This document shows positions 1-64,000 of a DNA stretch of 64,000 nt, in pieces (position 1 is the stretch's first letter; the number at the start of each line of letters is the position of its first letter). The stretch comes from Catajapyx aquilonaris (lineage: Eukaryota), in the NCBI GenBank assembly GCA_000934665.2, contig JYFJ02001616.1, positions 1 to 64,000 on the forward strand. Direction: 5' to 3'. Under the pieces are notes generated by a model, which was not told the DNA's origin, ran no database searches, and was given only the letters and a program-made list of their open reading frames with translations. The translations under genes were made by a program, and so were the position numbers.

Positions 1-2671
1 ATACAACGGCGTAAGTCCGAGGTCTGTACGACCTCGGGAAGTGGGAGATCTTTTCCATCCTATATCCTCCTCGGATTGGGGCTTTATATATATTAGATAT
101 ATATATCATATCCGGAATAAAAACAATAAATTTATATATAATTTTATTGAGGACTCGGACAAGAAGTAATGGGAGTTTCAAATTCAACTCTATACGGCCC
201 TAACGCCGCTAACGGTTCTGATGTGACAACCCCCCNCCCCCCCCCCAAACGAAATTTTTGCCTGCGCCATTGCAAGAAGAAAGAACACCATGATACACCT
301 ATTTTGTACTTAATCTGTGTGGGAATCATTGAACCGTATATCTCTCGTTTTCTCCCACAAAAATCTATAGAAAACTGTTGAATATAGAATTAAGCGGCCT
401 TAGCTTCCTAAGCACCCTGTTGTTGTTCATAAAAATGCTATCTTCCCTATTGAGGATACCCACTGTTTCGCAAGAAATCGGAAACAAACAAACAATATAA
501 GCACTTCCCATTTCTTTTGACGAAAATCCGATTTCGTGCTGGCAAGGCAGGAAAGCGTATTTAATAAGCTCAAACGGCAAAATTGGAGTCTCTTCAGCGT
601 GTTGACGAAGAAAGCCGGAAGTGGCGTCTTTTGTTATTGTCGTCGGACCCACGTCGTAAGACACACAGAAAAGACAAACGTACAAGAGCAATCGGATAAT
701 TCGATTGAAAGGGACGACTCCCCTATCGTGGAGATTTGGCCTAGTTGATATATGGACATGACGGGCCTTTGACGTCAAGCTGACGTCAACAGGAGGCGGG
801 TTGCACGCTAGGCCTGCAAGAGCTCTTTGTTTCTTTGTGGGTGCCATGGCAGCCATTGTGGATCCCACTTGTTGGTAGTCTCCACTTAATCCAGCCGCGG
901 GATCTCCCAGACAACCAAAGGATATCCCACCTTTTTCGGTCTTGAACCTTCAAATTAGGGAGTTACTTCATGAATCAGTAGCTCATTTTCCGTATCAACA
1001 TGTTGGTATTTTTAGACCGATGGATTCTGGCCATTCAGGATGTATCGTAGCAACCGGGTCGACTCAATTATTCCTCTAAGCAGTCTAAGGAACGTCGCGT
1101 CGCTTCCAAGACGATGCTGACCTCCCACGTCCATGCAGTGCTGAGACAAACTCTTGACTGTTGCTATCCGGATCAGTAGTTATAGACACTAATTGGCAGA
1201 ATGGGGAGAGAGAACAGCTTTATTTTGGTCTTCAGGATCAGTCCGAACAATCAACTTTTTAATTGTGTTCTTTCAGTTGCGAAAACTGCCTCTCGGGTGA
1301 AGGCAATTATTTTCAAGAATGGCACTAACAGGAGGAAGCCGACCAGTACCGCATTACTTATAGCACTGTTTGCAGACTGGCTTGTAATGTTTCGCTAATT
1401 AGCCGCTCCGCAAATGTATACACGTTTTAAGCCCAGCCCAGATTCCTGGAAGTAACAAGACCCGAATTAGCGGAGGCGAAAGAATGAAATGAATGCCTTC
1501 TTTATAAACATTGCGCCATGCCAGGTTCTGAATGCCCATTGTCGTTCCTTTGTATTCTACATCGCTATAGGTCTTATTAGTCGACGCTTTTCTTTGACTC
1601 GTATTTTACAAGCAGCGGACTCTCTATAAGCCATGTATTGTCAAAAATATAGAATTTTCTGCCGAAAAGCTCCTGCTAATACGTACCGTGTATAATATGG
1701 TATCCTACTTTCGAAGTCAAAAGTTCCTCAACTAAAAGGCAGGGTTCGTTATTTCTGTAAGTTGGGCGGCGAATAATCCCTCGCTGATTCCGAATATATG
1801 GTATGTTTTAGAATGTGATGAAGCATAAGGAAATGCAACCGGGTTTCTGTCGTAATCTGCCTGGAGAGATACTGTACAGTATACTGTATATACTATAGTA
1901 AATAATTGTATGGTAGGACTGCGTCGCTCGCGATAGTTATACAGGCGGCTCCCGGAGATGAACTTGATGCCGTTATACAGTATATAAGTAATGAACGCCT
2001 ATGCCTTTGAAATAGACGATTGTTAAATTGATATTGCATGGAAATTAACTCGTATGTTTGAAAAGTTTGGGAAAAGCTACGGTACAATAACTTACATCTG
2101 CGAGCAAGGATACTGAGAACGGATCAGAATCAGAAGCGCGTGTGAACCCATCAGCTTTACAGCGGTATAAGAAACGGGCGATATCGTACAGTACTGTACA
2201 TGCAGGCCTACCTTTGCAAATGTAGTACACTGTACAGTACAGTTTTACGACGGAGTTATGTGCCAGAAAAACGGAGTCGTAATATGAAAAATTATTAGTA
2301 AAACGAGGCCTATACTTGTAACTTACCGTATATGATTATAAGGTGTTGCAAGTACCCGAGGCTGTTATTTTTGTGTAGCTTGTTGCCCAGCGATCCAGGT
2401 GCTTAATTAGGCATACTCCCAGGTGATCGAATATATAAGTTGCTATACAGTATACCAAGTAATAGGGCACCTGGATTGTGGCGCAACAAGCTGCCCAAAA
2501 ATAACAGCTTCGAGCGAAATTTCTTATAATTAAAGCGACTCGCATACTTTTAACATCACATACTGTATCATTAGGCTACATCTATAGATCTTCCCACAAT
2601 GCAACACGAAAAACAAAAGAAGCGCCTGTTGTGTTTGGACATAGGTTGCAGCCACGTTGCAGCGATGTAGT

Positions 2672-2673
<2 letters not shown>

Positions 2674-2732
<59 letters not shown>
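2674..2732. repeat. (CT)n microsatellite
   Basis: Direct inspection. Confidence 0.97.
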
Positions 2733-2738
<6 letters not shown>

Positions 2739-4698
2739 TCTATTTCTGTTATTATCGCAATTTTATTTCCATTTTAAAATTTTGAATGATCGTTAATATG
2801 AAACTCTGTAAAATCTGTATCATACTATGGTATCCTTTTCATTCAAAACACTGTACGATGAACTTCACTCGCTCTTACTCTCCGATACACATGTTTTTCG
2901 GTCACTCTATTGTTTGGCCTTTATTCTTTCACATGGTTTTCCACACTCATGACCTATCTAACTAGAGCACCTTGTGCTAACTACGACATAGCACATAGTC
3001 AGCACATGATTTGCAGTGTACGCTCTTAGTACAATAATTTACTGTCGGCAGAGCCACCATTATAATACCAAGGAATACGAGGACTTAAAGTGCTTTCTAG
3101 ACGATATCTTCACGTGGATTTTATGACAGATTAGTGAAGCTGAAAGGACTTTGAGGATAAAACCAAGGAGAAACTGAAGTCGCATGCCTGTGAAAATGAA
3201 TCTGTTCCGCAAATATTTTCCGTACTGAACAGGCTTCCGTTATGTGCGACAGATATAGAAATCCTCCAATGGTACTACTTGTACAAAAGGTTTCTATTGT
3301 AGACAATCATATCTCGTGTTCGGTTTCAGAGAAGAATGGCCACCTGACGGAGTTTTCCCTTTACATGAAGCTCCTTCATGTAGAAAAACTCCGCCAGGTG
3401 GCCATACTTGTACTTCTCCATTAATTTCCACCACTGCACTGTAGTCATTTTGGGTCGATACTTTGTCCTCTTTGTCCTGTCATTCAATCGGAAAATTATG
3501 AGATTAACGGCTCTTAATCAATAAGCAAATTAATAGCAGGCTAATAGTAGCAAGTAATTATAGCTTTTGTTGGTTACTTTACACAAATATAGTTTGATGA
3601 GGCCATTCGTTTTTACCATTAATATCAGTAGCTGTTGTTGAAAAGCCACTCTTTAGTGCAAGGGAAAAAATATTATGACGTCTACAACTGCCCGTAAATA
3701 TTTTACAACTACCAGTACAGCCTATAACATCGTTGCACAATGCACATGCAATGCGGGGTAAATAGTCCTACAACACTGCTCACGACTTCGCAAATCCTAG
3801 CAACCTGTTGTTCAACGGAAATCGGGGACATGGAAACCTCCCAAATCTTCCTCGGCGTCTCACGTAAATGCCATTGATCTTGATTGCCACAAAGAAAGTG
3901 GTTCTTCAGCTGGCAAAGAATAGACTGGGATATAAGGTGGAGACTGAGGAACAAGAATATACCCAGAAGTGGGACTATAAGTTCAATATACTTGATTCGC
4001 ATCTACTATATTATAGCTGCCTGCACCATTTGTATCCTGACAGCTGTCTTATATGACTGCTGCTTTGTCGATAGACAAATTGAACGACTTTTATCAGAGT
4101 GTACCTCCCCTCTTAGAAAGGTTAGAATTAAGAGTTATTGGAATATATATCTAGATTCAGCTTGACCTATCCTACGATTATTTTCCCCCTCCCCATGACC
4201 TCCATCTGACGACTTCAAACACGACCAAAGGGATTGAGTCCCCTCGCGTGCTAACAAATGGACTGCATTTTTTATGTCCCTACCCCATACCCCCCCCCNC
4301 CCCCCCCCCCCATCCCAAGCTTGGACAATATTTAACTTGTTGGGGAACTGCTGTTCTGCATGCGCACATGTGAAGTGGAGAGACAACCGCACTTGTTCGA
4401 TTCAGGTGATATTGACGTGCCTTTCGGACACTCTCACCGGAGGGAAATCGTTAGCCTTCACACCAAACCTACAAATTGGGGACCCAAATAATGCAGGCAG
4501 CGGAATAATATTGTTTTCAATGGGTTTTGGGATCAGTCGTGCGTGGGTTTGAGTGGGAGTATGCATTGGGGATTTTTCTTTTTCAACTCAGCTGTATGCA
4601 GAGTGTGCGAGTGCTAAATATTCTGTGACTTCAGTCTCCAACGTTGCTGATGGAAATATACAGGGTGGTTCCAAAATACTTGTTGGCACTAAACTATT

Positions 4699-4933
4699 AA
4701 TTTTACATACTTTTGTATAATAATATCATACAATTTTACATACATACTTTTGTATAATAATATCATATAATTTTACATACATACTTTTGTATAATAAAAT
4801 ATAATTTTACATACATACTTTTGTATAATAAAATATAATTTTATACACACTTTTGTATAATAATATCATATAATTTTACATACATACTTTTGTATAATAA
4901 TATCGTATGATTTTACATACATACTTTTGTGTA
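4699..4933. repeat. AT-rich minisatellite, about 7 copies of a 31-37 bp unit
   Basis: Unit AATTTTACATACATACTTTTGTATAATAATATCATAT. Confidence 0.92.
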
Positions 4934-6193
4934 ACGGGTTAAGCAATTTTCTTCTAATGCAAAATGGCAAATGTTAAAAATAGGATTATGTATGGTTCAA
5001 ACTTTCGACCTTCATAATTATGAATCCTGCATTTTTGACTCGCGTAGTTTTGAAATTCAGGTATTCAAATTCATAAGCTGACGCAAAAAAAAAAAAAAAT
5101 GGAACGTTGAGATGAAAGCACCTGACATTCCCCACACGTGCAGTAGTGTCTATATAGTAGACTACACGTGTCTGTCCTCTTACCCCAGTGACCGTGATTC
5201 CCGATTTGATGAGAACAGTAGCTGAAATGAGTGGAAAATGATGAGGCATTTCAATATGCTGCGTAATAAAGCTGAAAGTTCCGACCAACTCTATAGAGAC
5301 TCAACCATCCATCAAATAGATATTAGAGGTGATACGAGGCTGGAATAGTGCCATCTGATGGAGCTTGCTTTACAAACGGAGAGAGAGAAAAACATTCACA
5401 CTCAGGAGCTATCCATCCGTAAGAGGACCGAAAAGACCTCCGGAATTTAATTCCCTTTGCCACGGGATTCGAAAATGAACACCTCGATATATATTGCAGG
5501 TCCAAGGGCATCGGAGATTTGATCTCTTTTATGCAGATAGGAAAGTGCTGTTACGTAACCTGCACTATATATGCAGGGATGGCTTTTGGATTCCATGGTT
5601 TCAGTATATTTTTTCCTCTCTCTTTTTGACGTGAATGTAAAGGCCAAACGTGGACATCTCATACAGTACTTCACACAGAGATGTGACCTCGATCTCTTTC
5701 TATGGGTTGGCGTTTTCCACTCTTTTCAATCGTCAGGAATGTTATTCGGCTGTAAGAAAAATTATTTTTTCAGTTACGGTACCATGGCAACAAACATGGT
5801 CTACATTTTTCAGGCTGCGATTTTTGTTTGGCCGCATGTTTCGTGCAGTCAATTATTTAAGCATAGTAATGTAGGGAATACGGACGCAGTTAGACAGCAC
5901 TCGCAAATTTTTGTGTCTGGGGAAACAAAATTATGCGGGCGTAAAAAGCTCATTAGCTTGTGTACACTTTCATTTGCACACAGATAATCAGCATGCCTAT
6001 ATACGTCAGGCTGCTTGATGTGTCGTGTGTGTGTGTGCCATAGGATATTCTATACATACCAAATTATAACACCGTGCTGTAGTTAAATCTCGATGCCAAA
6101 AATCATATGCAGTAGGCAATATAGAGCTTTCGTGACCTTTGACTATAATAGGCTAGGGAATTTCCCTAACTGAGGCAAATACTCCAGATACTA

Positions 6194-6273
6194 AATATCT
6201 TATACTAATCTTATACTGTATATAGTGCCATCATGATGGCACTATATACAGTATAAGATTAGTATAAGATATT
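6194..6273. repeat. Perfect 80-bp spacerless palindrome
   Basis: AATATCTTATACTAATCTTATACTGTATATAGTGCCATCA followed directly by its exact reverse complement. Confidence 0.95.
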
Positions 6274-7470
6274 CAAAAGTGCTTGTTTCACCCGGTCCTA
6301 CACATACGCGGGTAATAAGGTTGTCTTCGTTTTCCATGACAGCAACCTTGAAAACAATAAATTATTATGAAATTCAACAAGTCTGATATGATCTTCGTAT
6401 TAAATATTTTAAATCATTGTGACTAGATTGTATTGTTCGGATATTCTGTAAGTGGGTCAATATTTGCTAAAGGGTCAGATTGGGTATATGGTTACTACGA
6501 AAGTTGTTATCCAACAGCCATAATTTATTCCCTGCCTTCTCTGACTTTGCTGATTAATGCATTGTAATGTCACGACATTTAATCGCAAATATAAGATAAT
6601 TTTTCGTCAGTAACGTAACCACAGATTAAACCAATTTTCGCATGTGTTAAAACTTTCCATTGTATGAGATAAATGTTACAAGCATATTTTACTTCAAAAC
6701 GTGTGAATAAAATTGGCATCTTCATAATTTTGTACACTTTCAGCGCGTATTAAATAAGTTAATCAAAAATTTTGTGTAAAATTATTGGTTCACAAGATTA
6801 TTTTTTAAATTACGGAGACAGTAATGATGCAGCATCGAAAATAGTCCAATGAATTTAGTGTTACTCATGAATAAATATAATTATAATATGCAAATGAGTA
6901 TTTTGTCAATTTGGATATCTATGACCTTCGAATGTCGGTAGAGGCGCGATGATAATGATTCATCTGTTGAAATAATGACAGTCCTGGTGGCACATTTTTC
7001 TTAATAATACTTGCACGTGTGTAAAATTATGAATATGGAAATTTTATTCCCATATTGAGAACGCGTGAGATTGAAGTGTTCTTATAACATTTGTGCGTAT
7101 GTATAATGAAAACATAAAGCGTTAACACAAGCGAAATATTTTAAATCGGTAGTTACGGTAATGCCAGAGAAATTATTATCTAAGAAAGTTTTTGGTGAAA
7201 TGTGATAATATTATACAGTATTAATACACATAGTCAGATAATGCAGGAAATAAATTATGGCTGGCAAATAACAACTTTTGTTACCATACTCAACTTGGCC
7301 CGGCCCTTCAGAAAAAAAACCAAAACTAGTATATAAATTAATATAAAGTGCTTGTCTCATTGACTCGTCTTATGACACGTGCATTAGTGTAGTACTGCAC
7401 CTAAAGCATAATATATTATATACAGTATAAGGATTTCACCACGTACTGCATTTGAACTGTCGTAATTCTA

Positions 7471-7523
7471 TACCTTTACCCAATATTGACCTACATTATG
7501 TAGGTCAATATTCGGTAACGGTA
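7471..7523. repeat. 53-bp imperfect palindrome (possible collapsed MITE)
   Basis: 26-bp arms with 2 mismatches and a 1-nt centre; TA at both ends. Confidence 0.75.
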
Positions 7524-9989
7524 GTACAAGCCGTTGTTATAATAAGAGCTCGCTATCGCGTATAAAGAAACACTAACATATTATTTCTCATTTAAGAATG
7601 ATATGGTTGGCAAATGGTTGCATGCTGGGAAAATCCTTCCTGCACCTCCAATGCACGAGAGGTATGCGGAGTTTTAATTTATTATTATTCGCTGACTGGA
7701 CCATGAAATGCGAAAATGCTGGGCTATTTTATATTCCCCATGTGCTCCCCTTGACTATTGCACCTATTAAGTCAAAACCAATGTTGAAGGCTTAAATATA
7801 CACCATTTTTATTTGTTGAACACTCGTAGATAATTCCATTCCATTTTATTCAAAATTTCTAACTGTAGGCCTATGTCAAACCGTGCGACTGGAGAACATG
7901 CAGAACATAGCCCCCTAAAATAATTTACAAATCAAGATTAACCTGACATGCTGGACAAAAAATTAACTAGTTAGAAAGGGGTAAGAGCAATATATTTTCC
8001 ACCGCGTAAGTGTAAGTTTTAATTACTTCGAAATTTACCATTCTTTTTTAAATGCTTGCAAATTGATGGCACAGTGAATTCCTCACATCGAAGCAACTGT
8101 GAATAAATGTGGCAATACGGCATTTGGATCCGTCATTTAATATGAATAATTGATATTAAAATGACCAAACTAGTAATGTACCTTGCCTACTATTTTGAAG
8201 AGTGTGCTTGAAAATAATACAAAGATAACGATAAATACTTCAATAATAAACCATACATACAGATTACAACTTTTAGGGTGTATGTTTTTATCCTGCAGTG
8301 TAGCTAACCGTTGCGCCACTCTTGTGTTACGGAATGACCTTCACTCAGGGGCAATGAACCTGTGGATCGTCTTTATCATATGGGGAAGGGTGCATGCTTG
8401 TTATTGTTGTTGTTGTTGTGGGGAAGATATGATTGTGTTCTGGCCTGTTGGCCTTTGGGTGAAGGCATCTTTAAGGGAAGTTCCAGGCACTGCAGTTTCA
8501 TTGATAACATTGATAAAAATGATTCAGCATACAAGTTCAAAGGTTTTCAAAGATATGGTATTACATAGCACACAATTAAACCATAGTGACATTTACGTCA
8601 TTTTGCGCGAATGTTACATATAAGAGCAGTGGCTTCTGTCATATGATTGACAGAACTTTTCAAATAAAATTAATTAAACGTTACTTCAAATATTTGTTTA
8701 CTGATAAAATGTGTGTATCATACAAGCCAATAGTTCCTAATATCTTCTGACCTGCCGATAAAATAAAATAAATCTTCATGTTTGCACCGGTTGGTGTCTT
8801 TGTTTGATTTCAGCCATTGGAAATGCAAACAGTAGCTCTTTATACCACCTGTTTCATTATTGAACTCAGGATAGTTCCACTAAAAAGACGAGGTATAAAA
8901 GAAGGCTTATGCCTGTTTGCTTTGCAGGGTGATTCGCAAATAAAAGAATTATGGTGATTATGATCAAGTTTCTGATTTTTAGTTATAGTAGTACGGTAAA
9001 CGTGGTAGTTTAAGTCCCGAGTTACAGAAAATGTGTTAGACCACTGCATATATCATGGCAACTGGTGGTTAGAGAGCGGCGATGCCGGATTGATTTTTTC
9101 GTAATATCCGGCGACAGTATCGGTGTTACCTATGGAAGGGGGTTTATACTGGAATCTTCCTGGTGGCTTTCTGATTCCCCCACTCTTTCCCACTCCCAGC
9201 TGACAACGAGTCTAATTAATTCGTAATTAACCGATTATAGAGAGTCACACAGCACGTTGGAAAAACTCCATCCGTGGTAAGCGGCACTAATATTCTCTAA
9301 CTGCTGAGGTGACTATTATACGGTATATACAAAAATTGATAGAAATTGAAAGAATTCACAATGTTTACAGGCAAGTCGCTTATGTATATATTATTAATAC
9401 CCGACTGTGACGGAAACTCCTCCCGCAGCGTAGGGCATACAGCATTGGGAGTGGTCTCTAAATTTTGCCCGCGTTTTCTATATTTGCAAACCACTTCTTT
9501 TTTGGGGGGAAATAGTGTCCAGGGAAATGTCTCTAATAAAGGGATAGCCAGCGATAACGAGGAATCGCAAGAATAACTTCCTGGTGCATTTATCGTCATC
9601 TCACATGACCGCGTTAACTTCTCTAGCACTGACCAGATACTGCCAGAGTGAGGAGGGAATGGATTATAAATGTTGTAAGGAGCATCCGACACCGTTGTCC
9701 ATGGTTACGCCTTATTCGTGTAGACGGCGACTGAAAATAACAACCCAAGTGCCACCAGGAAAAATCGATCGCCGTATGAAACTAATATGCCATATTAAAA
9801 CGGTGTTAAATCTGTCTTAATAAATAACAACACTTGCAAATAAGTAAAAGCGATAGGCATACAATGATTTTTATTAAATATTATGCACCCTTTACGTATT
9901 TGCGACGCCGCAGAGTGAGCCGGATATCAATATGGGTGGCTCAAATAGGAAGAAAAACTTACGTTAGTTAATTTTGTCGTAACATTTGA

Positions 9990-10100
9990 CACCGGCCGTC
10001 TTGTGCCTGCTGAAAGAAATATTGAAAAAACGAAAGTTGTGTTCGGCCAGGAAGAAATCTTAGAAATGACCATCAGCGGAATAGCGGATGTGGTGTGGCG
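9990..10100 (+). mobile_element. Possible ancient non-LTR retrotransposon RT fragment
   Basis: NIEKTKVVFGQEEILEMTISG resembles the LINE RT 'IN..KTK.MVF...I.I.G' block; no YADD motif seen. Confidence 0.3.
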
Positions 10101-10621
10101 GACCGAGACGTGGGTGGTTGGGTGGGAAACACTGGGGACAAAAGAGGATACCCACTGTAGACTGGACTCCACTTTTTTTCAGTTTACAGGTTGTCACCTT
10201 TGCCATTTTAGAGCCACAAAAGCAGTCCGGGTGACTCAAGAAAAGTCGGAAAGATCAAGATGGGAATATTCCTTCGGAGGATCTGTATTTAAATCTGCGG
10301 CTCTGCTGTCATACACCTGTGATGTCAATTTATTAAACGAGTCTCCTATTCTAGGCCTACTTCAATCAATTACCAGCTGATCTGAACAGTTTCACAAACC
10401 GTGTAATGCAAAAGACCGTATGACCTTATCTATAACAGCGCAACCAGTTTGAATCTAATTGACATGGTGCCGGACCAACAAAGCGCAACATTTGCGTCAA
10501 AAACTCATCAGTTTTAGTGGTCAAAATTCGATTTGGTGCGGATGAGCCTCCACGTATTTCGCTCCTGGTAGGACCGAAAAAAGGGGAATAGGTGGCCTAG
10601 AAAATCCTCTATAGAACACAC

Positions 10622-10766
10622 GTACTTGGGGCTCAAATTGTTTTGGTCACTTTATCCTGGTCTTGAAGCAACCCTTCGCACAGACCCCACGGTGAGGAGG
10701 TGTGTGTGTGAAGGGTTGCTTCAAGACCAGGATAAAGTGGCCAAAACCATTTGAGCCCCCTAGTAC
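10622..10766. mobile_element. Palindromic MITE-like element, unclassified
   Basis: About 60-bp inverted arms (GGGGCTCAAAT...CACTTTATCCTGGTCTTGAAGCAACCCTTC) with a spacer of about 22 bp. Confidence 0.8.
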
Positions 10767-11308
10767 AACATTGCCTGACAAGTGACAATGCACCATCGGA
10801 AAGTGGTCCTCTCTTTGGGGAAGACGTGCGCTACACCATTATTATGCGGACAAAGTGAAGGAATTGCTCATGGAAAACCCCAAATTGAAATGCTGAGGCT
10901 GTGGACATCTCAACAACTGTCTTACATGACCACCTGCGCCATGTGTCATCAAATGAGATAAAGCTGAACATTGACGCCTAAGAAGACAAGACAGCTGGTA
11001 GATATCACAATCAATTGTGACCTGTGAAAACCCCATCTGCCCGACCTGTTCCACCTGTCCCACTTGTGGTGTTTGATCTGACCGGACTATTGAACAGGTG
11101 CTGATGCGGGATGATTGTCCAATGGATATGTTCCATTCCGGCACACTGCAAGTTAAGATATATCGGCAGTAAGTATGTACAGGAGCCTTATCGATGCCTT
11201 AATAGGTGACATAACATGCTTTTATCTCCGCAATAAAATCGCAATAGCCACAACAATTTTCTCTTAATTTGCAATAAACTATTTACGAGGAGGACAGGTG
11301 GTATCCAC

Positions 11309-11449
11309 CAAGGGGTTAACCACTCGACTGAAAAGTGTACACTGGAGTACCAAATTCAAGGAGTACCAAAGAGCAAGGAATACCTAAGGAGTACCTGTGG
11401 GAGTACCACTGCAGGTGTACACCGGAGTACCGAAGTGGTTAACCCCTTG
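11309..11449. mobile_element. Short hAT- or P-type MITE with an internal GGAGTACC array
   Basis: 16-bp TIR CAAGGGGTTAACCACT; flanks GTATCCAC / GTATCCAG (7 of 8 TSD match); six GGARTACC motifs inside. Confidence 0.75.
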
Positions 11450-12169
11450 GTATCCAGTACCCACTTAGTGGCACTTCATTGAAAAAGTTCCTGAGAAACC
11501 CGAGCATTCTGGAGGTGGGACGCTATCAAATAGCACAGCCTCTTAGCACAACGTGAAGGGGCCATTGTGACGTTTTTGGCACCGATTCCTGCTGTTGCTT
11601 CCCACGCGACCCAGCAGTTATTTTCAGGTCAGGATACTCTAATTTTTTTCCCCCCATAAATCTTCCAAAACGCCTGTTGCGCCCTGTCCTTCTACTTTGG
11701 TCGATGTCCCTCTCGTCTGATCCCACCATGACATCTGGCTCCATTTTCCTCTATTTTTTTTTTGTTTTGTTTGTAGGTCGAGTGCTCCATGTCAGGAAAT
11801 AGACTGCTCTAGTCGGTTGGCTTCCCTCGTGGGATTTTGTGCTCTTCCCCCACCCTATCCTGCACCCACGAAACTTTTTAAATAGAAGCAAGCAAGCAGC
11901 CAAGATTTTCATTCCTTGACCATTCTGACTGCCCCTCACATATGCATTCTATATGCTACGTCTGCATATGTTAGGACACAGAACGTGTAGGAGGGCAGCC
12001 GGAGCTAATAATAAAGATGTAGGCAGTTGTCCTAGCGCGGCGCTGATTGCCAACGGAGGAAGTGGCGCCTGCTCAGAGCAAGAGCATCGATTTGGAGGAA
12101 AAAGGGGTGGTGAGATAGGCGCCAGCTTCCAGCACGCAGCATACAGGCGCCACCCATACTAAAAAAAAC

Positions 12170-12261
12170 TCAGCTTCGGAGACACAAGTAGGGACACAAC
12201 TCTTCTGACGTCTTCAGTGCTTCAGGGGACTCCATGATAGCTTGTTGTCTCCTGACTCCAG
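12170..12261 (+). other. Possible non-coding 5' exon of the NWD-like gene (start uncertain)
   Basis: Consensus donor CAG|GTAAGG at 12261/12262, followed by G-runs and a GC-richer region with YY1-like AANATGGCGG motifs near 12500 and 13045. Confidence 0.3.
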
Positions 12262-13113
12262 GTAAGGTTTCAGGGTGTTCAGGGGAGTTTATGGGGGGGG
12301 GGTGGGGGTGATGCTGCGGTTAGGCCTAGTGTAGGTGCGACCCACATTTTTAGCAGGGGGGGTAATTTGAACGTGCTGTTAATGATTGGAAATGTGATCA
12401 ACTCTTGTCGGATCGATTCGAGGTCGGATTGATTTTACTGGGATTTTGCGTTAAGGAGGGATTGGGGATGGCACGTGAGATGCTATTTTGTGAGAGGAAA
12501 TGGCGGCGATACTCACAATAATTAGATGCTCCATTGCATTTTCTCGGTCCTCCTTTGATTTTGTCCCGGATTGGTCTCCAGGTGATGTTCAGTGGAGCGA
12601 ACAGGTGCGCGACTTGTTTACTACCCGACCCCCTGAATGGGGTTCATTCAAGTGAAAGGCAGAAAATAATGGGGGTGGGTGGGTGGGTGTTGTATTTCCC
12701 GCGCTCCCGTACATGCTCCGGTTTCGTATAAGAAAGACTCGGCAACTTGTTGAAGAAACCGATACCGTGCGAAGAAACCACGATAGCATGTCAACGACGC
12801 GTGTTTTTCCTACACGGTATGTATGTGTGTGGACACATGACCTTTGAAGGTGGTTGGCCCGCCTTCGAAAATCAATAGAAGCTGGCGGAGATGGAAACGG
12901 GGGTGAAGGGAAGGGTTGTGGGGCTGCCAAGAGGGAAAGGGGCGGGGGTGGCCACTGTGTATCTGGAGCCATCTTGGTACATCGCTTGTAGTGGCTCGTA
13001 TGCAAAACCGATACGGTATGGGCGATGGGAAGGGAGGGAGCAAGATGGCGGTGGACAGTGGGTCTGCTCGCCGCCAAATCTATTGGAATGAGGCTTTCAG
13101 GCTGTGGAGCGAC

Positions 13114-13194
13114 ATGTGTGGCAGCAGAGAGAGTTACGGTGGGCCGGTGGCAGCGTATATGACTGTGACCTCGGCCAAGTTCAAGCGCTTCTAA
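13114..13194 (+). other. Candidate upstream ORF (26 aa, MCGSRESYGGPVAAYMTVTSAKFKRF) in the NWD-like 5' leader
   Basis: ATG at 13114, TAA at 13192-13194, 27 nt before the main ATG and downstream of a plausible acceptor (CTTTCAG ending at 13100). Confidence 0.4.
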
Positions 13195-13221
13195 CTGGGT
13201 TGTGCATCTCGGGAGATCAAG

Positions 13222-14426
13222 ATGGGTAGCAGCTGCTCCTCCGGCCAAGGCCATAAGGACAAGGACAGTGTGTCGATCAAGTCGGAAGGGTGAGTTTGTA
13301 GTGTGTGTTGTGGTGCAGGGTACTTATCATTTTCTGTATTTGGTAGCTCTCCGTGCTATCAGGGACCAAAGAAGGAGGGGAAGAAGCAGCAGCAGAATCA
13401 TGCCGGTGGGTCCACCGCAGCTGTTCAGGCGCAGGCCAATGCGCACGCGGGCTCCCAGGGAGGCAACCAGGCGGGGGCCACCAGGCCATCGGCGTCGCCC
13501 CCGGACCGTCGCAAGGAAGGACCTGTCACTAGACTCATCAAGACTTCTGGACCCTCTGTCGTTTCAGGTGAGTGCATAAACGGTTGTCGTTGTGATTTGT
13601 TTGCATAATTCCCTGACGTATGTGAGCAAAGTAGGCCTGACAAGCTGAAATAGAAAAATTAGAGTGGAGGAAATTGGATTGATAGCCTTGATTTGTTTGT
13701 ACATTGCTCGCCCTATCAAAATTATATGTCACATTGGACCTTGGCGTAAGGAACTTGAAAATGAGAAGTGCAGGTTTCATTTACTAAGAATGTTAAAGGT
13801 AAATTAAATTCAGAGTCATCAGTTCATCTGCCACAAATACGGTATATTATACTGAAATATGCCTAACAAGAAAAAAAAATTTGAAGGCAGGAAATAAATG
13901 CGAGCATTCACTAGTGTATATAGAGTGCCTGTAGTCCAAAGTTGAAAAATAATCTGTGCCCCATTCGCAGGAGGGAAAGGGTGACTGGGAGGGATGGTGG
14001 GGATGCAAGTGCAATGTCTCAAACTGTTCTTTTGTGTGTTCTCCTTATGGTTAGTCTAATGCAGTGGTTCCCAAACTATGGGCCGCGGCCCACTGGTGGG
14101 CCGCGAGGCTCCTCCAAGTGGGCCGCGAGCTTTATTTTTTATTTTTTAACTATGAAATAATGATCTTGCGAAATGAGGAGCAAGAGCACAGTACGTAAAA
14201 AAAATACATATATTGTGTAGCATGATTTTTGCAGCTCTCAATAAGGGAGGTGACTCTCACTCAAAAGATTGGGTCGAGTCTTTTTCGCCCAGCTGTGACA
14301 CTTGACAAATTCCCTCAAATACACACCCATTCAAATCTCCCACATTCACCTCTAGGCTCGCGTGACCTTGAACTCCCCCAAAAAATTACGCCTGCGGCGG
14401 GCTTTCTCTCTCTCTCTCTCTCTCTN

Positions 14427-14459
<33 letters not shown>

Positions 14460-17400
14460 AGGTGGGCCGCGAGATATTTTCCCTATCTAATGTGGGCCGC
14501 GAGCAAAAAAAGTTTGGGAATCACTGGTCTAATGCAAATCCCTCTTGAGACAAAGCGGAGGGCTCCTCAACTCTGTGTAAGATGAAAGGGGAGAAATCCT
14601 GGGCTTCTGCCTGTTCATTACCTGCATACATTACCAAAGCACCACTCCGAATCCCTGAATTCTCATAACAAAGTTTCACAGTGCAATGAATTATGTCACA
14701 TAAATCTTTAAACGAATTTGTAATAACTTTGCGCTCTACATCGTAATTGGTTGCAAGTGTGTGATACAAGTAGATGATATTGAACAAAAATTGCAGCAAT
14801 TAAAAATAAGCAATTAACAACATATGGGCAGAGGCTAAATGAGACTGCTAGTTTCATGCTTCTGATAAAAGCTCTTATTTTGCATGAGCTTAATTTAAGT
14901 AACACCCACTAAGAAATACAATCATGCATTGCTATGTCTGGAAAACCGTCTGTTTATGTAGGAGCAATCAGTGGAGGGAAGTCCATGATTTCAGTAGTAA
15001 CTCTGTGTGTGTGTGTGTGTGGGCTGGCTAAGCCCAAGTTTACTGCGGTCACTTTGTCTCGAGTTTAATGTGAGTACTAGGTGGCTCTCAAAAATAGGCC
15101 AGGGGTTTACCCTTAATTTCCTCACATAGTAAATAAAATCAATAAGAATTACAAGGAAAAAAGTAGACAGCCAAATGTTATAAAAATGTTAGCATATATT
15201 GGGATATAAAATTATTATTACTGTACATTATTAAATTACTTCATTACATTACAATAACTTATTAGAAACATTGTCAATGGGTTGTGGACTGACTTGTTTT
15301 TGAACTAAAAGTAAATACGTTGTTATATATTGCTAAGTAGGTCATCAAACAAAAAGGCACAGTACAGTGAAATAACTGCCTGGGAAAGGTTTCATTGTGT
15401 GCCTTAATTTGATGCAAATCCCCTTTCCCCTAGTGAAATCCTGGTCCTTCATCGTGCTGCCATCTCACCCTCAAGACTAGACTTTCATGGGCATGACTGA
15501 TCACTTTCAGGAGATTCCATGTCCCTGTCATCTCCCACCACGGCTACACAAAGCCCACGAGATTTGGAACGCCTGGGAGAATACCCTGTCCCCAGAGAGA
15601 TTTTACAGCTGCCAGAGAACCTGCAGCACCTCTTGGCTGGTAGAGTGGCTGCCGTGAAGCCTGTCACTAAAGATAAGAAAATCACAATCTACATTTGTGC
15701 TGCTGATTCTCAAGGTATGTCAGTGATTGATGTACAGTATATTGCATCTTACTAATAAGATATCTTCCCTAGATTGCAGGCTGGAAAAAGGCATCCTGCA
15801 CACTAAAGTATATCCTGAACTGAGGCGCCATTGCCTGGAACTGGGCTACGAGCTGCACATTGCTGACCTCCACTGGAAGACCGAGCTAGAGAAGAAGCAA
15901 GATCATGAATTTCCAGAACTGTGCTTGGCAGAACTGAAGCGTAAGTGAATATGTTCCTTTGGTGACTCCAAAATGTTCTGGGTGTGGGGCTCAGCAACAT
16001 TTGGTCAGGCAGCCATAATTAGTCCTCATAGCTCAACGGGAGAGCAACGGCCTGACTTCTTTTGACCCTGTCAACAAAGAGGGGCTATCAAAAGAATGAG
16101 GGTTGGAGGTTCCAGGTTCAACTCCTGGTGAGGGCATTGGTGGCTTGTCCAAGTTGTCCTAAGCTTTATTTCACTACATTTGGGAGCACTTGAGCAACTG
16201 AGCTTGTGCTCATTTGTTCTGTGATAGTAAATCATGTTACATGTCGTTGGATTAGTAAAAGCAAGTTGGAAACTGGGATTGTGCTGATAATCTATTGTGG
16301 TTATAATATAGAGCAGCTTCAAACATTCCATGGTTTTGGTTTGCCATAAAAAATTTCAAGTTGCTCAGTAGCCATGAGTGGAAGATGGGAAGAGTAAAAC
16401 TGGAATGGGAGGGTGGGGTAGTAATGCAAAAGCATACCTCGCTGGACTGACAGGTCAAGTGGAGATGTCCTACGTGATACCGATGCTGTTCCTGAGCAAC
16501 TCGCTGGGTGCCCCTTTGCTGCCAAAGACAGTGGAGTGCCAAGATTTTGAGATGGCTGTGAAGAGCGCAGAGGGAAATGAGTCGAAGAACCTTCTGCAGG
16601 AGTGGTATGGTCTAGACTCTCACTCCCAGCCTCCATGCTACCGGCTGAAACCAATTGCTGCCCACATCCCAGATGTTCAGGCAGCTGATCCTGCCCTGAG
16701 GGACCACGCACTTGTTAAATGGGCTATAGTGGTAGATCGCATTTTAGCCTTGCTCTCCGCAGTTTTGCCGAAGGACCTCAGGGACACGTACCTCACCACT
16801 GTTGTTGAGCAGGTCAGTAGCACATCTGTATATGTTCTGTGCAGTTCCAAGTTGACACAGTTTCTTACTACCAGGAGGTGCACAACTCTGTGTTCATGAG
16901 CCGTGAGCTGGCCAAGAGATGTCTGTGGCTGTGCCGAGTGTTCACCCACATCCAGTCTCCAACAGAGGCTCAAGGGACAAAGGCAGAAATGGGCCCTGGA
17001 GCCCTAGAGCAGAAGCGTCGCCTCGAAGTCTTACAGAATGAGTTGAAGGTGAGTGTAAAAGGCTTTCACTCTCAGTACTATTATAGCAGGTGTGAAAACA
17101 TTTAATATTTAAAGGCTTAATATGAATAGACCTACTTCAGTTTCATACTATTAGTTTACATACTGTTGGATATCTCCTAAGTAATGTAATAAGTCTCACT
17201 CCTCTTAGCAGCATATTTAGTATAAGGAGAGCATGGTGAAGAATAACAGTGTGGTAAATTATTTGCAGAACTCAGTTTTGTTTGACAAAATAAAATGTTA
17301 TTAATTCTTGAACAGAAAATTATTACCACTGTGTGTTTAAGTTGAAAAATACAGGCATAATTATGCTTTGAAGGCCACCACAGAAAGCTACGCATGATTT

Positions 17401-20400
17401 TGAAGTATGTTGGAATGTTCAGTAGGCCCTCAAGAATTATTATAATCCGTGGGTGTTTCTCATTGTCTGAAATACGGCATCCTAATTTTTAATACAATCA
17501 AATAATTTATTTGTAGTGGTGGGGGGGGGGGGGGNCAATTGAACAATTGGTACAATTGAATCATGCTTTTACATATATGTGAGAACTTTTTAGGGGAATA
17601 GCAGTGAAGTTTCTAAATATCTTGCTTATTAGATGCCAAATCATATAGGCGAAGTGTTTCTCAGATTATTCTCAGCATATTAATTTTCTGCACTGTTGCA
17701 GGTCCAATTGTCAGAGAATCATATCCTTCGACTCCTTGTCCGATGGCATGAAGGTGGCTTGGATCCAACCCACACAGAACACTCACAGTACCTGGAGGAT
17801 GTGTGCGCCCGACTCCTGAAGCAGATGCGCTGTGTAATCAATGAGATTGCGGAGGATTACTCCTCCAGCACCTTAGAGCGTCCTGCTCTGGGATCAGGGC
17901 CCAAGTTTTTTAGGGAGCTGATGGTTCATACTTGTTTCTGCCAGAAGGCTGCCCAATGTAGTGTAGACTGTGAGGGAATACTGACCAACCTACAAAAATA
18001 CCTTATTGGTAAGTAGTGTGCAGTGCACTTTACTGTGACCATTGATACCACCTGAAACTTACACTATACAGGTGACAAGAAACACCCACTGGTAGTGGAG
18101 GGTCCTCCAGGCTGTGGGAAGACCAGTCTTTTGTCCCGAGCAGCCTTGCATTGCCAGACATGGGTGGGCAGCGCTGCTGTCTTAATCCGCTTTGTGGGCT
18201 TGACGCCTGAAAGTAGCACTACTGAGCAGATTCTGAGGGGACTGATTGAGCAATGTGGCCTCTGGATTGCTGGAAAGAAAGTGTGGGTATCGTGCCACAA
18301 CATGGAGTACTACACAAGTCTTCTGCAGAATCTACTGCAGCAGGCAGCACTGCACAGGCCACTTGTTATTTTACTGGATGGTCTGGATCAAGCAAGGGAA
18401 TATGGCACCTGTTCCACTGATTGGCTGCCTGCCCAGCTACCTGATGGAGTGAAGATAGTGGTGTCACTGGCAGAGGAATCCAGGCAGCTGTCAGAACTCC
18501 GTGGCAGACTGAAGGATGATGATTGCTTTTTGAAGGTATGTTTCATACTGTTTCATAATTTAGCGTGCGTCCATTGCATAAACCCACAAGTCCTATTGGC
18601 ACCTAAACGGGAGGACAGTGAAGAAGGTATAGTTTCCAAGGGGTTGCACTGGGAAAGTTAGGTTCTTCTGAACAACTAAAATTTGGCAGGCTCAGGATTA
18701 TCAACTTGATGTGGGAGAATATGCAACCTTTCAACTGATATGGATGTGAGCTAAATTATTTAACACAGAATATAATTGCACTGATATGTAACAAGGCATA
18801 TACACATCCCTTGATTTTGTGACAGATACCTCCACTGCAGAGATCATCAGCACAGGAATTGCTGGTGACATCAGTCATGCAGTACAATCATAGTGTTGAC
18901 AGTCAGATACAAGACTGTGTGAAGGACTGCCTGGAGCAGTGTACCTTGCCTCTGTATGTCAAAGTATTGGCTTGGCAGACCTCCTGCTATTCAGAACAAC
19001 CACATGACTTGTCTCCAAAATCTGGCTTGGAAGAAGAGATCACTGCCATGATGGAGGACATGGAGCAGACATTGGGCACCACCCAAGTGTCTCATACCAT
19101 TTCTCTCATGCTGGCCTCCAAACATGGACTGAGCGACTCAGAGGCTTTGGATCTCCTCTCAGGCGATCCAGCATTTGAATCGACTGGTGTCACTCATCTT
19201 TCTTGGGCTCCAGCATGCCTCTTTTGGGCTCGATTGCAGCGGAGGCTTGGACCATTTCTTGAAGCCAGGGCCTTTTGGCGGGATCGCAAAGTTTTCCGGG
19301 TGGCATGTAGGAGGTACTTAGGAAATGCAGAGCAGAAGGAGTGGGCTGCTTCTCAACTTGCCACTTACTTCAGGGTATGTCATGACTGCTGTCTGTAATC
19401 TTAGTCAAGTGCTAACATCAGCTCTTTACAGGGGGAACTATCAGTGGGAGAGGGTAGAGCACTACAAGTGACTGGCAACTACAAGCGCAAGCTGGATGAA
19501 CTGCCATACCAGACCTTCCGGGCTACTGGTAGCTTGAAGGAGGAATTTTTGTTCAATTGGGACTGGCTTTACAGCAAACTATCTGAATCTGACATCTTCC
19601 AGGTGAGGATTACCTGAAACGTGTTGGTAGATTTTTGCTTGACACCTGTTCTCTTAGGTCCTGGAAGATGCTAGGCTGGAATCTGATCCAGATGTAGAAG
19701 CCTTGCAGAAGGTTCTTGAACTGGCAGCAGAATCTCTTAGTTTTGATGGAAGGCAGCTGTATTCACAAGTAGTTGGCAGAGTCACAGAAGCTCAAGGGTA
19801 CCTGGGGCATTTATTAGCAGTTGCTCGATGTCCACCAGTGCCATCTCTTTTGCCATTGACTCCATGTTTGACAGCTGTTGGCATGACAACTGCAGTGGAA
19901 GAACCTCAGGTAAGACTTAAGAGAATTTGTAAATATTTATGAAATATTTCTTGGTGGTTCATGTGAAGATGCATGTATGAAAATGGATATTTGAGCACTG
20001 GGTAAAAGAAAACATGCTTTTTTCACTTACAAGGAAATAATTAGGATATCTTTTTATAGGCAATTCCATCAGAAGTGAATAGCATTTACCGGCTGCGGGG
20101 CAGTGCACGATTTGTGGTGACTCTTTCAACCAGTGGAGGAGAAGTGGGAGTGTGGGATGTGGTGAGCCAACGATCTGTACGCCTCCTGAAAGGTGTAGAT
20201 CACCCATTGGCTTTAGAGGCCACTGATGGCCTAAGCCGATGTGTCATCCTGTGTGGAAGGGAGTTACGCATATATGATCTGGACTCAGGTTGCCTAGTGA
20301 CACGTCTTAAGGGCGTCATGAATCAAAAGATGCCTTACTTTGGACTTCACAATCCTGAGCATGTAGTTGCTCTCTCCAGGAATCGGATGTATGTTAACTT

Positions 20401-21444
20401 GATGAACTTGGAATCTGGGGATTGTGTAGCTACTTTCAAGGTGAGCAAATCTATATTTGTATCATGGCAGACCAAGGAAGTTTCTGTCTTTGTTGAAGGT
20501 TGGTGAGGACAGATTTTTGGATTCACTGCTTGTCAGTGAGAATGGCAAAATTTTGGTGTGTGGGGATGAGACCCAAAAGCCATTCCCACTCCTGGTATGG
20601 GATCTGGCCTCACGAAAGCTGATGTATGATCTTCGCATCCCACACCATGAGTTCATCACGAGGTTGGCCGCCATTACATATGAAGGCCACTTTGTGTGCT
20701 GTGTTGCCAGGGTCTGTTTCATTTGTGTCCAGCTGTTCTTGCTTTTTATGCCTTGCAATAGTCTCACAATAACCCATTGCAGGAAGTGGATGAACCAGGG
20801 CCAAATTTCATCATTGTCTACGACCTGCAGAGTGGCACTTTGTTCAAGAAGTGGAAGTCAGGAGTCAGCACTGTGTCCATAGCCATCTCATCTCAGCAGG
20901 GCTGCGTGATCAGTGGTCTGGAAGATGCTCGGATCCTTGTTTGGGATTTGTCCACTGGTAAGTCGGCTTTGAGATCAACCTTTTCCATGATATGAGATGA
21001 AGTCTAATGTCAACCACTCTTCAGGCAATTGTAAGTGGACGTTGACATGTCACAGAGCACCAGTGGACACCCTGCGGCTGGACCAAGCGGGTGCCAGGTT
21101 TCTTTCTTGTGACTCGCAGGGGAGGGACAGGTCCCTCTGCCTCTGGGATCTCACTTCAGGTGAGCCATTCACCAGTCAGGTGGGATTACTGTGGCATAAC
21201 TCTTTTGCATCATGCAGGGTGCTTGCTGTCACTGTTCACCACTGATGAGCCAATTACTGCTTGTGAACTGAGCACTGATGGCCAGGCAGTTGTCCTTGCT
21301 CTGAGGGGACGAGCAGGAGTTACAACCTTGCTTCTGCGCCATCACAACTTAGTGGATGAGGTGGTGGATGCTAGGCCAGAAGAAGTGTATGGAAATGGTG
21401 AGAACACTGGAAAGGTGTTCCAGCTTGGGGCCGAGCCGCGGTGA
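13222..21444 (+). CDS. NACHT domain- and WD40 repeat-containing protein (NWD1/NWD2-like STAND NTPase), 16 coding exons, about 1355 aa
   Basis: Phase-consistent GT-AG exons: 13222-13289, 13347-13567, 15511-15714, 15773-15940, 16454-16812, 16875-17048, 17702-18008, 18072-18535, 18826-19374, 19432-19602, 19658-19909, 20060-20440, 20499-20711, 20783-20957, 21025-21159, 21218-21444 (sum 4068 nt, no internal stop). Walker A GPPGCGKT, Walker B VILLDGLD, NWD-type motifs (YPELRRHC, DLHW, LIRFVGLTPESS, RKLDELPYQ) and multiple WD repeats (VGVWDV, LLVWDL, ILVWDL, LCLWDL). The two most 5' exons are less certain than the core. Confidence 0.92.
14062..14526. mobile_element. Non-autonomous hAT (Charlie-like) MITE
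   Basis: TIRs CAGTGGTTCCCAAACT / AGTTTGGGAATCACTG, perfect 8-bp TSD GTCTAATG (14054-14061, 14527-14534), subterminal TGGGCCGCG repeats. Confidence 0.93.
16022..16136 (+). ncRNA. tRNA-like element with an extended anticodon arm (atypical intron-containing tRNA, tRNA pseudogene or novel tRNA mimic), inside the NWD intron 15941-16453
   Basis: Acceptor GTCCTCA/TGAGGGC plus discriminator A; D stem GCTC/GAGC; T stem CCAGG-TTCAACT-CCTGG; variable loop AGGTT; A box TAGCTCAACGG and B box GGTTCAACTCC; about 43 extra nt forming a hairpin where the anticodon loop should be. Confidence 0.75.
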
Positions 21445-24254
21445 TGGGTGTCTGGAACATCCACCTACCAACTTTCAGGCTTGCACCCCATATTAGCAAG
21501 GGGTTAAGGAAAGGTTTCACAAGCTGGGGTCCAAGGAATTTTGTGGAGGAGGGTGGGAACTTGGTGCACCATAAGAGCTGGACATTTTGGTGCTGGAAGC
21601 TTTTATTTTTTCCATCTCTTTTAACTGATTCCAAACAAAGCAAAACTTTAAAAAATCATCCAAAAAAAGCTTGTTCACAATGGACTCTTAGCATGCTGCC
21701 TGAGGAAGTAGCTTCTTGAGGGTGTGGTTCGCAATACTCTGTGTGCAAGAGAAGTTGGTTGCTTTTGTAGTAGCTGTGGCTGTTTCCTTGTGCAAGAGCT
21801 TAGTGCAAACTCAAGGATACTGCACTAATGTGCCAAAAAATATGTAATTAATATTTTGCTGTAACACTGGTTTAGGGACCCGAGTTTGTTACGTGCAATC
21901 TTAGCAGACCTGCACATATATGCGCAAAAAGGGGGGAAGGGAAAAATGAAAACGTGAAATGCAATGTCATGTGCCAAGGCAACTTTGCCACTTGGACTAG
22001 TTGGACCAACTGCCTTACTGTGTAGCAGATTGTGCAAGATGGCTTCTGAAGCCATGTTGCTGTTTGCTGATTCTGGTGCAGCTTCCTGAAGAGAGGTGGC
22101 TGCATCAGGACAGACCGTGAGGCAATGCGTCGAAAATACTGCAACCATGGTGTCTGCACTTGTGTGCACGTCTGCAAACAGACAGGCACTTGACTCCAGC
22201 TGGCCTGGAATTTTTTTTGGTGCAGTATGATCTGCTGAGAATAAACTGTACTCTTGATGGATGTTTGATTAGGCAAGTGTGAAAAGCCCAAAAATACCAT
22301 TTCTCTTCAGAAAAGAATTACCCTCTAATTGAAGGGTATTTAGAATGGAACAGAAGTCTTTTTACAATTGTATGTCCCCAAGTAATAAGGATCTGCAGTG
22401 AACTAAGCAGAATGGGATGCCCATGGGCCTTTTATTTCAAGCCAACTCTTACGTCATTGCTTTCCCTTGCAGATGTACAATTCCAAAAGAATTTTGTCCT
22501 TTCTTGTTGTGGGCACAAAGTCTGGGGAGGGAGCTAACTAGAAATGTGTTGCAAGCCTGGGACATATTTGACAAGGGCAAAAAGGGGGGGGGGGGAAACA
22601 AAAAACAAAAAACAGGTGACGCAAAGGAAGCATAACCATTCATGTTGTTGTTTGGTAATATGTCATCTTGACCAAATACGAGCTTTGAGGATGGGCTGCT
22701 TTGGTTTTGCCAACTTCATAGGACAGTTTTAGCGAGGCTTTCCTCCCGAGAACCAAATGTCACCAGAGCTGTTTCAGAACTAGCAACTAAAGTGGTATGT
22801 GTGATTCCGAGGACGTAATGTGCGGTACACCAGTGTTTCTCTGAAGCAGCAACCAATGGCTGGTAATTGACAGAGTTCTGTGTTGTTGATTGCTTTGCCC
22901 ACTTGTCCAGATGCCGATTGGGCATGCCAGCAAACTCGGTTGCGCAGTCACAAAAACATTTCTGATGCTTCCACAGTTGCAGGTTCAGGATATTCTTCCC
23001 TGAGTGGTCTGACCTGCAGGAGTGTGTGTACAAGTTGTGCCAATGACTGCAGTCATGCTTATTATTTTATTTTTTGTTTCATGAAGTGTGGATGTAGTTC
23101 ATGTCATTTTCCCACATGTCTCGCTCTCCAGTGTAGAACGGTCCAAAAGCACGAGACAGACTATGCCTCTTCTGGGACTAGGCATGGTTGTTGGGGAAGG
23201 AGAGTGTGTGCAGGAGTCTCATTGTGCGAAGTTACACAATTGTATAGTAACTAGTTCCTAGGAAACATGCTGGAGGGGTGGAATGACTGAGCGGGAACAT
23301 ACCAAAGTGATTTCAGGGTCCAGACAACACATAGATGTGTTGCAATTTCTGCACATACTACCTTTGTCAGTTGCAAGTTTGTCGTGAGCTTCATGGTTGT
23401 TGCTGGATCCTTATTTTACATGCTGCTCAGTCGGAGGTTTTATTTTATTTTTGGGTCAGAAATGCACAATTGCAAGGGCAGGCCCTGCTGCTCTCTCTCG
23501 TGGATTGTTCCCGAATTTTTCAAGCATTGTTCTCTGCCCTGTTATTGGCAAGTCAGCTGGGGCACTTGCATGTGCGTATGTGCGTGTGTGTGTATACACG
23601 TCAACCCATCTAGCAAGTGTTTATTTGCTCACTGTCTTTCCGTGTCCGTGCAATGGACCGCTTAGACCGACTGAATGTAGTGCAGCTGTAATAAAGCAAA
23701 ATAAAGGGTTCCTTTGGGAACTGCTCTGTTGGACAAAACTATTTCCAATTTAACTTTTGGGTTACCTTCACCTGTGGTCAAGTCTAGTTGTTCCACTCTT
23801 AAAGTCTGACATGAGTATAACTACATAATTCTTAAAAATGCAAGCTGTAATGGAGGTAGTCAAGGCATTGTACAGTACATGTGTGTGTGGTACAGTGGTA
23901 TAAAAGCTATCACCACTGTGTCAGACCTTAGAGTGCACTGATTGACCAATGGGAAGCTGGCATGGGGATGAAGAGCAAGTACTGGAACTGTGGGGACAGA
24001 TTTTTATTTTCATACAAGGAGGAACAATGCAATGATGAAACGATAAAAGTTGCAGTACAACAGTCATGTTTATGAGCTGCATGAACCAATAACAGCAACT
24101 TCAAGGGCAGTGAAACAATCTGAATAACTAGGCTAGTTGTGTGTAAGTATGTGGCAGTCAAAAGCAAAGAAGTTGTGTGTCACAGTTTGTACAGGCATGA
24201 CACATGTCAGCCATTGTCTTCAACATCTCTACTACTTTGCAAGTCCTTGCTTCT

Positions 24255-25624
24255 CTACTTAAACCGCCGGTAGTCCAACTGCGCAGGGCGAGCCCATGCC
24301 GCCAAAACAAATGATTCAATCTCACATTCATTCTCTCCTCTGACTATGCGGAAGAGTCCATTCTCACCCCAGGATGTGCCCCATGAATTTGCTGCCAGCT
24401 AGAACAAAAAATTGTTATTTTTCCAGTGATCATGACTGTATTGTCAACAGAGGCATACCCAGTATTTTGTTGACAACATTTCTCCCCAGCCAAGGATCCG
24501 GACTGAATGGTATCCTGTCCTCTCACCATCCGTCAGCCCGGACTTTCTATATATTCCTCCATTGTACATAAAGAAGTCAGCACTGACTCGAACAGTTGCT
24601 GTAAGAATAATTTTATCAGTCTGGAATATATAGAGTATGATGTTGATGTGGTTGATTACCTTGGACTGGGCCATGAGTACGTATCTCATGCATGATGTCC
24701 TCGGGCTTGGATGACAGGCGATATGCTGGCTGCATCCGAAAGAGCTCCCTACGATTGTCAGACAGACGACGGTTTCTACGTTGATTGGGGCAGGGCAACT
24801 TTTGCCTTGTGCTACCAGCAGCCCTTGGAGGCATTAGACAAGGGGGTAAGGAACCCCCATCTGAACTCTCATATGGGTAACAATCCTCTTCCACAACTCC
24901 AAAACGGCGCATATACATCCAAGCTCTGTCCAGGTAGCCTCCACTGCAACCTTGCTGTCCACGATTATTGCATGAGATTAGGTTCTGCACAGAGAGTGTA
25001 GGCTCTTCTCTTCCATTGGACTCGATTGCAAGTCGATCTCCTGTAGGGTATGTGCAGTTATAGCATATTAGGCTGCAAATTAACAGAAAAGTAGGCCTAT
25101 ACGACTTACCTGAGACATCTGCGGTTGAGAATGCCCAGGACGCACCACACCACCCTTGGTCTCTTGGTGGATGGATCTGAGCAGGCCACTTTTCACGGGC
25201 ATCAAAATGAGTTGGCAGTGAGTTAGGATCATAAGCCTGCTTGATGGGCCTCAGGTTCCTAACAGTTTGGTCAGGTTTCAGTGTTCCTAAGCGCTGGACC
25301 AAGCCATGCTTTAACTTGTGACCCCAGAAGAAGGAGTAGTTGGAGGCACTCCATGGGTACAGATGGCCAGAATTGATAGCATGCACGAGTTGGGGCTCAA
25401 TAATGCATACGTCTGTTTCGCACAAGAATTCCATTTTGGTAGGTTGCAGAGGAGACATCCCGCATTTGCTGCCAATGAACACTCATTAGTACATGGCCAG
25501 TGCTGCTCAGCATGAACCCTGCAGAACATTTTCTCCATTCCACCCAGTACTTACCATTCATTGCAATTATTTTTGATAACTTCTCCAAACTTGTAATGTT
25601 GTCCTCCATGGGTGCAGCCTTCTG

Positions 25625-25674
<50 letters not shown>

Positions 25675-26103
25675 GCATGGTGTCATATGCCTCTGCATTG
25701 ATGTGTACAGCAATAATTCATTACTGCCACTGACAGTATGAGTAAGACTGACCTTTTATTATTGGGGGAGGTACACCGGCACAAAAGGAGGCATAGTCAG
25801 GACAACAGTCAGGGCTGTGCGTTCTGTTGCAAAACTCATCGCAATAACAAACAGCAGTGTATGGTGGATCCAAGAAGCGTACGTTGCAGCCGTCAACTCG
25901 GAAGGGACAGCAACCATCAGGACGGGTGCTACAGTATTCTCCCTGTAATGGTCAGTATATTTGTTTTGTTTTTGTATCCATAGGGTTTTCTGCGAGAATA
26001 TTGGAAGCCGAGTCTATACCCTTAGATCATCTGCATATTGTGCTGAAACACTAGGTAGTATGACTAGCAGGCACGCCACCCAGCAGACTCCAGCGTTGGC
26101 CAT
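24255..26103 (-). CDS. TINAGL1: Tubulointerstitial nephritis antigen-like / Swim-like secreted peptidase C1A homologue (catalytically inactive), 7 coding exons, about 454 aa
   Basis: Exons on -: 26103-26020 (signal peptide [21 protein letters not shown]), 25942-25753 (somatomedin-B-like CYCDEFC...DCCPDY), 25621-25555, 25468-25110, 25040-24660, 24598-24459, 24398-24255 (stop TAG); sum 1365 nt. Cathepsin-B-like domain [23 protein letters not shown] (Ser in place of the catalytic Cys, diagnostic of TINAG/TINAGL1), [26 protein letters not shown]. Confidence 0.95.
25626..25673. repeat. (AAT)n microsatellite in TINAGL1 intron 2
   Basis: Direct inspection. Confidence 0.97.
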
Positions 26104-26639
26104 TGTGGCTGGGCGAATTGTCCTGTTGATAGACATAATTTTTTAAGGAAACTGATGCAACATTTACACATGGTATGAAGGAAATGGTGCAATTTCTAGT
26201 TGCTATAGCTTACTAACTGAGCTATGCTAAAAGCCGGCAAGTTCTGAATATTGCGACTTTTCACCCAATCAATCTCATGGAAAGCCCTATAGCCAGCATG
26301 ACATCACTTAGGGATTTCTCTGACCTATAAATTACTATTAGTCTCAGGGGTATTGTACAAAAAGCACACCATTGAGTCGAATGACCTTTAGGTCACCGTG
26401 GAAAAAAAGAGTGCAAAAACAATTTTTAAATTGATCAGGACTGTCACCATCAGTTTGTCAGTCGGCATTCATGTGGGCGGATATTTCCCTACAGGAATAA
26501 CATCCTCAATGTGGCCATTTTCCCATCGATACGACAGCTCGACAGAATAGGCTCCTGATGATGATAAACTATACTGAAAAGGTTGATCTTGCGTGACCTG
26601 CTGTATACCCACTAACTGCACTTCTACATCAATGACGCA

Positions 26640-26861
26640 GTGAGGATGGATGAAATTACACTCGAGTTGATTTTGGTATTGACTGTTGGGCAGGAAGTTC
26701 AAAGCAAATTGCAAATCTTATTGGAACCACACCGACGCTGCTTCTACATCTATCTGAATAGAGCAAATGGTCAAACGCTCTATGAAATTAGTGGGCGTAA
26801 AGCTCTTTGCAAAGGGTTATCAAGGCAACTCTTACAGAGGTTAAATTTCGCGCTCTCATGA
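26640..26861 (+). mobile_element. Possible ancient LINE RT C-terminal fragment
   Basis: One frame reads TRVDFGIDCWAGSSK, similar to the LINE 'SRLDYG...W' block; frameshifted. Confidence 0.28.
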
Positions 26862-29794
26862 CGTACATGTATCCAAGAGCAACCCAGGAAGAGACGGAAA
26901 GGCCCTGTACATCAGAGTGGAAATTGGCTGACAAAGGAAGAAGCATGTCAGCTATAGATTGAAATGATTTATCATTGCGTGACTCAAATGTAGTATAGTA
27001 CGTAATTTAGGAGAACCCAATTAACAAAATCAAAAGTGGCATTCTGGGGTCTACCTGCCGCAAACATTATATATTCAGTATCTACCAACTTGTATGATAT
27101 CAGCAAATGTATTGCATGATTGACATCTATGATGTGTAAAGAGAGTTAATGCCAGGAAGAACCTGAAGTAAACCTGATTAGATACCAGCATGAATTGCTG
27201 GTCTATACTGTAAAATAGTAGCCCTACCAATACTGAATAGATATACGCCCACTATTTTTGATCCATGCTTGTCATAGTGATCGACTTTGTTATGTCTCAC
27301 ACTCACAGTCAGTTATTATCTCATTCTTCAGCAACTGGAGAAACATTCTCCCTCCTCTTATCAGTAGTGTGTCATATTCGAAACGACTTGTGCAGTAAAC
27401 TGTTGTGTTAAGTCCCTGACAGCATCGTCATTGAAGGAACCGAGATGTAAAATGACACGAATGTGTATATGCAAATGATAAGAGCAGCCTGAAACAAAAT
27501 TGGCCAAGACACAAGTTCTTAGTTGGATGATGACCACATTTGGCTTTACAATGTTCAGCATGAAGTAAGCCACTCGTATACAGAAAGGAGTTGTGCTAAC
27601 GTCCAGGAATAGAGAGGAATGTACAGTACACTAGCAGGATTTGTGACCTTTGGATCTGCTGCCGGAATTTATAGTATGAGCCTCGCGTACTTTCCCATAG
27701 GCTACTACTGGAATGCTAATATTTCGTTTACCCTCCTTTGCAATTCAAGGAGGGTATTAAGCTGGAAAATCCTCAAATGTCATAGGATTACGACTCTCGA
27801 CTTTGTTACCAGGCTACAAAACTGTGTCCTCCCGATGACAAACTCATCAAACTTTAGCTAGGTTAGGAGTGCCTATATACTACGTGCTCATACATTACTA
27901 CCCCAACATGTGCATGTGCATATGCATATTAAAGTTCACTGGCCAACCGATTAAAAGTGTAAGATCCCACGTGCCTATCGTACTTATGACGGTCACTCAC
28001 CTATGATGCTCTGTGATGCACTCTTCTACACAACACGTGCCATACTCTGCGCGTCAAAAGACCAGGCCGTATATATACAGCAGCATGTAAGTTGGGAGGG
28101 GCCTTAACATTCAAGAAAAGTAGATTCCGTCATGCTTCATTTTTACATAATCCCTTGCCTCTTCCATCGTTATACTCATTCACATAAGGCGATGAAGTCA
28201 CAGCCTCTACCTGGCCAATGATGAATGGCCATTTTGTTTCCGGTCTGTATGATGCCTAATTGCGTCGCAGGATGCTGGCTTGCCCTACATGAGTTGACAG
28301 ATTAATCGGAATCGGGCGACAAATTTCTCAACCGTGATATTTACGACCGACCTTTGTGGCTTCTTCGAAGTTTCGACCTATATGATGTCATCAATGTACG
28401 GCGGTGCTTACTACTCAGTTAATCAGAGGGTTACGGGGTCAGATGATTAAAAAGCGCGGTATAAAAAAAGTGGGCAATGACATACATCTTTCGCGGGTAT
28501 AAGGAGGCAAAAAAATGTGTATGACATCCTTTATTGATGACGTCATTGCTCTCAGGTGATTAGAGTCCATAATCGATCTTCCCGGAATAGTTGCCTGGTT
28601 CTTCCTGTATGGAAGTGGATGCCCGCACTTAATAACCATATGCTATGAATAGCGTGTGGTGTTGAGATGTCTATATCAAGCGTCACCACAGATTAGCAAG
28701 GTCAGCTTTTTATTTCCTTTCTTCCGGATTGATATTGAGGACAGTGGTTTTTTTTTTCCCATTTGGATTTCATGTCACGGTGAAGGATTATAGGGTATGT
28801 GAATGAGGGGGTTAAAAAACGTGCAATTTTGTTCTAACCATGTCATTTGTGCGGATTATGGTCAGATTTGCCTACATTTTTGACAAGCCATTGGACGAGT
28901 TCCTGATACCGCTTTCTGACAGTACACGATCACATAGTATAGGAGCCATCTTACACCCCACACAGGTTTTGTCATACCGGTATATGATAGATATTGACGT
29001 CATTGTGATGGACTGTGTCGTGAAGAGATCATGACGCCACCATTACAAGTCATAGTCGAACATATAAATTATACGGGCACAGTTAATGAATTGTTACAAA
29101 TGGACGACTCTATAATATAAGTGAGCTCTTGCTGAATGTCCGTGCGGGGATTTACCTCTGTTTTGCTTTGGCGGGGGCTGGATCGCGGGTCATGGATTGC
29201 TGACCTTGCTTTATATATACACACATAGCTAGCTGGTCATTGCAAGCGATAAGAGCTGATGTGAGGCAAAGGAATGCGATCGGCTTTCACACGAAGCAAA
29301 AAAACAAGCGGGATCCATATAGGATACATTTTTCTCCTGCAAAACAAGGCAATAATATTATAATGCATTCAACCTTGGAATATAGTCCTGGACATGACAT
29401 CACCATGGGTAAAAATGACTGTCGCTATTATCAACAATGTACAGTAGCTAACAATTAAAGGTATGTGACGCCAGTGTTATTTTATGTGTAGCAAATGCTT
29501 GAAATTCCCCATGGGACAGTGACATATCCGGCTTGAGGACTTCCTGAGCAAGTTGGTATGTAGATAAATAAAAATAATCAGAGCTAGAGATATCGAACAC
29601 AAAATTAAATGTGAATCATAACTTTGGTTTTGAGAAGTCGCTCTGAAAATTTTTATCTGCCTCCCCTTCATAACCAAGATGAAGTTATAATGCTTATATT
29701 ATTTTATATTAGCAGTGCCGGCCTATAGGCAATTAGTACACTTCGAGTCTCCTCTGTAACATATGACGACGACCTATTACAAATGTCAACTTTC

Positions 29795-31062
29795 TTTTGT
29801 CCATGGGAATTCATTGCTATTCCCATGCCTTGGGTCACTTGCAACTTATAATGACCATTATTCATTTTGTCTGAATTTTGGTTTTGACCTTGGGGCAGTC
29901 AAAAACTAAATTCTCCGATGCGCAGGAAAAAGAGCACAAGTCAAAAAATTATTTTTTGTATTTTTTTTAACTCATGCGCTTTTCCCCCAGAATCCGAGCA
30001 TTCACCTCGATTAATCCACCTCATTGATAAGACTCGGATTCGGGGGGAAAAGCGCGTAAGTAAAAATAAATAAATTATTATATATATTTTTTACTTGTGC
30101 TCTTTTTTCCGCGCCTCCGAGAATTCCTCGAAATATAGGGGCTCATTTCGAATAAAATGTTTCTCGGCCATCTCTGATTCTGGTGAAAGAAATTCCAGCT
30201 ATATATAGACTACGCACCTATAGATGTCATAACGCTGCATATCAAGTTTCAGCCATATTTAACAATACCATATGGGGAGGGAAAAAAATCGCGAAATATT
30301 GGAAAATGCTGAAAATGAGGCCTTTTTGGAGATATTTTCGGTGAAGTGATCATAACCCAATAAACAATGTATATGAATCAAATAAAAAGACGAGAAGAAG
30401 TCGCCTATGGAATTACCTTTCCTCAAAAATGTAGCCAGAAAAACGTGTGTGAGATTTCAGTGTCACATGTCCAAGAATTTGAGTCACATTAATTATATTA
30501 ATTGGTCGCAGGAGTTGTGACCCACACAAGACACAATGTATGGTAAGCCTGGTTCATGCATGGTTCGCTAGAAAATATTAGAGATGTTTTGCATATATAC
30601 CTACGCATTAGATTTAATTTTCAAGGACCCAGATTCTTGGACATGACTGTCATCAATGGAATGCCACACACACTTTTCTAATAGCTGCATTTTCAAGGAA
30701 AACAAATTCCTTATGCCCATTCTCCTCTTCTTCCTCCTTTATTATTTTGATATGCAGTTAAATTATGTTTATTGAGTTTTGAACACTCCCGCCAAGACCT
30801 CCACTAACCAAAACAATCTCCAAAAAAGTGTTAAGTTTAATTTTCCGCCTCTTTCAAAATTTCTGGAGCGCCCCCTCCTCACGGTTTTCATTTTGGTCCA
30901 CTTGATTCGGAATATGATCCCTATATTTCGAGGAATTTGATTTTCTGACTGCCCCAAAGTAAAAAACAAATTCCAGACAAAATGAATGGTCATTATTATG
31001 GGATACGAGTGACCTAAAGTACAGTACATGGAAATAATGATGAATTCCCATGCACAAAAATT
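29795..31062. mobile_element. Old, degenerate foldback (large inverted-repeat) element
   Basis: 29795-29912 plus 30126-30155 match the reverse complement of about 30900-31062; inner arms match around CATGTCCAAGAAT (30466) / ATTCTTGGACATG (30633). Confidence 0.7.
29913..30121. mobile_element. Palindromic MITE with a 4-bp AATT TSD, nested in a foldback element
   Basis: Ends CTC...GAG; arms contain AAAAAGAGCACAAG/CTTGTGCTCTTTTT and GAATCCGAG/CTCGGATTC; AATT on both sides. The uninterrupted site is visible in the opposite foldback arm. Confidence 0.75.
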
Positions 31063-33421
31063 GTGTCGCATTCTTGCCCAGTGTTATATATATAATGATC
31101 TCTATAGTTTGTGGCGGCCTCCCAAAATTGGCGCCCTAGGCGGCTGCCTATTCGCCTATGCCTGGATCCGGGCCTGTATGTTAGTCATACTCAGCCTGGT
31201 TCTGGCCTGGTTAGCTAGCTCATATACCACAACCCAGGTACAGTATCAGACAAACTGCCAAAACTTGTCGATGAGATGTGTCTGATTGCTAGATACGAGT
31301 ATGATCTAAGCTGTGTATTATAATTATATCTGCTATATGGGGATGATCTTGCTTCAAAAATTCTCTAGGAAGTTGCAATATCACTACGAGAAATCTGATT
31401 TGATCTGAATCCACTTGGCGAGGATTATTGCATACAATGTCTAACTCAATTTGGACAAAAATGTAATTCGGATCGTTGTGGATTTCAGATCTTCGTTTCT
31501 TTTTGACATGGAAAAAATCCTCACAAAATTGACAAGAATTAGTATTTCCCTGGATGTTGTAGCCATTTTGCATATTAGCATAAACAGATCATGTTCAATT
31601 CAAGGCCACTTTTTTCGTGCGGTACATCAAATTTCCCTTTTCTAGTTCGGTTCACACCTTTTACACCAAAATCTTCAAAAGCCCCAAGGTTTGCCACTAT
31701 CTCCGCCAATAGTGATAACTAGCCGCAATACTAACAGTATCGGCACCTCGAATTCCATATCTTCTTCTTTCGACGGCTACTGAATGGACCGTACCCTTGA
31801 AAATAGGCTAATCCCTTCAATACGCTTTATCTACGGTGGCCGATTATGACCGGCCTCTTCCATCTCAACATGTAAACAATAGCCTTTCCCCACCCGTGCT
31901 GTTATGGACTTTGGTCACCATCGGTAGGCATCCTCCATCGACGCACCGTTGGCCACGCACGGTGCGTATCATTAGCATGTATCCTACGGCGCCTTCCGGG
32001 CTTTACGACCAGCAATTCGGTCAAAGTGCCCGATCCACTTGTGAACTCCCAAAGTTGCAAATATAATACTCGCAAGCTGGAAAGGCTTAAAATTAGAGTT
32101 GCAATCGGCCACATAGGAATGCAGGTCTGTTCAGTGTCCATAGATTACGACTCTTGTTCTTCTGGGAATCATGAGCCTGCATGGATTGGATTTCACTACC
32201 AGCATTCTGAGGTCTATTCTGTAACTATTGTCCCTTCATGTTTTTAACTACCGATAACACCAGTCCTTGCTCCCATTTCGAACCCTTTTTTCTTCTACAA
32301 ATGGACACATGCCACATGCACCCCATAATACACATTAGACGTGCAAACTTACCTAGAGTCCTGACTAAAATAGTTGCTCTTTAAATGTCACTGGTGTCAA
32401 CCCAACATCCACCTTGATGCAGGTGACCAATTCTTTTTTTTGTCCACACCTTTCTTCCGTCTGGTTTCCAAATTTTGTACCCCCCACACTATGCACCAGG
32501 TCCAATCGGAAGGCGGCTAGATGATGAGCGAGATAAGAGGTCCGACCCGCCCACTCTTTTAATCACTTCTCATTAGATGTAGAGAACATTCGCCGTTACG
32601 CCACTCCGCAATCAACGGAGCCACCGTACAAATCAGCGTAAAGCGCCACTATTCGCGCACCCCGTCACCTACCTTATTCTTCTATCCTTTTTTTCCTTCG
32701 CCGTTCGACCATCTCGCTTATTGCGATAATGATTGTGCACACGCTAGGGAGCAGTGTCGTTCCAAAGTGGGATTTATGACACCACGGATAATTATGAATT
32801 GCCCTCCTGCTACTTGTGGACTAATGATAACATGTGTCAGCGCATTAGAAAGCGCCCCGGAGCCCTCCATTCATTAGAAGCTTTGCTTGATTGCCAGTGG
32901 GAGCTGGAAGAATAAGTGAATATGCAGAGAGTTTACGTCATGCGATTTTTTTTTGCAGCATTGTTATGAGCATGGACTGGTTATGAGGATGGCGCCAGTG
33001 AGTGCTGTTGGAAAATGGCAGCAAAGAGCAAGAGGCTTGAATGTGAATCGGTTACAAATGTCCCTCCTGGCAGGGTAGCCAATGTGTGTGTTGGCGCTAT
33101 TGGATTATCAAAGATGGCGGCCTACATGCGAGTTGTGAGATTTGGTGCCGGTCGGGGACTTTTGGCTATGGTGCTCATGTTGGGGACAGGATGTTTGCAG
33201 GATAGGAGGTGGAGACATAGCAATTTATGTCGCGCTCAAGAGAGGTTGTATCGAAGTCATCAATTTTCTGATCGAAAGGTGGGCAAGAAGGTGGAGATGT
33301 CTCAATGGCGAACACGATAGCGACATGCTGCTTCATTTGGCCAGGTGTTTGGTGACAGAGAAGCTGTTGGACAGGTGCGTAACTGCATGGCCTGCTGAAG
33401 GCGTATGGGCATGATCTAGTA

Positions 33422-33482
33422 TAGCTGTTCCCAAACTTTTTGAGTCGCGGAGCACTTTTCAGGAGAGAAATTCGTGACGAAG
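33422..33482 (+). mobile_element. Isolated hAT-Charlie-like left end
   Basis: TAGCTGTTCCCAAACTTTTTGAGTCGCGGAGCAC resembles the TIR at 14062; no partner end found. Confidence 0.4.
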
Positions 33483-34524
33483 CACTATATGCTGGATATG
33501 AATCAATAATGTGTGTGGAAGTGATTTTCATATTATTTCATAAGCCATATATGCCTTAGTCTTATATTGCTGTGCCAACAGGCCCTGCATGTGACATGTT
33601 GGTCTTGTCCTTGTGCCATCGTGCCGAGGCTTTTTAAATAATTTCTAATAGCATATTTAAAATGCAGACATGTGAAAATATCACATGTATACTCAAATGT
33701 CTGAAGTATTTATCAGTATAAAAATTACAGGGAATATGTCTTAACTGTCCTCAGAAATAAATGAAATGTAAAAAGTGTGCCATCTAGCCCCGGTCTCCCC
33801 TGAGGTTTTTAGCAGAAGTATGGGTGGAACTGGACTTTACCACATGAACCACTAACACGAAAGGAATTCCATGTTTATCCACACAGATGTAAAGCTCATT
33901 AAGATGGACAAGACCCTGGAATGCTTGGGGCAACATGTAGCCTATGTGCAACATGTAGGCTACATTTCTTACGAAGGTTGGCCACTTTGCACCTCGCCTT
34001 ATCAGTTACATGTTACTGACTCATATTGACCATGGTTTTGGGTGATGAATAGGCAAAGCGCTTGTAACTGCAAATAGGCAATTTGGAGCAATAGGACAAA
34101 TTGCCACAAACTAGTCTGAGACTAGAGGCCTCCACTCTCTTAGGGTTAACTCTACACAGAGTAAGGATCAAGATATTTATTACAAACCTAAAAAATAAAC
34201 CAACTCTGCCTTGATTGGCGCATATGGAAGTGGGATTCACTTCTGTCTTGCAGACCATCATGTGCACATAGGCTGCAGGAGAAGTGAATTGCATACATCC
34301 TGCCCCAAGCATGTCCAGGCAAGTGTCCAGGGCCTTGTCAATTTGCTTTCTAACTTACATATAGGTGTATTTTATTATTTCTTGAGGGTACAATATTGGT
34401 TACACTTTTTCTCGCCCCTGTTTAAAGTGTTCCCATTTTCTCTGGCACCCCTATTTATAGAAATGCTGTGATGTGAAGTATAAAGAGAAGTAAGAAATGG
34501 AAATGGTCTTCTAATGGTGTATAG

Positions 34525-35241
34525 CAGGGTTCGGAAATTTAATATACCTTCGCTTTGGGGGATGGTAGAAGGGTTCTAGATGATCATTTTAAGTATAGGT
34601 ATCATGGGTCTCCGAAGCATAGTTACCAAGATAATTAGCATTAAATAAAAAGGGCATTATACCGGCTTCTATGTTTCGGATACAGCTGACGACAGTGCCA
34701 TCACCTAGGCCACTGTCTGCTACGCCTAATGGGATTGCGTTTTAAATTTAAATTGCATGATAACACCTTATTTAACCCTGGAACCGTGACGTGGCGTCTT
34801 TTAGGACCCCAAAGGAATTAAAATACATTAAAATGATAATTACAATGAACTTTTGCCATTAAAAAAGTATATAACAGGAAGTGCATGTTTATTTTGAATT
34901 AGCGATCGTTTTAGGCATTGTTCAAAGAATGATTGCATATAACCAATACATTGAAAAGTATTACAGAAAAATTAATAAAAATTAAAATATGGATGGGATC
35001 CTAAAAGACCCCATGTCACAGCTGCCGTAACATTCAGGCACGTCACGGTTCCAGGGTTAAATGAAAAAGGTAAGGTCGCATGGAGAGACGCATACCTGCC
35101 ATGATATTTTATACTTTGTGTGTGAAGCACATAATCTCAGTAACTATGCTTTGGAGATGCACAATACCTATACTTAAAAGGATCGCCTAGAACCCTTCTA
35201 CCATCCCTCAAAGCGAATGCAGATTAAATGTATGAACCCTG
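34525..35241. mobile_element. Long-TIR non-autonomous DNA element hosting the piggyBac MITE
   Basis: About 110-bp imperfect inverted repeats, CAGGGTTC...GATGGTAGAAGGGTTCTAG...GCATAGTTAC versus GTAACTATGC...CTAGAACCCTTCTACCATC...GAACCCTG; no clear TSD. Confidence 0.8.
34776..35056. mobile_element. piggyBac-type MITE
   Basis: Perfect 18-bp TIR CCCTGGAACCGTGACGTG, TTAA on both sides, asymmetric subterminal repeat. Confidence 0.92.
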
Positions 35242-35668
35242 TATAACTCACTGCACAACACTTGTAGGTGAGGCTACCAGAGTGAGTAGTAATGAGCAGG
35301 AATGAGATTTTGCAAACACATATGCAGGCTCAATAATTCTGAAACATGAAGTGTGTGGAATGACTTACAAAAATATTATTTTATAATGTCAATATAGTGC
35401 AAATTGAGTTTTTGATGGCATCACCATCATGAGGATGAAGATCATCAAGCAGTGCAGATATGACTGTCCAGGCTAAAATTTTCCCAGTGATAATTTCAGA
35501 AAAAACACTGTGTGTCAATTGAAATGTCCATAGCTGCTAATAATTCTTTTTAACCTGAAGCTTATTATTAAGCAGTTCCTTTTAAACAGTTTTTAGAGGT
35601 TGTCAATTATGGAAGTATAGTGGGACCAGCTTTCGAGTTGGCTATAACCTTTAACCAAGGGTTACTTA

Positions 35669-35953
35669 ATAATAATAATAATTCATACCCTGTTATCAGC
35701 CTATCAGCTCTTTAGGGGAGAAATTTGTTTTGCCTGGAACTCTTTGCTTTTCATTTTACTGTGCTCTTTGGGATAGGATAGGGACGGAAGGAAGCGGCTG
35801 TAGCCTATTAATTACGGAAGCAACTCCGGAATTTTCCTGGAAGGACCGTGGGAAATCACAGAAAAACAGTCAGAGTTGCCAGCCCCGGGATTTGATCCCA
35901 GGACCTCCCGATTAGCAGTCGGACACCATATCCCCTACTCCAACCTGCTTCGG
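35669..35953 (-). mobile_element. tRNA-derived SINE, family B
   Basis: Perfect 17-bp TSD TAACCAAGGGTTACTTA (35652-35668, 35954-35970), A/B-box head, central CAGCCGCTTCCTTCCG motif, (ATT)n tail. Confidence 0.9.
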
Positions 35954-38900
35954 TAACCAAGGGTTACTTATAGCCAGGGCTCTTGTATCCAGAGTCAACT
36001 GTACATGCAATTAATATTGGGATTTACTGATTATATGTTTCCGTTTCGTCTAATATACTATAGGTACTCGTACAGTACTACTGATGAATATGTTCTGATG
36101 GATGCTCCAGTAATGAATGGTAATAAATGCCTGTTACTGCTTGTGTGACTGTCACTACATTAGATAGAATGGCAAGTTAGGACACTACTAGGAAGAAAGG
36201 AATCACTGCAGTGTTGCAGCCTAGCTCTCCGAGTTGCCAGTTTTGGCTTTTATTGGTGCTGTCATGGATATTGGCAGAGACTTACCCACGCATCTTTTGG
36301 AAGAATTTAATAGGCTAAGCTACAGTTGCCATATTTCTTGAAATAGAAACGGAAGGATTCAAAATTGATCTTGCGATATATTATCACAATAATTTTTAGT
36401 GGCAGTTGCACCTAATAATATTATATGAAAATATGAAACTCACTGTCAGTTTATAAACATCTGTTCTGAGAATAGTGAGATTCTTGACTTGGAATTCGAA
36501 GAATTTGCAATTTTTTGCATTTAAAATGGCCACAGAAGTTGCTTGAAACCTGCCAGAATTTTTACTATTTTCATGACAATTCATGACAATGGCAGATCAT
36601 GGCCAATTTGTTGCATTGCGCATTGTTCACTAAAACTGATAAGTTATTTAATAAAAATAAATGCTCGCTCAATGTTGGTTGCACAATGCAGAAACTATGC
36701 CTTAAATGGAGTATTACAATGAGGAATCATACATATTCATATTTTCATTTCATTTAAATTATTGTTAGTGAACTGGATGCGACTCACAAAATTGGCCACT
36801 CTCATAAAAATTGAAATTGAAATTCCGACAGGTTCTAGCGCCTTATGTGGCCATTTTAAATGCAAATAATTGCTAATTCGCAACTGTCGATCCCATATTT
36901 TTAACAGCTCAAAGAAGGGATACTGAGAAACTGAGTTTCTCATTTTCATCTATTAGTGAACAAATCCCACTGAAAATTAGCCTGATAGGCCTACACCACA
37001 AAATCAATCCTGTGAAGCATCCTTTCAAGCTGCATCCTGCTCATTTCTAGTAACCTCCATTGGTCTGGTAGGTGAACCACATTCACTTGTAGATTTCAAT
37101 TTCCTGGTGCCAGGTCGTGTAGGAAAATTAACCCACAACAAACAAAAGCCATAAAATTAATGACGCCAGTAAATTTCCACGTGAACGTCTTCAGGGATTA
37201 ATTTTTTTAAAAAATCAGAGGTTAGTTTTTCGTCAGACTGCTAAATGTACAGTACGTTCTCATGAGTGCGATGGACTCATTTATGAAAAATTGCACTCTC
37301 GTTTTTGTATTTACTATTTACATATAGGCGTTTTTACTAGTCAGGGTTCTTCCACATGTTTTCTCTGAGTCAATTATTATACGCATATATCTTTTTTTAC
37401 AGATTGATTGGAGATCACTTGATCATCAGGCAACCAACCTGAGGGTGGCCTTCTCTGCGATTTCATCATAAGCCGGAGGTCAGTAACCACCTGCCTTGTT
37501 AACAAGCTCATGAGAATTATTCCTGGAATTCTCTCGAAATCACTGCATCAGCTACCTTTAAGCTAACCAAATGCTACAAAAAAATGTCATGTGCAGGTAA
37601 ACTGCATTTATGAAGATGGTCAGTAAATCCCACACATCCATTACGTGGGAGTTATTGACCACCCGGCATATAGCGCTCATCTGATGAACGCGGAATCGAC
37701 AAGCAGGAATGACAGAATTGAACAACTTGCATCAACATGTTTGCTTCAATGAAGTGATGGCAAATAGACACTGATTAACCGGTCGACATGCATTTCTGTC
37801 ACGTAAGGCCTTCGTCGACAACGTAGACTCCCGACATTTCCGTGTTTGGTTAGCGCAATCGACTTCTATCTCTATTATTCCCTCCACATCCACACCTTCC
37901 CACCCCAACTACCAGCATGTATAACCAGGGCACTCACCCTGTACATAATCATAATCGTGGGAATATTTTGATAGAAAATTGATTCTTGTTGGTCGACCTC
38001 TCCGGCGTTCGTGTAATTTGGTAGCAGTTCTCTATATGAATGTCACGATCGGTTGAGCGTTCCCATGCACTCATGATAATATGGTCAGCAGTAAAACAGC
38101 TCTGTGTTTTAGAAATTGCCATCCGAATTCGATTAGTTTGGCAGAGCATGTAGGCTGAGGGCATCCGAAGGGTCGATCCAAGAGGTGACCGGATTTTGTA
38201 CCGAAACTGGCCCACGGTCATTACCGACTAACAGGCTCAGTCTATTCCAGTAATTCTTCTTTGTGCTTACAGCGACGCTTACAGATACTGTAAGTTGGAC
38301 CGGTATTCAAATGTGGCTGGTTTATGTCGCCACGGGATCTGACATAGGTGTCAGAGGCGGTTTTCTGCGGTCTTTTTAGCGCGACATCACCGCCCTCTTT
38401 ATCACTATTGTTGGAGTCCTGATTTATGGAGCCAATATTTTATAAATAATTAGCACATGGCGAATCAAGAGCGTGACACAGAACGCGTTACGGTGTCTTT
38501 TTTTGTATAAATTTAAATGGGTCGTTAGCAATTGGTTGTAAGCCCTAAGGACTGGATTGCGTAATATCAGGTCAAGTAGGAAGATGTAACATTTCTACTG
38601 ATGACGTCATGGTTATAAAATGTGTTTGCATTTTATGCATATGCTGTTAGCAGCTGATCGTGAATTGTACATATTTACCGAATGGCAAGCGATTTATATA
38701 ACCGTACAGTAAATGAGAGAGCCTATAATTTTCATATATCTATCACGAATAACCGTAATTTTTATGCATATTAATTACTATGAATATCTCCAGGGTGATT
38801 CACTAATGGGTTAAAATATATAATTTTCTCTGAAATATTCGTGAATGATTCATGAAGCATAAAGCATACCCTGCAAAAAAAAAAAATGCGAAGGTGTTCT

Positions 38901-39947
38901 CATTCTATTACGACCAGGTATAAAGATATTTATGATATAGTTTTATATTGCCCGGAAATGGCCCGTAAAAATTCCCGTGCGAGTAATACTGTGGTGGTGA
39001 TTAATGAACAGGATTTTATGCAGCTGAACGTCATGTTTTGATGAATTAACCTGTACAGTAGGAAGGAATCCTTTTTGCATGCTATCAGATCTACTAATTT
39101 GCACACTGTATAACTGAAACCTACACGGGCGCTTCCTTTGAAAAACGGAGAATAGAGATGGTCATCTGAGGGACGTATTCTAAAGAACAATGGTGTGGAT
39201 GGTGTAAACACGAGCATTTTTATCAGTTTTATGGGCAAGTAACATTATATCATCTCTCAGGGTTTGCATCATGAGGCGATGCCGATGGTCCCCATCTTGG
39301 GAGACTGCTTCTAAAGATAATAAAGTCAAAATGTATTTTGAATTTAGAATATGGAATTAGCAGCCTTTTAAAAGTTTAGTCCTTATCATAATAAGCTTTC
39401 TATATACAATTACTAGCTCATATGTATGCGTGTAGACATGTAAGAAAATATATTATATGGTGTTATAAGCCGTACCGGTATGTCGTGCGGTATTCTTGAC
39501 GACAGCATTCGTACTAAGCATTGGCTATTTGTGGTCGTGATATTAAAAATAAATAAAAGGTCGCACGTGTAAGGTTTACGGCCAGCGGGGTGTATTGGAT
39601 GCATATTTTAGGTATACTTTTGGTTTTGTTTCAAGAACTTATTTAGCTTTTTTCTTATGAAAGGGCATTAGGAACGGTGAGAGCTGAAAATGCACAACAG
39701 TTATCCGTAGTGTTTCAGGGTGTACTTAACCTGAATAATGGGAAAAGTGATAATTGCATCTAAGTAAGTTCAAATAGGAATGCATATTTAAAATCAATAG
39801 GGGCTCTTAATCCAAAGTCGGTCCGTGGTGTCTTTGCATTACGGTTCAAATTATGTAGCGTATTTTTCGGACATGTCTCAAAATGGCATGAGAGGGACTT
39901 GATACTAGCTTGTACTGTACATCTTGCAAAACAATGGTTCTGCATTA

Positions 39948-40128
39948 AGGCCCATTCACACAGGCCGTCGACGGTTTTGGTTTTGGTTTTGGTTTTGGTT
40001 TTGGACCAATCAGAGTGGGCCCTCACGGTAACCATGACGCGTTGTTTACGTGAGGGCCCGTTCTGATTGGTCCGCGGCGTCGACGAGACCAGAAACCAAA
40101 ACCGTCGACGGCCTGTGTGAATGGGCCT
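39948..40128. mobile_element. PIF/Harbinger (Tourist-like) MITE
   Basis: About 36-bp TIR AGGCCCATTCACACAGGCCGTCGACGGTTTTGGTTT, 3-bp TSD TTA, second internal inverted repeat. Confidence 0.9.
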
Positions 40129-40290
40129 TTACTATATTATAAAAAGTAAATGAATAATAGTTGGTTTGTGGCATTGTAACATACAGGTACTGATTTAAAC
40201 TTTCCCAAGACACGTGAAAAACTGCTTATGTGGGAGTATACAATAATTTATACGGCAACTTTTTTTCGGAGCGGGATTCATAATTGTGAA

Positions 40291-40432
40291 CCCTGGAACC
40301 GCGTGACGTGCCTGAAAGATACGTTAACCGTGACGTGGGGTATTTTAGGACACCATCCATATCGTAATTATCATTTTAATGCATTTTTTTCCTTGGGGTC
40401 CAAAAAGACCCCACGGCACGGTTCCAGCCTGG
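40291..40432. mobile_element. Internally deleted, inverted copy of the piggyBac-type MITE
   Basis: Both ends align to the reverse complement of 34776-35056; TTAA is retained on the right end. Confidence 0.85.
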
Positions 40433-40518
40433 TTAATGCACTTCAATTATATAACGTAAGTATCCGTATATAGGAGTCATTCACGATATTATTTTGTGTA
40501 TAAGCAATGCAATCGCCC

Positions 40519-40576
<58 letters not shown>
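40519..40576. repeat. (AAT)n microsatellite
   Basis: Direct inspection. Confidence 0.97.
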
Positions 40577-40578
<2 letters not shown>

Positions 40579-51200: not shown

Positions 51201-54200
51201 CTTGAAAATTAAGAAATTGCAAAGGAGGTCGGTACTGATTTTATATAGGATATTTTTAGATGAGTCGTAGTTTCGGCCAAGGAGAGTGAAGGTGAATTCG
51301 AATATTGAGAGAATTTATGTTTACGAGTGACATCGGGTTGCAAAAAAATTCAATTCGCTCGTCTCATCTCTTTTCTTAAAATTCGTTTTAGTATTTTTAG
51401 CATGGCTCATAACACGTGGCGAGAGGCGAAGAATAAAATTTCTCGCAACCCAAATTCGCGAGCGAATTCCCGGTTCTCACGAGCCTGCGAACTCACCTTT
51501 ACCTATATAGTAAAGGTCTGCACTTTGCCAAGTATATATTCGGCTCGCAATTAGCTCCACATTAGCCAGTTGCGAGCCGATTTTATATACGATAACATTA
51601 TAGCGTACCGTTGATGGCGGAAGGTCTCAATTTTCATTCCTTTTGACCGCTATTGTGTACGTGTAAGAGCGTTGATTCGCCTTAATTTGATATTGGAGAG
51701 TTTGCTTTATTATCCCGATGAAATGTGAGAGTGGAGCGCCTGGTACATCAAGATGTTCGATCACTGTCAATCTTTTCGTCGTGGATTTGGCATACACGAA
51801 TCATCAGGTTTCAACGAAAATGAATTTGACCCACTTTGTAAGTGAACCCCAATACTGTATAATTGAAGACTTGCATTGGAAAACCCGGTCAGCCCACTTG
51901 AATCAACTTTTTAGGACAACAAAAACTGGAACAAATTGCCATTTACTAGTTCAGAGATAGTGATTTTTGAGCCATTCCCGCAGGCGGACATTCTGCATGC
52001 TGAAAAAAAAAAAAATCAGTGGCACGGTAAGACAAGCCAACAAGTGGACTGACCGGGTTTTGGGGGTGCTTCGTCGTAGCATCGGTATACCTTGAAGTGA
52101 TTTATTAACGAAGACCTTGACAAGGTTAACTACATAGGAAATGTGCCATATCAATTTCAAAAAAAAATTTCAGGCACATTTAGCGGGGAGGCGGTAGAGC
52201 GACATACGACCAGTGTAAAACGGTATGCCAAGTTGTCCGGCGAGACGAAGAACCGAGTGAAAGAAGGAAGGAGGAGAAAAAGCGGCAGGAGGTGAAGACA
52301 CGTGCAGGAAACGGAGTAATGGAGGTAAAAGACCTTCGTTAACGGAATGAGGGGCCGGAGCTAAGCAATAGATGGGCGCATTAGACCCCGAAGGAAGTCT
52401 TGGCGAAAAAAAGAAAAAAAAAGTTTTCAAAAAAATGTGGCGACCGTGACTGGTGACTGCCACCTGCGCAATTTGGGCTTGGCCGCCATCTTCTTTCGCG
52501 CACTACATAACTGTTCTAGTCATTAAAGCAAGAGAAAGAAATGGCTTGCAGAATTTTCTGGGCCCTCCCAAATTGGGTGACGATGCGGTCGACCTTGCTG
52601 CAAGGTGCCCGACCAAGTTTTTAAATTAATGTTGGTCGAGTCATCTGGGCTAAAAAGTATGGTACAGCCCCAATGGAAACGCACAAGTTCAGTTCCAATT
52701 TTTTTAAAACAATTCTTGGAAGAAAAGGAATGGAAATCAATGATGAGCACTATTCACATATGAATTGAGTGAAATTGACTCAAAGCCCATAGATTCTGAA
52801 TTGGACCTAGTTAGCAGATGGAGAGCCGTGGCATTCCCGAATAGCCTTCAAACGAACGACCGCACCGCATCATTGATTGGGACAGCCATGGACAACGGTA
52901 CAAGTGGATGACATAACTCTGCGGTTGTTCCGAAAGGGGCTCCCACTCTGAGGCACAACAGCAATTGGTTGGGAGTGGCATTTATGTGGTGGTGGTACGG
53001 AGGGGCTCTGGCAGTGTCGTGTAGTAGATGAGGCATGACGAGAAGAAGCACAAAGAGCTCTTGTTTGGAGAAGTGGGAGGCGGGCACTTGGCCCGGGGTG
53101 GTCCATCCATCCATCCTTTTTTGCAAAGGCCAACGACTCTTTTTGTCTTCTGCCCACATGCTCCTGCTGCTTGGGGACGGTGGACCCCATCCGCCCAGGG
53201 ATTATTCTTCTCCCTCGAGTATGTATACCTCCTGCCAACCTACCTCCCCCCCCCCTCCCCCCGACACACACACACACACACACACGAGACCTGGTAAAAA
53301 GGAGCTTTGCGAGAGAAGTAGGCCAGAGCCTTGTGCAAGGGCCAACTGCTGACCTCTACCACTTCCTGCTGACCGCTTTTGCGCCCATCATCGCAAAATG
53401 GAGAGTCCATAGAAAACTTCTGAGCAGGAAATCGGAACAAAAAATAATAATAAAGAGGGAGCCAGAGAGTCCCCGAGGATGCCCCGGGTGTTTTTCCCAC
53501 AGGAAAATTCAATTTTGCATGATCCTGCCAATTGGCTCCCTGGACTGTCCTTTTCGGGGAGGTTGTAATTTTCATTCAATCCGAAATGGCAGGAATGATG
53601 AGGGTCCGGCCCATTCGTGTTCCCACACTTTTCCCATCAGTGTAATTTCCGAGGTCCGAGTGTTCCAAACTGGACCAACCTGAAATATCAACATTAAGCT
53701 ATCTGCGTGCGAATTGTGACACAGTGTGCTCGGAGCGCCGGGCCAGGGTAATTGCATAGTAGAAGGCTTCAGGGCTGCTACCTCATTCGGGCGTCCAAGT
53801 CTCCGACGTTACCCCTGCCTCTTAATGTACGGCGTTGTGTATTACAGTCGGGGGAAATGTCAGGAACGACAGTTATTAATGTTGCAGACTAGACGTTGAC
53901 CTGGATCGGAGGTGATTAAGACAAGGATGCCGATAATTTTTGTCATTAGGGCACTTGCCCTGGTCAGTTGGAAGTCAGAATGAACCCTAGGGATATCCGT
54001 GCACTGTTTTCTTGCATGCCTTTTGATGGAGGTAGGCGCATTTCGTGTGGCTGGCCATTTGGCGAAGATTTTCAACGTCCGACTTCGTGCATTGTTTCAT
54101 CTAACTGTCCCCGTGTAAAGAGGTGGCCATGCGTTGATTGAAGGCACTCGACCTCTTGGTTTGGTCATCAAGTAGGGTGCTGAGAGGTGTATTGGCTATG

Positions 54201-54420
54201 GGAAATAATGCAGATGGGACGCGAGTGTGGGGCGGCGACCGCGTTCCGGGTTCCGCACCCCCCTGATCCCGCCCCCTATCCTCCTCCTCCTCCTCCTACC
54301 ACCACCTACCACCACCTACCACCACCGCCACCACAGTCCATGCCGCTCCCGAAGACTGTTGTGGGCAGGCAGTCAGTCAGTCAGTTGGACCAGCAGAAGA
54401 CCAAGTCTGCTGCTGCTGCC

Positions 54421-57400
54421 ATGGGGACCTTGCCCGCCCTCCTCTTCTTCTTCTTTGCTGTTGCCGGTGAGATATGTTGCTTATTGGCCATGGGTAGGGG
54501 GTTTGTTCTGATGGTTTTTGGTGGGATTTGGAGGGTTTGGGTGATGAGTGGGCTTTTCTGGCCTGCTTTAGTTCATTGCACTGATGTGAGTCATTGCTAT
54601 GGGGGGTTTCCCAGTATGAGGCCTCTTTGGCTGATGCATTTTTAGAATGAGACGGTTGTGGGACAAAAGGGCGAGAACCTCAGAGATATTCAAATGGGAG
54701 AGAAACCGTGTTACCCATAGATCTAATTCTAATGTAGAGAGCCCATAATAATTGTATTACTTCTAACAGTTCACTGCGTGCTCTTTGTCATATGGAGAAA
54801 GGGAAGCTGCTTCTGAAATTGAAGAGTCAATAATATGAAGTGCCTCGGAATCCCATATGGAACCAGTATTTTGATTTTTCGCATTTTTATTTGTAATATT
54901 CTCAAATTATGGGTTGAACCACTTTGGCTCTGAGGCATATTTGTAGCATAGAGATTGCGTGTGACGGTGTGAGTAATGAAATGACAATATATTACTATTT
55001 CTATATTGCGCTATATTATTATTGTCCGGCTTCTAATTTGTACACGTCAGTGTGGGAGATAATTTTAAAAGGGGTAAGCCGACACAGTGGCATGCAGTAT
55101 TTTCTCAGGGGACTAATTTGGAGAGGCAAAAAAAAAAACAAACTGTAGTAATGAAAATGTTTTTCTCCACGGTTTGGGTGAAGTTAATGCAGGGCATTTC
55201 CCCAGGAAAGTTCAACTCTTTCACTAGTCAGCAAGTGGTTATGAATTCGTCTCGGAGTACAATAAGTTACACGTCGGGCTTGTGCGTGCCTGAGATTCTC
55301 ACATCATTGTTATGCACATGCTGTTTTGCTCCTGCGGCATTAATGCAGGAAGAGACGGGCTACGTTTCAAAGGAACTCGTATCCTGGACTCTATGCAACC
55401 GTTCATACCACTGGGTTTAACCCACCGGTGAATGACATAACGTTGATGTATGGCAGAAAAACCAGAATCACTGTTGTTAAAATATTCGTCAATTATTATG
55501 TAATGTGTGACCAAATTTCTGCGTATATTTGTCACCGGAAGGAATTAATACTATAGGGACTGGTGCGTGTTTTGGGAGCTATATTGATGTTGAATGTCAC
55601 ATTGCAGGGATAGCCGCTAATGAGAAACCAACCGTGGACTTCCCAACTTGACTCATTACTCACTACTCAGTATTCCCGGTTCATAATTACATGGTCATAC
55701 ACACACAAAAAAAACCCAATTCAAGAGCTTTTAAGAAACCTTCACTAATGCGAATATAATGTTTCAACCTTCTAGATATTGTGTACATACATGCTTTAAT
55801 TTGTTCCCCATCAGCGACATAATGTGACACTTTGATCAGTAACTTTTACGGAAATCTACACCTACCGGCCAGCCCTATATCGGCTCCCGAGACCGCCAAA
55901 AAACCAGTTTGTTGCAGCCGAGCTTTAATTAGCCAGCTCTTTGTTTCTCTCGTAAACACAATATAGGGAGCCTTAGGGCAACAACTGGGAATTACAAGCA
56001 GGTATAGGCAAATTCGTTGTGGGAGCTGTGGCGGGGGTGGGGGGTGTTGGACACGGGGGGGCCGGAGTCCGAGACCTTGAAGTTGGAAGAGTCCTTTTTG
56101 CTGCCGTCGTAATCCTTGGAGAGGTAATTGACCAGGATCAGCAGCAGCAAGTTTGTGGGAGAAAAAGAAGTGGAGAGGGCGAGAAAAAGGGCAGATAATT
56201 CAAGGAAGCTGAGCTGGGCTTTTGTAAGTCGCACACCAACACGAAATGGGGCAATGATCGCTGCTGGAATGCAATTGCGCTCTTTTTTTTCTTTTTTTTT
56301 CTTTTCTTTTCAAACGCCCGGCAGGTGGAATTCTGCTCAACGCCAGCCTTGCCATGTTTCTTATTACTGCCGTGATTATTGTTGGAGATCTTTATCATTA
56401 GAGATGTCGAGGTGACCTACCTTGGCCTTTACCTCTTGTTTCACCACATTTTTTTTTTCTTCGGTCCGTTATCCCCTAGTAACACTGTAGCCTAATTTGC
56501 ATTCAGCGGCGATGTGATCCATTCATGCTCTTTCAGGATGAACAACATGCACCAAACCTGTCCTTTTGAAGTGTGCATTTTTACCTCCCCCTCCGGCACT
56601 ATCCGCCCAGTTCATGTCCACAAGACAGGAATGTCACCAAGCCAACAGACATTCGAATACTTGTGGTAATTTTGTCCTCAGTAAACCGACGGCAGGTACA
56701 ATTAGTCAAAAAATGGTTTTGTCCAATACCTCTGTTGGGTGTGTAGCGCCAGGATACGTTTGGTATTTTATTTATATATATTTTTTTTTACAAAAAAGGC
56801 AGTACATGGAGAAGCTTTTAGCCCAGGGCTTTTTGGATGCACACAGAATGCATCTTCAGGTGGAGGGCACGTTTTCATGCAATGGTTTTCAAGATGACAG
56901 ACATGATCCTAGCCTTGTACTGCCGGAGGACCTGTGCCCTGAGTGCATGGAGCGTTGAGCTTTCAAGCTGGCATGTTGGCCCTTTTATAAGACGAAGCTG
57001 GTGGTCCTTTAGACACGCTGTTTCGCTCGACAATCAATCTCGGCTCAGGCGACGACTCTATAGGGTCTCTACAGGGGGTCTCATCAGCATCCTCTTGGCT
57101 CACCAATGGAGGTCTTCGCCTACTCCCGTTTTATCTGCGCTTGACAAAGGGAGGCTGCACAAAGCGAATAATTGTGAACTTTGGGAGCACCATATTTTGG
57201 GTGACTATTGTTACTCATCCTTTTTCTGCTGTATTTTCATGATGCGGTCATGCCGCAATATTTGACCACTTTTTGTGCTTGAGTGAGCAACATTTTAGTA
57301 ATTCAATACCGGCGGGCTAATACATGGGTGGGGGTAAACTGGAAAATGCAGCGGAAGCTACACTGGCGGGGGAAAAACTTACGTGACAGCTTCTGAAATA

Positions 57401-60400
57401 GAAGTGAATGCTAAGAATAGTAATAAGTAGGCAACTGTCCGGCCAAAAATGTGCGCAGACTAGTCACGTCTGAAAAGACCGCGAGGCTTTTACAGAAGGG
57501 TGATTTTTGAACCATTTTTTTTTTGCCTAGTGTGACGCACCTACTATATGGAATATCTGAGCCAATTCAGTTCCAAGTCGCAGTCTAATGCAATGTCGTC
57601 TGACCGTCCCGGGGAAAAAATGCTTTAGCCTGGAGGATGGATGTATAAATATGGATGGGAGAAATCACGTTCATGCCTGAATGGTATCACGACCAGTCCA
57701 CTTTGTTCATCACGACTATGCAGCCACGCTTAGCTCTATCCACCTCACTCTCATTTTCCATTGCATCTCAGTAGACAGACGACAACAACAATATGCAGAT
57801 GTGCTGCCAATTCAGATATTGGTCGTGACGAGGCACAAAAGGCTAATAGCTGGCCATTTATGGACGCTGCTTGATTCCAATCTATCGCAGCATTTTGATC
57901 GTGATTGGGGTCAGTACACCAGAACCGAGGTCATCATTTGTTCATATGACTATTGGCTAGTTGAAGCATTGTACGCGGGTGTTTTCACGGTGGTCTCCAG
58001 AGCGATGGATGGGCACGAGCTATTCTTTCAAGGAAGTGATTTTCTTTTTTTTTCTTTTTTCCTTTCTTGTACACGGTGCTGGTCCCCTGAGAGCGGCAAC
58101 GACCACCGTTACTACGGTTGGCAAAGAGATAGGTCTGGGTAGTTGGCAATAGGCATGCTCCATTCGACATCCTCAGCACACTTGCAAGCGACTGAAGCAG
58201 TCACGCTTCATGCTTCTTCTAGGGGGAAATCGCCAAATTCTGGGCATTCGATACACCACTCGCACACCCGCCGTCCTTCCGCATAATTATAATTCAATAA
58301 CAAATCATGGTGACGCGTCCGAGCTGGGGGTGCCCTATATGCTGGGTGGACTGGCCGCGATATGCATCGCGATGACCACTCGGTTGCATTCAGCGGAAAT
58401 ACATTTAGGGGCAACGGTTGTGCAAATTGACATCTTAATTGGCACTACAGGGTGACGGTACTCATTTTAAAGCGGCATGACGGTATTTTAAAATGTGTAT
58501 ATGGCGATGTGCTCGGTCGTGTTTGCCAACGGTTCTCAGGCTTTGTCGCTAAGCATATGGCCAAAGTAGCATATCCGTAGTGTAACAAAGGCTTCTTTAG
58601 AATATAGTATTGATCAAGACCGCTACTAGAGCAGCAAACAAAACAAAAAAAAAATGCTGGCATAACCTTGAACCAATCTCTGTTAAGCGATTCGAAGCGG
58701 TCGCGTTTCTGTTCGTTTCGCTTCATGGCTAAGCTTCATATCCCGACCTGCTGACCTGCGATTATCAAGCGAATTTCGTTACACTCTGTATACGAAGAAC
58801 CCGGTGGTCTTCTCACCTTAGACAGTGTGAAGACTTCCCGGTAACATAACTGCTGATTTATGACAGCCCTGACAATATTACTATGTAACGCAACCTGTTT
58901 CTCATGGACCCATGTCCTTTTCTTTACCAACCAGGTACATCGGCGTCCAGCTCAGCGTCGGTGAAGGCCTTCCGCTGCCCTCACATGTGCCCCAAAGTGA
59001 TAGATCCCGTATGTGGAACCGACGGCAAGATCTATTCCAACGAGTGCGACATGAAGAGGAGAACGTGTGGCAAAGGTGATGAGAACAGTGTCAGTCGCTG
59101 GAGCGTGTCCATTAACCCACTGACACGTGCATGTTACCATGTTAGCCTACGGTACGTTCTGACAGCATGTACGAGCACATGTGCTCTGGAAGGAAGGAAG
59201 TCTGACTGGGGAAAGAAAAGGAGGAGATATAATGGCTCTGGTTTTACAAGCCCGCCAGGCATCCTTCTCCGATCCTTGTCCCTTCCAACTGGAATTCTTG
59301 TCCTACAAACTTTCATTTCTCACGATTAATTATTCCGCCCGCAACCTCTTCTCGCCTGCAGCAATGGCCGCTTTATCGCGTTTGTCATCGTCTTTGTGCT
59401 AGTTATCTAGTTTTTTGATTAGTATATAAAAAACCTTCGCTACTGGTACCATTGCAGGTTATCGCTCTGGAATCGCTTTTAATTGGTGCAGTGGTACTTC
59501 ATTAGGAATGACAAGTGGATGGGAACACTTTGGGGGCAGTGTTCGGATTGGCGAAAAAAATGTGGGTACATGCTACGTCATTGGGTTATGGATGTGGTTC
59601 GTTTGCTGGGAGAAAGGTTTGGGTATAATATACTTATCTGCACGCACTCATCGTTGTCATCATCTCTTGTTGAGTCAGATTTTCAAGCACATGTAATCAT
59701 GTAACGTAACGATCTTACTCACAGCGTGACTATCATGTCAGTTGTATGTAGACTACCGTGTTTATGCAAGGGATTGAGGATTAAGTTTTGCGTGCCATTT
59801 TTTCCTCTTCTGTTGGGGTGAATCTCTGATGGAATCCGGATGGGCTCCTAATGCTAAGAAATGCGTTTTATTGCAGGGATTGGAGGATCGCAGAGAGAAT
59901 TGTAATTCATCTGTACTGAGACAAATTCTTAAAACATGTTCATGTTTCATTGTCAATCTGATAGTCTTTCCTTATAACAATTAATTGAAGTAATGGGAAG
60001 CATTTACTCATGCTTAATGTAATGTTAAAAGCTATTTTTTTTACATTTCACTCGAATTTTTAAATCACGTTAACTTTTCGTACCAGTAATAGTACCGTAT
60101 TTTATGCCATTCTACACAGGTAGTATGAAGTGTATTATTATTTAAAGCGAATACTTGCCTCCAGCGCACGTGAATTATATAAAGCATTTAATTCTAATAT
60201 CAGAACTAACATTAAAATGTTTCTGTTAAATTGATTGTAGGTTTGTAACAGATATGGGCTATACTGTATAAGACCAAAAATTATCTGATGTTATTATATA
60301 AAGGTATTATCTTGGCAAATTAAAAAGTCTCGAAACGTGTGGCATTAATGCCAAGCGATCAACATCTCTAAATGGTGTCCTGTGCAGATATTTATTATTG

Positions 60401-62044
60401 ACTGAACACCTAGAAGCATTTGACCTTTGTCATGAGAGTGTGAAAAACATTATATTATAAAGGTGCACTAGGTTTCTACAGATGTGATGGAAATGGAGCA
60501 ACAATGGGTTCCTCCTAAGTGTGCGCCGCCCAGGAAATCACAACTGCTTGTTTTAGATCACACTTTTTTTTTGTTGCTGTTGAACGGCAAAAAAGTTCTA
60601 TTTTGCTATTCCGTGTAATTATACCTAACGAGAGCGTTTCATGACCAGAGTTACGTTCATTAATTTGCAATCAGATACGGGTCTCATTAATTCATTACAG
60701 CTTAAACGAATCGGGAGTTAATCGCGGACCACCACGAATAAGAAACGCAATGATAATACTAAACAGCTCTGAACGACCAGCATTTATGGCAGCATTATGC
60801 TTAATAACCAATATCGACAACCTTACGAGTTCAATTACCTACCCGCTAATTTCATGTGCACAATAGCCTGCAGGGCGGTCCGGCAAATCCAACCCTGTGG
60901 GAAGAATACATGCGAAGACCAAAATGATTTTTCCGAAGAGAAGTCGTGGACAGTTGATTAGTCTTCTTGTGGTCAGCCCTGGAGGGGTGGGTGGGTGGGC
61001 AAGGTAGGGTTGTGACCATCATGAATGGGAACGGTCCCGTTGCAAATGATGGTAAGCGGTCCATGACTCTTGCGACGTGCTTTTTTTTCTTCTTATTTTC
61101 CTTCACGTCATCAGTCGCTTCCATCTCTAAGCTATAATCCTTTTCACGATGTAGTCGTAACGGTATCGTATTTTTTCCCCCCCTATACTCTTCGCCCCGT
61201 CGTCTTTCATTTTAATTAACACTTGGGAGCCAGGAGCCCTCGCCGCGTGCAATTTAGTCGCGCCTAATTATACACTGGCTGGGTTGCAGTTTGTAAGCAA
61301 CTTGCCGTACCCTAGGCACGTCTAGCAAGTTGCTGTCGCCTACTTTTCTCATTAGGCCACCATGCAGTTCGGATTTGCCCGTGACCAATTCTCCCGGCTT
61401 TTGACAACGACATTCATTTCGGAGGACCATGCAAGTGCACTTGGGTGACCGAGAGACCCGAAGTAAAGGGTGCAAATTGACCCACATGGGAGCAATAACT
61501 TTTCATTTCGATGATTGCGTGCGGCCTCGTTTTCACGGTCACGATGTTTTGCAATAATTACGTGGAAAATGGTGGGAGAAAAGTGGTCGTGCACCGCGGA
61601 CGTTGCGTTGGGCTGAAAGGGGCGACTGCACTGCACCCGGTCGCATGTACCACATGGACCCGGGTATAGCAGGTGTCTGATGAGGGACAAACATGCTGCT
61701 TTAGTTGGATGGCTATATTATCTGAACAACCAACTATTAAGTACTTAAGGAGATGTAGTAGCTTGTAAACTGCCTTCTCTGGCTGAAACGGTCACGGCAG
61801 CCGCTGGCTGTGCAATACAGTGTGAGGTACAGGTGGTTGACCGTCTACATGGTATTGGTTTACTAACTAATGCGTTGGCTTGTTTGATGACAGAGGTGGA
61901 GGCCAGGCTGCAAGTGGATGATTGTTCCTTGGCTGATGGAACTTCCAAGTGTGAGCACAAGTGTTCGGATGTGTACGACCCTGTGTGTGCCACCAATGGA
62001 CGGACGTACCGTAACCTGTGCATGCTGAGGGTCGAGGCTTGCAG
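54421..62044 (+). CDS. Secreted multi-Kazal-domain (agrin-like/follistatin-type) protein, 5' part; probably continues beyond the window
   Basis: Signal-peptide exon 54421-54466 ([15 protein letters not shown], donor GTGAGA, phase 1); exon 58935-59075 ([31 protein letters not shown]); exon 61894-62044 ([31 protein letters not shown]), preceded by a TACTAAC branch point at 61861. Phases are compatible. The Kazal exons are firm; the first exon is inferred. Confidence 0.85.
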
Positions 62045-64000
62045 GTCAGTAGAAATTTCAGTACTGTACCAATGACACTGGGGCAAACTTATGGAAAAGT
62101 AATGTCGCCTTACAATATTTACCCGCTGCTATTTTTGGCATTCTCAAACGGGTAGAGCTGGACTACCGCAACAATGTTATCGTGGTGATATGGGAATTCG
62201 AGACGTCGTAGCTGGTTGGGTAACATTTGGTCTGGGGCACTGCATTGCACCAAATAGCATATAGACACCTGCAGCGCAATGAGGACCAGAGTGTATTTGA
62301 TCCTGCGAGTTAGGCCGATTGGATGGGATGCTTGCTATTAAGGTTGCCTAACTGCAGGCATCGATCCGGCGACTGTCAGGCCCAATGGCGCCCAGGGGAG
62401 ATGCCAGCGATCACGTTATCTAACCAAAATAGTTCCTGTTAGAATCCCCACACGTGCAATACTTTCACTTGGACACATGCATAGAATTGCAAAATGTAAC
62501 AGCGTTTCATTTTCCATAGCCTATGCGAATGGCAGTGCTAGGGAAATTATGTATTTGAGCAAAAAAGCAACAGACACCAAATGTCATTGTCATTCCTTGC
62601 CCATTCTATTGGTGATGAGAAAAGAATAGATCCCACGGATTCTGAGATACGGCTTAGTAAATCCGTTGTTGATGGTCGCCATTTGAAAACGGCACTCCAA
62701 ATTGCTCCTGTGCTACAGTTGGTTGTTAGGACCATGTCTTTGTCGGCGTCATCAGACATGCCAATCAAGGTCTACTGATTGCATCACATATGTACGAATA
62801 GGGGGGTACTTGATGCCGTTTCCCAGTTAGGCTGGTTGTCTTTATGGCGATATGCCAAAATGTACTGTCTCGCCATCATGCATCACGTGTTGTTTAGCTC
62901 AAAGGCAGGTAGTCTGATCTCAACCCATCAGCATGAAATCCTTAATGATATGGAACGCATTTTTCTTCGCCCAATGTTTTCCGCTATCCAGTGATATTCG
63001 TCTTGATGTAGTGACATTATATGGTAAGGAAATACCATGAGCGGAGTTATTGCAATTTGCGACAAGGTGTAGCAGTGTCAGGTGGTGTTTCAAGTCATAA
63101 AATGAAGTGATGCGTGTGTATACTGCATATAACTTAGCTTCTGAAATGGCTGAGGAGCGAAATTTATGTTCGACCATATAACCGCAGAGGCTGTCAGAAA
63201 GAGTTGGAAATAGGCTTTATTACTCCCAGTGCACATACCGTATGTCGTTGTTCGGTAAACGGGTTTGCCTCTTACTCTATACGTGTGAACACAAGTGTAA
63301 TCGGTTATCTTCACCATCATGTGAGTAGGAGGAAGAGGCTAATTATTTGTTCACAGTTTTTTTTTTCCTCTTACGGCTTAGTCTGAAGATGGCTCAGATA
63401 TGGAGAGCTGTGTTCAATCATGAGTTCCTTCCATTCATTTCAAAATACATGGAAAATTGCACTTCTTATAGTTATGGCAAATGATGCCGGTATTATTTTC
63501 TGGAGAAGAGTTATACGATGGTTTCTTCTTCTTCAAGGCCTTTAATTTGAACACCGATATGCCTACTTGTTGTCTGACACTGTGTAGTAGTTGTTGCATT
63601 TATTAATTACTGGTTGAGTATTGGTCCCTAAGGGCAAGGATTTTAACTAATGAGTAGGTGTGTTCTAGGAAAAAAAGCGAAACAAGGAAGGCAGCTCATG
63701 CAATGCTTGAGGAGGTACATCTTTTACAATGAAGTAATCTCGTTATTAAAATGAAATTGAATCACGCCAGTAGCAGTGCACAGGACAGAGCCAGTTTAAG
63801 AGCTGAAATGTGTCTAATCCCCTTGAATAACATGGTGGTTATAAGACACTCGCGGTACCGGTAATCATATTGGCAAAATGAGGGATAAAAGCTTGAATAT
63901 TACCTTGATATTACCTAGAATGAACTTCACTTTTGACATATACCGTGTTAGGCGAGCGTGTTCACATTAAAGCTACGGAGACAAAAGGGTTGCCAAATTC

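What the first reader, a model, noticed from the sequence alone, without database searches (positions are those of the whole stretch)
16022..16136. Intronic tRNA mimic whose anticodon loop is replaced by a long hairpin with tandem G.A pairs
Seen: a complete cloverleaf frame, with acceptor 16022-16028/16129-16135 (7 of 7 pairs), D stem 4 of 4, T stem 5 of 5 with a TTCAACT loop, and canonical A and B boxes. In place of a 7-nt anticodon loop the arm continues: CGGCC/GGTTG, an internal UGAC/UGAG quartet (tandem sheared G.A), a perfect 9-bp helix TTCTTTTGA/TCAAAAGAA, then a CCCT/GGGG mini-hairpin. Established: metazoan intron-containing tRNAs are Tyr-GTA, Ile-TAT, Leu-CAA and Arg-TCT, with a purine at position 37. 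Canonical splicing here would give anticodon GAC with T37, which fits none of them. UGAN/NGAN quartets are the core of SECIS and K-turn-like motifs bound by L7Ae-family proteins. The insert contains TTTT (16060-16063), a Pol III terminator, and no other T4 follows until about 16334. Inference: it may be excised from the sense-strand host intron by RNase P and RNase Z (mascRNA-like), acting as a non-decoding tRNA scaffold or as a cis-acting cleavage signal on the NACHT pre-mRNA. Unlike the SINE heads in this window, it keeps a paired acceptor stem and has no TSD or tail.
Basis: partly seen in the sequence, partly recalled or inferred. Interest (0 to 1): 0.82.

Follow-up and report, generated by a model that had tools for sequence, protein, structure and literature searches.

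The report
Broken tRNA copy in an intron
A tRNA-shaped stretch inside an intron of an invertebrate NACHT-WD gene is most likely a decayed tRNA gene copy whose anticodon loop is split by a small hairpin insert, which is an ordinary kind of genomic relic rather than a new RNA machine.

Summary
Window 16022-16136 (+) is the only tRNA-model match in the window (Rfam tRNA, 41.9 bits against a cut-off of 29). It has intact acceptor, D and T arms, and 50 letters lie where a 7-letter anticodon loop belongs. These include a perfect 9-bp inverted repeat. It lies in the sense strand of a 513-nt GT-AG intron of an expressed NWD-like gene.

The functional reading is not supported. No removal of one block gives a standard animal anticodon loop. 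The canonical pre-tRNA shape costs 10.7 kcal/mol. No SECIS, K-turn or snoRNA model matches.

In contigs of the same organism, 14 other records per run match parts of the element at 80-95% and none at 95% or more. One carries 76 other letters in place of the 55 of this copy, and one has no insert. The hairpin is therefore not a shared trait.

The window is full of foldback repeats. My best reading (0.6) is a decayed, Arg-like tRNA gene copy with a palindromic insert. A processed tRNA-like RNA remains possible but untested.

The parts
15773..15940 (+). Host exon of the NWD-like (NACHT + WD) gene, upstream of the intron
   Evidence: The reading frame is open. A contig of run X5 joins the preceding exon to 15771/15773 (loose end; letters checked). 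tblastn of P0001 and P0002 aligns to 15772-15942 and 15772-15927. The GT donor lies at 15941-42.
15941..16453 (+). Host intron, 513 nt, GT..AG, phase 1
   Evidence: Donor GTAAGT starts at 15941. Acceptor AG lies at 16452-53 and the frame continues from 16454. Homologues align colinearly on both sides, and none of their residues fall in the intron.
16454..16809 (+). Next host exon (the end given is the least extent)
   Evidence: The frame is open. P0002 aligns to 16462-16809 and P0001 to 16516-16884. An X5 contig covers 16470-16647.
16022..16136 (+). tRNA-like element: a whole cloverleaf frame with 50 letters between the anticodon-stem strands
   Evidence: Rfam RF00005 scores 41.9 bits and covers model positions 1-71. 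The minimum-energy fold is the cloverleaf, and it persists in 320 nt of intron context.
16022..16028 (+). Acceptor stem, 5' strand
   Evidence: It pairs 7 of 7 with 16129-16135.
16129..16136 (+). Acceptor stem, 3' strand, plus discriminator A (16136); no encoded CCA
16031..16045 (+). D arm (stem 4 bp, loop AACGGGA); the A-box region is 16029-16039
   Evidence: The A-box consensus is recalled and comes from no call.
16047..16051 (+). Anticodon stem, 5' strand (Rfam register)
   Evidence: it pairs with 16102-16106, with one A.G mismatch and two G.T pairs.
16102..16106 (+). Anticodon stem, 3' strand
16057..16096 (+). 40-nt palindromic insert: perfect 9-bp terminal inverted repeat (16057-65/16088-96) around a small CCC/GGG hairpin
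   Evidence: It is listed among the perfect 9-bp inverted repeats of the window.
16053..16055 (+). TGA, left copy of a 3-letter direct repeat beside the palindrome; in the fold, G16054 and A16055 lie opposite A16099 and G16098
16097..16099 (+). TGA, right copy of the direct repeat
16112..16128 (+). T arm (stem 5 bp, loop TTCAACT); the B-box region is 16115-16125
   Evidence: The 21 letters 16109-16129 occur exactly in at least 120 prokaryote-type tRNA loci, mostly tRNA-Arg.
15953..16015 (+). Left arm of a weak inverted repeat that flanks the element (possible old foldback or leader-trailer pairing)
   Evidence: It is paired in the 320-nt fold. The local inverted alignment scores 13, reached by 1 of 1000 shuffles. 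However, 37 of 1697 random placements in this window also reach it.
16138..16198 (+). Right arm of the same weak inverted repeat

Best explanation
The element is a decayed copy of a class I tRNA gene. The body looks Arg-like, but the isotype is not settled. It lies by chance in the sense strand of a short intron of an NWD-like gene.

Its anticodon loop no longer exists as such. Fifty letters stand between the stem strands, and 40 of them form a palindrome with perfect 9-bp ends. I read this palindrome as a secondary insertion or foldback event, of the kind that is very common in this genome.

The tandem G.A pairs are a by-product of the TGA letters that flank the palindrome on both sides. The element has no dedicated function. 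If RNase P or RNase Z, or Pol III, act on it, this is incidental.

Shown: the tRNA homology, the intron position, the non-canonical loop, the heterogeneous related copies, and the abundance of palindromes. Inferred: the insertion origin of the hairpin and the lack of function.
For: 1. **tRNA homology is real but the score is modest.** Rfam gives 41.9 bits. ARAGORN with default settings calls nothing. With introns allowed it forces an implausible Leu(gag) with a 25-nt intron at 33/34.

2. **The loop is not canonical.** The Rfam register gives C32, T33, G-A-C and T37 before the insert. By my enumeration on the letters, no removal of one block leaves a standard animal loop.

3. **The anticodon stem is the only damaged stem.** It has an A.G mismatch and two G.T pairs.

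4. **The canonical pre-tRNA shape is disfavoured.** That shape is the C32-G pair, a 3-nt bulge at the 3' cut and an anticodon-intron helix, as described in passages of PMC6614914. It needs C16052-G16098 with 16099-16101 bulged. This costs -34.5 against -45.2 kcal/mol and leaves the 5' cut inside a helix.

5. **Related copies are heterogeneous.** Contigs of organism A were laid at 80% likeness or more. Runs X1, X2 and X4 are one sample, which may be the source of this DNA.
   - There are 15, 15 and 13 records laid per run. One of each is the locus itself.
   - Of the other 14, 14 and 12 records, 0 are 95% alike or more; 8, 8 and 7 are 90-95% alike; 6, 6 and 5 are under 90%.
   - One contig per run has both halves, with 76 other letters between 16048 and 16104 instead of 55.
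   - One contig matches 16020-16057 and then runs on unlike.
   - One abuts a D arm and a 7-letter loop directly on 16102, so it has no insert.
   - Flanks after 16136-16144 differ between contigs.

6. **The window is rich in foldback repeats.** There are 56 perfect 9-bp inverted repeats with loops of 3-30, against a mean of 10 and a maximum of 21 in 30 Markov-1 simulations. Complex palindromic elements of 53-217 nt are present.

7. **No SECIS, K-turn or snoRNA family matches.** At E<=10 the only rows besides tRNA are chance-level: Plastid-ycf2, mir-891 and a 12-bit snoR71.

8. **The body is Arg-like.**
   - Of the 120 metagenome loci that share the exact 21-letter T-arm stretch, ARAGORN called a tRNA over the stretch in 100 and in none of the other 20.
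   - Of those 100, 80 are tRNA-Arg: 77 ACG, 2 TCG and 1 TCT. One further call with an undetermined 4-letter anticodon (aacg) is not counted.
   - The single Arg(TCT), L028, matches the selection-free 5' part best, 26.5 of 32.
Against: - The acceptor, D and T stems are all intact: 16 of 16 pairs, with one T.G. This is more than I would expect of an old neutral relic that differs by 8-15% from every related copy. It fits either a young copy or selection for shape.
- Two or three related copies also carry foreign sequence in the same arm. One of them diverges exactly after position 37. This pattern resembles real intron-bearing tRNA families, whose exons agree while their introns differ (fly tRNA-Tyr genes listed in PMC4536317).
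- The TGA/TGA repeat does not make a clean target-site duplication. The left copy is one letter away from the palindrome. Removing the insert plus one copy leaves 6 letters, not 7.
- No second copy of the insert or of its 9-letter ends was found that would prove it mobile.
- I had no orthologous intron and no RNA reads over the intron, so conservation and expression remain untested.
Confidence: 0.6

Rival explanations
1. It is a non-decoding tRNA-like RNA. RNase P and RNase Z cut the cloverleaf out of the host intron, or out of a Pol III transcript. This gives a ~115-nt RNA with a long arm that serves as a scaffold, or the cuts act on the host pre-mRNA.
For: The acceptor, D and T arms are intact while only the anticodon arm is altered. 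As I recall, these intact arms are the parts that RNase P and RNase Z read. The cloverleaf persists in 320 nt of intron context. The element is in the sense strand of an expressed, spliced gene. The A-box and B-box regions are intact (the consensus is recalled).
Against: The hairpin is not shared by the related copies. No Rfam family other than tRNA matches. In the fold the flanks pair into a leader-trailer duplex next to the acceptor stem, and the effect of that duplex on the cuts is unknown. Intronic tRNA look-alikes tested in human cells gave no processed product from Pol II introns (PMC7722341, section 7). There is no conservation or RNA evidence.
Confidence: 0.14
2. It is a working intron-bearing tRNA gene of a lineage-specific family. 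Pol III transcribes it and the tRNA splicing endonuclease removes about 43 nt. The excised piece may persist as a circular tricRNA-like molecule.
For: Related copies share the two 'exons' but carry different or no sequence between them, and one diverges right after position 37. Fly tRNA-Tyr genes do the same. C16052 and G16098 could form the conserved C-G proximal pair, with 6 letters from C32 to the exon end (rule from PMC6614914; letters). A T4 inside an intron is tolerated in a fly tRNA-Tyr gene. The body resembles tRNA-Arg, and a TCT triplet lies in the 9-bp helix, paired to the insert as anticodons are in pre-tRNAs.
Against: The canonical cut gives GAC followed by T at position 37. The TCT triplet is 4 letters out of register. 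The required 3-nt bulge and helix are absent from the minimum-energy fold, and forcing them costs 10.7 kcal/mol. None of the 14 related contigs per run is 95% alike or more, unlike a homogenised gene family. There is no T4 within about 200 nt downstream.
Confidence: 0.06
3. It is an intronic splicing element of the nimtRNA kind. The cloverleaf within the pre-mRNA binds splicing-associated proteins and aids removal of the 513-nt intron, without being cut out.
For: Published precedent: intronic tRNA look-alikes promote splicing in a cloverleaf-dependent, position-dependent way (PMC7722341, abstract). Here the cloverleaf is intact, in the sense strand, and 81 nt from the 5' splice site.
Against: The precedent concerns mitochondrial-derived copies in human and mouse. 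Nothing here shows an effect on splicing, and no conservation data exist. The donor is already a good GTAAGT.
Confidence: 0.06
4. The tRNA-like core is cargo, or the centre, of a larger old foldback (MITE-like) element spanning about 15953-16198. It spread as part of that element.
For: The flanks 15953-16015 and 16138-16198 are inverted repeats of each other, with score 13 reached by 1 of 1000 shuffles, and they pair in the fold. Related contigs share about 10 letters upstream (from 16012) and 8 downstream (to 16144) of the tRNA frame. Foldback elements abound in the window.
Against: 37 of 1697 random placements in this window (2.2%) reach the same score. Related contigs do not share the outer arms, since their loose ends differ after 16144. 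No target-site duplication was seen.
Confidence: 0.1

Closest known systems
tRNA pseudogenes and tRNA look-alikes scattered in nuclear genomes (e.g. PMC4189335; seen as a search listing and the start of the abstract only)
   Same: It is a tRNA-model match with a damaged anticodon arm, has no standard anticodon loop, has dispersed and diverged relatives, and sits in an intron.
   Different: It keeps all three other stems intact, and it carries a 40-nt palindrome exactly in the anticodon loop.
nimtRNAs, intronic tRNA look-alikes that act as splicing enhancers (PMC7722341; abstract and section 7 read)
   Same: It is an intact cloverleaf in the sense strand of an intron of a protein-coding gene. 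The same question arises of whether it is processed or acts in cis.
   Different: nimtRNAs derive from mitochondrial tRNAs and have normal-length anticodon arms. This element is of nuclear or bacterial-type class I shape and has a 50-letter loop region. No splicing effect is shown here.
Metazoan intron-bearing tRNA genes and their circular introns, tricRNAs (PMC4536317 and PMC6614914; passages read)
   Same: A long structured insert lies 3' of the anticodon region. Paralogues share exons but not the insert. A C-G proximal pair is possible. Part of the loop region is paired to the insert.
   Different: The anticodon and position 37 are non-canonical. The 3-nt bulge at the 3' cut is missing. The isotype is not one of the known intron-bearing ones. 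No near-identical gene copies exist.
mascRNA and menRNA, tRNA-like RNAs cut from long Pol II transcripts by RNase P and RNase Z (PMC8457004 and PMC11693755; search listing and abstract starts only)
   Same: It is tRNA-shaped, non-decoding, and embedded in a Pol II transcript. Leader-trailer pairing lies beside the acceptor stem.
   Different: mascRNA lies at the 3' end of a lncRNA, is small (58 nt according to an abstract) and is conserved. This element is intronic and 115 nt long, its conservation is unknown, and only the general tRNA model matches it.
tRNA-derived SINEs (recalled; from no call)
   Same: It is a tRNA-related sequence with A and B box regions, and it has dispersed relatives.
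   Different: There are only about 14 partial look-alike contigs per run. There is no shared body, no tail and no target-site duplication. The 3' acceptor strand is kept.
Small palindromic insertion elements or foldback MITEs that split tRNA genes (MITEs recalled; earlier scan notes on prokaryotes)
   Same: A hairpin with perfect terminal inverted repeats sits in an anticodon loop. The genome is rich in palindromic repeats.
   Different: At 40 nt it is very short. The target-site duplication is unclear. No second copy was found. The earlier notes concern bacteria and phages, not animals.

Membership tests
Standard decoding tRNA gene | Cloverleaf that reaches the curated tRNA model score | tested here: met
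   RF00005 scores 41.9 bits against a gathering score of 29, covering model positions 1-71.
Standard decoding tRNA gene | 7-letter anticodon loop with T33 and a purine at 37, if need be after removing an intron at 37/38 | tested here: not met
   Fifty letters lie between the stem strands. The canonical cut leaves C-T-GAC-T, so position 37 is T and the anticodon is GAC. ARAGORN with default settings finds no gene.
Standard decoding tRNA gene | Near-identical sister genes in the same genome | tested here: not met
   Of the other contigs, 0 of 14 (X1), 0 of 14 (X2) and 0 of 12 (X4) are 95% alike or more. All three runs are one sample, and contigs can drop rare variants.
Metazoan intron-bearing tRNA / tricRNA gene | C32-G proximal base pair, with 6 letters from C32 to the end of exon 1 | tested here: met
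   C16052 and G16098 can pair, and 16052-16057 is 6 letters. The rule is from PMC6614914.
Metazoan intron-bearing tRNA / tricRNA gene | 3-nt bulge at the intron/3' exon cut, plus an anticodon-intron helix in that register | tested here: not met
   The minimum-energy fold pairs 16100-16101 into the stem. Forcing the bulge gives -34.5 against -45.2 kcal/mol, and no helix follows the proximal pair.
   The body resembles tRNA-Arg, with L028 Arg(TCT) the best of 100. A TCT triplet exists at 16058-60, but it lies 4 letters out of register.
mascRNA/menRNA-like | Match to a dedicated RNA family model; position at the 3' end of a long non-coding RNA | tested here: not met
   Only the general tRNA model matches at E<=10. 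The element is inside an intron of a coding gene.
mascRNA/menRNA-like | Cleavage by RNase P and RNase Z, and CCA addition | not testable with these tools
   No RNA reads over the intron were available.
tRNA-derived SINE | High copy number, a shared tRNA-unrelated body, a tail and a target-site duplication | tested here: not met
   There are 14, 14 and 12 partial look-alike contigs per run, and their flanks differ after 16136-16144. No direct repeat of 5 letters or more abuts the element, and there is no A-tail.
K-turn / SECIS-type motif | Tandem sheared G.A pairs beside an asymmetric 3-nt bulge (K-turn), or the SECIS quartet with its apical features; match to such a family | tested here: not met
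   The loop is symmetric, 3x3. No SECIS or credible C/D snoRNA match appears at E<=10; the only snoRNA row scores 12.2 bits against a cut-off of 40, and it lies elsewhere. The definitions of the motifs are recalled.
Foldback / MITE-like insertion (the 40-nt palindrome) | Terminal inverted repeats | tested here: met
   There are 9 perfect pairs at the very ends, 16057-65/16088-96.
Foldback / MITE-like insertion (the 40-nt palindrome) | Target-site duplication, and further copies elsewhere | tested here: inconclusive
   TGA stands on both sides, but the left copy is one letter off, and removal leaves a 6-letter loop. The 9-letter ends occur as a pair nowhere else in the window.

The most novel reading that the evidence does not exclude
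This animal has a small family of tRNA-shaped genes whose anticodon arm is a free 'cargo' site. At least two or three members carry different long inserts there. The intact acceptor, T and D arms let RNase P and RNase Z, or the tRNA splicing enzymes, release stable non-decoding RNAs of about 115-136 nt, or circular inserts. The copy in the NWD-like intron is one expressed member.
Probability: 0.1. Interest if true: 0.6.

Novelty: new member of a known kind. Interest (0 to 1): 0.2.

Why it matters
If the ordinary reading is right, it matters little. It is one more tRNA relic in an intron, and it shows how a palindromic insert flanked by short repeats can imitate a designed RNA motif such as tandem G.A pairs.

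It would matter only if the family with variable anticodon-arm inserts proved to be expressed and conserved. That would add an invertebrate case to the few known non-decoding tRNA-shaped RNAs (mascRNA, nimtRNAs, tricRNA hosts).

Tried and rejected
**Searches that gave nothing or little**
- Whole-genome search: no genome is held for this window.
- Earlier scan notes by place and by sequence: nothing.
- Sequencing runs: no RNA holder is listed.
- Run X5 behaves as RNA, because one contig joins two exons. Its two contigs cover only 15771-15829 and 16470-16647. The intron and the element have no cover in X5.
- No contig other than the locus's own covers 16058-16101, the insert, in X1, X2 or X4. 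The extra depth in the 5' bins is fully accounted for by two contigs, by my arithmetic on table 2. This is a part without cover and I use it as no evidence.
- Second copy in the window: blastn with word size 7 found none. The 9-letter ends do not recur as a pair.
- First protein search at near lengths: no hit.

**Metagenome scan**
- The scan with the 21-letter T-arm stretch gave only prokaryote-type tRNAs and 3' halves, and nothing from this animal.
- It showed that this stretch is generic. Some of the 3'-half matches may therefore be ordinary tRNA genes.

**Readings rejected**
- ARAGORN with introns allowed gave Leu(gag), with a 25-nt intron at 33/34 and a long variable arm. I rejected it as forced.
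- A clean target-site-duplication model for the palindrome: rejected as it stands, because it leaves a 6-letter loop.
- Removing one block to get a standard loop: I enumerated the options by hand on the letters. They gave UGA, GGA, GAA, or GAC followed by G37, all with the block at non-canonical places, or GAC followed by T37 at the canonical place. None is convincing.

**Isotype**
- L028 Arg(TCT) is the best match, but it is a single sequence out of a set chosen for sharing the T arm. I take it as suggestive only.

**Outer inverted repeat**
- It is significant against shuffles, but it lies only in the 2.2% tail of this palindrome-rich window.
Full report
**Observation**

- Acceptor stem: 16022-28 pairs with 16129-35, 7 of 7 pairs, one of them T.G.
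- D stem: 4 of 4.
- T stem: 5 of 5, with loop TTCAACT.
- A perfect 9-bp helix: 16057-65 with 16088-96.
- TTTT at 16060-63, and no further T4 until 16334-37.

Rfam's tRNA model matches 16022-16136 (+) over all 71 model positions, with a 46-letter insertion in the anticodon loop. It scores 41.9 bits against a gathering score of 29. This is the only tRNA match in the 64-kb window even at E<=1.

The minimum-energy fold is the cloverleaf with a long anticodon arm (-45.2 kcal/mol, z -3.06). The arm alone has z -3.18. The cloverleaf persists when 320 nt of intron are folded. ARAGORN with default settings calls nothing.

**Setting**

The host is a gene on the + strand with a NACHT domain, an NWD1-type winged helix and a beta-propeller.
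- Named relatives are fish NWD2 at only about 30-32% identity. Two unnamed proteins reach 37-40%.
- A neighbouring peptidase C1 gene is 41-49% identical to springtail, water-flea, insect and nematode proteins.
- The animal is therefore an invertebrate without close named kin in these searches, not a vertebrate.

The intron structure is as follows.
- The intron runs 15941-16453: GTAAGT donor, AG acceptor, phase 1, 513 nt.
- Homologues align colinearly on both sides and place no residues in the intron.
- A contig of run X5 joins the preceding exon to 15771/15773, so the gene is transcribed and spliced.
- The element starts 81 nt after the 5' splice site and lies in the sense strand.

**Can it be a working tRNA?**

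In Rfam's register the anticodon stem is 16047-51/16102-06, with an A.G mismatch and two G.T pairs. The next letters are C32, T33, G-A-C and T37, followed by the insert.

A cut at the canonical 37/38 site gives GAC followed by a pyrimidine at position 37. Enumerating every single-block removal gives no standard animal loop.

Passages of PMC6614914 give the regularities of fly intron-bearing pre-tRNAs:
- a C-G proximal pair;
- 6 letters from C32 to the exon end;
- an invariant 3-nt bulge at the 3' cut;
- a partly paired anticodon-intron helix.

Here C16052-G16098 could form the proximal pair. The bulge and helix are absent from the minimum-energy fold, and forcing them costs 10.7 kcal/mol (-34.5 against -45.2).

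ARAGORN with introns allowed gives a forced Leu(gag) with an intron at 33/34, which I reject.

The T4 in the insert is not decisive, because a fly tRNA-Tyr intron printed in PMC4536317 also holds T4.

**Relatives in the same organism**

No genome is held, so I laid contigs of public runs of the same organism on 15700-16900 at 80% likeness or more. X1, X2 and X4 are one sample and may be the source of the window, so they are not independent.

| Run | Records laid | Locus itself | Others | Others >=95% alike | 90-95% | Under 90% |
|---|---|---|---|---|---|---|
| X1 | 15 | 1 | 14 | 0 | 8 | 6 |
| X2 | 15 | 1 | 14 | 0 | 8 | 6 |
| X4 | 13 | 1 | 12 | 0 | 7 | 5 |

In X1, the depth table shows that exactly two other contigs touch the 5' half. 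The rest touch only the 3' half, 16102/16104/16108 to 16136-16144.

Three contigs are informative.
- One contig per run has both halves (16012-16048 and 16104-16144), with 76 other letters between them instead of 55.
- One matches 16020-16057 and then runs on with unlike letters.
- One joins a D arm and a 7-letter loop (TGTTACA) directly to 16102. It has no insert, and its loop is also non-standard.

Flanks beyond 16136-16144 differ between contigs. The element therefore has a small, heterogeneous set of relatives. It is not a high-copy SINE with a shared body, and it is not a homogenised gene family. The hairpin is private to this copy as far as these data go.

**What kind of tRNA?**

A scan of metagenome contigs with the 21 letters 16109-16129 returned at least 120 loci, all prokaryote-type.
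- ARAGORN calls a tRNA over the match in 100 of the 120 loci.
- These are 77 Arg(ACG), 12 Trp, 6 Lys, 2 Arg(TCG), 1 Arg(TCT), 1 Ile(TAT) and 1 undetermined.
- The other 20 are contig-end pieces, tRNA-Arg 3' halves next to unrelated DNA, five loci with a long insert after the anticodon, and two (L077, L117) with no recognisable tRNA remainder.

This has two consequences. First, the T-arm stretch is generic, so some 3'-half matches may be ordinary tRNA genes. Second, the body is Arg-like.

The single Arg(TCT), L028, matches the 5' part that was not selected for best (26.5 of 32). It agrees in acceptor, D stem, position 26, four of five anticodon-stem letters and the variable loop. A TCT triplet does lie at 16058-60, paired to the insert's 3' arm, but it is 4 letters out of register. 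This rests on one sequence and is only suggestive.

**The hairpin and the G.A pairs**

The 40 letters 16057-16096 have perfect 9-bp ends. TGA stands on both sides, at 16053-55 and 16097-99. Placed across a helix, these letters give the G.A/A.G juxtaposition by themselves.

The loop is symmetric (3x3), which is not the asymmetric bulge of a K-turn. A focused Rfam scan at E<=10 finds no SECIS or credible snoRNA match.

The window is unusually rich in palindromes.
- There are 56 perfect 9-bp inverted repeats with loops of 3-30, against a mean of 10 and a maximum of 21 in 30 Markov-1 simulations.
- At least eight complex foldback elements of 53-217 nt are present.

I therefore read the hairpin as a secondary palindromic insertion or foldback event. 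The weak points are these:
- the TGA repeat is one letter off;
- removing the insert plus one copy leaves 6 letters, not 7;
- no second copy of the insert was found.

**Flanks**

In the 320-nt fold the leader and trailer pair. The stretches 15953-16015 and 16138-16198 are inverted repeats, with score 13 reached by 1 of 1000 shuffles. However, 37 of 1697 random placements in this window reach that score, so this is a hint only. It could be an old foldback around the tRNA-like core.

**Verdict**

The most likely explanation (0.6) is a decayed, Arg-like tRNA gene copy with a palindromic insert in its anticodon loop, lying by chance in an intron.

Two facts speak against it:
- the other three stems are fully intact;
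- two or three relatives also carry foreign sequence in the same arm, and one breaks exactly after position 37, as real intron-bearing families do.

Rival readings therefore remain open:
- a processed non-decoding tRNA-like RNA (0.14);
- part of a larger foldback element (0.10);
- a true intron-bearing tRNA (0.06);
- a nimtRNA-like splicing element (0.06; PMC7722341).

In that paper, intronic tRNA look-alikes were not processed to tRNA-size RNAs from Pol II introns (section 7).

No conservation or RNA evidence could be obtained here. The mascRNA and tRNA-look-alike papers were seen only as search listings. Supplements of the papers were not opened.

Noticed in passing
window 3332-3409, 6194-6273, 7471-7523, 10622-10766, 29909-30125, 39947-40129, 42543-42720, 45845-46012: There are eight complex palindromic (foldback, MITE-like) elements of 53-217 nt. 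6194-6273 is 100% self-complementary. Several give sub-threshold hits to miRNA models, for example mir-147 at 10655-10732 (41.3 bits against a cut-off of 57) and MIR5048 at 39955-40121. 45845-46012 starts and ends with TA + CAGTG, which I recall as Tc1/mariner-like.
   Followed up: partly
window 15953-16015 and 16138-16198: A weak inverted repeat flanks the tRNA-like element and pairs in the fold. It is significant against shuffles (1 of 1000), but 2.2% of random placements in this window do as well.
   Followed up: yes
window 24616-25482 (-): A large open frame encodes a peptidase C1 / tubulointerstitial nephritis antigen-like protein. It is 41-49% identical to arthropod and nematode proteins.
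   Followed up: partly
window 35775-35954 and 48042-48222; 45334-45517 and 48330-48503: Dispersed direct repeats of about 180 nt, 79-84% identical, which are probably copies of interspersed repeats.
   Followed up: no
window 236, 4299, 14426, 17535, 41490: Five single N letters. Those at 14426 and 17535 lie next to long C-rich runs that read as proline runs in the open-frame lists.
   Followed up: no
L022, L043, L106, L108, L110 (metagenome contigs), about 110 nt upstream of the match to the match end: Five near-identical tRNA-like genes carry an insert of about 50 nt after a CTGTAG loop region, and ARAGORN's default mode does not call them. They look like archaeal-type intron-bearing tRNAs.
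   Followed up: no
L034, L073, L074, L081, L086, L091, L112 (metagenome contigs): These loci hold only the 3' half of tRNA-Arg(ACG), next to unrelated sequence.
   Followed up: no
L059 and L060 (one metagenome contig, Ga0137411_1304729): The contig holds two copies of the same tRNA-Arg-like gene. ARAGORN reads one with a 4-letter anticodon (aacg) and the other as normal Arg(acg).
   Followed up: no
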